Part shown: positions 1-64,000 of the stretch, piece after piece | Layout of the letters: every line of letters starts with the position of its first letter | How positions within the stretch are numbered: position 1 is the first letter of the stretch | Source: Candidatus Poribacteria bacterium | GTDB taxonomy: Bacteria; Poribacteria; WGA-4E; WGA-3G | Direction: 5' to 3' | Assembly (NCBI GenBank): GCA_965197475.1 | Contig: CBDANF010000003.1 | Span: forward strand, 448,001-512,000 | DNA: 64,000 nt | Made by a program: the position numbers and the translations under genes | Notes under the pieces: generated by a model | What the model was told of the DNA's origin: nothing | The model's input: only the letters and a program-made list of their open reading frames with translations | The model's database searches: none

Positions 1-460
1 CACTCATCTCGCCATCTATAGGTATTAAGTTTACCCCATTTTTTCGGACAGCGTCCATCACTATCGGACCGCACATTACCATCACCTCTTTATTTACGAA
101 GGCGATGTCTTTCCCCGCATTGATAGCAGAGAGAGTAGGTAGCAAACCCGCGCTTCCTCCCATTCCGTCTAAGACCTGTTCCGCTTCTTGGATAGTCGCT
201 ACGGCTTGAATTCCTTCAGCACCAGATAGGATTTCAGTGCTGTTGAGATCCCGGAGACGCTTGCGCAGAAGAGTTGCTGCTGCTGGTTCATTGAGTGCTG
301 CCAACCGTGGGCGAAACTGGCGGACTTGATGTTCAAGCGTGTCAACGTCCCTGTTTGCAGCGAGTGCGACAACCTTAAATTCCTCCCTATGTGTTTCAAC
401 AACGTCGAGAGCGTTTTTTCCAATGGAACCGGTACTACCCAAAATGGCGATGTGCTTCAT
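1..460 (-). CDS. dxr: 1-deoxy-D-xylulose-5-phosphate reductoisomerase (N-terminal part; runs off the window edge)
   Basis: Manual translation from the ATG at 460 gives MKHIAILGSTGSIG...GLLPTLSAINAGKDIAFVNKE...IPIDGEMS. It has the NADPH-binding GSTGSIG motif and lies directly downstream of cdsA. Not listed in the ORF track because it has no stop in the window. Confidence 0.93.
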   Translation of the reverse strand, partial: MKHIAILGSTGSIGKNALDVVETHREEFKVVALAANRDVDTLEHQVRQFRPRLAALNEPAAATLLRKRLRDLNSTEILSGAEGIQAVATIQEAEQVLDGMGGSAGLLPTLSAINAGKDIAFVNKEVMVMCGPIVMDAVRKNGVNLIPIDGEMS

Positions 461-592
461 GTGTATTGGCTATGGTGGCAGTGCCGTAGCACTCGCCTTT
501 TTACTGTAGATACGCATTTTCGTAAACGTTTGTTCACCTTTTACTGTGAAGATAGGTAGTGTGAGCAAACAAATTTTGTCTGTCCGGGGAAT

Positions 593-1429
593 TTATTTAA
601 AAAATCCCGTTAATGCAAGATAATAATAGAGAATAGGCGCGCTAAAAATTAAACTATCACACCTGTCAAGGAAGCCTCCGTGACCCGGTATGAAATCCCC
701 GGAGTCTTTGACACCAGCAGTGCGTTTCATGAGCGATACGCTTAAATCACCGAGTTGTCCTAAAACACTCAAGAGCAGTCCTATAAATGCGGCGTTTGCC
801 AAAGAGAGCGTTTCCCGTAAGAGCCATGCGCCAAGCGCAAGACTGATTAAGGTTCCGACGACCAATCCAGCAATAGTGCCTTCAACCGTTTTACGAGGAC
901 TTATTGGCGTGCTGAGTTTATGTTTACCGACTGCCCTACCGATGAGATACGCACCGGTGTCGCTACACCAAATCGTTCCAATGAGTAAGAAAACAAGGTT
1001 CCTGCCAACATTACCATCTATTTCTCGGAGTAGGATACAGTGGTAACCGAATGCCCATCCGATTGTCAAGATACCTGTAAGTTTTAGAGTGACAGTGAGC
1101 AACTCTCCTGCTATTTCTCCTCGGTATATACTTGACGCGAAGGCATATATAAACACAACGAGGAAGAAACTGAACATCACTAGCGATGTTTTAGCGTTTT
1201 CTATCGGTGTATCCAAGCGAAACGCGAACAAACAGAATCCCACTGTTAGGAGTGTAGGTATAACCGGATTCAATTTTTGGCTGAGGTGTTGCGTTAGCCG
1301 GCAGTACTCAACTTGCATCATCAGGACGGCGGCGGAAATGAGAAGCAAGTAAAGCAAACCGCCAAAATAGATAATCAGCAGGACAAGCGGAACCAGCACA
1401 ACAACACTCAAAGTTCGCCGCCAAAACAT
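593..1429 (-). CDS. cdsA: Phosphatidate cytidylyltransferase
   Basis: Multi-TM protein with SDTGAY, ISPRKTVEG, KDSGDFIPGHGGFLDRCDS motifs; canonical position in the operon. Confidence 0.95.
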   Translation of the reverse strand: MFWRRTLSVVVLVPLVLLIIYFGGLLYLLLISAAVLMMQVEYCRLTQHLSQKLNPVIPTLLTVGFCLFAFRLDTPIENAKTSLVMFSFFLVVFIYAFASSIYRGEIAGELLTVTLKLTGILTIGWAFGYHCILLREIDGNVGRNLVFLLIGTIWCSDTGAYLIGRAVGKHKLSTPISPRKTVEGTIAGLVVGTLISLALGAWLLRETLSLANAAFIGLLLSVLGQLGDLSVSLMKRTAGVKDSGDFIPGHGGFLDRCDSLIFSAPILYYYLALTGFFK

Positions 1430-1431
1430 AA

Positions 1432-2019
1432 TTAGTTCTCTAAAAGTTCAGCTTCTTTGGCATCGGCTAAATCGTTGATTTGGTTAACGTAAGTATCAGT
1501 CAACTTCTGTACTGGATCAGAGTCGCTGCGTGCACCTTTCTTATCGCCGCCTCTACCTTTGCTTCTCCTGCTACCTGAGCCGGTATCGCTACCTTCAAGT
1601 TTACGGATTGCATCGTTTGCATCGCGGCGTATATTCCGAATTGCGACTCTGCCTTCCTCAGCTAACTTTTTTACCAGTTTCGTAAGTTCAAAGCGTCGTT
1701 CGGTCGTCAACTCTGGCACTTGGATACGAATTATGCTTCCATCGTTACTGGTGGCAAGTCCTAAATCAGAAAGTGCAATTGCTTTTTCAATTTCCGTAAT
1801 TAACGACTTGTCCCAAGGTTGGATTATAAGCTGATGCGGTTCAGGTGTGGTGATTGTCCCGACCTGATTTAATGGTGTCTTACTACCGTAGTAGTTGATC
1901 GCAACTTGGTCTAGCAACGCAATAGTGGCACGGCCCGTTTGGACATGTGACAACTTTGTTGCTGTTGATTCGACCGTTTTCTTCATTCGTGATTCAGTAT
2001 TTTGCAGTACTTCTTGCAT
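1432..2019 (-). CDS. frr: Ribosome recycling factor
   Basis: TGRA, YYGSKTPLNQV, QPWDKS, LTTERR, RVAIRNIRRDAND motifs. Confidence 0.95.
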   Translation of the reverse strand: MQEVLQNTESRMKKTVESTATKLSHVQTGRATIALLDQVAINYYGSKTPLNQVGTITTPEPHQLIIQPWDKSLITEIEKAIALSDLGLATSNDGSIIRIQVPELTTERRFELTKLVKKLAEEGRVAIRNIRRDANDAIRKLEGSDTGSGSRRSKGRGGDKKGARSDSDPVQKLTDTYVNQINDLADAKEAELLEN

Positions 2020-2083
2020 CTGAATTCCCTATTCCTTTCTGGTTTCGCTGATTCCGATGTAAGGTGTTCTAGCTGTAATTATT

Positions 2084-2677
2084 TTACTGTCCGAGGACAT
2101 AGAGTACAAAACGTTTTACAACGATGTTCTCGCCGAGTTGTGCGATTGCATCCTTAACAAGGTCCCCGATCATTTTATCGGCATCGCGAATATACGGTTG
2201 TTTTAGTAGACATGCTTCCGAATAAAATTTAGAAAGCCGTCCTTCAACAATTTTATCAACAATATGGTCAGGTTTACCCTCTTGTAGTGCTTGAGATTTC
2301 AAAATTGCTTTTTCAGAATCAAGTTCCTCGGCGGGAACCTCATCTTCGCTGACATATCTGGGTTTTGCAGCGGCGACCTGCATAGCGATCTCTGTTGCTA
2401 ATTTTTGAAACTGCTCTGTACGAGCGACAAAGTCAGTTTCGCAATTTAATTCAACTAAAGTGCCGATGCGATTCCCCGGATGGATGTAAGAGATAATGAG
2501 CCCTTCTTCAGTTGCTCGTCCACCCTTTACCTCAGAAGCACGCAAGCCTTGCTCGCGCAATTTCTTAATTGCGGCATCTATATCTCCATCCGTTTCAGCC
2601 AATGCCTTTTTGCAGTCCATAATTCCGGCACCAGTACGCGAACGTAGTTCACTGACCATTTTTGCTGTAATTGCCAT
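2084..2677 (-). CDS. tsf: Elongation factor Ts (short form)
   Basis: LRSRTGAGIMDCKKAL, ELNCETDFVAR, GENIVVKRF motifs. Confidence 0.97.
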   Translation of the reverse strand: MAITAKMVSELRSRTGAGIMDCKKALAETDGDIDAAIKKLREQGLRASEVKGGRATEEGLIISYIHPGNRIGTLVELNCETDFVARTEQFQKLATEIAMQVAAAKPRYVSEDEVPAEELDSEKAILKSQALQEGKPDHIVDKIVEGRLSKFYSEACLLKQPYIRDADKMIGDLVKDAIAQLGENIVVKRFVLYVLGQ

Positions 2678-2838
2678 GTTGCCTCCAATTTAGATTCAAT
2701 TTAGATGCTATGCTTTAAGACTATACAATGCTAAATTTGGTTTTCAAGCACCTTGTTTTGAATTCTAAAGTTAAAGATTTCCAGTTTGAGATTCAGTTGT
2801 TTATAACTATTAATCTGAAAATATTTCTGAGTGTAAAA

Positions 2839-3738
2839 CTACTGTGGGGGTTTTCGTGATCGCCCTGTTCTTCTTTTCGGGCGAGGTTGACGCACTTGTC
2901 GTTGCTCTCCATCACCAATTGTTTCAGGTTCGGCTGAAAGCTGTGTGGCATCTAAAATCTGTGCTGTTTGCTCTTCGTGCCGTTCAACTTCAGCAACTTT
3001 ATCAAGCTGCGTTTCTTCAGTTTGTTTACTTTCTTCCTCAACCTGTTCGCCTTCTAATGCATCACCACGCCCCTCCATAACTGCCTCAGCCAAAACAGCA
3101 CAAATTAACCGGATTGAACGGATAGCATCATCGTTGCCAGGGATCGGCAGGTCAATTGGATCAGGGTCACAGTTCGTATCTACTATCGCGATTATCGGGA
3201 TACCGAGTTTGTTCGCTTCAGCAATAGCCGTGTGTTCTTTGCGAGTATCAGTGACGATAACGACTTCGGGGAGGATAGACATATCTTTGATACCGGTAAG
3301 GTTATTTGACAACTTCCCTTTTTCTCGTCTCAACCGAATGATCTCTTTTTTAGGCCGTTTTTCAAGTTCACCACTTGTTTCTTCAGCCTCAAGTTCTTCT
3401 AACTTGCTGATGCTTTGGCGGATTGTCTGGAAGTTTGTTAACATTCCGCCTAACCAGCGGTGATTGACGTAGTACATGCTACATCGGACCGCTTCCTCAA
3501 GCACAGCTTCCTGAGATTGTCGTTTTGTTCCTACAAAAAGTGCTGCACCACCTTGTGCAGCAATGCCTTGAACAAATTCCACCGCGGTTTCGAGCATTCT
3601 CAATGTCTTCTGCAAATCAATTATGTAAATTCCGTTGCGCTCAGCGAAGATGTACTCTGCCATCTTCGGATTCCAGCGCCGGGTTTGGTGGCCAAAATGA
3701 ACTCCACATTCAAGGAGTTCTTTCATTGTAACTGCCAA
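2839..3738 (-). CDS. rpsB: 30S ribosomal protein S2
   Basis: [43 protein letters not shown] motifs; TTG start preceded by an AGGAGG RBS. Confidence 0.98.
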
Positions 3739-3778
3739 AAATAACCTCCTGGGTTTACTGGAGTCTCAAGACTCCTTG

Positions 3779-3862
3779 CTGGGTTTATACGTCCACCTCC
3801 TTCATATTTGCATCAGACTCTCATTCCGAGAGAACCCGCCGTGCAAATCTGGAGGTGTGTAT
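3779..3862 (-). promoter_or_regulatory. Putative rpsB (S2) autoregulatory leader RNA
   Basis: Minus strand reads ACACACCTCC-ATTTGCA...CTCTC/GAGAG...TGCAAAT-GGAGGTG..AAACCC, forming nested stems in the rpsB 5' UTR, like known S2 leaders. Confidence 0.6.
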
Positions 3863-3902
3863 CTCTGGTAATCTCGTTTGTCCATATAATCAAATTATAT
3901 TA

Positions 3903-3931
3903 ATTATACCATGTTTCCAAAAGGTATGCAA
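3903..3931 (-). promoter_or_regulatory. sigma70 promoter of the rpsB operon
   Basis: TTGCAT-17 bp-TATAAT with an extended -10 TG. Confidence 0.65.
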
Positions 3932-4002
3932 TTTTTTTTCGGGTTAAGCAGAGCCATTCAATTGTCATGAGCGACTCTTGTGGAGGGCTTTCTAAGCCCG
4001 AT

Positions 4003-4988
4003 GGCTCATGTAAAAAGTAAGTGCTATTTTTTCAAAGTTATGTTAGCGTGTTACCTATGGACTTTCCAATACAATCTCTCCTGGATGAAGAAAAAACTCA
4101 AGCGTGGGTGTTGGATCATTTCCACCTTCAAGGGCTGTGTTGCCCAAAATGCCAAGCGAGCGTGGCGGAGGCACGCAAGTTCCGTCCGACTGAAACAAGT
4201 GGTCTACAAGTGTATCGCTGCAAACACTGTGAGAGCATCTACAACCTCTATACCGGGACGGTCTTTGCTGGCACGCAGTTTCGTCCCTCACAGGTCGTTC
4301 TGCTTTTGCGCGGTGTCTGTCAAGGTGTTTCAAGTGCACAACTCGGGTGTGAACTGGGTCTAAGTCGTCAAACCGTTCTTTCTATAAGACGTAAACTCCA
4401 AACTTCGGCAGAGCAGATACAACCCGAAGCTGCTTTACCTGATGCTGAAGTCGAAACAGATGAGATGTTTCAAAACGCCGGTGAAAAAGGCGATAAGCAC
4501 GTTGATGCTTCGGATCCGCCGCGTCGGCGTGGCAATAAACGCAGGGGACATGGGACTTATGACAATGATCGTCCGCCTATTGTTGGGACGAAAGGTCGCG
4601 AAAGCGGTCTCCTGAGATTACGTGTTGTGCGGCACACCGATTCTGCGACGCTTTCAACACACGTTCATCAGTGGACGTTGCCGACTTCAACGGTGTATAC
4701 GGATGGTTGGCGTGGCTATAACCGTATTCAGCGCGCCCGTGAGATTGTTCTCCATAAGGATGGCGAGTGGGCAAGAGACGCAGACGGTGATGGTCTTTAC
4801 GAGATCCATACAAGGACGATTGAAGGTGCCTGGACGACGCTGCGAAACTTCCTTCGTCCCTTTCGTGGCGTTCATAAAAAGTTCCTCGCCGGTTACGTCG
4901 CAATCTGTGAGTTCGTCATGAATCTAAAAGCTGTCAGTGTTGATTTTATAGCAAAACTCGTCAAAAGCACTTACTCTTGACATGAGCG
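4003..4988 (+). mobile_element. IS1595-family insertion sequence
   Basis: Imperfect ~23-bp terminal inverted repeats (GCTCATGTaAAaAGTAAGTGCT / AGCACTTACTcTTgACATGAGC) around the transposase; no target duplication visible. Confidence 0.85.
4057..4980 (+). CDS. IS1595-family (ISXO2-like) DDE transposase
   Basis: Zn ribbon CPKC...CKHC, HTH, VETDE, VYTDGWRGY, HTRTIEGAW motifs; ATG at 4057 is in frame with the listed ORF 4021..4980. Confidence 0.9.
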   Translation: MDFPIQSLLDEEKTQAWVLDHFHLQGLCCPKCQASVAEARKFRPTETSGLQVYRCKHCESIYNLYTGTVFAGTQFRPSQVVLLLRGVCQGVSSAQLGCELGLSRQTVLSIRRKLQTSAEQIQPEAALPDAEVETDEMFQNAGEKGDKHVDASDPPRRRGNKRRGHGTYDNDRPPIVGTKGRESGLLRLRVVRHTDSATLSTHVHQWTLPTSTVYTDGWRGYNRIQRAREIVLHKDGEWARDADGDGLYEIHTRTIEGAWTTLRNFLRPFRGVHKKFLAGYVAICEFVMNLKAVSVDFIAKLVKSTYS

Positions 4989-5012
4989 GAAGAATTTTGA
5001 TAAATATCAGTA

Positions 5013-6749
5013 GACATTCAGAAAGGTACGTGCATATCGCAAGTAGAAACAAATGGTATTGTATATGGACTAACCTTTTCAGATGATAATCGGTATCTTG
5101 CAGCATCCTATGGATCGTCTGCTATCGTTGAAGTTTGGCATGCAGAAACATGTGAACCGGTTGCACAATACACTTTAGACACCGAAGAAACAAGTTATTA
5201 CTGCCCTGTTAGTTTTTCACCTTGCGCTGAACTGATAGTATCTACAGGTCCGAGTAGCACAGATCAGAATGCAGATGAAATAGTTGTATGGAATGTAAAA
5301 AGTTGTCAAAAGATCGCATCACTTCCCGGGCATACGGATTCGGTCACTACGCTCAGTTTTTCACCGTGTGGAGAGTTCATCGCTTCTGGTGGTGAAGACG
5401 GCACTGTATACGTATGGGATGTGAATACATGGCAAATCGTGCAGTCTTATTCAGATTTTGGCGGTGTGTGTCGTACTATGCCATCTTGGACACCAGATGG
5501 TATACTGTGTGCAACGATTACTATGTATGACGACACTAACCATGCGACTATCTCTGTCCGTGACCTTGAAAGTAACGAACAAATCTATACCGATCAACTA
5601 TGCGGAAGTACCGCGCAATTTTCCGATACGGATGGTTGGGGCAACACCGTCGTATTTTCAAACGGTTCGCAACTTGCTTATGAATGCAGACACGAATTTA
5701 TCAATGTATGGACACCTGAATATCCATATAAGAGACAGTTCACACATTCACCTATTTCGTTTCCTACTTCTACACATTCTCCTGCTGCGTTTCCTACATT
5801 TGCTGTGTTTTCGGATGATGGCAAAACATTAGCAGTAAAACATCATCATGAAGGTGTTGTGTTATGGGATATTGCAAGTAAACGTTCACGTCCTGCAGTT
5901 AAAGTGGAATCAGCAGGTAAAAATCAGTTTTTATATAAAACCGATAGCGGAAAATTCTATGTTGCCAGTATCAAAGATGATAATGTTACGCTCTGGGAAG
6001 CTGATGGGAATGGTATCCCTCTTATTGAAGGAACGGGGCGAGAATACTGGAGTGCTTTTCCTGCATTATCACCAACAGGCAGGTTATTTGCTTATGCTGA
6101 TGCAGATGGAAACCTGAAAGTGTGGGATGTAAACAGTGGGAGTCAACTCTATGAAATGAAACATCCTCTTGAGACAAATGATAACGAGGATGATGAAACA
6201 ATTTGTGATCTGCAATTCAGTTTTGATGGAAAAATACTCGCAAGTGAATCAAATTATCCATTCGCGCATGTCATTTCGTGGGACATGGAACTTGGTGAAG
6301 AGATAGACAATTCTCTAAATGATAATGCTGCTACACGAATCCTTGGAAGACTCGTCTTGAGACATTTGAAACCAAGATCTCGTGAGGTCGTCCATATTTC
6401 TCATGATGGAAAGTATTTAGCTTCCATAGGAAATAACACATATTTGTATGATGTGAAAGAGAATGACTACCTTACTCGGTTGTCTCTACCGCAAGGGTTG
6501 GAAGAAATGTTTTGGGTTGCTGGGTTTTCCATGTGTGGGAAATATTTTGCAGCTGGGACATGGTGGCGAGAAGGCATGGAGAAAATGGTAATCTGTTTAT
6601 GGGAGGTAGAAACCGGCAAACAGATTGTTACATTTAGAGGACATCCAACAGATGTACATGCACTCGCCTTCTCGCCAGACAACAAACTATTAGCTAGTGC
6701 AAGTTATGATGGTACTATCCTGCTTTGGGATCTCACACCTTATCTGTAG
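5013..6749 (+). pseudogene. 5'-truncated WD40 repeat gene ('WDLxPYL' subfamily)
   Basis: The frame is open from about 5013 (DIQKGTCISQVE...LPGHTDSVTTLSFSPCG...) into ORF 5421..6749. It lacks the ~100-aa N-terminus of its paralogues (e.g. 35199) and abuts an IS end remnant. Confidence 0.75.
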
Positions 6750-6849
6750 TTGTTAGTCTTTACAACAGATCAAGTGTCCAAATTAACGACAAGGTTATTT
6801 AGTTTTCGGTTTTTCTGCTATATTTTTCACATTTCTATATAAATTATCT

Positions 6850-6958
6850 GTAGGTCGGGTAGAGCTTGCGAAACCCGACATGAACTAAACGTGTCCAAAT
6901 CAACGCTGAATGCGCGTATGGCATTCAGCGGGTTTCTCTACCGCTCTACCTGACCTAC
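6850..6958. repeat. REP-like inverted doublet (GTAG...CTAC)
   Basis: GTAGGTCGGGTAGAGC...GAAACCCG pairs with CGGGTTTC...GCTCTACCTGACCTAC. Confidence 0.65.
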
Positions 6959-6990
6959 GAAATAAACTATAAATAGATGCGCGAAGGTGG

Positions 6991-7106
6991 TAATACCAAT
7001 TTTATAAATTATTTTCTCTTTTGAAAAAATGTAAGAGGCGCAATGAATTGCGCGACTACGAACTGTCTATTTTTTTAAGAGAAGTTATTTTTGAGAAATG
7101 GTATAA
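6991..7106. mobile_element. MITE (TAATACCA..TGGTATAA ends) with REP-like core
   Basis: Terminal inverted repeats and the core GTAAGAGGCGCAATGAATTGCG, which recurs near 16866, 17095, 56259 and 60909. Confidence 0.6.
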
Positions 7107-7225
7107 TATGGACAGAATGAAAAAGGAAGATATTTAATTAAAATTCACATTTTTTGGCAATTTATGTCAATCATGCAACCTTACAACCTCAAAATCGCGT
7201 CACTATTAATTGTAGATATATGTTC

Positions 7226-7318
7226 TTATACCAAATTAACTTGATTCGACATCTTCGGATAAATCGGCATTGCGAGGCACGGGGACCTCGCTCTACAAAT
7301 CAGGTTAATTGGGTATTA
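7226..7318. mobile_element. MITE (TATACCAAATTAAC ends)
   Basis: Ends TTATACCAAATTAAC / GTTAATTGGGTATTA; the same ends occur at 23166..23260. Confidence 0.6.
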
Positions 7319-7329
7319 CGAGGTTTCTG

Positions 7330-9894
7330 ATGGAAAAAGACGATGTCGAATTGATTGACAGCATTTTGTCTGGTGACGATAATGCTTTCAGTACATTAGT
7401 CCGGAAATACCAAAAGAGCGTCCATGCACTTGCATGGCGGAAAGTCCATGATTTCCATATAGCCGAAGAAATAACACAAGATACCTTCCTGCACGTATAC
7501 AAAAAACTGCCAACCCTTAAAAATCCGAATCAGTTTGCTGGATGGTTGTATGTGATTGCCAATCGACGCTGCATTGCTTGGCACCGAAAGAAAAAATAGG
7601 AAGTGCAATCCCTTGAAGCCACAAGCCAAGAAATGCTTGAAGGAACAGCCTATGCGTGTTATGTGACGGAACAACGTGATGAAGCATCAGGTGAACGTTG
7701 TCGTGAAATTGTGCAAAGTCTTCTGGAGAAACTACCTGAGAGTGAACGTACGGTGGTTATACTCCACTACCTCGGAGAAATGACCTGTGAAGCGATTAGC
7801 AAGTTTTTAGGGGTGTCCCCGAACACGGTCAAAAGTCGGTTGAGCCGCGCCCGAAAACGTTTAAGAGAGCAAGAATCAATATTGCGAGATACACTTGGAA
7901 GTGTACAATTACCTTCTAATCTAACCGAAAACATTATGAGGGACATTACCAACCTAAAACAGACACCACCCTCAGGCGGTAAACCATTACTACCGTTGGG
8001 AGCTTTAGGTTCATCTATCATTTTGGTTATTTTGCTGATAGGCGCGAGCAATCAATATCTGACTCACTTTCAATTACCGTATAGTTTTGACGCACAATCA
8101 GAAACTACTATTGAAATCGTTGAAGTACCCGTTATCCATGAAATCCAGCCAAAACTTGATGTGCAAAATCGGGTTGGAAGCGATACTGCTCCTAGTAAAA
8201 GCAGCAACGACGGTTCAGCAAAAGGAGAAACTTCTATGCAAAACAACCTTGTCCAAGATTCTACACAATGGAAATTACCTGAAGGTGCAAAAGCGCGTTT
8301 AGGAAAAGGCTACGTATATGAGTTGACGTATTCCTCAGATGGCAAACTACTTGCTGTATCAGGGACTATGGGTATTTGGATTTATGATGCACACACAGGT
8401 GAAGAACTCAATCTGCTCTTAGGACACGGCTCTGGTGGTGTTCCAGCAGTCGCTTTTAGTCCCGATAATCAACTTCTTGCAAGTGGTAGCCGTGACAAGA
8501 CAATTAGGTTATGGGACCCTCACACCGGACAACATAAAGCGACATTCACAGGACATCAGGATGCAGTCTATTCAGTGGCGTTTAGTCCCAATGGACAAAA
8601 ACTTGCAAGTGGAGGTGAGGATGAAACAATCCGTTTATGGGATGTAGCTACTGGAGAACTTCTCCTCACCTTTGCTGGACATGCAGGGGGTGTATCTAAT
8701 GTGATGTACTCTACAGATGGCGAAATGCTTGCTAGCCACGGATGGGATGGAATGATTCACTTGTGGGACTCCAATACTGGAGAATTCCTTCGCTCGCTTA
8801 CCGGACATACGGGAGATATCTATTCCATCGCATTTTCTCCTGACGGTAAAACTATAGCGAGTGGTGCTGAGGATGGGACAATTCGGTTTTGGGAGACTCA
8901 AACTGGACACCTCAAGGCAACCTTAACAGCAGCAACAGATGGCGAAGGAGTTAATTCAGTTTTGTTCAGTCCAAATGGGCAGACGTTCGTCAGTAACAAC
9001 TATGGTGACGATGAAATTCAGTTTTGGGACGTAGCTTCCGGTCAACGGCTCAAAACCATCACAAGTCCGAAAGATACAACCAATAATATAGTATTCTCCC
9101 CGGATGGGAACACACTTGCAAACGCAGGCAGGGATGGCACAATCCGATTCTGGGATGTGGCTACCACTACTCCGCTACGAACCCTCACGGGATATGCAAA
9201 TTTGTTTACTGATATGGCGTACTCACCGGATGGAAAGACACTCGCTACTGTAAGTTCTATGGAAAGACTGCGATTATGGGATACCCGTACTGGCAAACTA
9301 ATGAAAACGTACCTCCCGCGTTCCAACGGCATCTATTGTACCGCATTTTTACCGGATGGTGTAACCCTTGCATGTGGGGGTGGTGGAGACAACTCGGTGT
9401 GGCTTTTGAATGCTGAAACGGGTGAACATGGACAGGTTTTCACAGGACACACAGATAATATTGAATCGGTGGTATTCAGTCGTGATGGACAGATGCTCGC
9501 AAGTGGGGATTCCAACGGAAACATTCATGTGTGGGATGTGGCTACTGGTGAAACCCTAAGAATACTCGAATGGCACAATGATTATGTCCGAACTTTGGCA
9601 TTCTCTCCTGACGGAAAAATGCTTGTGAGTACGAGTGATTCGGAAATTCGTTTTTGGGACATTAACACTTGGGAGACTATAAGAAAAGTTTCTGATTACG
9701 ATGTGTCAATTTCACCGGATTGGAAAACGTTTGTGACTTACGGCAGTGACCGCATAGTCAAATATTGGCACATGGATTCGGATGATCCGTTAAAGACTAT
9801 TACGCCAGAAGAAAAACCATATTCTCCAGATGGGCGTACTTTCGCCACGGCAGGTTGGGACAGCACTATCCTGCTATGGGATGTCCCAGAATAA
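7330..9894 (+). pseudogene. ECF sigma factor fused to WD40 repeats, interrupted by an in-frame TAG at 7597-7599
   Basis: ORF 7309..7599 carries sigma region 2 (AEEITQDTF...FAGWLYVIANR). ORF 7603..9894, in the same frame, carries region 4 (LPESERTVVILHY...LGVSPNTVKSRLSRARKRL), a hydrophobic segment and WD40 repeats. Confidence 0.8.
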
Positions 9895-9959
9895 GTCTGA
9901 CTTCATGGCATCGTCAGCAGGTTTCCACTCATACACAACCTCAAAGGAGTTCATATTGC

Positions 9960-11909
9960 ATGAAAATACTAAGTCTTTTACTAACCACTCTGCCAATGAT
10001 TTCGACTTTATTTTTATTAACTTTTTTGTCCTCCGCTGCTTTTTCCCAAAATCATACTCGATTAGGGTTACCTGTTGGTGCTAAAGCACGTCTCGGGAAA
10101 GGTAGAATACATCAGATAAAGTATTTTCCAGATGGCAAACGTCTCGCTGTTGCGACTTCCATCGGTATCTGGATTTATGATTTGGGTTCAGGAGAAGCAC
10201 TTGACTTGCTCATCGGACATACGGGACCGATTAAATCAATAGCATTCAGTCCAGACGGTCAAACTCTTGCCACGGGGAGTGAGGACAACACTATACGATT
10301 ATGGGACACAAACACAAGTCAATATAAAGTTACCTGTATTGGACATGAAAAGGATGTCAATTTTTTGGCTTTTAGTCCTTCCGGGAAGACACTTGCCAGT
10401 GCTAGTGGGGATTGGAAAGATCGGAAGATCCGGATTTGGGACGCGCAAACCGGCAGACTTCTGAAAACCGTCACATCTGATGCCGAACCCATAAGTGCAA
10501 TCACATATTCTCCTGATGGTGCGATGCTTCTCGCCATCGGAAATTGGGACAAGAACGAATTTTATATTGAATCCTGGGATGCACAAACTGGTGATCATTT
10601 AAAAGACGTTCTAATTGAAACAAATTTTAATGCTGCAGCGATTTCTCCAGACTGCAAAGTTCTGGCTGGCGTAGGTAAAGATCCGCACCCGATTCAGTTT
10701 TGGGATGTAGAAACAGGTACACCTCTGAAAAGTGCTGAAAAATGGGAAGGAGATTTTGAGTACATAGAGTTTTCACCCGATGGACGCAGGATCGTTACCG
10801 GAGGTATTTGGGATTCTGTTAGTCTTTGGGACGTTAGCAAGGCAGAACTTCTAAACAGAATGGCGCGTGGAGAACCGATTAATTCTGTCACGTATTCACC
10901 TGATGGAAAGGCAATAGCAAGTGGAAGTGATGATGGCACAATCCGATTTTGGGATGTTGCGACCGGCAAACTGATAAAAACCATCACTGGACATCTGGAT
11001 TCACAATTTTTTTCTGCAGCTTTTTCTCCTGATGGTAGCACACTAATCTGTGGTGGTGAATCCAAAGTCCAATTCTGGAATCCACAGACCTACGAACTTA
11101 TGAAAACTATCGAAGAAACGCGTTGCAACGTATATACAATAAAATATTCACTTGATGCGAATATATTTGCCACCGGAGGCACATCTAAGAAAGCACGTTT
11201 GTGGGATGCGAAGACCGGGAGGTTCCTTGGAAGATTCTCAGCACATAAAGATCAGACTCATTACAGAAATAAAGAAAAAGTTTCTACCGTTGCCTTTTCG
11301 CCCGATGGGAGTATACTTGCAACTGGAGGTAGTGACAATCAGGTCTGTTTGTGGGAAATCCGTACGGACGAACTGTATCTAATTGGTGAACGTTTGGCGG
11401 CGTTCACTGAACATACGGAAAACGTCTCTTCTGTAGCTTTTTCACCTGATGGAAATGTGCTTGCAAGTGGAAGCCAAGACAAAACAATTCAATTGTGGGA
11501 CGTAAAGTCTCATAAGCACCTGAAAACCCTCACTGGGCACGAAGAAGATGTCACCGCTGTGGTGTATTCCCCGGACGGTAGCACACTTGCCAGCGGAAGC
11601 GAGGATGGCACCATCCGTTTGTGGAACCCACACACAGGCGATCTACGATTCCCTCCAATAGAAGAAGCAGGACAGGTAACTGCTTTGGCATATTCCCCCG
11701 ATAGTAGTATGCTGGCGGGCACAAGTACTGACAAAAACGACATTTACATTTGGGATGCACAGACAGGACAATGTCTTCAAACCTTTACCGGGCATACACA
11801 GCGCGTCAATGCTGTGGCGTATTCTCCAGACGGCAAGACTCTCGCGAGTGTAAGCTCTGACGGTACGCTCCTCCTTTGGGACCTAACAGCGTCTGTTCTG
11901 AATAGATGA
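9960..11909 (+). CDS. Secreted WD40 repeat protein (subfamily B)
   Basis: ATG 9960 after an AAGGAG RBS; signal-peptide-like N-terminus; many GH..WD repeats; IKYFPDG and ELYLIGE signatures. Confidence 0.9.
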   Translation: MKILSLLLTTLPMISTLFLLTFLSSAAFSQNHTRLGLPVGAKARLGKGRIHQIKYFPDGKRLAVATSIGIWIYDLGSGEALDLLIGHTGPIKSIAFSPDGQTLATGSEDNTIRLWDTNTSQYKVTCIGHEKDVNFLAFSPSGKTLASASGDWKDRKIRIWDAQTGRLLKTVTSDAEPISAITYSPDGAMLLAIGNWDKNEFYIESWDAQTGDHLKDVLIETNFNAAAISPDCKVLAGVGKDPHPIQFWDVETGTPLKSAEKWEGDFEYIEFSPDGRRIVTGGIWDSVSLWDVSKAELLNRMARGEPINSVTYSPDGKAIASGSDDGTIRFWDVATGKLIKTITGHLDSQFFSAAFSPDGSTLICGGESKVQFWNPQTYELMKTIEETRCNVYTIKYSLDANIFATGGTSKKARLWDAKTGRFLGRFSAHKDQTHYRNKEKVSTVAFSPDGSILATGGSDNQVCLWEIRTDELYLIGERLAAFTEHTENVSSVAFSPDGNVLASGSQDKTIQLWDVKSHKHLKTLTGHEEDVTAVVYSPDGSTLASGSEDGTIRLWNPHTGDLRFPPIEEAGQVTALAYSPDSSMLAGTSTDKNDIYIWDAQTGQCLQTFTGHTQRVNAVAYSPDGKTLASVSSDGTLLLWDLTASVLNR

Positions 11910-11932
11910 ACGTTATAAATTTTCAAAAAAAT

Positions 11933-11961
11933 TTGCAATCAGAAAGAAAGTGTAGTATACT
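11933..11961 (+). promoter_or_regulatory. sigma70 promoter
   Basis: TTGCAA-17 bp-TATACT. Confidence 0.55.
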
Positions 11962-11967
11962 GTACAG

Positions 11968-12168
11968 TTGGAAAAATCAGAATATCGAAATTATCGAGGG
12001 TGGTTCATCAACATTTTATTCGTTAGTGCCTAACGTTGATTAGGTCCGTGCAGCACGATTCACCTCCCGCGGAATCCTATACGCGCATTCCGCGTTGATT
12101 TGATCCTACCCCGCCTACACACATTAGGTTGTGCTACACAATAGAAATCATGAACCATTCTTTTTTGT
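11968..12168 (+). ncRNA. Candidate structured small RNA
   Basis: Downstream of the promoter; closing helix GGGTGGTTCAT/ATGAACCATTC followed by a T-tract, with three internal helices. Confidence 0.35.
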
Positions 12169-12682
12169 TTGGTAGGTCAGTTCTCAACTCACACCTACCG
12201 GATGTTGTCACTTTTAGTAAAATCCGAAAATACATTCACATTTATTTGTAGTTTACAGACTATCTACAAGTTATCTCAAAAATCTCTTGTTGTGTTCTGC
12301 TAAGTTGTTTTGCGTCCATTTCTTGTCCATATAGGTATGTTGCCGCTCAATTCTTTGTGTCTATAGACTGAAACAGTATTTGGTTATGGTTTTTACCGTT
12401 CAATTTTGCTAAGACGTGTCCAAGTTTATCTTCCCTAAAATCCGAACAATCAAGATCAAAATTCGTTCACTCATACAGATTCAGTATCCGGGTTCACAAT
12501 ACCGGTTGTCTAAATCACAAGTGCATCTCTACCATAAAATCAAACAAAATGTTCATATAGGTTGAGTTTGGAATCTCACTACGGCTATGACGTTTCAAAT
12601 ATTTTGGTCATACTAAATTTTGTATGTGTTACTATTTCCCTGTGCATATAACAACCTTTCGAATAAAATGGAGGCTTGTTTC

Positions 12683-14581
12683 ATGAAAACAGTGTTTTCT
12701 TTTCTTGTTGTGATCCTTAGTTTTTCTGTACTATGTTTGCCAAATGGCATAGCACAAGAATATATGAAAAATTATTTGCCTGAAGGTGCCAGAGCTCGTG
12801 TCGGAAAAGGATCTGTGTCTGAAATTGCATATTCTCCAGATAGTACTCAACTGGCTGTAGCAAGTTCAATCGGCATCTGGATCTATGATGCGCGAACAGG
12901 TCAAGAACTTGATCTACTCACAGGCCACACAGGTGGTGTTTCTTCCGTATGTTATAGTCCTGATGGTCACACGCTGGCGAGCGGGAGTTCCGACCACACT
13001 ATCCGATTATGGGATGTCAGGACTGGTGAGCTCAAAACAACACTAACTGGACACACTGGGAGTATATATTCTGTAGCCTTCAGTCCAGATGGCAGAACGG
13101 TTGCAAGTGGCAGCAGAGACGAGTTCATTCGGTTTTGGGATGTGAAAACTGGCGAAACACTCCGAACTATCGCTGGACATGTTGATCGTGTCTCCGGTGT
13201 CGTGTATTCTCCTGATGGTAAAAAACTTGCGAGTTTTGGATACGATGAAAAAATTCATGTCTGGGATGCAAAGACAGGAGAATTCATAAAGACCCTTGAA
13301 CCAGAGTTTGAGCGTGATACTTCCGGTTATAGTCGCATCTATGCAATAGCATTTTCTCCGGACAGCCAAACACTCGCATCTGGGAGTCGCTATGGAACAA
13401 TTCGGATGTGGGATATCAAAAATTCGCAACTGAAATTTAACTTCATAGCAAATAAAGGGGGTGTCTATTCGGTAACATTTAGTCCTGATGGTCAAACACT
13501 CGCTACGGGGGGACATCCTGAGAATGCCAACGTTCTCCAGTTATGGGATACTGCTACTGGCAAACAGGTGAAAAACTTTACCGGGCATTCGGATATTGTT
13601 ACATCATTGGTTTTTTCTCCAGACGGGGCAACATTAACAAGTTATAGTTCTGATAAAACCTTATGTATATGGGATAGTGCAACGGGTACCCCTTTGCACA
13701 CTGTTACTGGATCTAACAGAGGAACGGTTAAGTCTACAATGTTTTCGTCACATGGGCGAACAATGGCATGTTTGTTAACTACAGGCGACATTCAGTTGTG
13801 GGATCCAAACACAGTTACATTGACAAAGACTATCAATGCTAACCTGCGAAGGATCTCTTGTATTGCCTATTCTCCAGATAATGTGACGTTCGCATGTGGC
13901 AATTCTGATGGGGAATTGGTTTTACTTGATGCGGACTCTGGGGAACAAAACCACATTATCCTGGAGGCGCACACCGACAGAATCACATCGGTAGCTTTCA
14001 GTCCTGATGCAAGTACACTTGCAAGTTGTAGTTATGATAAGATAATTCGCTTGTGGAATGTTCACACAGGCAAGCTGATAGATTCATTTGAAGGGCATGT
14101 GAATTCGGTAGTAGATTTAGCATTTTCACCATCTGGTAATATAGTTGTGAGTGCATGTAGTAATGGCATAATCCGATTTTGGGATATAAAAACTGGGCAA
14201 ACTGTCAAAACCATAGAAGCACATGCCGACAGAATTGAGGAAATAGTATTCTCTCCATCTGGGGAAATTCTTGTGAGTTCAGGTGGAGATGACACAATCC
14301 GATTCTGGGATGTTAAGACAGGCGAACTTTTAAAAACAATCGATCCTGGGAAAAATATCGCTTCTATAGCGTTTTCACCTGATGGACGTAAATTAGCCAG
14401 CTCATATTTGAGAGAGAATGAGATTAACCTTTGGGATGTAAATACAGGTGGAATTTTGCAAACATTTACGGGACATACTGATTTTATTTATATTGCCCCG
14501 ATTGTTTTTTCCCCTGATGGTAAGAGTCTCATTAGTAGTAGCTATGATAATACTATGATTTTTTGGGAGATAAATCCGTAG
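12683..14581 (+). CDS. Secreted WD40 repeat protein (subfamily A)
   Basis: ATG 12683 after GGAGG; signal peptide, YMKNYLPEGARARVGKG, then WD40 repeats. Confidence 0.9.
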   Translation: MKTVFSFLVVILSFSVLCLPNGIAQEYMKNYLPEGARARVGKGSVSEIAYSPDSTQLAVASSIGIWIYDARTGQELDLLTGHTGGVSSVCYSPDGHTLASGSSDHTIRLWDVRTGELKTTLTGHTGSIYSVAFSPDGRTVASGSRDEFIRFWDVKTGETLRTIAGHVDRVSGVVYSPDGKKLASFGYDEKIHVWDAKTGEFIKTLEPEFERDTSGYSRIYAIAFSPDSQTLASGSRYGTIRMWDIKNSQLKFNFIANKGGVYSVTFSPDGQTLATGGHPENANVLQLWDTATGKQVKNFTGHSDIVTSLVFSPDGATLTSYSSDKTLCIWDSATGTPLHTVTGSNRGTVKSTMFSSHGRTMACLLTTGDIQLWDPNTVTLTKTINANLRRISCIAYSPDNVTFACGNSDGELVLLDADSGEQNHIILEAHTDRITSVAFSPDASTLASCSYDKIIRLWNVHTGKLIDSFEGHVNSVVDLAFSPSGNIVVSACSNGIIRFWDIKTGQTVKTIEAHADRIEEIVFSPSGEILVSSGGDDTIRFWDVKTGELLKTIDPGKNIASIAFSPDGRKLASSYLRENEINLWDVNTGGILQTFTGHTDFIYIAPIVFSPDGKSLISSSYDNTMIFWEINP

Positions 14582-14630
14582 TCCTTCTCTTAAACATCGA
14601 ATATTTTAGATTTTTAAAGGAGTGTGGTTA

Positions 14631-16535
14631 ATGAATATACGTAATCTTATACGCATTGTGTTCCTTATTATTTCTGTAATGTATTCAAGTCTGCTGCCAA
14701 ATGTCTTTTCAGATGAGTCCACGCGCTGGGGTTTACCAACTGGAGCCAAAGCACGATTCGGAAAAAGCAGAATAAATGATATTAAGTACTTTCCAGATGG
14801 TAACAAGATAGCAGTGGCAACAACCATTGGCACCTGGATCTATGATGTACATTCGGGTGAGGAAATTGACCTGCTTACAGAACATACTGGCTATGTAAGT
14901 TCTATAGCATTTAGTCACGATGGCAAAATATTTGCTACGGGAAGTGGCGATGATACTGTCTGCTTATGGGATACACAAACTGGTCAAAACATATCTACAC
15001 TCATCGGACACACGGGTAGTGTTACTTCAGTCTCCTTTAATTCTAAAAGTGACATCCTCGCGAGTGGTAGTCTTGACAATACCATTCAATTATGGAACAT
15101 ACATACTGGCGAACCACTAAAAACACTCATAGGACATGCAGGAGGAGTGTATTGCGTGGCATTTTCCCCCGATGGTGAAACAATAGCAAGCGGAGCAAGG
15201 GATAGCACATTACGATTTTGGAACACATCTACCGGTAAACAACAGAGTACTTTTTTTGTTCAAGATACTTGGGTGAAAACTGTCGCATTTTCACCGGATG
15301 GCAAAGTTGTTGCATGTGCAGGAGATGATGCTATGGTGTACATTTATGATGTTGCTACAGGAGAACGTTTGAAGATTCTCACAGGACATAGTAGTTATAT
15401 CGATTCTGTTGTCTTTGCACCCGACGGACGCACCCTTGCGAGTACAAGCCATGACTGGAAACTCCATATTTGGGACGTAAAAACAGGGACTCTTCTGAAT
15501 TACTTTAAACATAAAAGTTTCGTAACCACAGCAGCGTATTCACCAGATGGTAAGACACTTGTTTGCGGCAGTTATGACGGGACTATTCGATTTCGAAATA
15601 GCAGAACAATGGAACTTTTTAAAACCATCACCGGACATACTAATCGAGTCTATTCAGTTGCATATTCGCCAGATGGTAAGACGCTTGCCTGTGGAATTGG
15701 AAAGCAACTACAATTTTTGGATTTACAGACCGGTGAACTCCTCAACACTATCTCTGGTTATCAGACATATTTTTATTCTGTTGAGTTCTCTCCGGATGGA
15801 AAAACACTCGTCGGTGGAGTTTCAAACACAACAGGCAGTAGGGTTCGATTGTGGGATGTACATACAGGTAAGTTCATTGGCAGTTTCAGTTTCCCAGACG
15901 GGAGATCTAAGGCTAACTCTATTGCCTATTCTCCCGATGGTAGCACGTTGGCTACTGGGTACGTCGACGGCAACATTCTGTTATGGGAGGTTCGCACTGG
16001 AGAACAATTGCTGATTGGCGATCTGTTAAGAACGTTATTTGAGCATACTTCATCTGTGAACTCGCTTGTGTTTTCCCCAGATGGTAGTTTACTTGCAAGT
16101 GGAAGTTCCGATAACACGATTATGTTGTGGGATCCCATTACCGGCAATCACTTGAAAACACTTATTGGACACTCAGATAAGGTGAATGACATTATCTTTT
16201 CGCCAGATGGCACAACCCTTGTCAGTGGCGGTGAGGATAGCACTATTAGCGTGTGGAATGTGGAAACTGGCGAATTACGGTTTCCTCCAATTCCACATTT
16301 TGGTGATGTCACTTCTCTCGCGTTTTCTCCTGATGGAAGCATTTTTGCAAGCGGGAGCGACAACGATACAATTTACCTTTGGGACTTGCAGACGAGAAAA
16401 GTAATACACACCTTCGTTGCGCATGCGTATGATGTCACTGATGTTGCGTTCTCTCCTGATGGTGAAACGCTTGCAAGCAGTAGTCGTGATGGCACAATTC
16501 TTATTTGGGAGCTTAAAACGTTTTTTAATAAATAA
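14631..16535 (+). CDS. Secreted WD40 repeat protein (subfamily B)
   Basis: ATG 14631 after AAGGAG; signal peptide, IKYFPDG, EQLLIGD, WD40 repeats. Confidence 0.9.
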   Translation: MNIRNLIRIVFLIISVMYSSLLPNVFSDESTRWGLPTGAKARFGKSRINDIKYFPDGNKIAVATTIGTWIYDVHSGEEIDLLTEHTGYVSSIAFSHDGKIFATGSGDDTVCLWDTQTGQNISTLIGHTGSVTSVSFNSKSDILASGSLDNTIQLWNIHTGEPLKTLIGHAGGVYCVAFSPDGETIASGARDSTLRFWNTSTGKQQSTFFVQDTWVKTVAFSPDGKVVACAGDDAMVYIYDVATGERLKILTGHSSYIDSVVFAPDGRTLASTSHDWKLHIWDVKTGTLLNYFKHKSFVTTAAYSPDGKTLVCGSYDGTIRFRNSRTMELFKTITGHTNRVYSVAYSPDGKTLACGIGKQLQFLDLQTGELLNTISGYQTYFYSVEFSPDGKTLVGGVSNTTGSRVRLWDVHTGKFIGSFSFPDGRSKANSIAYSPDGSTLATGYVDGNILLWEVRTGEQLLIGDLLRTLFEHTSSVNSLVFSPDGSLLASGSSDNTIMLWDPITGNHLKTLIGHSDKVNDIIFSPDGTTLVSGGEDSTISVWNVETGELRFPPIPHFGDVTSLAFSPDGSIFASGSDNDTIYLWDLQTRKVIHTFVAHAYDVTDVAFSPDGETLASSSRDGTILIWELKTFFNK

Positions 16536-16548
16536 AGGATATCTCTCT

Positions 16549-17032
16549 ATGAGAAATATCAGTCTGTTAATACTTCCAATAATCTTAATGTCCCTGTCAT
16601 GTATTTCCGTTAGTTTTGCTCAAAATTATTTCGAAAACTATCTACCTGAAGGAGCTATCGCGCGGTTCGGGAAAGGCTATATTTATGATTTCGATTATTC
16701 GCCTGATGGCACTCTAATTGCAGTTGGAAGTACCATTGGTATCTGGCTGTATGATGCCCGGACTGGAAAATAACTCAAATTACTCACAGGACATAATTAT
16801 GTTATAGTGAAACCCATAATTATCTTTACTTTTGTTCTTATGTGGATTTCAAACACACCATGAATATAAGAGGCGCAATGAATTGCGCGACTACAAACGC
16901 CGCTAACCTTAAGAAAATTGTAAAGGTATTTTTAGATTTTACTATAATGCAGTTAAATTTAGTCCTGACAGGAGGACACTTGCCAGTAGGGGCGGAGATA
17001 GCACTGTGATTCTATGGGATTTGACAAAATAA
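16549..17032 (+). pseudogene. Collapsed WD40 gene (subfamily A) with a nonsense mutation and a MITE insertion
   Basis: Signal peptide plus YFENYLPEGAIARFGKG, then TAA at 16771. Removing the MITE at 16803..16946 rejoins ...GHNYV-NAVKFSPDRRTLASRGGDSTVILWDLTK*. Confidence 0.8.
16803..16946. mobile_element. IS630-type MITE with TA duplication
   Basis: Ends TA-TAGTGAAACC / GATTTTACTA-TA resemble the IS630 ends at 23259/24169; precise removal restores the WD40 frame. Confidence 0.75.
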
Positions 17033-17165
17033 TACCATTTCTAAAAAATACAATTTCATTATGAGATTTCGGAGCGCACATTAAGGTGAAGAATGTAAGA
17101 GGCGCAATGAATTGCGATTAAACGCGTTTTTGCTAATGAAAAGCAATCATTTAGAAATGGTATAA
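17030..17165. mobile_element. MITE (TAATACCATTTCTA..TAGAAATGGTATAA)
   Basis: ~14-bp terminal inverted repeats with the same REP-like core as 6991..7106. Confidence 0.65.
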
Positions 17166-17319
17166 TAATCTTTGTTAAAAATCAATTTTGTTGAAGCAAA
17201 TTTTTCGTACTTTTATCTTGATATGTCAAGTTGCCAATGATGTTGACTCCAGCATGTCACGAAAGTAAATATTGCAAATTTAGTGTTTACCAACTACACA
17301 ATTATAGGAGTACATATTG

Positions 17320-19212
17320 ATGAAAATGCTGATCTTTTTTTCAAAAATTTCACTGTTAATTTTTGTAATGTGTTTATCAAATTCCAACGCTCAAGAAGAC
17401 CCTCAATTGAGTTTGCCATTAGGTGTTAAAGCACGCATTGGCAAAGGCGGGGTGAAGCAGATAAAGTATTTTCCTGATGGAACGAAGCTTGCAGTCGGCA
17501 GTACAATAGGAATCTGGGTCTATGATGTTCCGACTGGCGAACCGATTGATCTACTTACAACACATACAGGTCCTGTCAATTCAATAGCATTCAGTCCGGA
17601 TGGAAATACGTTTGCAACTGCAAGTGATGATAATACTGCAAGAGTGTGGGATGCCCATACTGGACAACTCAAAGAGATGTTCTTTGAACTTCCAAGTGAT
17701 GCTGATACATTAGATATTAATTCTGATGGTAAAGTTATCGCAATTGGATGTTTTGATGTTATTCATTTATTTGATTTCCACACAGGACAGCAGATAACGA
17801 GACTTAGAAGGCATACAGAGGAAGTTTACTCGGTAATCTTTTCTCCAGATGGGAAACTACTTGCCAGCATTGCGGAGCCAGGGGATAATGTCATTCTACT
17901 TTGGGACGCACAAACGGGAAACCTCCTAAGAGCAATCACAGAAGATACAGATATAAATTGCATAGCATTTTCTCCAGATAGCAGCACACTTGCAAGTGCA
18001 ACCTGGGACGGTGTGATTAATCTTTGGGAGGTAACTACCACCAAACACCTTAAGACATTCGAGACAGAAAGTTGGATGGATAGCGTCAACGCTATGAAGT
18101 TTTCTCCGGATGGACGTACACTTGCAAGTGGAATTGATAGTGATGCAGTGTGTTTTTGGGATGTTGGTAACAGCAAACTTATTAAAACAATTGAGCATGA
18201 AGATTCGGTAGTATCAATTTCATATTCACCAGATGGGAGTGTCCTTGCGAGTGCAATGGAAAATGGAAAAATCCAATTTTGGGATGTAGCCACCAGTAAA
18301 CTCCATAAGACTATTCCAAGTAGAATTCCTCGCTTTTCTTCTGTGGTATGTTCACCAGATGAAAACATTTTAGCCAGTGGGAATGGCACTGATATCCGCT
18401 TCTGGGATTTGGGGACAGGAGAACTTCTGAAAACTATCATTGGACCTCGTTCCACGATAAGTTCTGTAATGTTTTCATCGGATGGTAGTATACTTGCAAG
18501 CGGCGGCAATTCACGAAATGCTCGGCTATGGGATGTAGAAACTGGAAGGTTCCTCGGCACTTTTTCAGGACATACAGGGCCGATTTCTGCAGTAGCTTTT
18601 TCACCCGATGACAGCGTGCTTGCCAGTGCAAGCAGAGATACAACAATACGTTTGTGGGAAATTCGAAAGGATGAACAACTCTTTATTGGTGAACTCTTGA
18701 AAACATTTGAAGGGCATACTGATGATGTCTCTTCTGTCACCTTTTCACCAAATGGTAAGGTACTTGCCAGTGGCAGTAAAGATAGAACAATTCGATTGTG
18801 GGACGTAAAGACTGGAAATCTGTTAAATACGCTGGTTGGTCACACAGGAGATGTCCAGACTGTCCTGTTTTCACCTGATGGCAACTTACTCGTAAGTGGA
18901 TGTTGTTGGAGCGGGAGTTGGGATGGTAAGGTCTGCTTGTGGGATGCCCATACTGGTGAACTCTTATTAACTCTTGATAATGAGACTGTAGCTGCTGTTA
19001 CGTTTTCTCCAGATGGTTCCATTATTACCTATGCTAATGATGATACAATATACTTTTTAGACATTCTCAGCGAGAACATACTAACAATGTTGAAAGGACA
19101 CACCGATGTAGTGGATAGCCTTGCGTATTCATCAGACGGTAAGACGCTTGTAAGTGGTAGCAGAGATGGTACAATTCTAATATGGGACCTTGAAAAAACT
19201 TTTGATAAATAG
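17320..19212 (+). CDS. Secreted WD40 repeat protein (subfamily B)
   Basis: Signal peptide, IKYFPDG, EQLFIGE, WD40 repeats. Confidence 0.9.
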   Translation: MKMLIFFSKISLLIFVMCLSNSNAQEDPQLSLPLGVKARIGKGGVKQIKYFPDGTKLAVGSTIGIWVYDVPTGEPIDLLTTHTGPVNSIAFSPDGNTFATASDDNTARVWDAHTGQLKEMFFELPSDADTLDINSDGKVIAIGCFDVIHLFDFHTGQQITRLRRHTEEVYSVIFSPDGKLLASIAEPGDNVILLWDAQTGNLLRAITEDTDINCIAFSPDSSTLASATWDGVINLWEVTTTKHLKTFETESWMDSVNAMKFSPDGRTLASGIDSDAVCFWDVGNSKLIKTIEHEDSVVSISYSPDGSVLASAMENGKIQFWDVATSKLHKTIPSRIPRFSSVVCSPDENILASGNGTDIRFWDLGTGELLKTIIGPRSTISSVMFSSDGSILASGGNSRNARLWDVETGRFLGTFSGHTGPISAVAFSPDDSVLASASRDTTIRLWEIRKDEQLFIGELLKTFEGHTDDVSSVTFSPNGKVLASGSKDRTIRLWDVKTGNLLNTLVGHTGDVQTVLFSPDGNLLVSGCCWSGSWDGKVCLWDAHTGELLLTLDNETVAAVTFSPDGSIITYANDDTIYFLDILSENILTMLKGHTDVVDSLAYSSDGKTLVSGSRDGTILIWDLEKTFDK

Positions 19213-19240
19213 ACAGTTATGTTCAAAAAGGAGCCTTTCA

Positions 19241-21244
19241 ATGAAAAATGTTGTTTTATTATTACTTCCAATTATCTTCATGTCTTTACCGTGGTATTCT
19301 GTTAGTTTTGCTCAAAATTACATGAAAAATTATCTACCTGAAGGAGCTATCGCGCGGTTCGGTAAAGGATATGTATTTGATTTGGCATATTCACCAGATG
19401 GTACACAACTTGCTTTAGCGAGTACAATCGGTATCTGGCTGATCGATGTCACAACCGGTGAAGAAATCAATCTGTTAACTGGACATACTGATTATGTCAA
19501 TAGCGTTGTTTTCAGTCCTGATGGTAAAACACTTGCAAGTTTTAGTAAAGGATACCACGGTTCCCCTACTATTCGTTTATGGGATGCTGTCACTGGTGAA
19601 TCTAAAGCGGTACTTAGAGAGGAGATAGATCTTTTTGTTTTTAGCCCTGATGGTAAAACGCTGGCAAGCGATGGTGGTGATGCTGGAGTAATCTGTTTAT
19701 GGGATGGTGTCACAGGTGAACTAAAAACAACTCTCATAGGACACACAGCTCCAGTCAAGACGTTAGCGTTCAATCCAGATGGTAGCACACTCGCGAGCGG
19801 CGGTAATGATGAGGTAATCCGTCTTTGGGATGTTACCACTGCTGAACTACAGTTAACCTTCGCAGCACACGCAAATACTGTCAATTTCCTGAAGTATTCT
19901 CCAGATGGAGAGGTCCTTGTCAGTCAAGGCGGAGATAACAATGTCTGTCTATGGGATGCACATACCGGTAAATTTTTACGTATACTCACAACTTGGACAG
20001 AAGATGCTGCTTCTATTGACTTTTCAAAAGATGGGAGAACACTTGTGAGTGTGAATTCCGATGAAAATGTTCGATTGTGGAACCCCCGTACAGGTGAGCA
20101 ACTGAAAACAATCAAACAAAATAGAAATTTTGAGGTCGTGCAGTATTCTCCAGATGGTAGAATATTTGCATGTAGTGAGTGTTATGGAGAAGCAACAGTC
20201 CTACTATTTGATGCTGACACAGGAGAATTATTACATGATCTCAAAATGCCTGGACATGCAGATTGGGTTACTGATTTTCAATTTTCACCAGATGGGCAGA
20301 CACTTTCCATCAAAACCTGTGATGAAATATATTTCTGGGATGTGAATACCGGTGAACTTGAAAAGACAATCACCGGATATTCTGATGTTGTCAGTTCTGT
20401 AGCATATTCTCCTGATGGGAGGACATTAGTGAGCTTAGACGATATCGTACGTATTTGGGATTTAGACACGCAGAAACTCGTAAAGACACTTTCTTTGAAA
20501 AGTTCAATAAGGACAATCGCGTATTCGCCTGACGGAGAGACACTCGCTTGTGGGACTCGCCGCGATAACACAATAGTACTATGGGATGTCAGCGAGTGGG
20601 AAAAAAGAGAAGTACTCAAAGGACATACAGATGGCGTGTCCTCGGTGGCATTTAGTCCAGATGGACAAACCCTTGCCAGTGGGAGTTGGGACGGGACACT
20701 CCGATTGTGGAATGCCCACACGGGAGAACACTTAAAAACCTTTGATAGGCATGCATCAAGTGTTAGCACAGTTTTATTTTCACCTAATGGACAGATTTTA
20801 GCCAGTACCGAAGACGATGCAACAATTCGTTTTTGGGATGTTGCAACGGCGAAACTTGTGAATGCTATAAAAATGAAAGCAGATACGGATGTTAATTCTA
20901 TAGATTTTTCTCCTGATGGGACAACCCTTGTAACCGCAGACACCGCAGACGACACCTGGAAAATCAATTTTTGGGATGTTACAACTGGCGATCGTAAAAA
21001 AGTCACGCATCTTAAAGAAAAAGGAACTTATTATTATGCTGTCCTTTCGCCAGATGGCAAAACACTGGCAAGTGCAGTTTTTAAGGATGAAATATTATTG
21101 TGGGATGTTGCCACAGGAAAACTTCTGAAAACTTTAAAGGGACATATAAGCGATATCAATTCTATAGTCTTTTCTCCAGATGGCAAAACACTCGCGAGTT
21201 GCTGTAGAGACAGCACTGTAATTTTGTGGGATTTAACGAAGTAG
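19241..21244 (+). CDS. Secreted WD40 repeat protein (subfamily A)
   Basis: ATG 19241 after AAGGAG; signal peptide, YMKNYLPEGAIARFGKG, WD40 repeats. Confidence 0.9.
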   Translation: MKNVVLLLLPIIFMSLPWYSVSFAQNYMKNYLPEGAIARFGKGYVFDLAYSPDGTQLALASTIGIWLIDVTTGEEINLLTGHTDYVNSVVFSPDGKTLASFSKGYHGSPTIRLWDAVTGESKAVLREEIDLFVFSPDGKTLASDGGDAGVICLWDGVTGELKTTLIGHTAPVKTLAFNPDGSTLASGGNDEVIRLWDVTTAELQLTFAAHANTVNFLKYSPDGEVLVSQGGDNNVCLWDAHTGKFLRILTTWTEDAASIDFSKDGRTLVSVNSDENVRLWNPRTGEQLKTIKQNRNFEVVQYSPDGRIFACSECYGEATVLLFDADTGELLHDLKMPGHADWVTDFQFSPDGQTLSIKTCDEIYFWDVNTGELEKTITGYSDVVSSVAYSPDGRTLVSLDDIVRIWDLDTQKLVKTLSLKSSIRTIAYSPDGETLACGTRRDNTIVLWDVSEWEKREVLKGHTDGVSSVAFSPDGQTLASGSWDGTLRLWNAHTGEHLKTFDRHASSVSTVLFSPNGQILASTEDDATIRFWDVATAKLVNAIKMKADTDVNSIDFSPDGTTLVTADTADDTWKINFWDVTTGDRKKVTHLKEKGTYYYAVLSPDGKTLASAVFKDEILLWDVATGKLLKTLKGHISDINSIVFSPDGKTLASCCRDSTVILWDLTK

Positions 21245-21277
21245 GGATTATACATCAAAAATAGAGATTAGGAGGGC

Positions 21278-23179
21278 ATGAATATGCAAAAGCCGCAACA
21301 CTACACACAGTGGAGTCTTTCCCCAGGAGCCAAAAAACGCATCGGAAAAGGGGGAATAAATGAGATAAAGTATTTTCCGGATGGGACACGACTCGCTGTT
21401 GCAAGTACAATAGGCATCTGGATTTACGACGTGGAAACATGCAAACCGCTTGAATTGATAACGGGACATACAGGACCGGTCAATTCATTAGTATTCAGCC
21501 CAGATGGAGGTACGTTTGCGACCGCGAGTGATGATATGACCGCACGTTTGTGGGATACCATCACAGGTGAGCACAAAGCAAGTTTCGTCGGACATACGGA
21601 TACTATCAACGCTGTCGCGTTCAGTCCGAATGGTGAAAAGCTTGCCACTGCAAGTGACGACAAAACGATTGGTCTCTGGAACCTGCATACGGGAGAACAG
21701 ATAGCAAAACTTGAGGGGCATACGGAGAAAGTTTTTTCAGCAGTTTTTTCGCCTGATCGCACTGTAATTGCCAGCAGTGAAGCATTTGGTGGAGAAGGTG
21801 GAATTCGGATTTGGGATGTACATACCGGTGAATTTCTAAAATTTTTTTCTGAAGACACCGATTGGATAGAATATATCGTGTACAGCCCCGATGGTAGCAT
21901 GCTCATTAGTCGAGAAACTCGTGGAGAAATTAATTTTTGGGATGCTAACACAGGTAAAAAGCTGAAACCGTGCGAAACAGAAAGTTGGATGGGTAAATTC
22001 AGTCCTGTAACGTTTGCCCCGGACGGTCAGACCTTCGCTATTGGCATTAGGGACGGTGATGTCTGCCTTTGGGATACTGACACTGGAAGATTGCTGAAAA
22101 AGTTTGAACTTGAGGAAGATGTGGATTCTTCGCCCTCTTCTGTAGCTTTTTCACCTGATGGCGAAACGATTGCTTGTGCCAGTGAGGACGGCACGATTCG
22201 GTTTTGGGACGTAAACACCAGTAAAATTTTAAAAGTGATTACAGATCATACATCTCATTTCTCTGCTACGCAGAAAACAGAGGGGACACAGGCACCATCT
22301 CAACGTACTTTTTCTGTTGCCTATTCCCCAAATGGCAATACACTTGCAAGTTGCTACGGGACCGAAATTCATTTTCGGAATCCGGAGACAGGTGAAATCC
22401 AAACAACTATCACAGGACCGCGTGAAAATGTCCGTTCATTAAAATACTCATCGGACGGTGAAATACTGGCAAGTGGTGAAGATACAACAAAAGCGCGATT
22501 ATGGGATGTGCAAAACGGAAGATTCCTCGGAACCTTCGCGGGACATAAGGATAATATATCTTCAGTGGCGTTTTCCCCGGACAGTAGCATGCTTGCAACT
22601 GGTAGCCATGACAGGACAATCTGCTTATGGAAAGTCCGTATAGGTGAACTGTATCTTATTGGCGATCTGCTATTAACACTTACTGGGCATACAGACAATG
22701 TTTGTGCCGTAGCGTTTTCTCCCGATGGAGGCAACCTCGCCACAGGCAGCTGCGACAAGACAGTCCGATTGTGGGATGTCCACACTGGAAATTTACTGAA
22801 AACCCTTACTGACCACACAGGAAGTGTTTACGACGTGGAATATTCACCAGATGGCAGCATACTTGCCAGCGGGAGTCGTGATGGGGAGATCCGCTTGTGG
22901 AACAGTCAGACCGGCGAACTGTTGGAAACTCTTAAAGGACAAACACAGAACATATTTTCTGTTGCATTTTCGCCGAATGGTAGTTTGATCGCTTGTGGGG
23001 ACAATGGCACAATTCACTTTTGGGACGTGCGGACAGGCAAACTACTAAACACGTGTAGGGGACATACGGATGTGGTGAATAGCCTTGCGTATTCACCAGA
23101 TGGAAAAACGCTTGCAAGTGGGAGTAGAGATGGGACAGTACTCTTGTGGGACATAGCAACAGTTCTTATACCAAATTAA
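21278..23179 (+). CDS. WD40 repeat protein (subfamily B, no signal peptide)
   Basis: IKYFPDG, ELYLIGD, WD40 repeats; the stop codon lies within the MITE end at 23166. Confidence 0.9.
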   Translation: MNMQKPQHYTQWSLSPGAKKRIGKGGINEIKYFPDGTRLAVASTIGIWIYDVETCKPLELITGHTGPVNSLVFSPDGGTFATASDDMTARLWDTITGEHKASFVGHTDTINAVAFSPNGEKLATASDDKTIGLWNLHTGEQIAKLEGHTEKVFSAVFSPDRTVIASSEAFGGEGGIRIWDVHTGEFLKFFSEDTDWIEYIVYSPDGSMLISRETRGEINFWDANTGKKLKPCETESWMGKFSPVTFAPDGQTFAIGIRDGDVCLWDTDTGRLLKKFELEEDVDSSPSSVAFSPDGETIACASEDGTIRFWDVNTSKILKVITDHTSHFSATQKTEGTQAPSQRTFSVAYSPNGNTLASCYGTEIHFRNPETGEIQTTITGPRENVRSLKYSSDGEILASGEDTTKARLWDVQNGRFLGTFAGHKDNISSVAFSPDSSMLATGSHDRTICLWKVRIGELYLIGDLLLTLTGHTDNVCAVAFSPDGGNLATGSCDKTVRLWDVHTGNLLKTLTDHTGSVYDVEYSPDGSILASGSRDGEIRLWNSQTGELLETLKGQTQNIFSVAFSPNGSLIACGDNGTIHFWDVRTGKLLNTCRGHTDVVNSLAYSPDGKTLASGSRDGTVLLWDIATVLIPN

Positions 23180-23260
23180 CTTGATCTCAATCGGTAGGCG
23201 CGCTTTGTAAGCGCGCTATCTGCCCAGAAAAGTAAGATAAATCCCGTTAATTTGGTATTA
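23166..23260. mobile_element. MITE (TATACCAAATTAAC ends)
   Basis: TTATACCAAATTAAC / GTTAATTTGGTATTA, with the internal hairpin GTAGGCGCGCTTTGTAAGCGCGCTATC. Confidence 0.6.
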
Positions 23261-24169
23261 TAGTAGATCCTGAAAATAAGTTTACATTTTCTGTGATTTA
23301 TGTTAGCCTTTATGATTATGGCATATTCAACAGATGGACGCAAACGCGTGCTTGATTTCATCAATAATGGTGGCAGTAAAGCCGCCGCAGAACGCACTTT
23401 TCGTGTCTCAAGAAGAACGATCTATAACTGGTTGGAAGCAGAAGACCCCTTCGCCTGTGAAAAACCGGGACCCAAAGGTCCCCGAGATATTGATTATGAC
23501 GCACTTCAGCAACATGTTGCCGATTTCCCAGATTCCACACTCGCCGAACGTGCCAAACACTTCGGTGTTTCAACAAACGGCATCTTTTATGCCTTCTCAA
23601 AACTCAATATTACGCGAAAAAAAAGACAACGACCTACAAAGAACAGTGTCCGATAAAACGCCAAGAGTATCTTTCGGCACTTCAACAAGAGACACAGGAG
23701 CATGGCAAAAAACCGGTTTATCTTGACGAAAGTGGTTTCACTGAAACCACTTTCCGTCGGTATGCTTATGCCCGAAAGGTGTCCGTGTTGAAGATAAAGT
23801 GCCAAGCCATCGGTATACCACCACGACGCTGATTGCGGCACGGCTTGATGGATGTTTCACAGCACCTGTGCTTTTCAAGGGCAGTTGCGATGCGGTCGCC
23901 TTCAACAGTTGGCTTTCGGAAATGTTGTGTCCATTGCTTGACGATAGCCATGTTGTGATTATGGATAATGCGTCTTTCCACAAAGGTTCACAGACGGCGG
24001 CATTGATCCGGGATTGCGGTGCGAGTTTGTTGTTTTTACCACCGTATTCACCGGAGTTGAATCCGATTGAGAAGGATTTCGCCAACATCAAGCGGATACG
24101 TCAATACAATGCTCAGACTTCTATTGATGATATTATAAAAGTGTATAAGTAATTACGGGATTTACTATA
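23259..24169 (+). mobile_element. IS630-family insertion sequence
   Basis: TA-TAGTAGATCC / GGATTTACTA-TA ends with TA duplication, enclosing an IS630 transposase. Confidence 0.88.
23318..24152 (+). CDS. IS630 transposase split over three frames (frameshifted, possibly inactive)
   Basis: HTH ORF (MAYSTDGRKRV..). A -1 shift at the A8 run 23617-23624 gives ..YLDESG.., and a second -1 shift near 23773-23778 leads into ..VIMDNASFH..LPPYSPELNPIE. Confidence 0.8.
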
Positions 24170-24303
24170 ATTGATCAGGAAGTGATGTTCTTAATCTGCT
24201 AATATTGATGTGCTTTTTCGCAAAACTCGTAAAAAGTGCATCCATGGATGTGTTAAAAAGGTGTACGTGGCAAAGTTTAAAAAATTGTTAAGGAGAATTG
24301 GTT

Positions 24304-26274
24304 ATGAAAAATGTCGGCATGATGATTCCGATTATCTTAATGTTCCTACCCTGGTTTTCTGTGGGTTTTGCTCAAAATTACATGGAAAAATATCTTCCTA
24401 AAGGAGCAATTGCACGATTCGGTAAAGGTTATGTTTTTGATTTTGAATATTCTCCAGACGGCACCCGACCTGCTGTTGCAAGCACAATCGGCGTTTGGCT
24501 CTATGATACACAAACCTATGAGGAAATCAATTTGCTTACAGGACATACAGATTATGTCTTGAATGTATATTTCAATCCAAATGGTAAAACACTCGTCAGC
24601 GAGAGTGGTGATGGCGAATGGTCTCCTGCAGAGACAAAACTATGGAATGTCTCTTCTGGTGAACTGATTGCAACCCTCACAGATCAGAAAATTAAAGTCA
24701 ACAACATAGTCTTCAGTCCGGATGGAGAAACACTTGCAATAGCAAGTGGCGACAATACCATCCGATTTTGGGATGGAGTTACTGGAGAACCAAAGAAAAC
24801 CCTAACAGACCATGGGTCCAAGGTTTTGAAGTTTAGTCCTGATGGTAGTAGACTCGTAGGCGGTAGCGGAGAAGTCATCCATTTCTGGGATGTCGCCACG
24901 GGTGAACTTCAGTCGACCTTTGCAGCACACGCGAATAGTGTCGGTTCTCTGATATTCACTTCAGATGGAAAAATGATTGCAAGTCAAGGTGGAGATAACA
25001 ATGTGTGTTTATGGGATGCTGAAACCGGAGAATTTTTGCGTATCTTTAGGAGTGATGCGAAAGGTGTTTCTGACATTGACTTTTCAAGTGATGGGAAAAC
25101 GCTTGCTATTGTGAGTTCCGATGGAACAATCTGGTTGTGGAATAGGCATACTGGTGAGAGAATCACTACTTTTAAATGGGATACCAATTTAAATTATGTG
25201 CAATTCTCTCCTGATGGGAAAACTTATGCATGTGATGATGATGACGGAACCATGCTACTATTTGATGCCAATACGACAGCGTTATTACACAAACTCAAAA
25301 TGCCCGGGCATAGAAAAAGTGTCGATGATTTTCGGTATTCACCTGATGGGCGGACACTTGCCGTTTCCAACGGGTTTGAAATATATTTTTGGGATGTGAA
25401 TACCGGTGAACTTCAAAGGACAATCACCGGATATTCTGAGGTAGTAGGTGGTGTAATATATTCTCCTAATGAGGAGACATTAGTGAGTTTTGACTATGTC
25501 GTACGTATTTGGGATGTAGCCACTCAAAAACTTCACAAGACAATTGCACCTGAAAGTTCAGTATCTGCAATTGCGTATTCTCTGGATGGGCAGACCATCG
25601 CTTGTGGAACTTATGACAATACAATTGAGCTATGGGATGTTAGCAGATGGAAGAGCAGGGTTATTCTCGAAGGACACACGAAAGGGGTATCCTCGGTAGC
25701 ATTTAGTCCAGATAGGCAAACACTCGTAAGTGGGAGTTGGGACGGGACGATTCGATTGTGGGATGCTCATACGGGAGAACTCTTAAAAACCTTTAAAAAG
25801 CATGGATCAAGCATTAGCACAGTTATATTCTCACCTGATGGACAAACTATAGCCAGTACTGGGGACGATCAAACAATTCGCTTATGGAATATTGCCACTG
25901 GTGAACTTTTGAGAACTATTGAAACAAAAGCAGATGATGTTTATTCTATAGATTTTTCACCAGACGGTACAACGCTTGTGACTGCAGACGACACCGGGCA
26001 AATCAAATATTGGGATGTTACAACTGGAGATCGTAAAATGATCGCACACCCAAAAGAAAAAGGATATTATGTTGTCCTTTCACCAGATGGCAACACACTG
26101 GCAAGTGCAGATGCGGGTAATATATTTTTGTGGGATGTTGCAACGGGAAAACTTCTCAAAACCTTGAAGGGACATATAAGCGATATCAATTCTATAGTCT
26201 TTTCTTCAGATGGTAAAACCCTTGCAAGTGGATGCAGAGACAGCACAGTAATACTATGGGATTTAACAGAATAA
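24304..26274 (+). CDS. Secreted WD40 repeat protein (subfamily A)
   Basis: Signal peptide, YMEKYLPKGAIARFGKG; close paralogue of 19241..21244. Confidence 0.9.
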   Translation: MKNVGMMIPIILMFLPWFSVGFAQNYMEKYLPKGAIARFGKGYVFDFEYSPDGTRPAVASTIGVWLYDTQTYEEINLLTGHTDYVLNVYFNPNGKTLVSESGDGEWSPAETKLWNVSSGELIATLTDQKIKVNNIVFSPDGETLAIASGDNTIRFWDGVTGEPKKTLTDHGSKVLKFSPDGSRLVGGSGEVIHFWDVATGELQSTFAAHANSVGSLIFTSDGKMIASQGGDNNVCLWDAETGEFLRIFRSDAKGVSDIDFSSDGKTLAIVSSDGTIWLWNRHTGERITTFKWDTNLNYVQFSPDGKTYACDDDDGTMLLFDANTTALLHKLKMPGHRKSVDDFRYSPDGRTLAVSNGFEIYFWDVNTGELQRTITGYSEVVGGVIYSPNEETLVSFDYVVRIWDVATQKLHKTIAPESSVSAIAYSLDGQTIACGTYDNTIELWDVSRWKSRVILEGHTKGVSSVAFSPDRQTLVSGSWDGTIRLWDAHTGELLKTFKKHGSSISTVIFSPDGQTIASTGDDQTIRLWNIATGELLRTIETKADDVYSIDFSPDGTTLVTADDTGQIKYWDVTTGDRKMIAHPKEKGYYVVLSPDGNTLASADAGNIFLWDVATGKLLKTLKGHISDINSIVFSSDGKTLASGCRDSTVILWDLTE

Positions 26275-26299
26275 ATAAACAAAATGAGGTGTTGATAAT

Positions 26300-28120
26300 A
26301 TGAATATAGAAAACCGACGACCCTACATTCAATGGGGACTTCCCCAAGGTGCAAAAGCACGTCTTGGCAAAGGAGGAATTAAAAGGCTCCAGTATTCGCC
26401 AGATGGCACACAACTTGCCGCTATCGGTTCTATTGGTATCTGGTTATACGATGCACATTCCTACACCGAAGTTGCTTTTATGGGATTCGGACAAGTTCCC
26501 GGAACAAATCCACTCCCACCTTCGTGGGCAGGCACAACCCTTGTAACGCTAAATAGGGATCAAACAATTTCGCTATGGGATACTCACAAGGGACAACGTC
26601 AAATCACTTTTGTAGATAATGTAGATAATGTAGAAGGTATCTGTGATGTCGTACTTTCGCCAGATGGAACTACATTTGTCACTGCAGGATACGATAAGTC
26701 AATTCGCTTCTGGGATCGCCGTACAGGTCGTTTACGCTTTACTGTTGTTGGACATACGGATACAATCAACGCATTAGCATTTTCACCAGATGGCAAAATT
26801 CTTGCCAGTGGCGGCGACGATCAGACGATTCGGTTGTGGGATACCCAAAATAGTAGACATCTTTCCACCCTCACTGGGCATGAAGCTGATATCTGGATGT
26901 TGGCATTTTCTCCAAACGGCATTATTCTTGCCAGCCGAAGTACAGACAAAACAATCTGTTTGTGGGATGTCACTACAAGCGAGAAGCGAGAGACCTTTAC
27001 AAATCTGGGCAATCTGGGGCATTTTAAATTTTCGCCTGATGGCACCCTCATCGCCTGTGGGAGCAACGATAATACCGTTCGGCTCTGGAATGCAGATTCA
27101 GGTACTGAACACGCAAGACTCACGGGGCATACTGCCTCCGTTTGGGGTATAGCATTCTCACCTGATGGCACGACAATCGCAAGTTCCGCACCAGATAACA
27201 CAATCCGGTTCTGGAATCTTGCTGACGGCAGAGAAAAAGGAATCATTACCGGACATGTGAATTGGGTACATTCCATTGCATTCTCACCTGATAGCAGCCT
27301 TCTCACAATCGGAGGAAATTATAAAACACCTCACTTGTGGAATTTGGATACCTATACTGAGTCCACACCTTTTGATAGCCATCTCCATTTAATTCATGAA
27401 ATGGTATTTTCTCCAGATGGCACAACACTTGCCAGTGCCAGTCGAGATGAAAGGATTTTCTTGTGGGATATGAACACCAAAACCCAACGAGCAATCTTGC
27501 AAGGGCATACAGGTACGATTCGCTCATTAGCGTTTGCGCCAAATGGCACAACTCTCGCCAGCGGCAGTGATGATGAGACTATACGATTATGGGATATTGA
27601 TACCGGAAATCAATTAGCACTTTTAAAGGGACATACCAAGTGGATTGGCACCGTTGCGATTTCCCCAGATGGTAGAACCCTTGCCAGTTGCGGTGTTGAT
27701 AGGACGGTTCGCCTATGGAATGCTAACACAGGACATCCGCTTACCGTTCTCAAAGGACATACTTCTATTGTTTTTTCGGTGGTTTTCTCGCCAGATAGTA
27801 GAATTCTCGTCAGTGGAAGTTCAGATGAGACTATTCGGTTTTGGGATATGCATTCTTGTCAGCATCTCTCAACTCTGACAGTACCGAGTGCCGTTTTTGC
27901 ATTGGCATTGTCTCCAGATGGACTGACGCTGGCGAGTGCAAGTGAGGATGGAAAAATCCGAATATGGGATCCACACACCGGTAATCAACGCGCGGTCCTG
28001 AGTGGACATATCGCTGGCGTTGATACTTTGGCATTCAGTCCTGATGGAAGAACGCTTGCCAGTGGTAGTTATGATAACACTGTGATTTTATGGGATATGA
28101 CAAAAATTAATTTAACGTGA
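26300..28120 (+). CDS. WD40 repeat protein (subfamily C)
   Basis: WGLPQGAKARLGKG followed by regular GH..WD repeats. Confidence 0.9.
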   Translation: MNIENRRPYIQWGLPQGAKARLGKGGIKRLQYSPDGTQLAAIGSIGIWLYDAHSYTEVAFMGFGQVPGTNPLPPSWAGTTLVTLNRDQTISLWDTHKGQRQITFVDNVDNVEGICDVVLSPDGTTFVTAGYDKSIRFWDRRTGRLRFTVVGHTDTINALAFSPDGKILASGGDDQTIRLWDTQNSRHLSTLTGHEADIWMLAFSPNGIILASRSTDKTICLWDVTTSEKRETFTNLGNLGHFKFSPDGTLIACGSNDNTVRLWNADSGTEHARLTGHTASVWGIAFSPDGTTIASSAPDNTIRFWNLADGREKGIITGHVNWVHSIAFSPDSSLLTIGGNYKTPHLWNLDTYTESTPFDSHLHLIHEMVFSPDGTTLASASRDERIFLWDMNTKTQRAILQGHTGTIRSLAFAPNGTTLASGSDDETIRLWDIDTGNQLALLKGHTKWIGTVAISPDGRTLASCGVDRTVRLWNANTGHPLTVLKGHTSIVFSVVFSPDSRILVSGSSDETIRFWDMHSCQHLSTLTVPSAVFALALSPDGLTLASASEDGKIRIWDPHTGNQRAVLSGHIAGVDTLAFSPDGRTLASGSYDNTVILWDMTKINLT

Positions 28121-28310
28121 GTTCGGTGTCCGAAATATGAAGTTCTTAATGCTTGAATTCTACCCGATTAACCGTGGTAGGTGCGGTTTCTAACCAATGC
28201 AGAATACCACACGCGTATTCTGCCTGTAGCATAAACTGTTAGTTTGTGCATCAAAAGGACGCAAACTAACAGTTTGCGCTACAAAAAATGCTTATACCGA
28301 ACTCACATTA
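28113..28310. mobile_element. MITE (TAACGTGAGTTCGG ends) containing REP-like palindromes
   Basis: TAACGTGAGTTCGG / CCGAACTCACATTA inverted repeats; related left ends at about 32210 and 44171. Confidence 0.65.
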
Positions 28311-28341
28311 ATCTATAAACCTAATCAGAGGTATTGATAAC

Positions 28342-30159
28342 ATGAATATAGAAAACACACCATCCTACATGCAATGGGGACTTCCTCCAGGTGCCAAAGC
28401 CCGTCTTGGCAAAGGTACAGTTGGAAGGCTCCAGTATTCTTCAGATGGCACACAACTTGCCGCTATTGGTTCTATTGGTATCTGGTTATACGATGCACAT
28501 TCCTACGCCGAAGTTGCTTTTATGAGAGTCGGACAAGTTCACGGAACAAATCCACTCCCACCTTCGTGGGCAGGCACAACGCTTGCCACGCTAAATTGGG
28601 ATGAAACAATTTCGATATGGGATACTCACACAGGACAACGTCAGATCACTTTTGTAGATAATGTAGCAGATATTTGTGATGTCGTACTTTCACCAGATGG
28701 AACTACGCTTGTCACTGCAGGATGGGATAAGTCAATTCGCTTTTGGGATCGCCGTACAGGTCGTTTACGCTTTAATGTTGTTGGACATACGCAGATGATC
28801 AACGCATTAGCATTTTCCCCGGATGGTAAGATCCTCGCCAGCGGCAGCGATGACAAAACTATCCGGCTGTGGGACTCTCAAAATGGTAGACATCTTTCCA
28901 CCCTGACTGCAGATGAAACTGATATCTGGATGTTGGCATTTTCTCCCAACGGTATTATTCTTGCCAGTCGAAATACGAACGAAACCATCGACTTGTGGGA
29001 TGTCACCACAAGCGAGAAGCGGGAGACCTTTACAAATCTGGGCAATCTCGGTCATTTTAAATTTTCACCGGATGGCACTCTCATTGCAAGTGTCAGCGGC
29101 GATCATACCGTTCGGCTCTGGAATGCAGATTCAGGTACTGAACACGCAAGACTCACAGGACATACAGCCTCAGTTTGGGGCATCGCGTTCTCGCCCGATG
29201 GTGCGACCCTTGTGAGTTCTGCAGAAGACAACACAATCCGGTTCTGGAATCTTGTTGATGGCACAGAAAAAGGGATCATCACCGGGCATGTGGGTTGGGT
29301 ACATTCCATCGCCTTCTCACCTGATAGCAGTCTTCTCGCGATCGGAGGGAATCACAAAACACCTTGCTTGTGGAATTTGGATACCTATACGGAGTCCACA
29401 CCTTTCGACGGTCATCTCCGTTCAATTGATGAAGTGGTTTTTTCTCCAGATGGCACAACGCTTGCGAGTGCTAGTCGAGATGAAAGGATTTTCTTGTGGG
29501 ACATGAACACCAAAACCCAACGGGCAATCTTGCAAGGGCATACAGATATGATTCGTTCATTGGCGTTTGCGCCAAATGGCACTACGCTTGCAAGCGGCAG
29601 TGATGATGAGACTATACGATTATGGGATATTGATACAGGAAATCAATTAGCACTTTTAAAGGGACATACCAATTGGATTGGCACCGTTGCGATTTCCCCA
29701 GATGGTAGAACCCTCGCGAGTTGTAGTGCTGATGGTACAGTTCGCTTATGGAATGCTAACACAGGACATCCGCTTACTGTTCTCAAAGGACACAGTTCTG
29801 TTGTTTTTTCGGTGGTTTTCTCGCCAGATGGTAGAATTCTCGTCAGTGGAAGTTCAGATGAAACCATTCGATTTTGGGATATGCATTCTTGCGAACATCT
29901 CTCAACTTTGGCAGTACCGAGTCATGACATACATGCATTGGCATTGTCTCCAGACGGACAGACGCTTGCCAGTGCCGGTCAGGATGGAAAAATCCGAATA
30001 TGGGATCCTTACACCGGTAATCAACGGGCAGTCCTCAGAGGACATGTCGCTGACGTTGATACTTTGGCATTCAGTCCTGATGGAAGAACACTTGCCAGCG
30101 GCGGTGATGATGGTACCATCCTCCTCTGGGACGTTCAGAATGTTGGAAACACGTATTGA
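28342..30159 (+). CDS. WD40 repeat protein (subfamily C), tandem duplicate of 26300..28120
   Basis: Very similar protein and DNA sequence to the preceding gene. Confidence 0.9.
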   Translation: MNIENTPSYMQWGLPPGAKARLGKGTVGRLQYSSDGTQLAAIGSIGIWLYDAHSYAEVAFMRVGQVHGTNPLPPSWAGTTLATLNWDETISIWDTHTGQRQITFVDNVADICDVVLSPDGTTLVTAGWDKSIRFWDRRTGRLRFNVVGHTQMINALAFSPDGKILASGSDDKTIRLWDSQNGRHLSTLTADETDIWMLAFSPNGIILASRNTNETIDLWDVTTSEKRETFTNLGNLGHFKFSPDGTLIASVSGDHTVRLWNADSGTEHARLTGHTASVWGIAFSPDGATLVSSAEDNTIRFWNLVDGTEKGIITGHVGWVHSIAFSPDSSLLAIGGNHKTPCLWNLDTYTESTPFDGHLRSIDEVVFSPDGTTLASASRDERIFLWDMNTKTQRAILQGHTDMIRSLAFAPNGTTLASGSDDETIRLWDIDTGNQLALLKGHTNWIGTVAISPDGRTLASCSADGTVRLWNANTGHPLTVLKGHSSVVFSVVFSPDGRILVSGSSDETIRFWDMHSCEHLSTLAVPSHDIHALALSPDGQTLASAGQDGKIRIWDPYTGNQRAVLRGHVADVDTLAFSPDGRTLASGGDDGTILLWDVQNVGNTY

Positions 30160-30196
30160 TTGAATTTATAATAGCATATAAGTTGGAGGCATTATC

Positions 30197-32212
30197 ATGA
30201 AAAAATATTTACCTTTTCAGTTTGACCATGGCAGTGCAGATAGCAGCACATGGCATTTACCCGATGGTGCTATTGCAAGATTCGGAAAAGGTAATATAGT
30301 CACAATGGCACTATCCCCGGATGGCACACTTCTCGCCATTGGAAGTTATCTCGGTTTGTGGTTGTATGATGTTACTAAGAGTACACCTTTAGCACTTTGG
30401 GAGGTGGAAACACAAGTTTCAGCTGTCGCCTTCTCTGCCTGTGGGGAATGGGTAGCAACAAGCAGCTGGGGCGGTCCTATCAAAATTTGGGATGTGAAGA
30501 GCGAGAATTGCTTAGTAGAATTGGCGCGACATGAAAGTGGAGGTAATTCCAAACTTGCCTTTTCACCTAATTGTGAATGGTTTGTAGTTGGTGGGGCAAC
30601 GAGACATTATAACCGCGAAGAAAAACTTTGTTGCAGCGTTGAAGTCTGGCACATTCCAAGAAGCCTTGATCAAAATAGTGGTAATGTCAACCCTGAACGT
30701 GAGGCAATTTATGTAGGCACCAATCCACTCGCGTTTTCACCTGACGGACGTTTACTCGCTTTTGCTTCACCCGATGGAGCACCTGAACCGTTTAATACAA
30801 ATGGATATCCAGTAATTGATGGAAGATGGTTGTTAGATTCAAGCAGAGTTGTGGTGTATGAGATAGCAACGGGAGAAAATCTCACTACTTTGGACGGGGG
30901 GAAGGATGTCAGCTCAATTTCCTTCTCACCGTGCGGGAAGTTTTTGGCTGTATGTGACCGTACCGGTATCACCAAAATATGGAAGGTGCCAGTACAACTC
31001 TCAACTGAAGTGCAACCTTGGACTCTACATAAGGTTTATCAAGAAGTGGACGATAACGCTTCCCAAAATATCAGTTATGCACCGGAAAACCGACTCTTAG
31101 CCACTGTATACGCGTACAAGGATGACACATTTTCAGTACATGATTTAGAAAACAGTGAAATTCTTTATCAACACCCTAAAGAAACTGGACCCTATAACCC
31201 AGACTATTCAAATGGCACACGGCTTGCATTCGAGAGCGAAAACGATGTACATATTTGGATTGAGGGTGAAAACCAATTAATCTCTTTGAGGCACACCGCA
31301 GGAGTTTTTCCAGGATCACTACAGTTTTCTTTAGATGGAAAGACTTTAATCGCACAAAGCAGGTACGATGGCATTTTTAGTTGGGATATAACACATCCCA
31401 ACGACCCACCTCATATTTTTAAACGCCTCGGTATCAAACCAGATTCAGATGGATGGGGAGAACGTTATTTTTCTGTGGAAATCTCACCTGCAGGAAAACA
31501 CTTTGTCACTTCTGCTGACGAAAGCAGTATCCGACTGTGGGAATTGGGATCGGACATACCGATTGCATCGTTTCCTATACAAACTGAAGTGTCTGACGTA
31601 GTTTTCTCACCAACTGCCAATTTACTCGGCTGCATAGACAAGGATGGTAGGGTCTATATCAGGGATATCACAACAAGTGAAATCTACGACACCTATACCA
31701 CGGAAGAAACTCATATCTCACCTTATATCACATTTAGTCCAGATGCCGCATATCTTATTTGTCATTCTGGTCAAATATATGATGTTGCGCAACGTAAACC
31801 GCTGGACCGGTATTCAAGTGAGGATCGTATAAAATTCCTTGAGTTTTCACCAAATTCCTCCCAAATCTGGTGTGATTGGTCAGGGTGGGATAATTATGAT
31901 TCGATAGATTTATGGGATATACTACAAGATGAAGAAGTGCTGTCACTTCCCATGCCAAAATGGTGGCAGGTAAAGTATATTGATGCTTTCGCGTTATCTG
32001 CCTGTGGGCAATATGTCGCTTGCAGTCCTGATACGTGGGCACTTGAAGGGTATATATGTGTATGGGATATCCGCAAAGGAACTGAACCTATTGTCACGTT
32101 TGAGGTGAAAGAAGGCATATCCTCTCTTGAATTTTCAGCTGATAGTACACTTTTAGCAAGTGCCGGCACCAGTGGTGCCATTCTACTTTGGGACATGAAA
32201 CCCTATCTTTAA
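30197..32212 (+). CDS. WD40 repeat protein (subfamily D)
   Basis: WHLPDGAIARFGKG, degenerate repeats with FSPCG motifs, C-terminal LLWDMKPYL. Confidence 0.88.
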   Translation: MKKYLPFQFDHGSADSSTWHLPDGAIARFGKGNIVTMALSPDGTLLAIGSYLGLWLYDVTKSTPLALWEVETQVSAVAFSACGEWVATSSWGGPIKIWDVKSENCLVELARHESGGNSKLAFSPNCEWFVVGGATRHYNREEKLCCSVEVWHIPRSLDQNSGNVNPEREAIYVGTNPLAFSPDGRLLAFASPDGAPEPFNTNGYPVIDGRWLLDSSRVVVYEIATGENLTTLDGGKDVSSISFSPCGKFLAVCDRTGITKIWKVPVQLSTEVQPWTLHKVYQEVDDNASQNISYAPENRLLATVYAYKDDTFSVHDLENSEILYQHPKETGPYNPDYSNGTRLAFESENDVHIWIEGENQLISLRHTAGVFPGSLQFSLDGKTLIAQSRYDGIFSWDITHPNDPPHIFKRLGIKPDSDGWGERYFSVEISPAGKHFVTSADESSIRLWELGSDIPIASFPIQTEVSDVVFSPTANLLGCIDKDGRVYIRDITTSEIYDTYTTEETHISPYITFSPDAAYLICHSGQIYDVAQRKPLDRYSSEDRIKFLEFSPNSSQIWCDWSGWDNYDSIDLWDILQDEEVLSLPMPKWWQVKYIDAFALSACGQYVACSPDTWALEGYICVWDIRKGTEPIVTFEVKEGISSLEFSADSTLLASAGTSGAILLWDMKPYL

Positions 32213-32711
32213 CGTGAGATCGGTATAAGCAAATTTTTGTAGTTATGTATAGCCCCAGCGGGGCGAAAGGTGTATATGTGCACCTATTGTAAGACACCTC
32301 ATGCAGCATGCCATACGCGCATGCTGCCCCGCTGGGGTTCAAGAGTGTGTCTAACACCGTTTTCTGGACACATTCCGCACCGCTGGTGCTGCGTTCTTCA
32401 CAAATCAACACCTTTTTGTCATAAAACACACACTAAATTGACGCTTATGGTGTGATAAGGAAACCGCATCTACCGGGATTGGGAAAATTAGAATTAGAAG
32501 TCATATTGAGTTAAACATAAGGATGTGTTAAAATAGGGAAAGAGAAGGGTGGACTTTATGTCCCATTCTTTCTACTTCAGACATCTATTTACTTTGAGTT
32601 CTTAGCTCTTACTCGCTATAAGTTCTTACCGAAAGAATAAATTAATTTTCATACAGATTGTGCTACAAAGATAGCAACTTGCGTTATCTTTAGAAACAAG
32701 GAAACAATATT

Positions 32712-34772
32712 ATGCAAGATCGAGGACCAGCAGCTTTTAATGTTATTGCGAGTGACCCTACGGGAAACACCTGGGCATTACCACAAGACGCAATTGCACG
32801 ATTTGGAAAAGGGGACCAAGGAGATGTCAAACTTTCTCCCGATGGCACATATTTCGCTGTTGGAACAGGGTTAGGACTTTGGTGGTATGACGTGTCGTCA
32901 ATGTCACCGATTTCGTTATGGGAAACGGAACGCGGATTGATTAATTCTCTCGACTTTTCTCATGATGGTAAGTGGATTGTTACTTATAACTCGGATGGTA
33001 TTCTTAAGGTGATGGATGTTCAAAGTGGTGAATGTATTTATCAAATGGAAGATCAATGGGCTTTCCACGGAATTGCCTTTTCGCCTAACGGAGATCGAAT
33101 TGCGATTGCCGGAGAAGGCATTAAGGTGTTGGATATGCAGCGCGGCATGTGCATCGCACAAATGGATCAGGAGTCACATGAAGATGAGTCAAGTCACGTT
33201 CATCAACTCACCTTTTCTCCGAATGGACAGTATGTTGCATCTGAAGTTATAAATTCTAAGGTATATTCGGATGATGGCGAACTTCTTAATCCTGAAACAG
33301 CGGGAAATCAAACTCATATCTGGGATTCAGAGACAGGAACACAGCTTGCAAAGTTTCCGAGTGAAAGGTTTGCTTTTTCCCCAGATAGCCGCCTGTTAGT
33401 GTATGCAGCACCTGACGATAACAATCCTGATAGTGTTGACTGCTGCGTTTCGATATGGAATATAGCTGCCAAAGAACGGGTTGCCCACTTTATAGGGCAT
33501 AGTGATTATATTAATGAAATTATCTTTTCACCTTGTGGGCAATTCGTTGTATCAAACCGTAAAACGCTACGGTTGTGGGATATGGCAGCGGGGAAACAGA
33601 AATCCGCTTTTTCGCTGCCAACCGACGACGAGATCGAGTTTGTCCGTCCAGAACCGATCTACTCATCAGAAGGCGTGCTACATGCCAAAGTGATTAACTT
33701 TGACGCACGGGTTATTGAAGTGTGGAACGTAGAACGCAGCGAAAAATTACAGACACTTGAATGGTCTCATGGCATAGGAGGCGAGTACTTTGCCTTATGT
33801 CCTGATTTGGTTATCACATACGCGTTATCTTCCAATCGCACGGATGGTAAAACACACACATTTCCTGCACTACGCGAACCTCGTTTCCCGTGGCCGGAGG
33901 CGATGGCCGTTTGGCTGGATGATCAGACGCTCGCAAGTAGGAGCATTAGACAAGGTATCGTTTTATGGGATATTCCGCAAAAACGCGTCCGGGAAACATT
34001 GATGGATGACAAAAATTTTGACTATTTTACTATTTCGTCTCGCGGAAGTATCTTGGCTATGGAAATTGGTGAGACAACCAAGGTATGGGATGTTGATGTG
34101 TCTGGTAAACCGATCGCGGAGTTCACCATACCACCTGATGACTTGATGCTTCACAGAGGCAAGTTCGCCCCTACAGGCGACCAGTTTGCCACTGCAAATA
34201 GAAATGGCGCGTTTTATGTGTGGCATTTCGGAACCTCGGAGCATCCGACAAAGTTCACGGGACATACAGACCGTGTTGAATCAATAGCGTTTTCCCCAAA
34301 TGGAAGGATGCTTGTGAGCGGGGCATTTGACAACACTACACGTTTGTGGGATGTTGCGTTGGGCAAAGAAATTGCCACATTGCCTGTAGACGTATCTCTT
34401 ACAACAAGGGCAATAAAATTCTCGCCTTGTGGTAACATAATAGCTGGAGGGTTGGGCAGCGAAATCCGTTTGTGGTGTACTGAGCAACTTACAACATTAC
34501 GCACAATACCACAGCCAGACAACAACCAACGGACTTATGCACTCGCTTTTTCACCGCGTGGCAATTATCTCGCATCGGGAACTTGGTGGGAGAAGGGCAT
34601 GCAAAAAATGGCTATCCGGTTATGGGACGTTGCTACAGGTGAGAATATCCATACTTTCTGGGGGCATAACTCGGACGTGCAATCACTTGCATTTTCACCA
34701 AACGGCACAATGCTGGCGAGTGGTAGTTTTGATGGCACAATCTTGATCTGGGATCTAAAACCGTATCTGTAG
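32712..34772 (+). CDS. WD40 repeat protein (subfamily D)
   Basis: WALPQDAIARFGKG ... TFWGHNSDV ... WDLKPYL. Confidence 0.88.
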   Translation: MQDRGPAAFNVIASDPTGNTWALPQDAIARFGKGDQGDVKLSPDGTYFAVGTGLGLWWYDVSSMSPISLWETERGLINSLDFSHDGKWIVTYNSDGILKVMDVQSGECIYQMEDQWAFHGIAFSPNGDRIAIAGEGIKVLDMQRGMCIAQMDQESHEDESSHVHQLTFSPNGQYVASEVINSKVYSDDGELLNPETAGNQTHIWDSETGTQLAKFPSERFAFSPDSRLLVYAAPDDNNPDSVDCCVSIWNIAAKERVAHFIGHSDYINEIIFSPCGQFVVSNRKTLRLWDMAAGKQKSAFSLPTDDEIEFVRPEPIYSSEGVLHAKVINFDARVIEVWNVERSEKLQTLEWSHGIGGEYFALCPDLVITYALSSNRTDGKTHTFPALREPRFPWPEAMAVWLDDQTLASRSIRQGIVLWDIPQKRVRETLMDDKNFDYFTISSRGSILAMEIGETTKVWDVDVSGKPIAEFTIPPDDLMLHRGKFAPTGDQFATANRNGAFYVWHFGTSEHPTKFTGHTDRVESIAFSPNGRMLVSGAFDNTTRLWDVALGKEIATLPVDVSLTTRAIKFSPCGNIIAGGLGSEIRLWCTEQLTTLRTIPQPDNNQRTYALAFSPRGNYLASGTWWEKGMQKMAIRLWDVATGENIHTFWGHNSDVQSLAFSPNGTMLASGSFDGTILIWDLKPYL

Positions 34773-34776
34773 AATT

Positions 34777-35175
34777 ACTATAGTTTGGACAATTTTTAGA
34801 GTTCCTGTGTGATAGTCAGTTAATAGAAACACCTCAGCATCAATAGAAGTTTCACTGATACACCTCATGCAGCATGCCATACGCGCATGCTGCCCCGCTG
34901 GGGCTGATTATGGTTAAGCTATCGTTTTCTATACACCTGTCACCCCGCTGGGGCTGATGTTTTTCTTATATCCTTTATATTTTGTGAGATTTAGCTGATT
35001 GAAGAAACTCGTAGAAAAGGACCTTAGAGCAGCCCCACCGGGGTGGAATGTGTATAGTAGCATGATGGACACATGGATAAAGCCCCAGCGAGGCGACAGG
35101 TGCACAGCATTTTGACTGGACTCATAGTATCTCAACAGTTGACTTGAATAGTTTGTCCATTGTCTAAACTATAGT
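34777..35175. mobile_element. MITE with 17-bp inverted repeats and an 8-bp target duplication
   Basis: ACTATAGTTTGGACAAT / ATTGTCTAAACTATAGT; GTAGAATT on both flanks (34769-34776 and 35176-35183). Confidence 0.8.
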
Positions 35176-35198
35176 GTAGAATTAAAGGTGATAATTTG

Positions 35199-37253
35199 AT
35201 GAAAGACGGAAAATTAGGGACTCATACACCGGTAGCGGCAGACGTAGGCGACGTAACCACCTGGGCACTTCCCGAAGGCGCGATTGCTCGCTTGGAGCGC
35301 GGTGGTGTGTGTGACATGGCATTCTCCCCAGATGGGCACTATCTCGTTATCGCAACCAAGATAGGCATCTGGTGGTACGAAATGACAACCATGTCGCCTG
35401 TCGCACTGTGGGACATGGAACGAGGGATGGTTGGCAGTGTTGTCTTTTCGCCCAACGGGAAATGGATTGCTACCAGCAATTGGGATAAGGTCCTAAAGGT
35501 GTGGGATGTGCAACGCGGTGTGTGCGTGACGCAGATAGAACTTGGGTTCTGGGATTCTTTCGCCTTTTCTTCTGACAACCGATGGCTTGCTATCGGCAAC
35601 CGTGACACCGCAACCATCAAAATCTATCATCCAGAAACCGGAGAAACGCTTACAAAATTTATCGGTGAAGCCAAAAAAGGAGGTAGTTATATGCCTATCG
35701 CATTTTCGCCCGATACTTGCTTGTTAGCGTCCACGAGTCGTGACGATCCAGATGACGGTGCTGAATCTATAGTTGTGTGGGATGTAGGGAGCGGTGAGCA
35801 AATTTCCTGCCTCACAGAAGACACTCGCTGCGTTTACCATCTCTGCTTTTCGCCGTGTGGGCGGTTCCTTACCTCCGGCGGGGCAGAAAATGGTACGGTC
35901 CACGTCTGGGATGCAGATAATTGGAAACTGGTGAAGGTGTACACAGGTTACGGCGAGTCTCAAATGATCCCCTCCTATTCGTCGGAGGGTGTTATCCATA
36001 CTGCAGTGGTATCCTCTGATGATAATATCGCCACCGTGTGGAACCTAGAAAAGACAGAGAAACTTTACACTGCGAATTCAGAGGGAACAGTGGCATTTGC
36101 AAACGGTTCACAGCTGGCCTACCAATACGGACATCAATTCTTAGAGGTATGGACTATGGATAATCCACACCCGCGTCGAACCATCCAGACACATCTTTCG
36201 TTTGTAGACACATCCAATTCATTAGCATTTTTACCGGATGGAAAAACATTAGCAGCTGAGTACCGGTATGGTCCCGCGCTGTTATGGGATATTACAAGTA
36301 AGCAGTCGCAACTTGCAATCAACGCAAATTCGGAAGAAAAAAAGCAGTATTTGTATACATCTCCTGATGGAAAAAGTTATATTGCCTGTATCAACAAAAA
36401 CATTATCAGATTATGGGAAATTGGAGACGATGCGATCCCGATTTTTGAGTTCACGGAACATGAGAAGGAATGGGACGTATGGGTACGGCCGGGATTCGTG
36501 TCTACGGTTAATCTGCTTGCATGCGCGGATCAAGAGGGCAGCTTGATAGTATGGGATGTGCAAAACGGAGACACATTTTGCAAGATGACACCCCCGCTTC
36601 GTGAAGTTGACTCCTATGGAAGCCCTGATTCCTACGAAATTTGCTTGATCAAGTTCAGTGCAGACGGGAGGTTCCTTGCCAGTGAAGCACATTGTGATAT
36701 TCCAAATGTCCGACTGTGGGATGTGAAACGAGGCACAGAGATTGCCGAGTTTCCAACAGATAAAATTGTGGGTATCAAAGGCTTTTCTCCGTGTAGTGCA
36801 TATCTGGTTTGCAAATCGGTAAAAACATCAGATATTTTACTATGGGATGTCGAGCGTCGCGAAATTTTCACGACAGTACAGGGTGGAGGAAAATCTGAGT
36901 TCGCCTATTCTCTGTGTGGTTCGTATATAGCTTGGGGTGGCGAAGAAGATATTCTGCTATGGAATGTCAAACGTCGTGAGATTCATAAGCGGATCTCCCT
37001 ATCGGAGTGTGAGTGGACACATACCTTGGCGTTTTCTCGATGTGGGCAATACCTCGCCTTTGGGGCTGAGTGGCACAAAACAGAGAAGGTTCCAGTAAAG
37101 TTATGGGAGGTTGAGACAGGTAAACATATTGTCACATTCTGGGGACACACAACGGATGTACAAGCAGTCGCTTTTGCACCGAATAACGAACTTTTAGCAA
37201 GCGCGAGTTTTGATGGTTCTATTATCCTCTGGGACCTGAAACCCTATCTGTAA
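35199..37253 (+). CDS. WD40 repeat protein (subfamily D)
   Basis: WALPEGAIARL ... TFWGHTTDV ... WDLKPYL. Confidence 0.88.
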   Translation: MKDGKLGTHTPVAADVGDVTTWALPEGAIARLERGGVCDMAFSPDGHYLVIATKIGIWWYEMTTMSPVALWDMERGMVGSVVFSPNGKWIATSNWDKVLKVWDVQRGVCVTQIELGFWDSFAFSSDNRWLAIGNRDTATIKIYHPETGETLTKFIGEAKKGGSYMPIAFSPDTCLLASTSRDDPDDGAESIVVWDVGSGEQISCLTEDTRCVYHLCFSPCGRFLTSGGAENGTVHVWDADNWKLVKVYTGYGESQMIPSYSSEGVIHTAVVSSDDNIATVWNLEKTEKLYTANSEGTVAFANGSQLAYQYGHQFLEVWTMDNPHPRRTIQTHLSFVDTSNSLAFLPDGKTLAAEYRYGPALLWDITSKQSQLAINANSEEKKQYLYTSPDGKSYIACINKNIIRLWEIGDDAIPIFEFTEHEKEWDVWVRPGFVSTVNLLACADQEGSLIVWDVQNGDTFCKMTPPLREVDSYGSPDSYEICLIKFSADGRFLASEAHCDIPNVRLWDVKRGTEIAEFPTDKIVGIKGFSPCSAYLVCKSVKTSDILLWDVERREIFTTVQGGGKSEFAYSLCGSYIAWGGEEDILLWNVKRREIHKRISLSECEWTHTLAFSRCGQYLAFGAEWHKTEKVPVKLWEVETGKHIVTFWGHTTDVQAVAFAPNNELLASASFDGSIILWDLKPYL

Positions 37254-37271
37254 ACGCAAGGAGATATTTTG

Positions 37272-39254
37272 ATGCCAAACAAAAATTTAGTAATTCCGCC
37301 ATCTGTTAGTGTGAGCGGAGATGATGTAACAACCTGGGCACTTCCCGAAGGTGCCATCGCCCGTTTGGGACGAGGCGATGTAAATGATATTGCATTTTCG
37401 CCAAATGGACAGTATCTCGCAGCTGCCACAGACATAGGGATTTGGTTGTATACATTGCCTACGCTATCCCCTGTAGCGTTATGGGATACAGAAAACGGGC
37501 ATACCGAAGTTGTCACATTTTCACCTGATAGTCGTTGGATTGCTGCTTACAGTAATAATGAAGAAACTTTAAAGATTTGGGATATTCAAATAGGTGTATG
37601 CTTAGCCCAAATGGCAGATTCATATCAACCGGGTAGTTGCCGTCCCATCTTTTCACAAGATGGCAAGTACCTTTTTGGTCGGTCTCTCCAGTGGTATGCA
37701 CAAACCGGTGAATTATATGACAAAATTGAATTATGGCACCCACATCCTACCAACGCCGCTGTCTCTTCCACCTTTTCTTCAGATGGAAGTCTGATCATAG
37801 CAGAGAGATTTGACTCCAATAATGATCACACAGAGATTGTTGTATGGGACGTGGAGTCTGGCGAACAAATTGCCTGCCTCAGTGAAAAACGTGAAAGACA
37901 CGATTTAGTATGGTGGAATCCCTGCTTTTCTCCGTGCGGACGCTATCTTGCTGCTGGTGATTGTGATGGAACAATCCGAGTTTGGGAACTTGAAAACGGA
38001 ACATTGCTGAATACTTACACCGACTACGGAGACGCGAAGATGTATCCGTGCTATACACCAATGGGGAATCTGATTGCCGCATCAATACTTCCGCAAAAGG
38101 TCGAAGTATGGAATGTAGAAAAACACGAAAAACTTGATGAGTTTGAACTTAACGGGGAATATGTTTCACGACATCGCGTCCGTTTTTCAGACGATGGCAC
38201 ACAACTTGCGGTGTCAATACCAAACGCACTCTTCCTCTGGACAAAAGAAAAAAATGGATGTCGTCCACTCACTATACTTAATGGACATACAGATACTGCA
38301 GATTGCCTTGCCTTCTCATCCGATGGAAAAACGTTAGGAGCTGCATATTGGGATGCAAACGTTATCTTATGGGATGTGGCAAGCAAGCGTGCACAACGCC
38401 CAGGTGGAGAAAAACTGCGCGGGACAGCACATGCTGTTTATCTTTCTGCCAATGGTCAATTCATTTCTACTGGCGGAGACGATAAAGATACCCTCTGGAT
38501 TTCAGAGATTGGAAATCCTCAACTAGTAGCAGAATTCACCGCACCTTGGATTGGGACAAATTATTCTAAGACATACTCGCTTACTGCTCAAAGGTTAGCA
38601 AGCTCCGATGGTGAATATAATATCCACATTTGGGAGTATATACAGCCTTCCCTAAGTAAAACAGAGGAACAGGGTTGGAGAAAACATACTACGCTCATCG
38701 GGCACACGGCACCTGTTAGGTCGTTGGCGTTTAGTCCGAATGGAAAACAACTCGCGAGTATCTCATGTTCAACAGAAGAGCGAAGCACCCGTAACGCCCG
38801 ATTGTGGGATATTAATGATGGCAAGCAAATTGCAGAATTATCCTTACCACCTTTTTTGAATCAAATGGAGAGTTTTCGTGGATGGGATATGAGAATAGCG
38901 TTTTCACCGCGTGGCGATTTAATTGCCGGAGGACAGTGGGGAGAGATTGTGTTATGGAATGCGACAACTGGTCAAATACACATGACATTGCCACAACCGG
39001 AAGACAGTCAAAGACCCATTACGTTGTGCTTTTCACCGTGTGGAAAATATTTAGCATCTGGCGCGTGGTGGCAACCTGAGTTAAAACTGGTATCAATCCG
39101 TTTGTGGGAAATTGCGAGTGGTGAAAATATCGCTACTTTTTGGGGACATACGACCGATGTTCAGGATCTTCAATTTACATCGGATGGTGCTGTTCTCGCA
39201 AGTGCAGGGCATGATGGTGTAATCTATCTTTGGGATCTGAAACCTTATCTGTAA
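37272..39254 (+). CDS. WD40 repeat protein (subfamily D)
   Basis: WALPEGAIARLGRG ... WDLKPYL. Confidence 0.88.
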   Translation: MPNKNLVIPPSVSVSGDDVTTWALPEGAIARLGRGDVNDIAFSPNGQYLAAATDIGIWLYTLPTLSPVALWDTENGHTEVVTFSPDSRWIAAYSNNEETLKIWDIQIGVCLAQMADSYQPGSCRPIFSQDGKYLFGRSLQWYAQTGELYDKIELWHPHPTNAAVSSTFSSDGSLIIAERFDSNNDHTEIVVWDVESGEQIACLSEKRERHDLVWWNPCFSPCGRYLAAGDCDGTIRVWELENGTLLNTYTDYGDAKMYPCYTPMGNLIAASILPQKVEVWNVEKHEKLDEFELNGEYVSRHRVRFSDDGTQLAVSIPNALFLWTKEKNGCRPLTILNGHTDTADCLAFSSDGKTLGAAYWDANVILWDVASKRAQRPGGEKLRGTAHAVYLSANGQFISTGGDDKDTLWISEIGNPQLVAEFTAPWIGTNYSKTYSLTAQRLASSDGEYNIHIWEYIQPSLSKTEEQGWRKHTTLIGHTAPVRSLAFSPNGKQLASISCSTEERSTRNARLWDINDGKQIAELSLPPFLNQMESFRGWDMRIAFSPRGDLIAGGQWGEIVLWNATTGQIHMTLPQPEDSQRPITLCFSPCGKYLASGAWWQPELKLVSIRLWEIASGENIATFWGHTTDVQDLQFTSDGAVLASAGHDGVIYLWDLKPYL

Positions 39255-39273
39255 AACGCAAGGAGATATTTTG

Positions 39274-41493
39274 ATGCAAGACAAAAAAATAGTAGTACCT
39301 GCACCAGCCGGTGTCGGTGGAGATGATGTCACTACCTGGGCATTGCCTGAAGGTGCAATTGCCCGTTTGGGTAGAGGTCAGATAGGTAGAATGGCATTTT
39401 CGCCAGATGGAACACACCTTGCTGTTCCGACACGTATCGGTTGCTGGTTGTATGACCTTGGGACAATGACACACCGCGCACTTTGGGGGACAGAACGGGG
39501 GATGGTAGCAACCATTTCATTCTCTGACGATGCGCGATGGACTGCTACTAGCGACTGGGATGGTGTTGTGAAGATATGGGACACACAAAACCTACAATGT
39601 GTCGCAGAAATAGATGTGTCCGAAGATTCCGATGCTGTAAGAGCGTCGGCTAACAATCTCACCATTTTACCTGATGGACAACACTTAGCTATGTACTACG
39701 TTGACGTATATCCCGACCAGACTCCGAAATTCTACAGCAGACAGTGTGCTGTCTACGCTTGGCGTACAGACACTGATACCCCTATCACAAACTACACTGC
39801 AAAGTCTAAACGGGAAGGAGGTAACGTTAGTCCTATAGCAATTTCGCCTGATGGTAGTCTTTTTGCATACACACCTGAGGCAAACATGACATCCGTTATC
39901 TGTATGGAGACAGGCGAACAGATTGCAGAACTACATGATGATTACATCGGACAATCTGAGAAAGGATGTCACAGGCTCGTTTTTTCTCCCTGCGGAAAGT
40001 ATCTTGCCGCCTGTAACAAGGGAAACAAGGTGCATGTGTGGAATGTACATAACGGCACTTTGGAAATGGAACCGATGGAATATGGCGGCGATAGCTACAT
40101 AAAATTTGGCATACCTTTCTATACGTCGGATGGTACTTTACGGGTTGCTGGTATCGGAGGTATTGAGGTCGTATTATGGGATGCAGCTCAGCAGAATACG
40201 ATAGATACCTTTGAATCTTGGATTCCGTCTAATATAAGTGCCTGTTTTTCAACAGATGGCACACGGTTTGCAGTCGCTAATGGACGCGGCGAACTTCACC
40301 TCTGGACAGAAGGGACATCAGCAGCACTTGCATCTCTCCCTGTACATCATCAGAACGTTAATCCAGAGAACGTTAATCCAGTAAGGTTTTCTAACGATAG
40401 CCATAGATTGGTAAGTAACCACAAAACCCGCTCTGCAATCTGTGTATGGAATGTTAAGCGGCGACAAGTGGAACGTACATTCCATTTCCAAACCCGGAAT
40501 CCTAACGTTCCAGGTTCCATAGTTCTATCAAACAGTCTTGAACTTCTGGCTACCACTGAAGAGAGTGAAAATTCCATTAAAGTTTGGAATCTCTTGTCCA
40601 AAACCCAAGTTACAGAATTCGCCGAAAACCCCACGCGAGTGCGTAATATGGTTTTCTCTCCCACAGAAGAATATCTCGTCACCGCGGGACTCCGCAGATC
40701 TATTAAAGTTTGGCATGTTGCGTCCGGCACGCAAATCGCAGAACTTCCCAGAAACCCGTCGTCACATGTGTCTAAGATAGGGTTCTCACCTACAGGAGAA
40801 TACTTCGTCATCATCTATGGAGACAGTATCGCTGTGTGGGATACTTCGCGGTGGGAGAACCTCCATCAAGCGTCTCTTACACCACAGCAGAAACGTCCGG
40901 GTTGGAAATTGGTGTTTCACTCAAACGGTAAACACTTTTTCACTATTCCACCAGAGGACGTTACCCTCGTCTGGGATTTCAAAAGCGGGAATCAAATCGG
41001 CTCGCTTGATACAACAACATGCATAGATCCATCTTTATATAAAGGCATGCCGCAAGATATTCAACGTGTCCAAGAACAACAGAAAAAAGGTCACCGTCGC
41101 ATCCGGGCACTCCAAACCTCTTCTCACCATAACCTCATCGCTGCTGGAATGCGGAGCGAAATTAGAGTGTGGGACGCAACTACCTTAGAAGAGTGCATGG
41201 CACTTATCCCGCCTATAGGATGTCAGATGCCTTACGCGCTTGCATTTTCACCATGCCTCAACTACCTCGCCTCCGGTTCTCGATGGCAAGAGAATCCACG
41301 GTGGGAAAAGGAACAGAAAAAGACATCTATCCGTTTGTGGGATATTGCCACTGGTGAAAATGTCCACACATTTTGGGCACACTCTTCCGATGTCTTATCG
41401 CTAGATTTTTCACCAGATGGAAATCTCTTAGCAAGCGGCAGTTATGATGGCAGTATCCTGCTTTGGGATATGAAACCATTCATCGGTTCTTAA
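39274..41493 (+). CDS. WD40 repeat protein (subfamily D)
   Basis: WALPEGAIARLGRG ... WDMKPFIGS. Confidence 0.88.
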   Translation: MQDKKIVVPAPAGVGGDDVTTWALPEGAIARLGRGQIGRMAFSPDGTHLAVPTRIGCWLYDLGTMTHRALWGTERGMVATISFSDDARWTATSDWDGVVKIWDTQNLQCVAEIDVSEDSDAVRASANNLTILPDGQHLAMYYVDVYPDQTPKFYSRQCAVYAWRTDTDTPITNYTAKSKREGGNVSPIAISPDGSLFAYTPEANMTSVICMETGEQIAELHDDYIGQSEKGCHRLVFSPCGKYLAACNKGNKVHVWNVHNGTLEMEPMEYGGDSYIKFGIPFYTSDGTLRVAGIGGIEVVLWDAAQQNTIDTFESWIPSNISACFSTDGTRFAVANGRGELHLWTEGTSAALASLPVHHQNVNPENVNPVRFSNDSHRLVSNHKTRSAICVWNVKRRQVERTFHFQTRNPNVPGSIVLSNSLELLATTEESENSIKVWNLLSKTQVTEFAENPTRVRNMVFSPTEEYLVTAGLRRSIKVWHVASGTQIAELPRNPSSHVSKIGFSPTGEYFVIIYGDSIAVWDTSRWENLHQASLTPQQKRPGWKLVFHSNGKHFFTIPPEDVTLVWDFKSGNQIGSLDTTTCIDPSLYKGMPQDIQRVQEQQKKGHRRIRALQTSSHHNLIAAGMRSEIRVWDATTLEECMALIPPIGCQMPYALAFSPCLNYLASGSRWQENPRWEKEQKKTSIRLWDIATGENVHTFWAHSSDVLSLDFSPDGNLLASGSYDGSILLWDMKPFIGS

Positions 41494-41546
41494 GGTATAT
41501 ATAGATATAGATTTAACTCAGTCCAAGAGAAAATAAAGGAGGTTTA

Positions 41547-42803
41547 ATGATGTCAAACATTTCAGATGAAAGATTGATAGTCGCCGCGGTGAAAGATGGT
41601 GATTCCGATGCAATGGAAGAACTGAAAAAACGAGCAATATTTGGGAAATATGGGATACGTGCTATTCTCAAAAGAAAGCAGTGGCAGTTTTCTGATGAAG
41701 AAATAAAAAGTCTTGAAGAAAAAATACTTGACCGTATATCCAATACTTTACCTAGTTATAGTTACACAGTTACTTTCCAAATATGGGTTTTTCGTATTAC
41801 TATCAACAGGGCTGCACTATATAAAGAGAATAATGCTGAGGAAACTATAGATAATACCCAGAACGAGGTAGATCAGTCGAAAGTTCCACCTATAAATAGC
41901 CATACCCCCGAAAAACCTAAGCACCCTCCTCTGGAACAAATTGACTTTGAGATTCGTTCCGTTGTAAGTTTGCTGAACCAATCCCCTGACATACAAACGT
42001 TCACTTCCTGTAGTGGACATCCAGATCAGAAGGTATGGGAAAGAAAACGCAGATGGGTTCAGAATGGTGGGTGGATTGGGATAAGCCCCACCGGGGACCC
42101 GCGTAGTGCCTTGGATTTCCTTGTCAGTATGCTGGCGAGATTGGATAACACACATGCCCTGAATACAACTGAAACCATTTCAACCGATGAAATTCACGAG
42201 CGATACAAGCAAGCAGACGCAGAAGCGTTGTTTTGTTCCGGTGGACCTATTGTAATTGTAGATGTTTCACTTCGCTTTTTTGCTTCTCATCGTGAAGTGG
42301 AACAACGTTTACAAATCTGGAAACAATTCACTACTTGCATAAAAGAGTTGATACCAGATAACGAGGAAATTACTACTGAAGTTGACACACCAGAGATGGC
42401 AGCACAACTAATGCAAAATGTACTTCATCGGTCACCTTTCCTATATAGTGTCAGACTTGAGACAAGCCGTGAGGGATTTCTCGGTATTGCCATGAAAACA
42501 GTAGCAGATCTCCCTTTATTACGATGGTATTCAATGTTATCAAAACGGCTGCATGAACACCTTGATGCAGCAGAACATGTGCTGCCTCCAGACACACAAC
42601 AGACTACACCATCTACTATGAAATGGAGTTTCCGTTTACGACCATTTCTAAACCAGGAATTGATGCCATTGCCGCATCTGTTAACTCCACAATGGGATCC
42701 ACGCACCCGTGAAGACCATCTGAAGATTTGGCAACTCCTTGAGTTAGCGGTTGCGGAACAACTTGAGTCTGAAAATATTATGGTAATGACTAAAAATATT
42801 TAG
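41547..42803 (+). CDS. Hypothetical protein: degenerate ECF sigma region-2-like N-terminus plus TYW3-like domain
   Basis: SDERLIVAAVKDGDSDAMEEL...FQIWVFRITINRA, followed by IDFEIRSVVSLLNQSPDIQTFTSCSGH; strong AAGGAGG RBS. Confidence 0.6.
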   Translation: MMSNISDERLIVAAVKDGDSDAMEELKKRAIFGKYGIRAILKRKQWQFSDEEIKSLEEKILDRISNTLPSYSYTVTFQIWVFRITINRAALYKENNAEETIDNTQNEVDQSKVPPINSHTPEKPKHPPLEQIDFEIRSVVSLLNQSPDIQTFTSCSGHPDQKVWERKRRWVQNGGWIGISPTGDPRSALDFLVSMLARLDNTHALNTTETISTDEIHERYKQADAEALFCSGGPIVIVDVSLRFFASHREVEQRLQIWKQFTTCIKELIPDNEEITTEVDTPEMAAQLMQNVLHRSPFLYSVRLETSREGFLGIAMKTVADLPLLRWYSMLSKRLHEHLDAAEHVLPPDTQQTTPSTMKWSFRLRPFLNQELMPLPHLLTPQWDPRTREDHLKIWQLLELAVAEQLESENIMVMTKNI

Positions 42804-42808
42804 TCATT

Positions 42809-44163
42809 CTGATATTTCTCAGAATGGTCTTCAACCTAATAATCATCAATAGAAACAAGGTGTAACGCCATGGAAATGCGTTTTTGCTGTGTCCATTTTC
42901 CTTGACTTTTATAGCATGAGAGCCCATCCTAATTACAGTTTCAGACATAAAATGCATTAGGAGGACATCTCATGCTAACTCAGCTTATCAAATCTATAAC
43001 CTTTTTTCAACTACTTCTTTCTTCACAGTTTCGCACCTTGAAACAGGGTCTTGTTCATACCTTAGTGTTTTTGTCAACCTGTCATCTGTTTGGACTTACT
43101 AACCCGAATCAAGTGGCGGATGCGCTGTCTATTCCGAAAACGAGGCTATATCGGGAACTGAACACGATGAGTCTTTATCTCTGGCAGCATCTTTTTGTGC
43201 GTATCGGGTGTTCTATTGCGTTAGAGGTGCTACAGGAGGCAGTATCAAAAAGTGCTTCTACCCTATCGCGTCTGTGTATCGTCATCAGTGTGGATGATAC
43301 CTTTGTTTTCCGTTATGGAGCGGAACTCTCCTACGTATCTGATTGGTGGTCTTCTCAAGCAAATCAGCCGATGAAGGGACAAAATATATTGGGGATCACA
43401 ATAAAGATTGGAAATCAGATCATTCCGCTGAATATGCGACTGGTCAGCAAACAAGGCCGCGGGAACACGGATAAACCCTCCTGTGTCATCACTATGTTCA
43501 AGGAAGTGGTGTTCTTCTTTGAAGAGACCGGAATAGATATCCGAAACTATCCGATCACCTTTGATTCGTGGTATGGTAGCCGCCACTTGATTGACACCTT
43601 GCGAGAAATGGGATTTGAAACGATCCTTGTGCACGGAAAAAGCAACTATGTGATGACGATTGATGAAAAAAGGGCGAAACTCTCGGAACATAAAAAGTCG
43701 ATCAAACTCCTCTCCAATCAATGGGGTTGCGATAAACCGGTCTATCGCACTAAAGCCACAAGTCCAACTTTTGGAAAAGTCGTGGTGTTGTTCTTGGCAG
43801 ACCGTGGCAAAATCCGAACAATGCTGGTATTCGGGAAACCACTCCGTGCTTGTGAAATCCTACGGATATGGTCTCAACACCACGGTATAGAACAGTATTG
43901 GCGGCATCTAAAAACAGACCTAAACCTCGCATCCATGAGCCTAAAAGGACGGAATGGCGCGTATGCGAACTTAGGTGTGAAAGTGATGAGCTACCTTTTG
44001 ATACAGCAGGTCAGTCGCTCCGTGCGAAAAACCTTTCATCAAGGACAACTTGAACTTTCAGGACAGAGGCAGATGCTGTCTGATCTCAGCGAGCATTTTC
44101 ATGAACAAATACCAAGAAAACACTGATAAACATTGACATATGAAGAATTTTGATAAATATCAG
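42809..44163 (+). mobile_element. IS701/IS4-superfamily insertion sequence
   Basis: Imperfect inverted repeats CTGATATTTcTCAgAAT / ATTtTGAtAAATATCAG around the transposase. Confidence 0.75.
42972..44126 (+). CDS. DDE transposase (IS701/ISH3/IS4 superfamily)
   Basis: ISVDDT, TFDSWYGS, HGIEQYWRHLK catalytic motifs. Confidence 0.85.
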   Translation: MLTQLIKSITFFQLLLSSQFRTLKQGLVHTLVFLSTCHLFGLTNPNQVADALSIPKTRLYRELNTMSLYLWQHLFVRIGCSIALEVLQEAVSKSASTLSRLCIVISVDDTFVFRYGAELSYVSDWWSSQANQPMKGQNILGITIKIGNQIIPLNMRLVSKQGRGNTDKPSCVITMFKEVVFFFEETGIDIRNYPITFDSWYGSRHLIDTLREMGFETILVHGKSNYVMTIDEKRAKLSEHKKSIKLLSNQWGCDKPVYRTKATSPTFGKVVVLFLADRGKIRTMLVFGKPLRACEILRIWSQHHGIEQYWRHLKTDLNLASMSLKGRNGAYANLGVKVMSYLLIQQVSRSVRKTFHQGQLELSGQRQMLSDLSEHFHEQIPRKH

Positions 44164-44234
44164 TCTACTATAACGTGAGTTCGATAATAAAATACAAATA
44201 TAGATGTAGGTATGGGTTTCGCTGCGCTCTACCC

Positions 44235-44523
44235 CATAGGTGTCAACTTAAAGATTTTTCGAATATGAAAAATGCTCTTCAGCCCCGTAGGGACGCAATG
44301 TTTATAGAAAACGTGGTGAACATCCGTTTGAGCCCCGTAGGGGCGGTATGTTATAGCCTCGGTTTACCAATCAAGATATGTCGCTCCTACGGAGCTCAAG
44401 AGTTGTGTTGATACGCCGTGCTATAAACATATCGTCCTTACGGGACTAAATATGGGACAGTCTCAATCATAATGCTCATTGAGAGGTGTTCATAAAACTC
44501 AGAAATTACCTTAAGTTAACCTT
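44235..44523. repeat. MITE-like element with AGCCCCGTAGGG / CCTACGG internal inverted repeats
   Basis: CATAGGTGTCAACTTAA ... TTAAGTTAACCT ends; related ends near 32432, 55945 and 56218. Confidence 0.5.
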
Positions 44524-44979
44524 TCTTGTGGAGGGCTTTGTAAGCCCGATTTTTGAGACTCGAGTTGTTAAATCCAAATCAACGCCGAATGTGCTTGGCA
44601 GAATACGCGTATGGTATTCTGCATGATTCGTCGGGGTTGGAAACCCCTCCCACGGGGAAAATCCGTGTAATCCGAGTCTCAGAACAAGACACAAACCGAT
44701 TAATTCCAACAAAAAACGGATTCATTTTCTTAAATCGACGCTTATGGCGCGCTGCTTACGCGCACCTATCTTTTTTCGGAGCTTATTTGGATACGTATAA
44801 AAATCTCATTTTCGCGTATCTCTAAATCCTATAAATCGCGTATGCATCCAAAAAAATACATTTTTATGAAAAAGTACTATCTTTTTGTTGGCAAATGTAT
44901 CTTTATACACAAAGGATACTTTATGTTTTGAGCGTTTTCAAACTTGTTTACTTGCATCTGGCATGAAAAAGGAGAAAGA

Positions 44980-45759
44980 ATGTTTAAAGAATTTCTCAAC
45001 AACAACTGGTTTTTCATAGGAATTGGGTTTGTAGTGATTTTTGGTATCGGATGCTATCTATGGTTTCAGAACGACCTTGCTAACTTCCGACAACACTATG
45101 CATCAATTAGTCAACTTAGTAAATCCAAAGAAACGCGAAAGGCCGGAAGCTTACAAACAGAGCAGAGCGACAAACCACAACCTGAAGCGCAATCTGTGAA
45201 AAACAGTCCTGCTCCCAAAAACACTACTGATGGCACACATAGTGTCACCAGTACAATAGAGGAAAACTCAGAAAACGTCACTGATACTACGTTAGAAGGG
45301 ACAATTGAGGAAACTGTTTCAACGGAAGAGGAAGCAGCGGAAAACCTCTCACCTGAAGAATTGAGGGAACAAGAACTCAAAAAACGACTGAAGGATATCT
45401 CTGCACAGATGAAAGTATTGATAGAAAAAGCAGGCGGTAAAGTAGACGCTTCAAGCGACCCTGAAGTGAGACGTGAGATGCAGCAGCTTACAACAGAAAT
45501 GTTTCAAATTATGCAAGAAGGGGTAAAAGAAGAAGACCAACCAGCCTTCAACTTCTTCATGAATTTAATGACAATAGGAAACAATTCCGTAAACTCAAAA
45601 GGTGAATTGATTGTTTCCGAATATGTAAAAATGGCAGATTTAATGGAATCCGCAGGAATGGGTGAAATAGCAAAAGGTATGCGTGCCTTAGCACAGATCG
45701 CTATAGATAGTGGAAGCGATGTAATTAAACCCGAGCATATTAATAAGGCTCTCAGATAA
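44980..45759 (+). CDS. Hypothetical membrane-anchored protein
   Basis: ATG after AAGGAG; single N-terminal TM, low-complexity linker, helical C-terminus. Confidence 0.75.
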   Translation: MFKEFLNNNWFFIGIGFVVIFGIGCYLWFQNDLANFRQHYASISQLSKSKETRKAGSLQTEQSDKPQPEAQSVKNSPAPKNTTDGTHSVTSTIEENSENVTDTTLEGTIEETVSTEEEAAENLSPEELREQELKKRLKDISAQMKVLIEKAGGKVDASSDPEVRREMQQLTTEMFQIMQEGVKEEDQPAFNFFMNLMTIGNNSVNSKGELIVSEYVKMADLMESAGMGEIAKGMRALAQIAIDSGSDVIKPEHINKALR

Positions 45760-45964
45760 AGTCAAAGTTTATTGTATAACGTAACTCGTTTACGATATGC
45801 TTTTTTGAACCTGTTTTCGACACACCAAATCCACACCGATTGCCATCAGTGCCTTCGGTGTGGATTCGTGGAACGATCTGTAATGTCTCCTTCGGTATAT
45901 CTCACAACATTCTTCTTCAGTTCATACCTTTGACAAAACTTTACACACCCCAAAAAAACTTTGC

Positions 45965-45993
45965 TTGCAATCTGATCGTAATTGTGTTATCCT
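45965..45993 (+). promoter_or_regulatory. sigma70 promoter
   Basis: TTGCAA-17 bp-TATCCT upstream of the 46155 gene cluster. Confidence 0.5.
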
Positions 45994-46007
45994 ATCTATA
46001 AAGAAAT

Positions 46008-46129
46008 CAGGACTTACGCAATGTGTTTAAAAGTCCCCTTGATAAGGGGGATTTAGGGGGTTAAAAGCACTAAATTCTGCCTATTTAACCCCCCTAACCC
46101 CCCTTATCAAGGGGAATGCGTAAGTCCTG
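46008..46129. mobile_element. 122-bp MITE (CAGGACTTACGCA ends), copy 1
   Basis: 13-bp perfect inverted repeats, long internal palindrome, 5-bp target duplication GAAAT. Confidence 0.85.
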
Positions 46130-46154
46130 GAAATATACAAACGGGGACAAAGCA

Positions 46155-46961
46155 ATGAAATTGGGTTTATGCACCATCACTTTTCAAGAAAAACCGTTGG
46201 AAGAGGTCATCAATATCGCTGCTGACTACGGATTTGATGGGATAGAGGTTTGGGGAAAACCGCCACACATGCCAGCGGAATACGATGAAATTCATATAAA
46301 AAACATTAGGGATTTAGTTCAACAAAAAGGATTGGCGATTTCCGCATTCGGATCCTACGTAGAACCGTTGCGGCATCTTCATCAAAAATATTTTGAAGAA
46401 GCGTTTAAAATTGCGCATGAACTTGGTACCGATCTGGTTAGAATCTGGTCAGGTGGAGGTCCATCAAAATCCATAGCACCTGCCGATAAACGACTGATCC
46501 TTTTCCGATTAGTCAGTTTGGCACAATGGGCGAGTTTCCGTAGTATAAAATTGGGCATGGAAATGCATAATAACCATCTTACAGACACTGTTGATAGTAT
46601 CATAGAGATAATTGAGAGTACTAACTTATCCTCTCTTAAAACCTACTATCAACCACTTGCTCGGTTTGATGCTGATGAACCCCATACAGCGGCACAACGA
46701 CTCGCATCTCACGTTGTGAACGTGCATGCACAAAACTTTGATGAAAACGGAAAAGCATGTGCAATCGCGGATGGTGTTGTTGACTATAGCAGGATTGTGG
46801 AGACACTAAGTGGGGCAGATTATGAGGGTTACGTTCAGGTAGAATTTGTACACGGTGATAACAAATTAGAAGCTTTACAACGCGACAGAGACTACCTCGC
46901 GAGTTTAACTACGCCTTTAGCAGAGAGTTCCTTGAAAAATTTGGACACCGCGCCTGTATAA
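46155..46961 (+). CDS. Sugar phosphate isomerase/epimerase (xylose-isomerase-like TIM barrel)
   Basis: MKLGLCTITF..AADYGFDGIEVW, EMH, NVHAQN, YEGYVQVEF motifs. Confidence 0.85.
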   Translation: MKLGLCTITFQEKPLEEVINIAADYGFDGIEVWGKPPHMPAEYDEIHIKNIRDLVQQKGLAISAFGSYVEPLRHLHQKYFEEAFKIAHELGTDLVRIWSGGGPSKSIAPADKRLILFRLVSLAQWASFRSIKLGMEMHNNHLTDTVDSIIEIIESTNLSSLKTYYQPLARFDADEPHTAAQRLASHVVNVHAQNFDENGKACAIADGVVDYSRIVETLSGADYEGYVQVEFVHGDNKLEALQRDRDYLASLTTPLAESSLKNLDTAPV

Positions 46962-46986
46962 TAAACAGAATCGGTTTATTCGTTGT

Positions 46987-47601
46987 ATGCGGTTAGAAGT
47001 CGGTATCATCGCATTAGTGGAAGAGGTATTGGGAACAACTGCAGATAAACGTATGCAGTTTGAATGGCTTTGTAATAAGCCGTGCCGTGAGCATTTCTGC
47101 GAATATTACGACCCTCTGATGGAACTCTACGTTGAACTTAACGGTGACTGGAAAGGGACATCAGCAAAGTCTGACGGTTATCTTACGCCAGATGCATATT
47201 TTCCCGAACCGTATCATTTTATCTTTGAGTTTGATGAACTGCAACACTTCACCCGGTTCCGAGAATTGACATTCAGGTTTTATCCTGAGAATATACCGCT
47301 TGCTTACGCACCGGAGACGTATATAGAGTTTTGCCAGCAGCACCACGATGCGGCACTTGCAAAGGGGCCTGACCGATTTCGACGGCGCACTGCTGATTTT
47401 CCTTACGTTAACGGTCGCGCTGCACAACGTGCTTTCTTTGACACTTTCAGGGATTGGCTTCCCCCACGACACGGGCTGAATCCTACGGTGAGACTAGCTG
47501 AATTTGAAGTTAAACCTATTCTCAACGGAGAATTAACTGGAAATGCCGCGAATGCCTACATGGAACGGTTAATTTGTGAGCGAATCGTGACTTCCAGATA
47601 G
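46987..47601 (+). CDS. Hypothetical protein, possible PD-(D/E)xK-like fold
   Basis: LTPDAYF...FIFEFDELQHF resembles a restriction-endonuclease-like D...E-x-D/E core. Confidence 0.55.
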   Translation: MRLEVGIIALVEEVLGTTADKRMQFEWLCNKPCREHFCEYYDPLMELYVELNGDWKGTSAKSDGYLTPDAYFPEPYHFIFEFDELQHFTRFRELTFRFYPENIPLAYAPETYIEFCQQHHDAALAKGPDRFRRRTADFPYVNGRAAQRAFFDTFRDWLPPRHGLNPTVRLAEFEVKPILNGELTGNAANAYMERLICERIVTSR

Positions 47602-47641
47602 CGAGCTGGAACAATAGAAAAGGTAGGGCACATTACACTAC

Positions 47642-48571
47642 ATGGACAACCTAACTGGTTCAACAGTGAATCTATCAGATTATCCACTGCTTCAACTGAT
47701 TGGACAGACTCCCCTCACCAAAATTGATCTCTTTTCTAAAGAATTGCCAAATATAGAGATCTATGCGAAAGTGGAGACCTATAACCCCGGCGGTTCCATC
47801 AAAGACCGACCAGTTTTGCGAATGTTAACGGAGGCAATTGCTTCTGGAGAACTCACACGCGAAAAAGTGATTTTAGATTCCAGCTCAGGCAATGCGGGGA
47901 TCGCTTACGCTATGATCGGTGCCATCCTTGGATATAAAGTTGAACTCGTGATTCCAGACAATGCAACTGAAGAACGAAAAAAACGCATCAGTTCACACGG
48001 CGCAGAGATTATCTATACCGATGCAATCCTTGGCTATGATGAAGCACTGCGAGAAGTTGATCGCAGGTACGAAGCACAACCGGAAAAATATTTTTTCAAA
48101 TCGCAATACGAAAATGAAAATAACTGGCGTGCCCATTTTGATACTACAGGTGTAGAAATCTGGGAGCAAACTGGTGGAAAACTGACCCATTTTGTCGCGG
48201 GTGTAGGAACAGGTGGCACTATCACAGGCGTAGGACGACGACTCAAAGATTATAATCCTGATATTCAGGTCTGTTCCATTGCACCTGAGAGGTTTCCTGG
48301 GATTGAAGGATTAAAACCTCTTGGACATCATGATGACATTGTACCTGAAATTCTTGATGAAAATGTTATTGATTACCGAATTCCTGCCTCAATTGAAAAT
48401 GCGCACGAAATGTGTAGCCGTCTTGCACGACAAGGTTGGTTTGTTGGGACATCTTCCGGTGGGTATCTTTACGGCGCATACAAACTTGCACAACAGATAC
48501 AGAAAGGTGTTATCGTTACAGTGTTTAATGACCTTGGTGAAAGATATTTTAGTATGAGATTGTGGGATTGA
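47642..48571 (+). CDS. Cysteine synthase family (CysK/CysM) PLP enzyme
   Basis: NPGGSIKDR, SSSGNAG, GVGTGGTITG, DLGERYFS motifs. Confidence 0.92.
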   Translation: MDNLTGSTVNLSDYPLLQLIGQTPLTKIDLFSKELPNIEIYAKVETYNPGGSIKDRPVLRMLTEAIASGELTREKVILDSSSGNAGIAYAMIGAILGYKVELVIPDNATEERKKRISSHGAEIIYTDAILGYDEALREVDRRYEAQPEKYFFKSQYENENNWRAHFDTTGVEIWEQTGGKLTHFVAGVGTGGTITGVGRRLKDYNPDIQVCSIAPERFPGIEGLKPLGHHDDIVPEILDENVIDYRIPASIENAHEMCSRLARQGWFVGTSSGGYLYGAYKLAQQIQKGVIVTVFNDLGERYFSMRLWD

Positions 48572-48617
48572 CGTATCTTTTGATCGAAGATTCCGAACGA
48601 AGTAAAATAGGAGTTCT

Positions 48618-49880
48618 ATGGAAACGACAGTTATTCCGTTTCGTGGCTTACGCTACAATTTAGGGAAGGTGGAAAATATCACCGATGTTATCGCACCGCC
48701 TTATGATGTCATCAAACCTGAAGAACGGATTGAGTTGGAAGCGCGGCATCCCACTAATATCATCCGCTTAATTTTGAGCCAGCCGCGCGACAATGACACT
48801 GAAAACGATAATCAATACACACGCGCTGCCGCATTACTGAACCAATGGATTTCTGACCAAACCCTCGTCCGAGACACCACCCCTCGTTATTATATCTACG
48901 ATCAATCCTTTCACGCACCAGATGGAAAGCACTATACACGCCGTGCTATAATTGCCCTCGGTAAACTTGAACCTTTTGAAAATAGGGTTATTCTGCCTCA
49001 CGAAAAGACACATGCGGGACCGAAGATTGATCGACTCAATCTGATGCGGACTTGTCATGCGAACCTTAGTCCAATATTTCTTTTCTACCAAGATCCAAAC
49101 GGTGATATTGAGCAGATCATGCAGGGTTTTACCGATAAAACCCCCCCCGAAGTAGATTGCACTGAAACTTTTGGAAGTACACATCAATTGTGGTGTTTAG
49201 ACAATCCTGAATCCAATCGTGAAATTCAAAACCTATTTTCGTCGAAACCACTTCTGATTGCCGATGGACATCACCGCTATGAAACTGCCCTTGCATTTCG
49301 TGATGAGACGGTAAAGAATGCGGAAGACAAGACATCTGAGGGTTATGGCTATATGATGATGAATCTTGTCCGTATGGAATCATCGGGTTTAGCTGTTTTA
49401 GCAATTCACCGTTTACTGAGTAATCTTACTACAGAACAGATCAATCATGCTATTGCCGGGTTGCCCGAAGTATTTGAGGTACACGAAATCGATTCCCTTT
49501 CAAATCTTATGGAAAAATTGGGTACGTTTAAAGGGAAATCTCCTGCTGTTGGCATGTCCACACCTGACAAAAAATATCGTTTGTTAATTCCGCATTCCGC
49601 GTCTGCAGGACAATTAGATGTTACGCTTGTTCAAGAGACCATTATCAACAAGTTGTTTAAGGTCGAGACATTAGCAGACCATATCAGTTATACTGCTTAT
49701 GCTGATGATGCTGTAGCTCATGTTCATTATACGCAGCACCGTGTTGCATTACTCATGAATCCTACACCAGTTGAGCAGGTTTTAGATGTCGCAATGGCAG
49801 GATTGGTGATGCCGCAGAAATCAACTTATTTCTATCCAAAGATGGCGACAGGATTCGTTGTGAACCTATTGAATAGATAA
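48618..49880 (+). CDS. DUF1015 family protein
   Basis: PFRGLRY, APPYDVI, ILPHEKT, IADGHHRYETA, MPQKSTYFYPK motifs. Confidence 0.9.
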   Translation: METTVIPFRGLRYNLGKVENITDVIAPPYDVIKPEERIELEARHPTNIIRLILSQPRDNDTENDNQYTRAAALLNQWISDQTLVRDTTPRYYIYDQSFHAPDGKHYTRRAIIALGKLEPFENRVILPHEKTHAGPKIDRLNLMRTCHANLSPIFLFYQDPNGDIEQIMQGFTDKTPPEVDCTETFGSTHQLWCLDNPESNREIQNLFSSKPLLIADGHHRYETALAFRDETVKNAEDKTSEGYGYMMMNLVRMESSGLAVLAIHRLLSNLTTEQINHAIAGLPEVFEVHEIDSLSNLMEKLGTFKGKSPAVGMSTPDKKYRLLIPHSASAGQLDVTLVQETIINKLFKVETLADHISYTAYADDAVAHVHYTQHRVALLMNPTPVEQVLDVAMAGLVMPQKSTYFYPKMATGFVVNLLNR

Positions 49881-49925
49881 ACCAGAACAATATTGTGGTA
49901 AGCGTGCTGTTTATTGTTTTAAAGT

Positions 49926-50047
49926 CAGGACTTACGCAATGTGTTTAAAAGTCCCACTGATAAGGGGGATTTAGGGGGTTAAAAGCACCAAATTCTGCCT
50001 ATTTAACCCCCTAACCCCCCTTATCAAGGGGGAATGCGTAAGTCCTG
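49926..50047. mobile_element. 122-bp MITE (CAGGACTTACGCA ends), copy 2
   Basis: Near-identical to 46008..46129; has its own 5-bp target duplication AAAGT. Confidence 0.85.
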
Positions 50048-50091
50048 AAAGTAATCATAGGCTTTACTCAACACAGGAGATAGTTGACATT

Positions 50092-53019
50092 ATGAAAATA
50101 CGGAAAATTCTTATAACTGCAATCGTTTTCGCAAGCATCATTTCGATTCTTCCAATTTCTCATGCTTTTGAGTTTTCTTGGCAAATAGACGAAACACCTG
50201 AAGGTCAAGAGAGTGCAACTGCCGTCGAACCGATAGAAGTAACACTCTTAGATCAGCCTATACACGTGTCATCTCACAGTGCAGCAATTTTTTTAATGAA
50301 AAAGTATTCAGTTTACATAGATACAAACTGGAGCGGTTTAGACGCATACAAGCTGCTACAAACATTTGAATCGATACCACAACGAACGAATTGGAGATTT
50401 GCGAGACAAGATGTGTCTCCGTCGGTTTGGCAAATCAGTAATAGCCACATTCATAACGACATAGACATAGAACATAGAAGTGACACAAGAGTAGTCACAA
50501 TCGCATCTGATGCTTTTACCTATGCAAACCCCCTATTAGCAGAAATTGAAGGTGTCCGAGGCAGATTCTTTTCCAAACGGCTACATAATGCTGTCGTTCG
50601 GTTTGTAACCGATGACGGTAATAATAGAGATGTTATCAATAAAATACTGCGAGAACGTTATGATGTAAGCATTGATGTACCTGATTATGCAGAATTGACA
50701 AAATACACGACAGGTGAGAATCGCCACCGCTTCTCTGAATTCAAAAGCGAAGAATTATTGGTAATTCTTTCTATGCTTGAGGAATTTCCCCAAGGGATGC
50801 TTACTACACCAGGACTCAAATACCTTGTTCGCAGACTTGACGGCACGCCCAACCCCATATACCCAACAGCCCCTGCCATTGCATGGACAAGCGCAGGATA
50901 CATTGAATTCATGGAATCTGCTTTTAAAAATGCAGGCTATGACTATATGCACCGTCTGATTCTGCATGAAAAGGCACATTTTCTTTGGGAATACTTATTT
51001 GACGAACAACTCAAACAAGATTGGATTGAAATCGGCGGCTGGTATGAAAACCCCGACGACAAGGATGGATGGTCAACTACAAAGCAAGTTGAATTTGTAT
51101 CTGCTTATGCACACGGAATCAACCCGAACGAGGACATGGCAGAGAGTATTAGTTTTTACATTGTGAGACCTGACAAATTACGCTCACGTGCCCCCGCAAA
51201 ATACGAATTTATCCAAAATCGCATCATGCACGGCACACGATACATCTCACAAATTAGAGAGGATTTAACATTTGAAGTTTATAACTTATATCCTGACTAC
51301 GTCTATCCTGGAAGAATCATACGAATAGACATTCAAGTTGAAGGTGAACCCGAAGAAGATAAACTCGCAAAAATTGAAATAGAATTACACAAAGAAAGCG
51401 AATTAGACGCAGCGACAGTGGCATCTATCAGAATATTCAGTCCAAAAGGATCGTATACTGGGTTAAGACTGCGTCCAGTTGACGCACAAGGTAATAGGAT
51501 ACCTGCGGGACACATCTTACGAGGAAGTGTAGAAATTTCACGATATGCCCCTGACGGCTATTGGAATCCTGACCAAATCAATTTAACAGACGCAAACTCC
51601 AACAGTCGTTATAGTTCAAAAGTCGATTTCAATTGGATGATGTATATAAACAACCCGTTAGCTGATTGCGAACCCCCGAAATATGTGTCAAACACAATGC
51701 GATTGTCACTCTCACAACCCCAAAATACTGATGAAGGTGAATATCAGATAGTTACAGCAAGATGGCAAGCAACTGATAAAACAGACATAGACACATTAGC
51801 AGCACGGATAAACGACACATTTTTAGAAACATACTCACGCTTTTCATACGGCAAATTTGACCCTGAAACAAACACGGCAGAAGTCAATTTTAAGTTCCCA
51901 AACTACATGCCTGGCGGTGTATATAGTCTCAACTATATCACAATGAGAGACATAGCATTAAACTATTCTGCATACTATTTCACCGATCCAGAGATGGACG
52001 AAGCACCACAAACAATAGAGATACACACTACGAATCCCGACTTTGAGACACCCGAATTGGATATGAACAATATCACTATAGAAGCCACACCGACAAACCC
52101 TGAAGAACCGAATGGAGAAACTATAGTTGATATAACATTCTTTGCTAGAGATAATATTAGCGGTTACACCAAATCAGATATGCGTTTACGCGACCCGAAC
52201 GGCGTCATACATTTGTTCCGCCACTATCCTAAAGGACGAAGTGCTTTATATTTCCCTGGCGATCCGACTATATATAAAGAATACAACAAAACAATCGTAT
52301 TATCAGTCGGTAGCATTCCTGGAATTTGGGGACTTGCAGAAATGGTTCTCTATGACAAAGCAGGTAACACTCTCAAAGCCGATTTTACAGAGATCGTGCG
52401 GTTTGTCGTTGATGATACACCCGGTTCCGCTAACAAAACAGATGTCAACGGTGATGGCAAGGTCAACATTCTTGATCTGGTTTTTGTTGCGAATGCATTT
52501 GATGAATATGACGCGAAAGCGGATGTCAACGGAGATGGGGTGGTTAGCATACTGGATTTAGTATTAGTCGCAAGCTCCCTGGGAAATGACGAAATGGCAG
52601 CACCAAGTCTACACAAAAACGACCTTCAAAACTGGCTAACATTAGCACTTCAAAATGACAACGGAAGCTATAGGTATCGCCAAGGTCTAAACGTGTTACA
52701 ACGTCTGCTACTCACAGCACAACCCGAAAAAACAGCGCTGTTGCCAAACTATCCAAACCCATTCAATCCGGAGACGTGGATACCGTATCAATTAGCAGAA
52801 CCCGCAGATGTCACACTACACATTTATACTTCAGAAGGAAAGATTGTAAGAACATTTGAAATTGGACACAGACGGGCAGGTAAATATATCACAAAAAGTA
52901 GTGCCGCGTATTGGGATGGTAAAAACAGTTTTGGCGAAGTAGTTTCGACTGGTATATACTTCTATGAATTGCGAACCGATAACCAATCATTCACGAGAAA
53001 AATGATAATCGTCAAATAG
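50092..53019 (+). CDS. Secreted zinc-metallopeptidase-like protein with dockerin-like repeats and a C-terminal T9SS/FlgD-Ig-like sorting domain
   Basis: Signal peptide; LILHEKAH (HExxH) with NPNEDMAES; two DVNGDGxVxILDLV repeats; LLPNYPNPFNPETWIPYQL...TRKMIIVK. Confidence 0.82.
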   Translation: MKIRKILITAIVFASIISILPISHAFEFSWQIDETPEGQESATAVEPIEVTLLDQPIHVSSHSAAIFLMKKYSVYIDTNWSGLDAYKLLQTFESIPQRTNWRFARQDVSPSVWQISNSHIHNDIDIEHRSDTRVVTIASDAFTYANPLLAEIEGVRGRFFSKRLHNAVVRFVTDDGNNRDVINKILRERYDVSIDVPDYAELTKYTTGENRHRFSEFKSEELLVILSMLEEFPQGMLTTPGLKYLVRRLDGTPNPIYPTAPAIAWTSAGYIEFMESAFKNAGYDYMHRLILHEKAHFLWEYLFDEQLKQDWIEIGGWYENPDDKDGWSTTKQVEFVSAYAHGINPNEDMAESISFYIVRPDKLRSRAPAKYEFIQNRIMHGTRYISQIREDLTFEVYNLYPDYVYPGRIIRIDIQVEGEPEEDKLAKIEIELHKESELDAATVASIRIFSPKGSYTGLRLRPVDAQGNRIPAGHILRGSVEISRYAPDGYWNPDQINLTDANSNSRYSSKVDFNWMMYINNPLADCEPPKYVSNTMRLSLSQPQNTDEGEYQIVTARWQATDKTDIDTLAARINDTFLETYSRFSYGKFDPETNTAEVNFKFPNYMPGGVYSLNYITMRDIALNYSAYYFTDPEMDEAPQTIEIHTTNPDFETPELDMNNITIEATPTNPEEPNGETIVDITFFARDNISGYTKSDMRLRDPNGVIHLFRHYPKGRSALYFPGDPTIYKEYNKTIVLSVGSIPGIWGLAEMVLYDKAGNTLKADFTEIVRFVVDDTPGSANKTDVNGDGKVNILDLVFVANAFDEYDAKADVNGDGVVSILDLVLVASSLGNDEMAAPSLHKNDLQNWLTLALQNDNGSYRYRQGLNVLQRLLLTAQPEKTALLPNYPNPFNPETWIPYQLAEPADVTLHIYTSEGKIVRTFEIGHRRAGKYITKSSAAYWDGKNSFGEVVSTGIYFYELRTDNQSFTRKMIIVK

Positions 53020-53031
53020 TATCAAATGACC

Positions 53032-53144
53032 ATAGGATATCTGGAAGGTTGATGTTTATTGGCTTCCCAGCGATCATTAATGAGTGGGTTGCGTTGGGAT
53101 CGCGAGCATCCTCTTTGAGAAATGATGCGTTTAGCGATAAACGT
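53032..53144 (-). ncRNA. Candidate element-encoded structured RNA
   Basis: Four tiled hairpins (53128-53143, 53106-53128, 53070-53103, 53041-53070) directly downstream of a TTGACA-17-TATACT promoter. Confidence 0.45.
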
Positions 53145-53150
53145 GTCTAA

Positions 53151-53179
53151 AGTATAGCAAAACCAGTAGCGGTTGTCAA
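53151..53179 (-). promoter_or_regulatory. Near-consensus sigma70 promoter inside the element's 3' end
   Basis: Minus strand TTGACA (53179-53174), 17 bp, TATACT (53156-53151), with an extended -10 TG. Confidence 0.7.
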
Positions 53180-53246
53180 CCATATTTTCAAGGCACCTGC
53201 CCCGGTTTTGCGAAGTAAAGTTCGTCGGGAACATAGGATTAGGGTC

Positions 53247-54131
53247 TCATTGGGCTTCTCCTTGGTGAGTGGCTTCATCGTTTGAGTCTGAATTGGCAAG
53301 GTCTGCATCTATGGCTTGGAGTTGGTGCTGCGGTATGAGGTCGAGATATTGAGAGATGACGCGTTTAGAAAGTCGTGTAATCTGTGAGATTTTATCAATA
53401 TCTGCGGTTGCTTTCCGAACGACTTTGACGCTCTCATAATCGCGAATGTATCTATCAACTGCCTCCTTAGAGTGTTTGGTCTTTGCGGCAATCCTGGGGG
53501 TGAGATGTCCTTGAAGATAGAGGGTTATGATCTCTTTCTTATGGGTAATAGCCCCCGATAAGTCATGGATATTGCCACGGGTGGGCAAGAGTTCTCCAGT
53601 GGTTTTTTGCCATTCATTAACATAATCACAGACAACGGCATCGCAGACATTGAGCAAAACTGCCAAGTCGAGTTGGGTCAATAATGCCCCTTGGTCATAA
53701 GCTTGATGACACCAGCGGACCAAGCGATTGATCCGCAATTGCCGGGAGGTGAAACCGTTGCGAAAGGATTCAATATCCTCTGCGGCGAGGTAAGTCAGGA
53801 TGACGGGTTTCATGCGGGTTTTGACGATGGACTTTCCTCTTTCTGGATGCTCTTCAATAGGGACGGCCATCCAAACGAGTTGTCCATAACTCAAGAAACG
53901 CTCATCCGGGAGTTGATCGCCGGTGGCGAGTTTCTCCAAAGGAAGGGTAATCACGAAATAGTCTTCAACGGTCTTAAGAATATCATCAACAATGGCGGTG
54001 GCAGTGACTTCGCCTTTGTCATAACCATAGTCATTGAGAAAGCGGTGAATGAGCAACTGTCGTAGGGACTTATCGTTGATGCGTCTGAATTTCTTCTCGT
54101 TGATTTGCGTGCGGGTTAGAGGTTTGCTCAT
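53247..54131 (-). CDS. DUF1670 domain protein (copy B)
   Basis: QAYDQGALLTQLDLAVLL, LPTRGNIHDLS..THK, HSKEAVDRYIRDY motifs. Confidence 0.85.
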   Translation of the reverse strand: MSKPLTRTQINEKKFRRINDKSLRQLLIHRFLNDYGYDKGEVTATAIVDDILKTVEDYFVITLPLEKLATGDQLPDERFLSYGQLVWMAVPIEEHPERGKSIVKTRMKPVILTYLAAEDIESFRNGFTSRQLRINRLVRWCHQAYDQGALLTQLDLAVLLNVCDAVVCDYVNEWQKTTGELLPTRGNIHDLSGAITHKKEIITLYLQGHLTPRIAAKTKHSKEAVDRYIRDYESVKVVRKATADIDKISQITRLSKRVISQYLDLIPQHQLQAIDADLANSDSNDEATHQGEAQ

Positions 54132-54928
54132 GAGAGGTCCCCCTTTTTTGTGTCCTCAGGTTCTGGGTGAAGGAGTTGGGTTATGCGATCTGTGTGTTGG
54201 TATTCCTCATAGAGTGAGAGATACTCGCGGATCAACCGGTCAGATAGATGGGTGATCAGGCGTATCTGTGCGTTAGGAAAGCCTTGATGATGGAGCGTAG
54301 CGACTTGTGTAAAGTCTTTCAAGTAGCGGTAGACAGCTCGTTCGCTGTGGTTCGTCTTTTTCTCGATTTCGGTGAAGGTATAGGCTTTGAAATATAACTC
54401 CAGGACCTGGGTTTTATGAGAAGTGCCGGGGCCCATGTCGTGTTTCGTCCCGCGCGTCATAACGAAATACCCATCCTGCTTCAAGTGTCGAATGTCGCGT
54501 TTGACTGTAGCAGGACTGGTGGTTAATAATACAGCTAAATCCTCGTAGCTCAGTAAGGCATCTTGGTCATAAGCTTCTTGGGTCAATCGGAGGATCCGAT
54601 GCCGTATGAGTCCTGCGAGACCATAATTCGCTAAGACTTCAAGATCGGCGTTTGTGTCATTGAGAGTTAGCCGACAGGAAACTTTTTTCGCTAAAGCGAT
54701 ATGTTTACCTGCGGGTTCCTCTGCGGCGACTGCCTCGTAGCAGATTTGCCCTGATGTCAGGTGCACATCGGCGTGTTGTTCAAAGTAGGTGGAAATCTGT
54801 TTATAGTAGGCTTCAGCAACGAGAGGCATTAGATTAAAGTCTGCTGAAATCTTCTGAATAATAGCGGCTCTGGCATTCTTGGATTCGAGCCGAGTGATAC
54901 CGTAAGCGGTATCCTTCTTGCGGTTCAT
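54128..54928 (-). CDS. DUF1670 domain protein (copy A)
   Basis: EAYDQDALLSYEDLAVLL, TRGTKHDMGPGTSHK, HSERAVYRYLKDF motifs; ATG 54928 after GGAGG; ATGA overlap with copy B. Confidence 0.85.
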   Translation of the reverse strand: MNRKKDTAYGITRLESKNARAAIIQKISADFNLMPLVAEAYYKQISTYFEQHADVHLTSGQICYEAVAAEEPAGKHIALAKKVSCRLTLNDTNADLEVLANYGLAGLIRHRILRLTQEAYDQDALLSYEDLAVLLTTSPATVKRDIRHLKQDGYFVMTRGTKHDMGPGTSHKTQVLELYFKAYTFTEIEKKTNHSERAVYRYLKDFTQVATLHHQGFPNAQIRLITHLSDRLIREYLSLYEEYQHTDRITQLLHPEPEDTKKGDLS

Positions 54929-55042
54929 ATTGACCTCCATGAATAGATTATCGGGGATCCGAGGACATCTACTCGTTAGTTTAACGAATACTAATAGTAT
55001 AACTCATGGGGTCATTTGATACAAACTATAAGTAAATTTAAA

Positions 55043-55906
55043 ATGACTGGACGCAATATCAAACTGGAATCTCGCACAAAAATACTTATCATGATGATAT
55101 GTGGTTGCCTTGTCATTTTGCTTGATAGTCCTACCGCGTTGTTAACATGTTTTGTTGCAAGTATCCTTCTCGTTGCGTTTTCAGCACCAACCCTAAAACA
55201 GATCCGATTGTTACTACTCTTCCTATTTTTCACAACATGGGGATTGATTTATAGTCAGGCAATTTTCTACAACGAATTTCCTCGCACAGTTTTAATTACG
55301 CTTGTTCCCGCCGAATTGCCAATCATCGGGGATATGACAGGCGGCATCCGAATCTATCGCGAAGGACTTTTTCACGGTATTATTCAATCGATGCGGTTTA
55401 ATACCACCCTTGTGATCGGTTGTTACATTGTTTGGACCACACAACCTCGCGACCTACTTCTGGCATTGGTGCAGTTACGTGTACCTGGGGCATTAGCGTT
55501 TATGGTGACAACCGCGTTGCGTTTTACTCCATTGATTGCGAATGAAACATTAGCAATCATCCGTTCTCAAAGATTGCGCGGATTCCGTTACCTACGGTTC
55601 AACCTATTTGTCACAGTGCGCGGTGTTATCAATAGTTTGCGTCCTATCTTGGCAGGGAATATTCGGCATGCATCCCACCTTGGAGAATCGGTTGAAAGCC
55701 GAGGATTCTCACCGGACACAACATCAAAACGGACTTCATTACGAATCTCACGGATGGACAGGTGGGATTATTGTTTGCTTGCGTTGCTATGCCTCTGCTT
55801 GTTCTGCGTCATTGGTTTGAAAGTGCTCTATTTCTGCTATGTGAATGGTATCTATTACGGGGCGTGGTTGAGAGGTGTGTATACATTTGCCCGAGAGGTG
55901 TTATGA
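55043..55906 (+). CDS. Energy-coupling factor transporter transmembrane component T (EcfT/CbiQ family)
   Basis: Multi-TM; ALRFTP, SQRLRG and VESRGF coupling motifs. The listed start at 55016 lies inside the element's inverted repeat, so ATG 55043 is preferred. Confidence 0.85.
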   Translation: MTGRNIKLESRTKILIMMICGCLVILLDSPTALLTCFVASILLVAFSAPTLKQIRLLLLFLFFTTWGLIYSQAIFYNEFPRTVLITLVPAELPIIGDMTGGIRIYREGLFHGIIQSMRFNTTLVIGCYIVWTTQPRDLLLALVQLRVPGALAFMVTTALRFTPLIANETLAIIRSQRLRGFRYLRFNLFVTVRGVINSLRPILAGNIRHASHLGESVESRGFSPDTTSKRTSLRISRMDRWDYCLLALLCLCLFCVIGLKVLYFCYVNGIYYGAWLRGVYTFAREVL

Positions 55907-55944
55907 GGGATTTAGTCCGTAGGTTGGATTGAGCGCGTGTAACC

Positions 55945-56234
55945 CATAGGCATCAATTTAGTGTGCTATATGCAAAAAGATGCTGATTTGTGATGATAGC
56001 AGCACCAGCGGTGCGGAATGTTATAGAAAACAGTGTCAAACAGTCTCTTGAACCCCAGCGGGGGCAGCATGCGCTTTTGGCATGCTGCATGAGGTGTCTG
56101 ACAACACGTACACATATACACCTTTCGCCCTCTGGGGCTTGAGTTTGGTAGGGGTCGCGTGTCTGGACACCTTTCGCCCTCTGGGACTTAGATATCCAAA
56201 ATATAGGTTTATTTCCTTAAATTGACACCTATGG
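55945..56234. repeat. MITE-like repeat with CCCCAGCGGGG and GCAGCATGC palindromes
   Basis: Inverted copy of the CACCTCATGCAGCATGCCA..GCATGCTGCCCCGCTGGGG block seen at about 32295 and 34861. Confidence 0.55.
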
Positions 56235-56404
56235 GTTGAGCGCGTGTAACCCAACAAAAGAGGCGCGTGAATTGCGCGACTACGAACGCGATACCTTTAA
56301 AATCCGCGTAATCCATGAAATTAGCGATAATTTGCGATTCTGACAAAAACCCGTGCGGTTAGGAAACCGCACCTACCGTCCATGGAGAACACTATGAGGT
56401 GAGA

Positions 56405-56923
56405 TTAACGTCCTACCTCCCAAGCCAGATGTTGAAGCTCCGGTCCGATGAGTTTTTCCCACGCCAGCCGCACAGCGGCATTTGAACCTGGCGTAGAAAT
56501 AACTACTTTTCCTTGATAGACTCCTGCTGTTGCACGCGATAACATAGCAGCAGCACCGACTTGGTCATAACTAAACATCCGAAAGAGTTCCCCAAAACCC
56601 GGCAACGTCTTTTCTAATTTACGATTGAGCACATCAAAAGTCGTGTCGCGTGGTGCGATGCCGGTCCCACCGTTAAATAAAATGACTTGAGCATCGCTTG
56701 CAGCCATTTTATCCAAAATGTCCGCAACCTGATCCGGTTCATCTTTAATAATCTGATAAGCGGTCACACTGTTTCCATCCGCCTCAACTTGTTCTCGTAT
56801 AAACGCAGCGTTTGTGTCTGTTTCTGGTGTCCGTGAATCACTTACGGTAACAATGGCAACTGAGACAGGACCTTCTTCAGCAGCTATCTCCCGATGCTGT
56901 TGTGTGCTTGTTGATGTCGTCAT
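56405..56923 (-). CDS. moaB: Molybdenum cofactor biosynthesis protein MoaB/MogA family
   Basis: [43 protein letters not shown] motifs. Confidence 0.88.
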
Positions 56924-56944
56924 AAAATAACCTCTTCCGTCAAA

Positions 56945-59137
56945 TTATTGATTTGGGTACGCCTTCTGCAAATGCCTTGGCATAGGAAAAAAGATTCCTT
57001 GAGTTTGTGCAGCGAGTGTTGTTTGAAAATCGTTAGGGTCTGGATAGCCTATCACATACGCGGTAATGCCTAATGATTGACATATCTCCAATGCTCTCTC
57101 CGCAGGATATTTGCCTGTAGTAGGTTCGTCAGTCAAAATAAGCAGGAATCGCCTCGCGTAAGGGCTAAATTTCACCTTAGGCACACCTTCAACGATAGCA
57201 TCAATAAGATGTTCATCACCACCAAATGGTTCTTCCATAAACCTTTTTATCAAACTTTCGTTGAGCGGCATCTGTGATACGACAGTCCCATTGATAGTCT
57301 TAATAGCATCTTTTGCTTCAGCAAAACGGATGAGTCCAATCCGATATTTTAGGGGAAAAATCGATAATCTGCCAATGAGTGTGCTTAACCCGAGCATGAC
57401 TGCATCCGCTTTTCCACCCATACTTCTGCTATAGTCTAACATTACCACAACATCGACGAGCGGTTCAGCACTGTTATTTGTTGTAGATGCACTTGGTTGT
57501 GCACCAATGTAAACTTTGAGACTATCTCTATCTCTCCGAATCGTATAAAATTGGTTGTTCCACCGGTCAGTAACGGTCCATCTATGAACAGATTGCCTTG
57601 CTCGAGCTATAAGATTAGCATCCAAATTCCAATAGTTTGGGGAGGCACCTGCATAAACGTTTATCTTATTTTCATCTTTACGAAGGGCATAAATTTGCTC
57701 ATTGCCGTAGTCTGTAATTACTAACAAATCATTATTCCGTTTTTCTAAAATTGCTGCATATCCCTCACTGAAAAAATCCGTTTTCAAGCCAAGCTCTTTG
57801 TTATCGAATTCTTGTTGTATTTTATTTATAGGGATATCACCTTCTTCAAAAAGCACTTCAAACTGTAATTCAAGGCTAAATAGCATTTTGCTACCGTTTT
57901 GCTGAATATCAGTAGCAATATCTTTGAATAATTTGAGAAGCGGGCGGTTCCCAACGCGATTACTTGGGAGTGCGGCGGGATTGGCGGGATTATAGAGGCT
58001 ACCGGGTATTTGTTCCCATACGCCCCCAGTGGCATCAGCTAATGTCTGCTGAAAAGGTTCGGGAAATCCAAGTATGTTTACGCGAACTTCCTCAAATTGA
58101 GATTGATCGATTACTTTTGCTCGCATATTAGTTATTGCGTTCTTTTCTCTCAAACTGGTTGATGCGGGTTCATCTGTAACTAAGATTAAGTGCTTTTCGG
58201 CGTCTGTGTGAAATTCCATATAGTCCAATGTATACAAAAGTGCATCAAGTGCATTTTCATCTCCACTCAGATGAACTTCTTTCATTCGCCGTCGAAGAAC
58301 ACTGACATCAGGTAACAGCGCACGTGTTTCGACCTTTTGACCCTTTTGCCGGACACTGAATTCAGACATGCCAAAATGGTATTCGAGATTGATAAGATCA
58401 AATGCATCCGTCATGCTATAAAGGTTTTCGGCGACCTGCTGGATGTTGTCGCGCATACTGGCACTTGTATCAAGCACAAAGACCACGTTGATCTTATCAA
58501 GTTCCCGTGTGCTAATAATATGCTCAGCAATCTTTTTGAGTGCTTCTCCGATTGGATTAGTACCACCGTCGTCTTTTCTAATTCCTTCTCCGATAGTTCC
58601 AATTTCTGCAGTTCCTTTTGACTCAAGCCTGTGAAATCCACTTTCGCCATCGCCTTTGACACGTTGTCGAAGACTTTTCACCCCTGCGCCTGAAGAGATT
58701 TCAAAGGGACTTGTGACAGATTTTGGAAGTGCTGCTGTACGGCTATTCAAATGCGTTGCTTGTGTTGTAACTTCAGGTAGTTTTGTCACTGTTTCAGACA
58801 CTGATTTTGTAGCATTGTGCATCAATACCTTCTTGGAAGGGCGAAGGGTTTCATCGATTAAATTTGAAGAAGCTTTTAAGGCAACATGTTTTGGACGGTA
58901 ATCAGAAATAGATTTGGTCTGTTTTGAGGTAAGTGTTTGCTTCGGTAGTGGTCGTTTTAATCTGCGTTGTTTCTGGGTATCCTTCATATCTATAAATTCC
59001 ACCCCAACAACATCTTCAATTTCATTACTAAGATGTGCATAGTAGAAAAATGTAAAAAGTATAGCGATGCAGAGATGGACAATCCCGGCAATCAGACAGG
59101 CATTCAATGAGCGTTGTTTTACTTCAGATCGAATCAT
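56945..59137 (-). CDS. Membrane-anchored protein with two von Willebrand factor A domains
   Basis: N-terminal TM, extended linker, two MIDAS motifs (LDTSASM, LDYSRSM), each followed by LxTDEP. Confidence 0.85.
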   Translation of the reverse strand: MIRSEVKQRSLNACLIAGIVHLCIAILFTFFYYAHLSNEIEDVVGVEFIDMKDTQKQRRLKRPLPKQTLTSKQTKSISDYRPKHVALKASSNLIDETLRPSKKVLMHNATKSVSETVTKLPEVTTQATHLNSRTAALPKSVTSPFEISSGAGVKSLRQRVKGDGESGFHRLESKGTAEIGTIGEGIRKDDGGTNPIGEALKKIAEHIISTRELDKINVVFVLDTSASMRDNIQQVAENLYSMTDAFDLINLEYHFGMSEFSVRQKGQKVETRALLPDVSVLRRRMKEVHLSGDENALDALLYTLDYMEFHTDAEKHLILVTDEPASTSLREKNAITNMRAKVIDQSQFEEVRVNILGFPEPFQQTLADATGGVWEQIPGSLYNPANPAALPSNRVGNRPLLKLFKDIATDIQQNGSKMLFSLELQFEVLFEEGDIPINKIQQEFDNKELGLKTDFFSEGYAAILEKRNNDLLVITDYGNEQIYALRKDENKINVYAGASPNYWNLDANLIARARQSVHRWTVTDRWNNQFYTIRRDRDSLKVYIGAQPSASTTNNSAEPLVDVVVMLDYSRSMGGKADAVMLGLSTLIGRLSIFPLKYRIGLIRFAEAKDAIKTINGTVVSQMPLNESLIKRFMEEPFGGDEHLIDAIVEGVPKVKFSPYARRFLLILTDEPTTGKYPAERALEICQSLGITAYVIGYPDPNDFQTTLAAQTQGIFFPMPRHLQKAYPNQ

Positions 59138-59204
59138 GATGTCCTCCTTTAATTCTTTACCTCTATCATTGCCTTTCTATTATTGTTGAAAAGTCAATAT
59201 AAAA

Positions 59205-59233
59205 ATTATATCAGATATTGTAATAAATTTCAA
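59205..59233 (-). promoter_or_regulatory. sigma70 promoter for the vWA gene
   Basis: TTGAAA-17 bp-TATAAT on the minus strand. Confidence 0.55.
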
Positions 59234-59249
59234 GAAGCTTAAAAGTTAA

Positions 59250-59753
59250 GGGTGTGTAAAGTTTTGTCATTGAGAACGTAAAGATGTGTATTGCCAAAAG
59301 ATATTAACACTTTCAATATTGTGTGTTTAATTAGGACGTTTAGCACGTCCCACGGACGTGCTAATGCCAAGCAGTACAAGGATTAGGACGTGATTTTGTG
59401 TGTGTTTTTTTGCATCTTCTCTGGTTTCACCTGCAACATTAGTGGTCAACATCTGAATATATAATCGTTGTGTGATAATAAGTATAACATAGATACGTGT
59501 GTTTGTCAAATTATTTAGAAGAATTTAGTCTTTTACCAAAACTTTACACACCCTGCTCCACATTTCCTACCCTCTTGGGTGTGTAAATATTTTGTCGCAT
59601 AGGTTCAATTTGCGAAAAATCCTTCGCGTTTTTCTACTGTAGGGCGGGGTCTGTGTGCCCGCCATGTCTGATGTATCCAAACAATGGGCGGGCACAGGGA
59701 CCCGCCCCTACAATGAGTGGTGGACAGATTTTGTCAAAAACTTTACACACCCC
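59250..59753. mobile_element. Composite of two MITEs with GGGTGTGTAAA ends
   Basis: Units 59250..59553 and 59577..59753; AAAGTTAA directly repeated outside the outer ends; a solo end at about 45931. Confidence 0.7.
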
Positions 59754-59868
59754 AAAGTTAATCTCAACACTAAATGGTTTTGTGTTATCTGAAAGGATAA
59801 CCTCTTTTCTGCTTTTTGTCTCTAAAAAAAATGAAAATTGTCCAAACTTGAGTAAACCTATAAATTGA

Positions 59869-59897
59869 TTGACAAATTTTCACAAAAACAGTAAAAT
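59869..59897 (+). promoter_or_regulatory. sigma70 promoter
   Basis: TTGACA-17 bp-TAAAAT upstream of the amidohydrolase. Confidence 0.6.
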
Positions 59898-59928
59898 GTT
59901 CCAATTATTAGCAAATTGGAGGCGAACA

Positions 59929-60783
59929 ATGGAAAAATTCCCGATTATTGATACACATGTTCATCTGTGGCACCCGAAGCAGCTTAGATATCCGTGGCTT
60001 AAACAGGTTCCAGCACTAAACAAGCCGTATCTTCTAAATGATTATTCCGCCGCGCACGAGAATCTGGAAATTGAATCCATTGTCTTTGTCCAATGCGATA
60101 CACATCCAGATGATGGATTGAAAGAGATCGCGTGGGTTACTTCACTTGCAGCCGTAGAGCCGCGCATCAGAGGTATCGTGGCATGGGCACCACTTGAAGA
60201 AGGTAAACAGGTGGCACCTTTTGTGGAAAAATTGGCTGAGGATACGCTTGTAAAAGGTATTCGCCGCCTCATTCAAGGGGAAGACGTTGATTTTTGTATC
60301 CAACCCAACTTCATGAATGGTGTCAAAACCCTCGCTCGCTACGGATTGAGTTTCGATATATGTATCTTCCACCCGCAACTCGCTAATGCCATTCGTCTTG
60401 TAGAACAGTGTCCGAATGTCCAATTTATTTTAGATCATATTGGCAAGCCAGACATCAAGAATCAGCTGTTTGAACCGTGGAAGCAGGAAATAAAAATACT
60501 TGCGGAATTCCCCAACGTCTACTGTAAAATATCAGGTCTGGTAACAGAGGCTAATCATGAGAATTGGACACCTGCCGACCTACAACCCTATATTGAACAC
60601 GTTATTGACTGTTTCGGGTTTGACCGCGTGATTTACGGAAGTGATTGGCCAGTCTCAACATTAGCTTCAGATTATCTACTTTGGGTGCGGACATTGCAGG
60701 AAGCAGTTTCAGAATCTACGCCTGAAGAATTGAAAAAACTTTTTCACGACAATGCTATCAAATTTTATAGACTTCAACAGTGA
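59929..60783 (+). CDS. Amidohydrolase family protein (L-fuconolactonase-like)
   Basis: IIDTHVHLW, ILDHIGKP, CKISGL, YGSDWPV motifs; ATG after GGAGG. Confidence 0.88.
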   Translation: MEKFPIIDTHVHLWHPKQLRYPWLKQVPALNKPYLLNDYSAAHENLEIESIVFVQCDTHPDDGLKEIAWVTSLAAVEPRIRGIVAWAPLEEGKQVAPFVEKLAEDTLVKGIRRLIQGEDVDFCIQPNFMNGVKTLARYGLSFDICIFHPQLANAIRLVEQCPNVQFILDHIGKPDIKNQLFEPWKQEIKILAEFPNVYCKISGLVTEANHENWTPADLQPYIEHVIDCFGFDRVIYGSDWPVSTLASDYLLWVRTLQEAVSESTPEELKKLFHDNAIKFYRLQQ

Positions 60784-60811
60784 TAATAAGACCATAATTA
60801 TTGACTAACGT

Positions 60812-60840
60812 TGTAGGCGCGGTTCGAAACCGCGCCTACA
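60812..60840. repeat. REP-like palindrome
   Basis: TGTAGGCGCGGTT-CGA-AACCGCGCCTACA. Confidence 0.6.
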
Positions 60841-60995
60841 TTGGTAAAAGAGTTTATGCGTTACCGATCACCGAAAACTATAAAGGCAGTCAGTAATCTG
60901 TATAGAATGTAAGAGGCGCAATGAATTGCGATTAAACGCGTTTTTTGTTAATGAGAAGTCATCATTCAGAAATGGTATAACAAGAAAAATACACA

Positions 60996-61259
60996 ATGTT
61001 TTTTGTCTTTTGTATATTTATCCTACCGATCACAGTTTTACTGATTTTGCTCCTTGCCACAAAACAGAAAACGGACAGTGAAATGTCGCCTACAGATCCC
61101 ACGGAAGTCTGCGCGTTCTGCCAGAAGGACTTTCCGATAAATCAATTACTGGAGAAAGAGGTAGGTACCTACGGTAGAGTTTACTGTTTCTGTGGGGAAT
61201 GCATCGAAAAATTATACAACGAATTTAAAAATCAAACAGCGATAAAAACAGGAGAGTAA
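60996..61259 (+). CDS. Small membrane-anchored protein with a CxxC...CxxC motif
   Basis: Hydrophobic N-terminus, CAFC and CGEC; abuts the kinase RBS. Confidence 0.6.
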   Translation: MFFVFCIFILPITVLLILLLATKQKTDSEMSPTDPTEVCAFCQKDFPINQLLEKEVGTYGRVYCFCGECIEKLYNEFKNQTAIKTGE

Positions 61260-61262
61260 ATT

Positions 61263-62306
61263 ATGTACGATTTAGTTACGTTTGGGGAAGCGATGATCCG
61301 ACTCACAGCACCTGAGTTTATGCGCTTGGAGCAGGTATCATCGCTATCAATCACAGCAGGCGGAGCAGAGATGAACGTTGCTGTCAACGCTGCACAACTT
61401 GGCTTAAAAACAGCATGGGTATCGCGACTCGTTGACAATTGGTCTGGTCGTTACATTCGCAATAAAGGACGCGAACTCGGTGTTGACATGTCCAACATCG
61501 TATGGGTAGACTTCGACGGTGTTGGCTTTGAGCGAAACGGGTTTTATCATCTTGAGATGGGGGCAGGTCCTCGGGCAAGTAGCGTTACTTATGACCGCGG
61601 ACATTCGGCTATCTCTAAGGTTCAACCCGGTGAAATAGATTGGGCATCTATTTTTAGCAATGCGCGATGGTTTCATCTCAGTGGGATTACGCCTGCATTA
61701 TCAGAATCTGCGGCTGCGGTTTCAGCTGAAGCACTCAAAGCGGCACGTGCAGCGGGTGTCAAAACAAGCTATGACCTTAACTTCCGTTCTAAATTGTGGA
61801 GTGCTGAGCAAGCACAGGCAGCGAACCGACCGATGATGGAACATGTCTCTGTTCTTATCGGAAACGAAGAGGATTTCGAAAAATCGCTTGGGTTTGCTAC
61901 AGAAGGTGCGACCGAATCATATAGCAAACTTGAACCTGATAGTTATAAAGAGGTTGCTCAGCGCGTCAAAGAGGCTTTCCCAAACATTGAGATGATCGGC
62001 ACAACTTTGCGTGATGCTAAAACCGGTTGGCTAAATGATTGGCGAACACTTCTGTTTGATGGTGAAGAGTTTTATCTGTCACGTATCTATGAAGATTTAG
62101 AATTAGTGGACAGAGTTGGCGGTGGGGATAGTTTCTCATCAGGGTTAATCTACAGTCTACTCAACGAAAAATCACCTCGAGAGGCAGTTGATTTCGCAGG
62201 GGGATACTCTGCCTTAGCACACACTTTCCCAGGAGACTTTAACTGGGCAACGACAGCAGAAGCAGAAAAAGCGATGCAGGCAGGAAGCGTCCGTATTAGC
62301 CGCTAA
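61263..62306 (+). CDS. kdgK: PfkB-family sugar kinase (2-keto-3-deoxygluconate kinase-like)
   Basis: VTFGEAMIRL, GGAEMNVA, HLSGITPAL, YDLNFRSKLW, VDRVGGGDSF motifs. Confidence 0.85.
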   Translation: MYDLVTFGEAMIRLTAPEFMRLEQVSSLSITAGGAEMNVAVNAAQLGLKTAWVSRLVDNWSGRYIRNKGRELGVDMSNIVWVDFDGVGFERNGFYHLEMGAGPRASSVTYDRGHSAISKVQPGEIDWASIFSNARWFHLSGITPALSESAAAVSAEALKAARAAGVKTSYDLNFRSKLWSAEQAQAANRPMMEHVSVLIGNEEDFEKSLGFATEGATESYSKLEPDSYKEVAQRVKEAFPNIEMIGTTLRDAKTGWLNDWRTLLFDGEEFYLSRIYEDLELVDRVGGGDSFSSGLIYSLLNEKSPREAVDFAGGYSALAHTFPGDFNWATTAEAEKAMQAGSVRISR

Positions 62307-63439
62307 CTTTTTTCAAGCAAGAAAAGGAATTCTCGGTTCGGTTTTCCGGCTGCGTTCACCCATTCAAGGGTCCATTTCATACCTGCCATGACGTTCCGTT
62401 TGTAATTCATCTCAACCACAGCAAGTAGTTTACCGTTCGTTAGCATCACTTCATTCAGTTCTTCCGCAGTTGCGCGTCCACCAGAACTGTATGATAGGAT
62501 AATCCAACGCGCCTGCGTTATCCTGATTAACTTTTCAATGGCTTCAACAGCGATAAAACGACCGTTTGTGTCACATCGGAACTCCTCAAATACGGATGCT
62601 GAAAGTTGATCGGAGGTATCTTTACGTCGTTTTGCCTTACCGAACAGTGTTGGTTCGTCAAAGAGAATAACGCTTTTCCAGAGATGATAGTATGCCGCGT
62701 ATCTCACGCGGGAGGGAGGCATTTTCTCGTTGTTTGAACCGTAGGGTGGATCAAAGTATGCAAGGTCTACAGAAACGCGCGAGACAAGATCAAAGATGTC
62801 GGTTTGATAAACTTCGTGGTTTCCTTCTGACGTAAAAACTTTTGGCACTTCAAGCACTAATTCTTTATAGGCGCGAGGTGCCCAATCTTTGAGATAGGCG
62901 GAATAATGACCGAGGGTACTATCAACGCGATCCAACCCCAAAATTAGGCTTGTTAATGCCACTGCTTTTTCAACCTTATCCAGTTTGAGATTTTCAATTT
63001 CCTGCCGAATCGCATCTAATTTACGTGTATTGTGTAGCTGCCACGGTTTCTTAAGTCCATCTGCTTGGATTGCACTACCGGTGTTGGCGTGTCCGCCATA
63101 ATGCTCTGTGAACCACCCATCAATCGATGGGATAGTGTTTAGATGGTCAATAAGGGGTTGATATTCTGATCGGGGTTTTGTGTTGAGAAGGTAGCAAGTT
63201 CCCAAAACTTCTGACCACGAGGCAATGTCGTTGCATACGACGGTATAACCGAGTTTGGCGAATGCTTGTGAGACACGGGTTGTGCCTGAAAAACCGTCTA
63301 AAATTGTCTTGGCATCAACTTTTTTGGCGAGTTGGAGTATTTGTGGGATAAGTTTTAGTTTGGAACCAGCGTATTTTATGCCTTCTGTGGGAGGTACATT
63401 AAGGACAAAGTTATCAAAGAGAGGAAGTGTTTGTGCCAT
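62303..63439 (-). CDS. DNA adenine methyltransferase (D12 class)
   Basis: IKYAGSKLKL, LDGFSGTTRVS (SAM binding), YFDPPY (catalytic). Confidence 0.9.
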   Translation of the reverse strand: MAQTLPLFDNFVLNVPPTEGIKYAGSKLKLIPQILQLAKKVDAKTILDGFSGTTRVSQAFAKLGYTVVCNDIASWSEVLGTCYLLNTKPRSEYQPLIDHLNTIPSIDGWFTEHYGGHANTGSAIQADGLKKPWQLHNTRKLDAIRQEIENLKLDKVEKAVALTSLILGLDRVDSTLGHYSAYLKDWAPRAYKELVLEVPKVFTSEGNHEVYQTDIFDLVSRVSVDLAYFDPPYGSNNEKMPPSRVRYAAYYHLWKSVILFDEPTLFGKAKRRKDTSDQLSASVFEEFRCDTNGRFIAVEAIEKLIRITQARWIILSYSSGGRATAEELNEVMLTNGKLLAVVEMNYKRNVMAGMKWTLEWVNAAGKPNREFLFLLEKS

Positions 63440-63475
63440 GCTTTTAACATCTCTCTACTTTGATGACTTCCCCGA

Positions 63476-63709
63476 TTAAGAAACTTGGACATTGGTAAGT
63501 GAAAGTTCTTTAGCGTATCCCTTATCTAAAACTGTTTCCTGAATGAAAGTGCTTGCATTGAGAATCTCAATACCGATGAGTTCACCGTTATCATTCAATT
63601 CAGCTGTGATATTAGGACTCAACTCTAAACTGCCACTTTGGGGTTCATCAGAAATCACAAGATGTAATATATTTTCTTTGTCAAAATATTTCATCTGCGG
63701 TTTAGTCAT
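63476..63709 (-). CDS. DUF2283 family small protein
   Basis: MKYFDKENILHL...AELNDNGELIGIEILNAS. Confidence 0.8.
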   Translation of the reverse strand: MTKPQMKYFDKENILHLVISDEPQSGSLELSPNITAELNDNGELIGIEILNASTFIQETVLDKGYAKELSLTNVQVS

Positions 63710-64000
63710 TGGTTGGTTTTCCCACTACTTTCGATTCTATCCTTTTCAGGGCACAGAGACGGTATTTTCCATGTCCTACCCGCCAGTATCTACGCTTACC
63801 TCTATATTTGCTGTCTTTTGAATCGGAATTGACACAATCTATTGATAGTTCCGCCCCTATGTTCACCATCTTAAAGTCAGGGTACTTTTTCTTGATGATT
63901 GGTTCAAGGTCTGCCTTCATAAAGACTCTATTTGTATCTCTGTCGGTAAATTCCTGTGCCGCTTCCCAGACTACCTGATTTACAGGTACGGGGCCAGACC
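63702..64000 (-). CDS. Hypothetical protein (partial; start beyond the window edge)
   Basis: The frame is open to the window edge: ..PVNQVVWEAAQEF..VFMKADLEPIIKKKYPDF..DCVNS..YWRVGHGKYRL. Confidence 0.55.
   Translation of the reverse strand, partial: SGPVPVNQVVWEAAQEFTDRDTNRVFMKADLEPIIKKKYPDFKMVNIGAELSIDCVNSDSKDSKYRGKRRYWRVGHGKYRLCALKRIESKVVGKPTND

Follow-up and report, generated by a model that had tools for sequence, protein, structure and literature searches.

A two-gene DUF1670 mobile element that inserts at the ends of T9SS sorting-domain genes and probably represents a new insertion sequence family

The window analysed here is a stretch of 64,000 nucleotides from the genome of a Candidatus Poribacteria bacterium. 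Near its right-hand end, two adjoining genes for DUF1670 proteins stand between the gene of a secreted protein and that of a transporter component. The region contains the following features.

50092-53019, plus strand: target gene, encoding a secreted protein of 975 aa that has a dockerin and ends in a T9SS type A sorting domain
53014-55029, genes on the minus strand: whole element, 2016 bp, delimited by comparing the flanks of 20 copies and empty sites
53014-53019, plus strand: left terminal AAATAG, invariant in 20 of 20 copies in this genome and in 67 of 68 related loci
53019-53031: left inverted repeat, subterminal, GTATCAAATGACC, conserved across phyla
53032-53246, minus strand: non-coding tail beyond ORF B, specific to the lineage, with a non-conserved ORF of 70 aa
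53247-54131, minus strand: ORF B, DUF1670, 294 aa (PF07900, E 1.2e-61, 208.3 bits)
54128-54940, minus strand: ORF A, DUF1670, 270 aa (PF07900, E 2.5e-61, 207.3 bits)
54941-55009, minus strand: leader of ORF A, probably with its promoter, assigned by position only
55010-55022: right inverted repeat, subterminal, exact reverse complement of GTATCAAATGACC
55023-55029, plus strand: right terminal AAACTAT, present in 20 of 20 copies in this genome
55030-55035, plus strand: displaced original Lys-stop of the host gene, AAG TAA, identical to the empty-site AAGTAAATTT..ATG of four relatives
55043-55906, plus strand: downstream host gene ecfT, ECF-transporter T component of the CbiQ family (PF02361, E 1.6e-26)

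Both DUF1670 proteins score above the PF07900 gathering cut-off of 25 bits and are 34% identical to each other over 192 aa. Their genes are coupled by an ATGA overlap and face the upstream secreted-protein gene tail to tail; the last base of that gene's TAG stop is also the first of the left repeat. The DUF1670 gene pair, its overlap and orientation, and the perfect 13-bp repeats had been recognised in an earlier, sequence-only reading of the locus and are borne out by the sequence and the profile matches. That reading also placed the limits of the element at the repeats themselves (53019-55022), which is off by 5 nt on the left and 7 nt on the right, as the repeats sit that far inside the element ends. 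The exact 13-mer occurs 38 times in the whole 5.7-Mb genome, where by arithmetic about 0.2 sites on both strands would be expected by chance, and two more sites carry one mismatch. These 40 sites are the ends of the 20 element copies and none of them lies elsewhere; one further one-mismatch site is unrelated to the element.

The 20 copies in the genome (assembly of 5.7 Mb, 92.7% complete) comprise 18 full ones of 2003-2012 bp and two with internal deletions (432 and 1772 bp). They are 92-100% identical and lie at different places with different flanks. The copy in the window shares at least 99.45% identity with eight others, and near-identical copies adjoin unrelated proteins that share only their tail. 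By this comparison the unit is a multicopy mobile element, as the sequence-only reading had proposed.

The downstream ecfT gene allowed us to locate orthologous empty sites. Four genomes of the same genus (L103, L105, L107 and L108) have one at a single orthologous locus, reading ...NNN AAG TAA ATTT(T)AAA ATG(ecfT), and at the same locus L106 retains a left-end scar of the element. The four empty sites lack exactly the stretch 53014-55029, which is why the element is given these limits; since the Lys codon of the host begins with AA too, a frame 1-2 nt further right fits equally well. It also follows from the empty sites that the host's own Lys-stop now stands to the right of the element. AAACTAT, which ends the element on that side, is found neither in empty sites nor in uninserted paralogues, and AAATAG on the left provides the host gene with a new Lys codon and a TAG stop.

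Beyond these termini the flanks of all 20 copies diverge. The left junction is constant, and the sequence to the right varies between AAGTAA, AAATAA, AAATAG, AAGTAG and AAGTGA, even among copies that are 99.5% identical. AAR TRR directly follows the element in 19 of the 20 copies and in 63 of 78 related loci. From these junctions we conclude that insertion is without target duplication, which agrees with the earlier impression that none was evident. Several accepted IS families likewise make no target duplication. The empty site had been predicted less well. Removing the 2004 bp between the outer repeat ends does give the string that the sequence-only reading wrote down, but the real empty site is a different one, and the allele it proposed, GTCAAATA^AAACTATA, is contradicted by the orthologous sites of the four relatives. 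Its broader predictions fared better: empty alleles exist among relatives, the gene pair occupies varied positions, and inverted repeats of the same kind surround DUF1670 pairs in other phyla. A distant subfamily, 43% and 34% identical, even preserves the order of A and B along with the end motifs.

What the insertion sites have in common is the end of a particular kind of gene. The last 100 aa encoded by the target gene match TIGR04183 with 40.2 bits (cut-off 23), and a sorting-domain end forms the left flank of 18 of the 20 copies in this genome, the other two lying elsewhere. The element occupies 18 of the genome's 47 sorting-domain genes. Uninserted paralogues terminate in varied AAR TRR, and occupied and empty sorting-domain genes of the genome show no obvious difference in sequence. 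Related loci are spread over at least five phyla (Poribacteria, Gemmatimonadota, Ignavibacteria, Bacteroidetes and KSB1). Judged by eye, 58 of 66 lie at sorting-domain ends and 8 do not, and TIGR04183 is matched at E ≤ 0.001 in all 54 flanks scanned, that is, in all stop-free flanks (55) except that of L035, which was left out. Going by these flanks, insertion is both site-specific and orientation-specific, at the 3′ end of T9SS type A sorting-domain genes.

Some related insertions were observed in hairpin loops that are not part of a gene.

ORFs A and B have evolved under constraint. In comparisons with diverged copies dN/dS is 0.05-0.15 for ORF A, and it is 0.04-0.09 for ORF B. The 70-aa ORF C (53022-53234) has values of 0.55-1.2 and is interrupted by stops in other genomes; an antisense ORF is disrupted in 55 of 84 loci. 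Among the 18 full copies ORF A is intact in 14 and ORF B in 17, and in one copy the two are fused into an ORF of 564 aa. Natural doubles (~520 aa) and triples (~930-950 aa) of DUF1670 also exist, without any other domain. The tail at 53032-53246 carries a second, incomplete version of the ORF B 3′ end (direct repeat D4) and is nearly missing from the 1.7-kb elements of other phyla; those of Gemmatimonadota and Ignavibacteria consist of A, B and almost nothing besides. Judged by these substitution patterns, A and B are the sole conserved coding content of the element and are under strong purifying selection.

The domain is tied to the element in this genome, where each of its 39 PF07900 matches lies within a copy. 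Of 81 genomes sampled across the phylum, only 20 contain PF07900, and the number of matches in a genome ranges from 0 to 39. Among 1.84 billion cluster representatives, 1017 relatives were detected at E ≤ 0.001. A full-text literature search for 'DUF1670' and 'PF07900' returned no paper.

Inside the element, Pfam and NCBIfam profiles matched at E ≤ 0.01 only as DUF1670 and HTH models, and these searches found no IS, recombinase, defence or phage family. Profiles for DEDD transposases (IS110/IS1111), for DDE transposases (IS3, IS4, IS5, IS30, IS630 and others), for the resolvase catalytic domain of serine recombinases, for the phage-integrase catalytic domain of tyrosine recombinases and for the HUH Y1/Y2 domain were all without a match in the element. 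Neither did the fold search of the ORF B model match a known transposase or recombinase, so the earlier statement that no DDE, HUH, serine or IS110 transposase lies inside the element is supported.

ORF A and ORF B are multi-HTH proteins. The AlphaFold2 model of ORF B (pLDDT 88) is almost wholly helical with two beta-strands only: it begins with three helices and one beta-hairpin, after which come a winged helix, an HTH and a helical domain. Its top structural matches are ordinary DNA-binding domains (Z ≤ 6.4), and a Tn3 resolvase is matched in its HTH part only (45 residues, Z 5.8). Modelled alone, the N-terminal domain gives Z ≤ 4.8. An RNase H-like fold is not among the Foldseek/VIA rows for ORF B, a kind of search that can miss one, as it can the fold of a tyrosine recombinase. 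DUF1670 proteins also have weak profile matches to HTH_23, HTH_28 and HTH_29 and a weak structural match to Pax5. Across 36 diverse B-type proteins A144, H197, K198, H220 and Y228 are invariant, and R139, Q147, R185, G186, D190 and Y262 are nearly so. Since the invariant residues occupy usual structural or DNA-contact positions of HTH domains, they need not form an active site.

The element resembles several known systems without agreeing with any. IS1111 elements have subterminal inverted repeats and insert without duplication in a sequence- and orientation-specific manner (for part of these traits, bioRxiv 10.1101/2024.04.26.591405). With this group of the IS110 family the DUF1670 element shares its subterminal repeats, the lack of a duplication and the strong site and orientation specificity. 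IS1111 elements encode a DEDD transposase and produce a guide ('seeker' or bridge) RNA from a non-coding region of some size. The DUF1670 element, in contrast, has no DEDD profile, and its 1.7-kb members have only short non-coding stretches, which we estimate at about 50 and 35 nt. Because these stretches are short and an Rfam search of the element gave no match, the target is probably read by protein, although a guide RNA overlapping the coding sequence would escape this argument.

Reading of a gene end by protein has a precedent in Tn7, whose DNA-binding protein TnsD recognises the 3′ part of a conserved coding sequence and which lands without harm to the gene product. Tn7 has a single site in each genome, beyond the glmS stop, where it duplicates 5 bp, and it depends on TnsABC with a DDE transposase. 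The safe-harbour logic at a gene's 3′ end is thus the same as at attTn7, whereas the DUF1670 element sits inside the last two codons, which are rebuilt, makes no duplication, has no Tns-type proteins and finds dozens of paralogous sites. Islands and prophages at the 3′ ends of tRNA and tmRNA genes also bring a replacement of the target gene's end and leave the gene intact. They do so through an integrase of the tyrosine or serine type and a longer segment of identity; the DUF1670 element supplies only the six nucleotides AAATAG, its identity with the target goes down to the two first bases, and no integrase profile is present.

Likeness to the remaining systems is more partial. Two HTH units joined by a short basic linker (...TRGxxHDxG...) recall the N-terminal paired-like HTH region of IS630/Tc1-mariner transposases, in which a DDE catalytic domain follows the HTH units and TA is duplicated; in DUF1670 proteins the chain ends with a third helical unit, and the element duplicates nothing. 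IS200/IS605 elements insert in one orientation beside a short specific sequence without duplication, as the DUF1670 element does, and both have subterminal palindromic structures. IS200/IS605 elements rely on a small HUH Y1 enzyme acting on a single-stranded substrate and have no inverted repeats, unlike the DUF1670 element with its true inverted repeats and no HUH profile. Landing at the last codon and rebuilding the gene end suggests a transposition machinery that has not been described.

The explanation that we favour, with modest confidence, is that the unit is an autonomous IS-like element of an undescribed family, in which A and B recognise the ends and the target and break and join the DNA themselves. 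The two proteins would jointly bind the pseudo-palindromic end sites (GGTCAT/TTGATAC) and also similar DNA in the target, namely the stretch that codes for the sorting domain's last strand (...AAR ATG YTN ATH NNN). Insertion, which is in one orientation, directly before the final Lys codon and without duplication, would be by conservative breakage and joining that the two proteins carry out, and the AAATAG of the left terminus takes over from the displaced Lys-stop. As this replacement leaves the host protein unchanged, insertion is probably near-neutral, a 'safe harbour'. Assembled contigs of public runs yielded no circle junction, excision product or transposition event. On the present sequence evidence the DUF1670 pair is probably the catalyst of a new IS family.

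More tentatively, and with a little less than an even chance in our estimate, DUF1670 could be a new class of transposase or site-specific recombinase built of HTH-type modules only, in which a hetero-oligomer of A and B reads about 15 bp of coding DNA. Target reading would then be by protein-DNA contacts alone, followed by conservative, duplication-free insertion. Residues common to both paralogues (Arg-Gly..His-Asp, Thr/Ser-His-Lys, His and Tyr) might form the active site, and a tyrosine nucleophile on an HTH domain is conceivable. In Spo11 and Topo VI-A the catalytic tyrosine is located on a winged helix, and a Topo VI-A chain, 1d3y_B, is among the weak winged-helix matches of ORF B.

One could also argue that the DUF1670 pair does no more than recognise ends and target, perhaps with a regulatory role, and that a recruited, ubiquitous host enzyme breaks and joins the DNA. 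We regard this as unlikely, though it is the most serious competitor. Both proteins resemble pure DNA-binding proteins, with no nuclease or recombinase fold or profile found and with invariant residues at HTH-type positions. There is also a precedent in integrative elements that exploit the host's XerCD with a small activator of their own. However, the family is active in at least five phyla and at many sites per genome, none of which resembles a chromosome dimer-resolution site. Any such host partner would need to be universal and to accept about 47 different gene ends. Moreover, the end motif persists at 34-43% protein identity, which goes beyond the usual need of simple binding sites.

Another possibility is that A and B constitute a metal-dependent transposase that has escaped recognition and cuts AA with a 2-bp stagger. 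In that case the AA on either side would be a target duplication of 2 bp and the element would run from ATAG to CTAT, a tidier arrangement in which both termini read ATAG inward. AA is indeed found on both sides in 19 of the 20 copies in this genome and in most related loci. Yet the right flanks of one of our deleted, MITE-like copies and of L080 and L094 begin with GA, TG or AG despite AAATAG on the left, L092 has CA at its left end, and the Lys codon of the host fully accounts for the AA. Classical transposases have sheet-based folds, and the ORF B model has its two beta-strands only, although a fold search can miss such an enzyme. We consider this explanation improbable.

Slightly less credible still is a non-autonomous element, moved in trans by the transposase of another IS or of a master copy, with A and B as cargo or regulators. 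The element does lack a recognisable transposase, MITE-like deleted copies show that trans-mobilisation of its ends is possible, and a master copy could be missing from an assembly that is not fully complete. Against this, the 13-bp repeat flanks no other gene set in the assembly, and in every lineage A and B are under strong purifying selection, nothing else in the element being conserved. Cargo would not be expected to stay intact in so many of the full copies. Finally, we give virtually no credence to an immobile two-regulator cassette co-inherited with sorting-domain genes: it would explain why the pair is always beside the same kind of gene in the same orientation, but not near-identical copies next to proteins alike only in their tail, presence and absence at an orthologous site, deleted derivatives, insertions in non-gene hairpin loops or the patchy distribution among genomes.

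For annotation, the 2-kb units account for many short collapsed contigs in metagenomes and for apparent 'regulator pairs' beside secreted-protein genes. An autonomous element moved by A and B would give DUF1670, a Pfam domain of unknown function, its first function. If the pair is catalytic, it would be a new enzyme class for DNA rearrangement and a compact system of two proteins of about 270-290 aa that needs no guide RNA. Insertion at a defined sequence and in a defined orientation, with the target neither duplicated nor damaged, combines traits that are wanted in tools for site-specific integration. The evolutionary strategy is unusual as well, since the element homes to a sequence that encodes a protein motif, present dozens of times per genome and common to the type IX secretion phyla. 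Because this motif is both repeated within genomes and shared among these phyla, it offers the element many safe landing sites and a route from one phylum to another.

The element occupies 2016 bp of the window (53014-55029) and consists of two DUF1670 genes between 13-bp subterminal inverted repeats. It lies at the end of a secreted-protein gene (hereafter the tail gene), and the gene downstream of it (ecfT) encodes a CbiQ/EcfT-type transporter component. The main features are as follows.

53019-53031: left repeat, GTATCAAATGACC, with its exact reverse complement at 55010-55022
53247-54131, minus strand: ORF B, 294 aa, PF07900 (DUF1670), 208.3 bits
54128-54940, minus strand: ORF A, 270 aa, PF07900 (DUF1670), 207.3 bits
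50092-53019, plus strand: upstream tail gene, 975 aa, dockerin and C-terminal sorting domain

The cut-off for PF07900 is 25 bits. ORF A and ORF B meet in an ATGA overlap, and their products are paralogues with 34% identity across 192 residues. The last 100 residues of the tail protein score 40.2 bits with TIGR04183, the T9SS type A sorting domain (cut-off 23). On re-check, the sequence-only reading had described the repeats, the overlapping DUF1670 pair and its orientation correctly.

Its claim that this is a mobile element is strongly supported by multiple copies in the genome, varied flanks and empty orthologous sites. The 2004-bp stretch spanned by the repeats has 18 full-length matches in the 5.7-Mb assembly (2003-2012 bp, 91.9-100% identity); in eight other copies the identity to the window copy is 99.45% or more. 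In assembly coordinates the window is G000:C3:448001-512000. Two further copies, of 432 bp and 1772 bp, are internally deleted. Extra copies with different flanks, which the reading had proposed to look for, therefore exist: there are 20 copies, whose flanks diverge outside the element limits. The genome contains 38 exact occurrences of the 13-mer repeat and two with a single mismatch, and all 40 sites are ends of the 20 copies; one more one-mismatch site is unrelated to the element. No PF07900 match of the genome falls outside the elements, which account for all 39. Among 81 sampled genomes of the phylum PF07900 is found in 20, in very uneven counts per genome; Methanosarcina gave a PF07900 signal in the control. 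DUF1670 homologues are frequently on contigs of ~2.0 kb, a length that a collapsed repeat would give. Assembled contigs of four public runs yielded short multicopy pieces instead of a junction of right end to left end, which was not found there; some joints resume at 53014 coming from paralogous tail genes, and one is an internal-deletion joint (53164>54995).

Two pairs of copies in the genome (C2:1160548 / C3:845190 and C2:1474045 / C3:51953) have the same 30-nt flank on one side but not on the other, which hints at rearrangement via inter-copy recombination. Two other copies are mosaics: dS against the window copy is 0.36 in ORF A and 0.04 in ORF B for L012 (C2:1472043-1474045), and 0.017 and 0.263 for L010 (C3:3438316-3440319). 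This suggests recombination among element sublineages.

The limits of the element are wider than its repeats. Every one of the 20 copies has AAATA in the 5 nt preceding the left repeat and AAACTAT in the 7 nt following the right one; outside these strings the flanks diverge. Directly after AAACTAT, 19 of the 20 copies carry AAR TRR (AAGTAA, AAATAA, AAATAG, AAGTAG or AAGTGA), which varies even between copies that are 99.5% identical; the left side is constant, AAATAG. Uninserted paralogous tail genes have the same varied AAR TRR ends, followed by unrelated sequence and never by AACTAT. The decisive evidence is provided by orthologous empty sites. In four genomes of the same genus (L103, L105, L107 and L108) the sorting-domain gene runs ...NNN AAG TAA ATTT(T)AAA ATG into ecfT, which is the sequence found after AAACTAT in the window. 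Hence, the element is 53014-55029, AAG TAA at 55030-55035 is the original host Lys-stop, and the host gene receives its new Lys-stop from the element's AAATAG. The empty site predicted by the sequence-only reading (…AAA TA^A AAC TAT…) has to be given up, as AACTAT occurs neither in the uninserted paralogues nor in the four orthologous empty sites. Element-free alleles were found in four relatives as it had anticipated, with limits that differ from the predicted ones by 5 and 7 nt.

In a fifth relative (L106, genome G013), ...AAATAGTATCAAATGAC runs into the beginning of ecfT across AAATGAC, a 7-nt microhomology common to the two. It is the scar that the left end of a lost copy has left behind. 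Such solo remnants, consisting of AAATAG and the greater part of the repeat, are present at two independent loci, L106 and L064, a related locus in another organism. At L064:3900-3935 the 18-nt remnant of an older copy directly abuts a newer full copy. Hence, the regenerated Lys-stop stays a target, and recognition lies mainly in the left (coding) flank. Across the ecfT loci compared (L101-L111), the tail gene stands between an ecfA-like gene and ecfT in the window's genome and in five relatives (L103, L105-L108). In five other same-genus relatives the ecfA-like gene abuts ecfT, with no tail gene between them, and L109 has a different sequence upstream of ecfT. The host gene is therefore itself a variable insertion in the ECF operon. 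No second orthologous empty site was found when flanks of related loci were searched against the window's genome, nor via the right flank of the copy at C3:623169, where gene order is not conserved in relatives. Downstream of ecfT, at 55912-56100 of the window, lies an intergenic repeat of ~120-190 bp with more than 12 other matches in the genome (76-95% identity) and many in same-genus genomes; it seems to represent a separate family of small repeats or MITEs.

The choice of target is narrow. In the window's genome 18 of the 20 copies sit at the ends of sorting-domain reading frames (...TRKMLILK*). An HMM made from 16 of these 18 occupied tails detects 54 such frames in the genome, 47 of them with E < 1e-20; of these 47, 18 carry an element and 29 are empty, and no base discriminating occupied from empty ends was found in this genome. 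Beyond it, we compared 79 related loci on genome contigs of other organisms, mostly Candidatus Poribacteria, the rest belonging to Gemmatimonadota, Ignavibacteria, Bacteroidetes, KSB1, Verrucomicrobia and Calditrichaceae. These loci conserve the end repeat. By eye, a sorting-domain tail is present in 58 of the 66 readable left flanks and absent from 8, and TIGR04183 matches all 54 scanned flanks at E <= 0.001 (54 of the 55 stop-free flanks; L035 was omitted). Target tails differ by phylum (e.g., ...KRMVLMK* and ...KKLILLK*), and the orientation is invariant, the element genes converging on the host gene. The strongly supported reading as a mobile element now has corrected limits and a new, precise target rule. 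A minority of insertions (L067-L069, L075 and L077) lie in the loop of a conserved hairpin. Such hairpin-loop insertions, seen also at L071 and L078, are not at tail genes; the hairpin has the form GAAACCGAGTTTT...AAAACTCGGTTTC. They suggest a second target class.

A more distant subfamily separates what belongs to the family from what belongs to one clade. Metagenomes were scanned with a single DUF1670 protein because the alignment of distant homologues was too diverse. On metagenome contigs, the loci L116-L120 keep the A-then-B pair (identity to the window proteins 43% for A and 34% for B) in a unit of 1708 bp that is 96% identical at three unrelated places, without duplication. The ends, TAATAG+TATCAAATGAC... 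and ...GTCATATGACA+CAAAGGGTA, are of the same kind as those of the window element, so the search for end repeats around other DUF1670 pairs came out in favor of the original proposal. These copies are not at tail genes. Hence, the pair and the repeat are the family trait, and the T9SS target is that of one clade.

Against diverged copies, dN/dS of ORF A and ORF B is 0.04-0.15. In the full copies of the genome, ORF A has 269-270 aa in 14 of 18 and ORF B 294 aa in 17 of 18. ORF C (53022-53234, 70 aa), located in the non-coding tail, was rejected as a third gene because its dN/dS is 0.55-1.2 and stop codons interrupt it in other genomes. Of the 18 full copies, 17 keep it intact, and its region is almost missing from the 1.7-kb elements of Gemmatimonadota and Ignavibacteria. 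An antisense ORF (53691-54065), broken or partial at 55 of 84 loci, was likewise discarded, and an Rfam search of the element gave no match. The conserved content therefore consists of A, B and the ends. A direct repeat of 20 nt (90%; 53115-53134 and 53349-53368) marks a stretch of the non-coding tail as a degenerate copy of the ORF B 3' end. The same lineage-specific tail holds the region's best promoter-like site (53151-53179, minus strand; TTGACA-17-TATACT with TG, 11/12). This putative promoter would point outward through the left end, antisense to the host tail gene.

Searched against 1.84 billion cluster representatives, ORF B finds 1017 proteins at E <= 0.001, including natural proteins made of two (~520 aa) or three (~930-950 aa) DUF1670 units without any other domain. 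In one copy of the window's genome (L011, G000:C3:685919-687923) A and B are fused in a single 564-aa frame, which parallels these natural proteins. The fusion and the double and triple proteins support the view that A and B act jointly. A predicted A-B complex scored 0.26, the mark being 0.32, which speaks neither for nor against such a complex. One protein (P0216, 400 aa) fuses DUF1670 to a DnaG-type CHC2 zinc ribbon (PF01807, E 3e-8).

How would the element insert? It enters in one orientation, without duplication, before the last Lys codon of tail genes, and it supplies AAATAG. We suggest that A and B together bind pseudo-palindromic end sites with the half-sites GGTCAT and TTGATAC; in some clades the A-proximal end site is a perfect palindrome, GGTCATATGACC. 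They may bind a similar sequence in the target too, and the commonest Poribacteria target (...ATG TTG ATA CGG|AAG) includes the TTGATAC half-site. A and B would then join the element conservatively. A recombinase-like reaction accounts better than a staggered cut for the lack of duplication, the asymmetric termini and the strict orientation.

As to catalysis, we lean slightly toward A and B performing the joining themselves; recruitment of a host enzyme for this step is less likely. NCBIfam and Pfam models of transposases or recombinases have no match in A or B, the extra matches being to HTH families only. PADLOC and PDB sequence searches gave no match, PHROGs gave weak regulator or HTH matches, plasmid tblastn gave no match or HTH-type ones, and a protein atlas matched other DUF1670 clusters only. 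The AlphaFold2 model of ORF B (36-sequence alignment, pLDDT 88.2) has three helices and one beta-hairpin (1-125), a winged helix (~128-192), an HTH (~193-245) and a helical unit (245-290). Foldseek found no match to it at E <= 0.001. A wide structural search (VIA) with the whole model returned DNA-binding domains only (best Z 6.4, 57 residues), and the N-terminal 127 residues modelled alone reached Z <= 4.8. By the tools' own caveats, missing fold matches would be no proof of a new fold. In 36 diverse B-type proteins A144, H197, K198, H220 and Y228 are invariant and R139, Q147, P183, R185, G186, D190 and Y262 nearly so; in ORF A the motifs TRGxxHD, S/T-H-K, H-S/T and R/K-Y are likewise invariant.

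A minor rival to duplication-free joining by A and B is a 2-bp target duplication, AA, which stands on both sides in most copies since the host Lys codon begins with AA and so permits a formal duplication, but the right flanks of three insertions start with GA (the 432-bp copy), TG (L080) and AG (L094), with the left junction still AAATAG in the first two and the left side of L094 off its contig. Among related loci, 67 of 68 have AAATAG at the left junction, and 63 of 78 have AAR TRR on the right. With an almost constant left junction, a varied right one and three non-AA right flanks, the earlier statement that no target duplication is evident stands.

The element resembles IS1111-type elements in its subterminal repeats, absent duplication and specific site, Tn7/TnsD in recognizing a conserved gene by the 3' end of its coding sequence, and the integrases by which tRNA gene ends are restored. 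Unlike in all of these, the defining enzyme is not found by profile in the element. Full-text searches of the literature for 'DUF1670' and 'PF07900' returned no paper, and topical searches nothing relevant; ISfinder lies outside their scope, so an unpublished database entry is possible. Set against known families by profile and literature search, we rate the element as a new IS family. Should catalysis turn out to reside in the DUF1670 pair, the element would be categorically new.

Follow-up and report, generated by a model that had tools for sequence, protein, structure and literature searches.

In a Candidatus Poribacteria genome, an insertion element of 2,018 bp (53014..55031, minus strand) carries an outward-facing promoter, P-out, in its non-coding right arm, which would act as a regulatory end-module of that element. 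Judged by its sequence and conservation, P-out is a real promoter, conserved across element subfamilies. The arm behind it measures about 126 nt from the predicted start to the terminus and is conserved in both length and sequence. We tentatively interpret the whole as an outward promoter with a structured leader that regulates the element and probably drives its two DUF1670 genes once the element ends are joined, a function that we infer as plausible. Regulation of the element itself is a more likely role for the arm than guiding the element to its target. All positions refer to the window, i.e. the entire 64-kb stretch of DNA that was analysed.

P-out (TTGACA-17-TGcTATACT, 53179..53151, minus strand) lies past the second DUF1670 gene, whose stop is at 53247, and is directed away from the DUF1670 genes, through the right inverted repeat, to the right end at 53014. 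The promoter scan placed the −35 hexamer TTGACA at 53174..53179 and the extended −10 TGcTATACT at 53151..53159 (both minus strand); the predicted transcription start is 53144 (minus strand), the seventh base past the −10. Hexamers, spacing and TG are those of a sigma-70-type promoter. The original prediction of such a promoter after the last DUF1670 stop, directed toward the element end, was confirmed: with a score of 11/12, P-out is the top site of the scan. Sites with at least 11/12 number five in the 64-kb window compared to 1.6 ± 1.0 in shuffled sequences, and those that also have the TG number three compared to 0.2. The same promoter architecture is present at one host gene in this window.

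Comparison of 51 distinct Poribacteria tails showed TATACT in all of them, the TG in 50 and TTGACA in 39, the other 12 matching four or five of the six −35 positions. The spacer measures 17 bp in 32 tails, 18 bp in 18 and 16 bp in one, and its sequence drifts, with many positions only 50–66% conserved. That no credible coding sequence covers the arm, as also proposed originally, holds as well. The sole ORF (70 aa, 53234..53022, starting upstream of P-out) yields no Pfam match, and its frame is broken by one-base indels in copies and relatives. A micro-ORF of 10–17 codons starting from GGATGC, noticed by eye, was likewise rejected: its ATG is gone in L070 and L084–88, sequences of the L040 type carry a premature stop, and a deletion has removed it from the short subfamily.

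The element fits the generic description of an insertion sequence, being multi-copy and bounded by terminal inverted repeats with two DUF1670 genes inside. The genome harbours 20 copies, namely 18 full-length ones, one with an internal deletion and a 0.47-kb deletion derivative that retains the arm from the −10 onward. Inverted-repeat pairs (n = 20) are spaced 1989–1998 bp apart in 18 cases. The left 12-bp inverted repeat TATCAAATGACC (55010..55021, minus strand) is preceded by the conserved terminal bases TTATAGTTTG (55022–55031, minus strand), the right 12-bp repeat is GGTCATTTGATA (53020..53031, minus strand), and both repeats covary between element subfamilies. The terminus CTATTT (53014..53019, minus strand) reads AAA TAG on the plus strand and provides the final Lys codon and stop of the host gene. 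This gene (50092..53019, plus strand) is convergent with the element and encodes a protein of 975 aa with dockerin, FlgD_ig and T9SS C-terminal sorting domains.

The insertion point is the last codon of genes with a T9SS C-terminal domain (CTD), and the element supplies its own Lys-stop. A strict CTD-end motif fits 84 of the 104 copies with a readable right flank, including 18/20 in the Candidatus Poribacteria genome, in which the element occupies 16 of 53 CTD-type gene ends. The occupied ends resemble the empty ones except for free variation at wobble positions; given this sequence pattern, readout of the target by a protein fits better than base pairing. Target-site duplications of 0 to 3 bp all fit the empty REP sites and empty CTD ends equally, with the junctions lying in a T-run. 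One sublineage sits in a REP-like palindrome instead of a CTD end with its arm almost unchanged; the L070 and L087 arms differ at 6 of 127 positions (counted by eye), and copies in REP-like palindromes or other sites carry the same arm. The CTD target is found in bacteria of at least five phyla. Relatives from Ignavibacteria, Gemmatimonadota, Zixibacteria and Bacteroidota have the inverted repeat, the terminal CTATTT and the CTD target in common, but their tails are unrelated and AT-rich, and the covariance model R1 did not recognise these tails past the inverted repeat (E 0.036–0.74).

Gene A (54128..54940, minus strand), the first DUF1670 gene, has 270 aa as listed and matches PF07900 with an E-value of 2.5e-61; its likelier start is the second ATG at 54928, behind GGAGG. 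Gene B (53247..54131, minus strand), the second one, has 294 aa (PF07900, E 1.2e-61). The products are paralogous DUF1670 helix-turn-helix proteins with six helix-turn-helix modules in total, of which protein B has three, following an N-terminal alpha/beta part. A Pfam scan of both element proteins at E ≤ 0.01 returned DUF1670 and HTH families only, with no RuvC-type, DEDD, serine recombinase, TnpB/IscB, HUH or DDE transposase domain, and NCBIfam gave nothing above its cut-offs. The AlphaFold model of protein B (pLDDT 85) found no match in the PDB at E ≤ 0.001 with Foldseek. A wide structural search matched it to HTH, winged-helix, sigma-region-4 and SANT-like folds only (Z ≤ 6.4), and PDB sequence profile, NCBIfam and Atlas searches with this protein added no function. 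NCBI names the element proteins DUF1670 domain-containing and nothing more, the papers searched contain no mention of DUF1670 or PF07900, and the DUF1670 element family of these sponge bacteria appears to be undescribed so far.

Folding and comparison of the arm sequences favour two imperfect stem-loop domains rather than four hairpins. The 5′ stem-loop domain (53092..53143, minus strand) is formed by CGTT/AACG, ATCGC/GCGAT and GCATC..GATGC with an inner TCTC/GAG. The alignment shows a conserved, mostly unpaired linker, CCCAACGCAACCCACTCAT (53080..53098, minus strand). The second domain, a subterminal hairpin obtained by comparative folding (53036..53075, minus strand), adjoins the right repeat and has a conserved apical loop (53049–53062). 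Arm length is 125–130 nt in 41 distinct long forms. The 5′ domain is confined to the main lineage; it is missing in 11 divergent sequences, and the short subfamily has lost part of it to a 36-nt deletion. The subterminal hairpin is present in all Poribacteria lineages and is weakest in the window copy, where its z-score is −0.54 compared to means of −2.64 (sense) and −2.12 (antisense). Entire arms fold with a mean z of −2.0 on the sense strand and −1.2 as reverse complement. For domain 2 of the L030 type the corresponding values are about −2.9 and −0.45, as its G-U pairs fail on the other strand.

The original prediction had four helices tiling the transcript. The complementary segments are indeed present in the sequence, but helix 1 has a G in common with helix 2, and helix 3 a C with helix 4, so that all four cannot form fully. 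The minimum free energy fold of 132 nt pairs ATCGC with GCGAT in place of the predicted helices 1 and 3; at −24.2 kcal/mol and a z of −1.51 it is unremarkable, 18 of 200 shuffled sequences folding equally well. Trimmed to 22 pairs, the four-hairpin architecture pairs in 79.1% of cells and shows changes on both sides in seven pairs, a number reached by 127 of 500 shuffles; helix 3 pairs in 68.8%, one of its pairs being unpaired in 28/41 sequences. The two-domain model pairs in 85.8% of cells in a MAFFT alignment and in 86.9% in a model-fitted alignment of 53 distinct sequences. Both sides change in 8 of its 32 pairs (reached by 57/500 shuffles) and, in the other alignment, in 11 of 32 (32/500). 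Most stem pairs are invariant and do not covary, and covariation among homologous tails is weak and gave no support to the four hairpins. Stem arms differ between lineages yet stay complementary. RNAalifold returned no common structure for all 41 long forms (−0.3 kcal/mol, with three pairs inside the inverted repeat), and gave −40.4 for the main group (30 sequences) and −22.3 for the divergent group (11 sequences) after splitting. A universal 5′-terminal hairpin was discarded as a candidate; folding surpasses that of 95% of the shuffles in just 12 of 34 distinct 5′ ends. The scan called no terminator in the arm, both strands of the subterminal hairpin lack a U-tract, and no Rfam family matches the arm, the only two hits in 52900–55150 lying elsewhere with E-values above 6.

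Under the interpretation that we favour, P-out would yield a structured read-out RNA. While the element resides in the chromosome, P-out would merely transcribe antisense into the convergent host gene. Joining of the ends, in an assumed excised circle or in a head-to-tail copy, would place P-out about 230 nt upstream of gene A, from where it could drive the operon. A leader that drives the genes after circularisation had been named in the original prediction as an alternative, and it is viable as our preferred reading. It is in keeping with this reading that the element's own left-end promoter is weak, consisting by eye of a −35 with three of six matches before a TATACT. Against it stands that simple read-through would need no conserved arm length and sequence; the weak covariation and the RNAalifold result for the 41 sequences speak against a structured leader. 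A pattern search of 176 genomes from the phylum yielded no abutted right and left ends (circle or tandem), although assemblies rarely keep such forms. The other-phyla relatives share ends and target but have unrelated tails, and the Poribacteria subfamily whose arm has lost 36 nt remains multi-copy; for both reasons the role would be a lineage-specific regulatory one and not that of a core cofactor.

Junction promoters of the copy-out-paste-in elements IS911, IS30 and IS2 have their −35 in the right tip and their −10 in the left tip and are active only on abutment. The arrangement proposed here resembles them in its outward activity at the right end, which only joining of the ends places upstream of the transposase genes. 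It differs in that P-out is complete and situated 126 nt inside the end instead of being split, which is itself a point against the joined-ends reading, and in that the DUF1670 proteins are not DDE transposases. IS10 likewise has an outward promoter at its end, pOUT, from which the small stem-loop RNA-OUT, antisense to the start of the transposase mRNA, regulates the element. The putative arm RNA would instead arise at the other end of its element, and past the inverted repeat it is not complementary to the left end. With the repeat removed, its best duplex with the left end and gene A start reached −31.4 kcal/mol compared to −29.6 ± 3.8 for shuffles, of which 92/300 were as good. A subterminal motif, GATGT..ATT, that left end and right arm seemed by eye to share was rejected at local-alignment z-scores of −1.3 to 2.4 for 27 subfamilies, one exceeding 2; left end and right arm have no significant similarity outside the inverted repeat.

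Three studies yielded RNA-library contigs that cover the arm, link gene B to the arm and span the host-gene junction; these contigs are strandless, lack transcript ends and possibly include DNA. Contig X1 (52716–53109), also strandless and without transcript ends, spans the junction between element and host gene. The depth of these contigs over the arm is in no clear excess over gene B, and contig ends fall at element or variant boundaries.

A discrete, structured ncRNA of about 126 nt could instead act as RNA, serving the DUF1670 proteins as a regulatory partner or scaffold within the Poribacteria lineage and without target information. We regard this as somewhat doubtful. The conserved promoter, the constant arm length, the conserved apical loop and linker, the better folding of the sense strand and the reliance of some subfamily hairpins on G-U pairs argue for such an RNA, and proteins without a recognisable catalytic fold leave room for an unusual cofactor. 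However, no terminator was called, covariation is weak, and the 5′ domain is missing in the divergent sequences and partly deleted in an active subfamily; the unrelated tails of the other-phyla relatives also count against it. A separate RNA species is not apparent in the RNA contigs, data that are unable to show one. P-out together with the subterminal hairpin could also shield the element from the host gene, by opposing or terminating host transcription that would otherwise cross the right end and pass through the DUF1670 genes in antisense direction. The constant tail-to-tail arrangement, seen in the proportion of copies with the strict CTD-end motif, is consistent with this, as are the hairpin, whose stability on the host-gene strand (mean −15.3 kcal/mol, z −2.1) equals that on the element strand, and the RNA contig joining host gene and element. 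We nevertheless consider it unlikely: the hairpin is devoid of a U-tract on both strands, no terminator was called, the same arm occurs in copies at REP-like palindromes or other sites, and no established precedent is known. The outward promoters of ISAba1, ISEcp1 and IS481, known for activating neighbouring genes, are comparable to P-out as complete promoters close to an IS end, but P-out faces the 3′ end of a convergent gene and would produce antisense RNA only.

That the arm is mainly a DNA-level transposition end, a binding-site array for the six helix-turn-helix modules with P-out as an incidental feature or by-product, appears quite improbable. The palindromic form of domain 2 on both strands would suit such an array, as would the predominance of invariant over covarying pairs, the retention of the arm from the −10 on by the 0.47-kb derivative, and the make-up of the proteins from DNA-binding modules. 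On the other hand, a by-product promoter would not retain −35, spacing, TG and −10 amid a drifting spacer, the stem arms vary between lineages but remain complementary, and the left end, unlike in typical paired arrays, lacks significant likeness to the right arm past the inverted repeat.

The original prediction had compared the arm RNA to bridge/seek and omega RNAs. Bridge and seek RNAs of IS110/IS1111 are encoded beside a DEDD (RuvC-like) and serine 'Tnp' recombinase and have loops complementary to target and donor ends, while omega or right-end RNAs of IS200/IS605 TnpB elements run approximately 16–20 nt into the flank as a guide. The DUF1670 arm resembles the former as a putative ncRNA from the non-coding end of an insertion sequence with high site specificity, and the latter as a structured right-end RNA that would extend as far as the element boundary or past it and has a subterminal hairpin next to the end. 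It differs from the former by the lack of a DEDD/serine recombinase, of loops complementary to target or donor ends and by its terminal inverted repeats, which also distinguish it from the latter, as do the absence of a TnpB/IscB or HUH gene, of an Rfam match and of any guide-target relation found. A guide RNA whose loops or flank-derived 3′ extension pair with the CTD stop-codon target is, in our view, extremely improbable. In its favour are the location in the end of such a site-specific element, from which it would read into the flank, and the nearly identical arm of the sublineage in the REP-like target. Yet the longest exact matches between RNA and flank in 83 copies averaged 6.47 nt on the right and 6.24 nt on the left, compared to 6.20 and 6.18 nt for shuffled RNA, and the commonest recurrent 6-mer match occurs in just 12/83 copies. 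Complementarity of the loops to the target or the flanks was not found, and the internal motif does not follow changes of the inverted repeat. A donor-flank guide would moreover meet many mismatches at CTD ends due to wobble variation. The protein differences between the CTD-type L070 and the REP-type L084 (6% in A, 11% in B) are enough for a protein-based target switch. With no RuvC-type, DEDD or serine recombinase gene, no Rfam match and unrelated tails in other phyla, the analogy is not upheld, and a programmable guide RNA is disfavoured. It is very unlikely, too, that the right-end transcript is a dedicated RNA scaffold of the DUF1670 pair that reads into the host flank and helps to find or act on the Lys-stop or REP-like loop. 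If true, this would be a new kind of RNA-assisted transposition system, with proteins lacking a recognisable catalytic domain.

Several insertion-sequence families regulate, and some programme, their own movement with outward promoters and end-encoded RNAs. Such a putative regulatory module is now found in the apparently undescribed DUF1670 element family, whose proteins show only DNA-binding folds and whose target is unusually precise, namely the last codon of T9SS cargo genes with restoration of the host Lys-stop. An arm RNA without readable target information helps to decide whether protein or RNA chooses this target, and the conserved P-out provides a concrete experimental handle on expression and movement of the element.

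The outward promoter and the non-coding right end that follows it (the arm, from the predicted start at 53144 to the terminus at 53014) are minus-strand features in the interval that separates a pair of convergent genes. The host gene on the plus strand starts at 50092, ends at 53019 and codes for a 975 aa protein with dockerin, FlgD_ig and T9SS C-terminal sorting domains (CTD). On the minus strand, the DUF1670 genes A (54940..54128) and B (54131..53247) are arranged in tandem, with 53247 as the end of B. Both match PF07900 with an E-value of about 1e-61 and show extra helix-turn-helix matches. The genome from which the window comes, of Candidatus Poribacteria, contains 20 copies of the 301 bases around the arm, and BLAST together with an alignment of all copies yielded an element of 2,018 bp (53014-55031). 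Its left end is TTATAGTTTG-TATCAAATGACC and its right end GGTCATTTGATA-CTATTT. The inverted-repeat motif was found in this genome as 20 pairs and one solo copy, with pair distances of 1989-1998 bp in 18 of the 20 pairs, and of 1758 and 418 bp in one each. No other element class with these ends was observed there. Left and right repeats change together across subfamilies (for example TATCATATGCCC with GGGCATATGATA and TCTCATATGACC with GGTCATATGAGA), so the inverted repeats are functional ends. The element is present in 12 of 41 related genomes, the window's own included, and relatives of protein B numbered 1,540 at E ≤ 0.001 in a word-indexed search and 1,017 cluster representatives in a full scan.

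A 0.47-kb derivative with an internal deletion (G000:C3:94094-94563, in the window's own genome) has retained about 300 bp on the left and, on the right, the arm starting from the promoter spacer; it is also located at a CTD gene end. Copies L054, L056 and L105-L108 may carry a small insertion nested in gene B, as the region matching protein B includes about 410 additional bases there and the B frame ends prematurely. An unrelated repeat of about 300 bp (55941-56255), found between CbiQ-like and MoCF-like genes and in about 20 further genome copies at 74-98% identity, could represent a MITE or an element of REP type.

Read in the direction of the element, the right flank corresponds to a CTD gene end in reverse complement, and the six terminal bases of the element give AAA TAG when read along the host strand. 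Target sites were examined for 116 copies, of which 8 lacked the right end in the retrieved DNA and 4 had too little flank. Among the 104 readable copies, 84 carry the strict motif '..(R/K)(K/R)M....K-stop', 6 are located in a REP-like palindrome and 14 were unclassified, 8 of the latter being CTD-like by eye. The K-stop motif fits 18 of the 20 copies in the window's genome. With a profile built from the occupied ends, 53 CTD-type gene ends were detected in this genome, 16 of them occupied. Empty ends are mostly AAG TAA, AAG TAG or AAA TGA, codons that agree with the YTAY/TCAC bases immediately left of occupied copies. The element thus inserts inside the last codon of CTD genes and supplies a new Lys-stop, by which the native one (mostly AAG TAA) is replaced by AAA TAG. 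Identical ends and similar flanks were observed for elements in Ignavibacteria, Gemmatimonadota, Zixibacteria, a Bacteroidetes MAG and metagenome contigs, the proteins of which are 59-66% identical. The CTD target is common to elements of at least four phyla besides that of the window. Members of one sublineage (L084-87, L091, L112) are inserted in the loop of a REP-like palindrome with 13-bp arms (empty sites e.g. L129 and L130). Three related genomes contain 40, 26 and 8 empty copies of this palindrome, and the window's genome contains none.

The TTGACA-17-TATACT site with extended -10 (53179..53151, minus strand), on which the original prediction was built, is indeed the best site of the region, with 11 of 12 positions matching in a consensus scan. 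Sites of at least 11/12 occur 5 times in the window compared to 1.6 ± 1.0 in shuffles, and those with TG 3 times compared to 0.2. Another of these sites, promoter-like and with the same TTGACA-17-TGnTATACT arrangement, was observed at 59509..59481 (minus strand), upstream of an ordinary VWA-domain host gene (59137..56945), so the organism uses this promoter architecture. For a comparison across copies, 94 tails were reduced to 59 distinct and 51 Poribacteria-type tails, leaving out 6 other-phylum tails, L034 (cut by a contig end) and the deletion derivative. The -10 element TATACT is present in all 51 tails and the TG in 50. The -35 element is TTGACA in 39, TTGGCA in 5 and TTGATA in 4, while TTGAGA, TTGGAA and TCGGAA occur once each. 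Spacer lengths are 17 nt (32 tails), 18 nt (18) and 16 nt (one). Many spacer positions are only 50-66% identical, and the coding regions of the compared subfamilies are about 77% identical in DNA. Judged from these alignments, the conservation pattern is that of a promoter under selection across subfamilies. By eye, an outward TTGACA-17-TATCAT was also found about 60 nt from the right end of L117, a relative from a metagenome (72% protein identity) the tail of which is otherwise unrelated. Further lineages may likewise have outward promoters.

From predicted start to terminus, the arm measures 125-130 nt in 41 distinct long forms; in a short subfamily, with about a dozen loci, 36 nt are missing mid-arm. 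Four hairpins had been proposed to tile the transcript, which does not hold, as one G would have to belong to both helix 1 and helix 2, and one C to both helix 3 and helix 4. The window copy folds with a minimum free energy of -24.2 kcal/mol (z -1.5). RNAalifold found no common structure for all 41 sequences together. For the 30 main-group sequences it yielded two domains (-40.4), namely a nested 5' stem-loop (CGTT/AACG, ATCGC/GCGAT, GCATC/GATGC with an inner stem) and a subterminal hairpin (GAT.GCTGGGA.G with C.TTCCAGC.ATC) adjoining the right repeat. In the divergent group of 11 sequences, the subterminal hairpin alone was obtained, with other arms (TGATGAT with ATCATCA). This predicted hairpin is a general feature of the aligned arms, and is weakest in the window copy (z -0.54). 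The 5' domain has a z-score near 0 in the divergent group, and of 34 distinct 5' ends no more than 12 have a 5'-terminal hairpin.

On the MAFFT alignment of the arms, the four-hairpin model trimmed to 22 pairs gave 79.1% paired cells, both-side changes in 7 of 22 pairs (a number reached in 127 of 500 shuffles) and a covariation of 0.169 (shuffle mean 0.115). The corresponding values for the two-domain model are 85.8%, 8 of 32 pairs (57 of 500) and 0.133 (0.109). On an alignment of 53 distinct sequences fitted to, and thereby biased towards, this model, they are 86.9%, 11 of 32 pairs (32 of 500) and 0.141 (0.090), with 0.037-0.065 for slid controls. These data are compatible with a two-domain fold, but most model pairs are invariant, and true compensatory change is scarce and confined to a few lineages. 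Sense and reverse-complement z-scores are -2.0 and -1.2 for the whole transcript, -2.07 and -1.43 for the 5' domain, and -2.64 and -2.12 for the subterminal hairpin. The folding strand cannot be assigned from these data. At the left end, a -10-like TATACT was seen by eye inside a palindrome ATACTA-n-TAGTAT (54991-55005), as was a small hairpin in the 5' leader of gene A (about 54955-54975), the arms of which differ by subfamily yet remain complementary (GATGG/CCATC, GATGA/TCATC, GATGGC/GCCATC; left ends of L040, L070, L071, L076 and L096 compared).

One run search detected part of the arm stretch in 15 RNA-library runs. Four of these, from three studies, were examined as assembled contigs, which carry no strand, ends or level and may include DNA. 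Two unstranded contigs cover the arm (53017-53179 and 53021-53169), a third bridges gene B and the arm (53080-53403) and a fourth bridges the host gene and the element (52716-53109).

The original prediction also considered a guide of the bridge or omega type. This idea was not supported: across 83 copies, the longest exact match of the RNA (without repeat) did not exceed that of shuffled RNA (6.47 compared to 6.20 for 40 nt of right flank, and 6.24 compared to 6.18 for 40 nt of left flank), the most recurrent 6-mer match occurring in 12 copies, and Rfam gave no match to the arm. The internal CTCAT..GAT motif does not track changes of the inverted repeat, and no antisense match of the RNA to the left end was found beyond the repeat. 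A covariance model did not find the tails of other-phylum elements beyond the repeat, though their target is the same. Right-end RNAs of TnpB elements use a flank-derived guide. Such a guide was considered here because the arm of the REP-sited sublineage is almost identical to that of the CTD-targeting L070, but is disfavoured. Between L070 and L084, protein A differs by 6% and protein B by 11%, and CTD ends vary freely at wobble positions, which makes target choice by protein readout the simpler account.

In the AlphaFold model of protein B (pLDDT 85), an alpha/beta part at the N-terminus precedes three modules, namely a winged helix, a module resembling sigma region 4 and one of SANT/Myb-like type. 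Foldseek returned nothing at E ≤ 0.001. The fold searches, by which the N-terminal part was barely probed, revealed no recognisable catalytic fold. A144, H197, K198, H220 and Y228 are invariant in 37 family members. The same members share an invariant or near-invariant polar cluster in the helix-turn-helix region (P183, R185, G186, D190, H197, K198, H220, Y228, Y262), which would suit a catalytic site, though no such fold was recognised. Some family members are single polypeptides of three or two DUF1670 units (P0133, P0135, P0141 and P0143 with 930-952 aa; P0183, P0239 and P0261 with 519-532 aa), natural fusions of the genes that are separate as A and B in this element. No description of DUF1670 or PF07900 was found in the searched literature, beyond which one could still exist, and no title on Poribacteria insertion sequences or transposases pointed to this element.

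Taken together, sequence comparison establishes that the outward promoter is conserved, as is the foldable arm of 126 nt that ends in the right repeat. Known systems for comparison are the junction promoters of IS911 and IS30, RNA-OUT of IS10, TnpB omega RNAs, IS110 bridge RNAs and outward promoters of the ISAba1 type. The promoter would give rise to a structured read-out RNA, which in the chromosome would run antisense into the convergent host gene. As rivals, the module could produce a discrete RNA partner, shield the element against host read-in, or serve as a binding arm at the DNA level. A role as promoter and leader at joined ends is preferred over these, since the module is lineage-specific while ends and target are family-wide, an active subfamily tolerates the 36-nt arm deletion, and the RNA is without readable target information. 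A search of 176 genomes yielded no joined ends, a result that says little. If the ends were joined, gene A would lie about 230 nt downstream of the outward promoter, which would then drive the DUF1670 operon. Otherwise the operon has, by eye, only a weak -35 (TTGTAT) before a TATACT in the left end.

Follow-up and report, generated by a model that had tools for sequence, protein, structure and literature searches.

The window, a stretch of 64,000 nucleotides from a contig of a Candidatus Poribacteria genome, contains two adjacent minus-strand genes whose products both belong to the DUF1670 family (PF07900). ORF B (53247–54131) encodes 294 residues and ORF A (54128–54940) encodes 270 residues when read from 54940. 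The true start of A is likely to be the ATG at 54928, which follows a GGAGG at 54933–54937 and gives a protein of 266 residues; close homologues of A have 265–266. The stop codon of A and the start codon of B overlap (ATGA). A and B match PF07900 with 207.3 and 208.3 bits (gathering cut-off 25; E-values 2.5e-61 and 1.2e-61, respectively), and with 34% identity over 192 columns they are paralogues. NCBIfam profiles gave nothing near their cut-offs for either protein, a whole-protein phmmer search of the PDB gave nothing below E 0.19, and tblastn of A against plasmids found no match. Some sources label DUF1670 proteins as “biotin operon repressors”.

A and B are the sole conserved genes of a mobile insertion sequence of 2,016 bp (53014–55029, genes on the minus strand), whose limits are defined by paired ends and empty sites. 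Read on the plus strand, the element runs from AAATAG-TATCAAATGACC to GGTCATTTGATAC-AAACTAT. The arms of a 13-nt inverted repeat, GTATCAAATGACC at the end nearest B (53019–53031) and GGTCATTTGATAC at the other end (55010–55022, followed by AAACTAT up to 55029), form a 100% complementary pair, and the boundary is ambiguous by the AA that is common to element and target. In the whole genome the 13-nt repeat has 41 matches with at most one mismatch, 40 of which are element ends and one of which is unrelated. The 20 left and 20 right ends yield 19 pairs, or about 19 copies, which are 92–100% identical and in 16 cases measure 2,015–2,017 bp. B is intact in 17 and A in 14 of these copies, and one copy encodes an A–B fusion of 564 residues. 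Across several genera, 24 elements have identical ends. Position 53014 is where many contig joints end, and a possible empty-site joint links 52921 to 55030, with only 21 letters on one of its sides. No circle junction was seen among the short contigs mapped to the element; A and B are also covered by contigs from RNA libraries, which is no demonstration of transcription. A literature search found no paper on this DUF1670 element, and the two-gene jumping element is undescribed.

The element is lodged in the end of a plus-strand gene (50092–53019) for a protein of 975 residues. At the end of this protein, residues 887–973 match TIGR04183, the T9SS type A sorting domain, with 33.6 bits (cut-off 23); FlgD_ig scored 30.2 bits, and Por_Secre_tail, whose cut-off is 27, fell short of it with 24.8 bits. 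Insertion falls between the penultimate codon and the final lysine codon of such genes. The host gene now ends with AAATAG, a lysine codon and stop carried by the element itself (53014–53019, plus strand) and found at 20 of 20 ends on this side, while its native lysine–stop, AAGTAA, has been displaced to beyond the element (55030–55035, plus strand). Because the element supplies its own lysine and stop, the host protein is unchanged. Eighteen of 20 copies sit in a single orientation before the final lysine–stop of T9SS sorting-domain genes, and the same number of ends (18 of 20) adjoin genes whose products close with ...TRKM.I.K. A native lysine–stop of the form AA(A/G)T(A/G)(A/G) follows all 19 paired copies and equals the element's AAATAG in only 3 of them.

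Empty sites were found at 4 of 11 relatives' loci. Beyond the insertion point they read AAGTAAATTT(T)AAA(A)TG, which is the flank in the window give or take one base. The only sequence that element and target have in common is the dinucleotide AA, which occurs on both sides of the element and once in the empty sites; a crossover of 2 bp could produce this arrangement, as could a duplication of 2 bp. The first-pass annotation had spoken of inverted repeats without a target duplication, and that description survives to this extent: insertion is site-specific, the repeats are present, and no duplication exceeds 2 bp. In some sister lineages the element has inserted into a small hairpin.

A PF07900 profile search finds DUF1670 in 46 of 176 genomes of the phylum, and a control search with the same profile gave a match in Methanosarcina acetivorans. 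Wherever both genes were found, at 25 of 25 loci, the order A–B is kept, and among 150 listed representatives 25 are proteins of 500–950 residues with two or three DUF1670 modules. It is probable that A and B act together, given the ATGA overlap, the constant pairing, the fused forms, and a weak score for the predicted complex. That score was 0.33, against 0.00 for the best of three controls; of 157 solved complexes 116 reach the mark that it passes, as do 2 of 215 mismatched pairs, but with a score of 0.60 or less only 18 of the 157 do so, plus both passing mismatches. Between runs, at least 63% of contacts are the same, and partner pLDDT is at least 67.

The first-pass annotation had gone further, proposing from short strings near the C termini that DUF1670 is a divergent tyrosine-recombinase-like enzyme. 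All of these strings are found in the sequence. B carries the box II-like string THKKEIITLYLQGHLTPRIAAKTKHSKEAVDRY (residues 196–228; 53448–53546) and A carries SHKTQVLELYFKAYTFTEIEKKTNHSERAVYRY (residues 174–206 in the 270-residue numbering; 54323–54421); upstream of them on the same minus strand are TRGNIHD in B (53562–53582) and TRGTKHD in A (54437–54457). The spacings in B, 12 from G to H and 8 from H to Y, are also as described. All 78 A-type sequences in one alignment have R163, and H175, H198, and Y206 are each at least 90% conserved. A mixed alignment of 80 A and B sequences has no exception at R185 and H197 and at least 90% conservation at K198, H220, and Y228, although these values for B lean on the A-type sequences included. 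Judged by these alignments, the R/H/H/Y pattern within the family is not due to chance. As a likeness to box II, on the other hand, the loose H-G-H-Y pattern carries little information: with the proposed spacings it matches 25 of 3,945 ORFs of the genome, 18 of them DUF1670 copies and 7 unrelated, and shuffled ORFs give 8 matches.

If DUF1670 were a divergent member of the integrase/Xer superfamily, box I would lie at TRG and box II at H...H...Y. There is some resemblance to XerC/XerD and other tyrosine recombinases. An Arg/His/His/Tyr set is invariant or nearly so, two related proteins may pair, and recombination is oriented and site-specific with no long duplication of the target. The geometry differs. 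The proposed box I arginine lies 12 residues before the first histidine and 43 before the tyrosine (R163–Y206 in A, R185–Y228 in B), a span placed in HTH helices, whereas the PF00589 domain model has 172 positions. Box II of tyrosine recombinases typically starts with HxxR; the corresponding histidine is followed by KTQ in A and KKE in B, so that the HxxR arginine is missing, and no DUF1670 ORF of the genome matches the canonical HxxR...G...H/W...Y pattern. The crossover homology of at most 2 bp is also short for enzymes whose overlap is usually 6–8 bp.

Profile comparisons point the same way. PF00589 is absent from the Pfam families listed at E ≤ 1 (15 for A, 7 for B), and a six-frame search of the genome locates it at one place, elsewhere than the DUF1670 locus. 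When the 78 DUF1670 sequences were aligned by hhalign with the genome's own integrase, the probability was 0.12% and only the N terminus of A was aligned. Fold prediction followed by Foldseek gave tandem HTH modules with no integrase among the rows returned, and neither an integrase nor topoisomerase V, whose active site may be part of a fold that includes an HTH, is among 50 VIA rows. A tandem-HTH fold is one half of what the first-pass annotation had said would count against its proposal. In the models the box region consists of five helices and is free of sheet. By profiles and predicted structure, then, the DUF1670 pair does not descend from the tyrosine recombinases and most probably lacks their fold, and membership of the integrase/Xer superfamily is almost certainly the wrong reading. 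The idea of a pair fares better: the two proteins probably act together.

What the models suggest instead is a chain of DNA-binding modules. The AF2 models (pLDDT 89.1 for A, 76.4 for B) comprise helices and a single two-strand hairpin, with no larger sheet. The predicted layout begins with helices, the hairpin with a conserved EPAGK loop, and a long helix; a winged helix follows, then a short TRG..D.G linker, an HTH, and two or three further helices. The linker in B is modelled with low confidence, and in A residues 161–170 have pLDDT 74. DSSP assigns helices to the box II-like stretch at 175–184, 189–196, and 200–218 in A and at 197–206, 211–218, and 222–241 in B. On this assignment the first histidine (H175 in A, H197 in B) starts helix 1 of the HTH, the second (H198, H220) stands just ahead of the recognition helix, and the Arg-Tyr pair (R205–Y206, R227–Y228) lies within it.

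Structural searches return similar modules. By VIA, the stretch in B superimposes on the LuxR-type HTH of DesR (Z 6.3, rmsd 1.6, 49 residues aligned) and on the HTH of Tn3 resolvase (Z 5.7, rmsd 1.9, 44 aligned). In A, residues 173–221 superimpose on DesR (Z 5.3, rmsd 1.7, 49 aligned) and residues 172–223 on sigma region 4 (Z 5.3, rmsd 3.3, 51 aligned). LuxR-type HTHs were matched by both models, sigma region 4 HTHs in several rows for B and one for A, and the HTHs of Tn3 resolvase and small terminase by B only. The preceding module matched winged helices of the NiaR, Z-alpha, and BirA types. Z values for these HTH and winged-helix matches are 5.1–6.8, and values below 8 are common for unrelated helical models. 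The Foldseek and VIA lists are filled by HTH modules and barely cover the N-terminal 100 or so residues; no Foldseek match of A or B reached E ≤ 0.001, Tc3 and Pax paired domains being among the weak rows for B, and an ESM Atlas search with residues 1–104 of A gave no usable match.

Sequence profiles lead to the same kind of module. Among solved sequences the stretch matches best, at E 0.0073, a chain of tandem HTHs that bears the title of a CRISPR repeat binding protein (2lvs), and the PTRG of the profile aligns with the RG of a GntR-type winged-helix chain, 4r1h (E 0.021). HTH_11 is placed on the winged helix of A above its gathering score (28.7 against 25). HTH_28, HTH_23, HTH_29, HTH_7, and Terminase_5 fall on residues 175–212 of A or 197–234 of B, all below their gathering scores; the sub-threshold placements on B 197–234 include HTH_29, HTH_23, and HTH_28. 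The box II-like strings are thus assigned, on the models, to a third DNA-binding module, a three-helix HTH of the sigma region 4/LuxR/resolvase type. In three-helix superposition this stretch resembles the HTHs of sigma region 4, LuxR/GerE, and resolvase, and 2lvs. Known HTHs of these kinds belong to regulators or serve enzymes as DNA-binding tails; DUF1670, by contrast, is a chain of HTH modules only, with His, His, and Tyr fixed.

Which protein, then, breaks and joins the DNA? It seems reasonably likely that the assembly of A and B, an HTH pair encoded by the only genes of a mobile element, performs the recombination itself, and the element probably has its own recombinase in this pair. In A and B no nuclease, transposase, or recombinase of a known kind could be recognised by catalytic fold or motif, and the attribution of the chemistry to A and B is therefore an argument by elimination. 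The assembly would carry out strand breakage and joining, with exchange at AA through a 2-bp crossover or a 2-bp duplication. Serine recombinases, including those of IS607, use a 2-bp crossover and have a C-terminal HTH, and such a crossover would yield exactly the junctions seen here; since the AA core is not palindromic, it would also explain the single orientation. Unlike those enzymes, A and B lack PF00239, as do the genomes G000 and G148 (0 matches in both), each of which has many DUF1670 copies, and the models contain no sheet-containing catalytic domain.

It has also to be considered that A and B only bind and choose the ends and the target, and that a host enzyme or the transposase of another element cuts in trans. 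The proteins do look like pure DNA binders. DDE_3 (PF13358), absent from A and B, is present in 45 of 46 DUF1670-positive genomes, with 40 matches in this genome, so that help in trans would be possible in most hosts. IS630 and Tc1-mariner elements end in inverted repeats, stand between two copies of a fixed target dinucleotide once inserted, and are bound through several HTHs. The DUF1670 element shares the inverted repeats, the flanking dinucleotide, and the placement of HTH_23, HTH_28, and HTH_29 on the same stretch. One IS630-type element even ends in TA followed by TTATAGTAG, with TTATAGT in common with one end of the DUF1670 element. But the DUF1670 element uses AA rather than TA, is without DDE_3, and has a strict, long target and a strict orientation; the IS630-type elements of this genome differ from it in their inverted repeats and are flanked by TA, and the 13-nt repeat occurs on no other element. 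The exceptional genome, G033 (one contig, 95% complete), has 8 DUF1670 matches, including 4 copies whose scores are the same, and lacks DDE_3. Nor do G000 and G148, without PF00239, offer a serine recombinase as helper, and G000 has a single PF00589 place. Cutting in trans is on balance a decidedly unlikely explanation.

If A and B cut the DNA themselves, the conserved polar residues are natural candidates for the active site. A DNA-facing R/H/K/H/R/Y set on the wing and the HTH could form, by convergence, a site for covalent catalysis through tyrosine (or serine). At an overall identity of 25–35% these residues stay fixed, also in lineages whose targets differ. Each of the 25 fused proteins examined contains the wing motif RG...D.G a single time, as in pairs of enzyme and pseudo-enzyme, although the pattern is strict and may miss degenerate copies. 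A precedent is the tyrosine of type II topoisomerases on its winged-helix (5Y-CAP) domain. A review describes the topoisomerase WHD as containing an HTH fold and housing the catalytic tyrosine (PMC7614492). The CAP domain of Topo VI-A superimposes on B (Z 6.3, rmsd 2.3, 62 aligned) and on A (Z 5.5, rmsd 2.6, 61 aligned), in matches that tie with those of many ordinary winged helices and that fall on the other module, not on the helix with the Arg-Tyr pair. The HTH repeats of 2lvs, a DNA-binding protein, also have a tyrosine at the matching position; conservation of this residue may thus be structural or reflect a contact with the DNA backbone. Convergent chemistry of this general kind is an unlikely outcome.

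According to the chemistry of the transposase, insertion sequences fall into DDE, DEDD, HUH, serine, and tyrosine types. The fullest form of the proposal that A and B are the recombinase would make DUF1670 a sixth kind of transposase or recombinase, composed of HTHs only, that cuts and rejoins at AA by means of the wing arginine, the two helix-cap histidines, the lysine, and the Arg-Tyr pair of the recognition helix. This is a tentative and rather doubtful suggestion. If it were true, the chemistry of tyrosine recombinases would have been reinvented on a DNA-binding scaffold, much as type II topoisomerases have theirs on a winged helix.

A further feature of the element is the non-coding region 3′ to the genes (53032–53246, minus strand), which is only 0.55–0.77 identical to the window copy, as against 0.8–0.9 in the genes. 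A small ORF within the same part of the element (53022–53234, 70 residues) was considered as a gene and rejected; it matches no Pfam family and lies in the least conserved region. A sigma-70-like promoter, TTGACA, 17 nt, and TG-n-TATACT (11 of 12 matches), is directed toward the element end (53151–53179, minus strand). Of 24 elements, 23 have a −35 box that starts with TTG, and all 24 keep the extended −10 box with no more than one change, even copies that have lost large pieces of this region.

Such persistence might suggest an RNA that guides or catalyses insertion in the manner of a bridge RNA. The promoter, however, stands in the least conserved part of the element, and the search for an RNA gave little. 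Rfam had no match to the element at E ≤ 1. RNAalifold downstream of the promoter gave three invariant pairs at −0.3 kcal/mol and no supported consensus structure. The single-sequence fold had a z of −1.44, and a stem drawn by hand showed one compensatory pair with 74.6% of cells paired. Matches of 8–11 nt between the non-coding ends of elements and their own targets were about as numerous as our own estimate for chance. A guide RNA seems very improbable. With A and B as the recombinase, movement would probably proceed through a circular form, and the conserved promoter facing the end would then drive A and B. IS110 and IS1111 elements insert into specific sequences in one orientation without duplication, and have a circular form with a promoter across the junction. 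The DUF1670 element resembles them in its oriented insertion into a specific sequence with no duplication beyond 2 bp, and in the probable circular form with its promoter, but it has neither a DEDD transposase nor a supported structured RNA.

The interest of the system is thus twofold. This is an active and widespread element whose only proteins fit none of the DDE, DEDD, HUH, serine, or tyrosine classes; either a chain of HTHs possesses a new activity for breaking and joining DNA, or a small element borrows one. For annotation, DUF1670 pairs are to be read as a mobile element rather than as transcription factors or “biotin operon repressors”. The targeting is unusual and potentially useful, being directed to one exact phosphodiester, in one orientation, at the 3′ end of a T9SS gene whose frame is repaired. 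Tn7 offers a parallel: through TnsD it recognises attTn7, a conserved 3′ coding end, and with TnsABC, which it requires, it inserts downstream with a 5-bp duplication. Both elements recognise a conserved gene end and leave the gene unharmed, but whereas Tn7 inserts downstream of the gene, the DUF1670 element enters the last pair of codons and substitutes its own.

Both DUF1670 proteins of the insertion sequence, A and B, contain the features on which the first-pass annotation based its comparison with box II of XerD-type tyrosine recombinases: the box II-like strings, both TRG..HD motifs, and the reported spacings are all present. The genes lie on the minus strand, A at 54128–54940 (270 aa from 54940) and B at 53247–54131 (294 aa), with the A stop and B start overlapping as ATGA. 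Both match PF07900 at E about 1e-61 and share 34% identity; a full-text literature search for DUF1670 or PF07900 found no paper. Because an ATG at 54928 stands after GGAGG and close homologues of A have 265–266 residues, the true A protein is probably 266 residues long, starting at that ATG, although residue numbers of A follow the 270-residue version here. Among 78 A-type representatives, which average 34% identity per column, R163 never varies, and conservation is 90% or higher at D99, R118, Q126, D134, G164, G170, H175, H198, Y206, and Y240. A mixed alignment (80 sequences, B numbering) has R185 and H197 as invariant positions, with D119, R139, D155, D190, K198, H220, and Y228 conserved at 90% or more. 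Judged by these alignments, the residues singled out by the annotation are fixed across the family.

The proposal built on these residues, that DUF1670 is a divergent tyrosine recombinase, is not borne out. At the level of sequence the likeness to box II is weak: a loose H-G-H-Y expression matches 7 unrelated ORFs out of 3,945 as well as 8 shuffled ORFs, and no DUF1670 ORF matched the canonical HxxR form in a pattern search of the genome ORFs. The tyrosine-recombinase family PF00589 is absent among Pfam families at E ≤ 1 for A and for B, and a six-frame search of the whole 5.7-Mb genome located it at a single place (C3:2069666), which is not the locus of A and B. Alignment of the 78-sequence DUF1670 profile to the integrase ORF found there (hhalign) gave a probability of 0.12%, the aligned part being the N-terminus of A only. 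The Arg-to-Tyr distance in DUF1670 is 43 residues, versus 172 positions in the integrase model.

AlphaFold models from family alignments are confident, with a pLDDT of 89.1 (A) and 76.4 (B). They give each protein N-terminal helices, a two-strand hairpin, a long helix followed by a winged helix, a linker, and finally five or six helices. The hairpin (predicted at 65–72/86–92 in A and 84–91/108–113 in B) is single, and larger sheets, with at least three strands, are absent from both models. For neither did Foldseek give a match at E ≤ 0.001. The matches listed by VIA, from comparisons with 48,161 chains, are solely of HTH type, at Z 5.1–6.8, a range that VIA rates as common. For A these are TrpR-like (200–259), NiaR, Z-alpha, and BirA-type winged helices (105–169), Mu Mor/C, DesR (173–221), and sigma region 4 (172–223). 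For B they are NiaR (128–190, within the same Z range), the LuxR-type HTH of DesR (195–243, rmsd 1.6), the Tn3 resolvase HTH (193–236, rmsd 1.9), many sigma region 4 chains, and a small-terminase HTH. By sequence, the box II-like stretch of A finds its best match in chain 2lvs, on the two HTH repeats there (E 0.0073), the faint NCBIfam match on B is a Cbp1 HTH model, and PTRG of the family profile aligns to RG of a GntR-type winged-helix protein. As regards fold, the models are of the purely tandem-HTH kind, which is the first half of what the annotation had itself named as contradicting its proposal; the second half was that the His, Arg, and Tyr residues do not cluster.

The models, with the structure and sequence matches, also suggest where the conserved residues lie. 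TRG follows directly on the winged helix, probably within its wing, and TRG..D.G is modeled on a short, low-confidence linker before the C-terminal helices. The first conserved His is predicted to cap helix 1 of an HTH, the second to stand just before the recognition helix, and the conserved Arg-Tyr to lie inside that helix. Convergent chemistry, with a catalytic tyrosine on the DUF1670 HTH scaffold, would be unlikely, but is retained because type II topoisomerases, according to PMC7614492, carry their catalytic tyrosine on a winged-helix domain, the one precedent documented here for such a scaffold.

The further idea that A and B work as a pair fared better. Their joint action is suggested by the gene overlap, by pairing in the same order at all loci compared, by fused DUF1670 forms with two or three modules elsewhere, and by complex prediction. 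The ATGA overlap suggests translational coupling. The predicted A–B complex scores 0.33 versus 0.00 for the best of three controls, a weak pass. Of 157 solved complexes 116 attain this mark, as do 2 of 215 mismatched pairs; at 0.60 or under it is attained by only 18 of the 157 and by both passing mismatches. Contacts agree by at least 63% between runs, and partner pLDDT is at least 67. Each of 25 fused proteins (P0252–P0390, 500–950 aa, two or three modules) has a single instance of the wing motif RG...D.G, by a strict pattern that may miss diverged copies; this would agree with one module being active and one degenerate. A and B of the window element both retain the motif. In one element copy within the source genome (C3:685909, 2,019 bp) the frames of A and B run on as one ORF of 564 aa, a natural fusion resembling the 500–550-aa forms of other lineages.

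It is probable that A and B together are the recombinase of the element, since it has no other conserved gene and serine recombinases are absent from the source genome and from G148 (each with many DUF1670 element copies). A 70-aa ORF in the 3′ region was rejected as a gene, being without family and in the least conserved stretch. The main alternative is that a borrowed enzyme cuts and joins, and IS630-type DDE_3 genes are indeed found in 45 of the 46 DUF1670-carrying genomes, as in 140 of all 176. By contrast, no DDE_3 occurs in G033, whose single contig carries four element copies of identical match score, and the IS630-type elements of the source genome (40 DDE_3 matches, at C3:112900 and other loci) differ in their inverted repeats and are flanked by TA. 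One such family ends TA|TTATAGTAG..., with seven bases common to the left end of the DUF1670 element.

The element itself is well delimited. A 2.15-kb stretch recurs in the source genome at 92–100% identity, and alignment of the ends defines a 2,016-bp unit at 53014–55029. There are 20 ends of each kind, of which 19 pair up: 16 copies measure 2,015–2,017 bp, two 2,023–2,024 bp, and one is deleted to 1,784 bp. A is intact in 14 and B in 17 of the 19. Identical ends are common to 24 elements from several genera. Of 176 genomes searched from the phylum, 46 carry DUF1670, often in many copies; one source labels close relatives Candidatus Poribacteria. A gene-less deletion derivative at C3:94094–94563 keeps both ends, as do internally deleted forms with joints from 53164 to 54995 in sequencing runs X1 and X2; such derivatives may be non-autonomous miniature copies.

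Eighteen of 20 elements stand after ...(T/S)xRKMxIx, the end of a T9SS type A sorting domain read in the direction of the host gene. The window's host gene (975 aa) matches TIGR04183 at 33.6 bits (cut-off 23). The adjoining element side starts AAATAG in 20 of 20, and the first six bases of the far flank are a Lys codon plus stop in all 19 paired copies (AAGTAA 9, AAGTAG 3, AAATAG 3, AAATAA 2, AAGTGA 2), a mix similar to the ends of unoccupied sorting-domain genes. Four same-genus relatives have an uninterrupted ...K-stop before the neighboring gene, followed by a sequence that equals the downstream flank of the window copy to within one base; the other seven loci compared lack a gene of this kind at that position. 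From these gene ends, flanks, and empty sites it follows that the element stands after the penultimate codon and ahead of the final Lys codon, in the same orientation every time, and supplies a replacement Lys-stop, with only AA common to element and target. Literature searches found no paper on insertion sequences located at the ends of genes for type IX secretion; for Poribacteria insertion sequences and new HTH-only families they gave only papers that appear unrelated.

The annotation had described inverted repeats without target duplication. The repeats stand: a perfect 13-nt inverted repeat lies near both ends and recurs elsewhere in the genome only as one unrelated near-match. As to duplication, the junctions, N-AA-ATAG...CTAT-AA-R, are compatible with a duplication of 2 bp as well as with a crossover of 2 bp whose core is non-palindromic. 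A homologous overlap of 6–8 bp is disfavored, since the element's own hexamer and that of the far flank are unlike in 16 of 19 copies, with no sign of conversion. Sister elements with the same ends in other genera (L031, L032, and L043) have as target a small inverted-repeat hairpin, GAAACCGAGTTTT...AAAACTCGGTTTC, and no sorting-domain gene; it is cut just before AA, as in T9SS genes. The copies at C3:845190 and C2:1160548 have identical downstream and different upstream flanks, one upstream not a sorting-domain gene, which could reflect an element-bounded rearrangement or duplication, or an assembly effect (contamination 6.97%).

The 3′ non-coding region contains a near-consensus sigma-70 promoter with extended −10 (53179 to 53151, minus strand; TTGACA, 17 nt, TG-n-TATACT) that is directed at the element end and kept in 24 of 24 elements, even with large deletions around it. 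In the simplest reading it would serve a circular or tandem form of the element, reading over the end-to-end joint and so driving A and B; alternatively it could yield an end-derived RNA. RNA structure downstream of the promoter found no support, and complementarity of the element's non-coding sequence to targets was none above chance. Sponge metatranscriptome contigs (runs X4 and X6) cover parts of A and B within 53014–55029, compatible with expression. A 20-nt direct repeat, 90% identical, links 53115–53134 in the 3′ non-coding region with 53349–53368 in the C-terminal coding part of B, and its non-coding copy looks, by eye, like the 3′ end of target genes.
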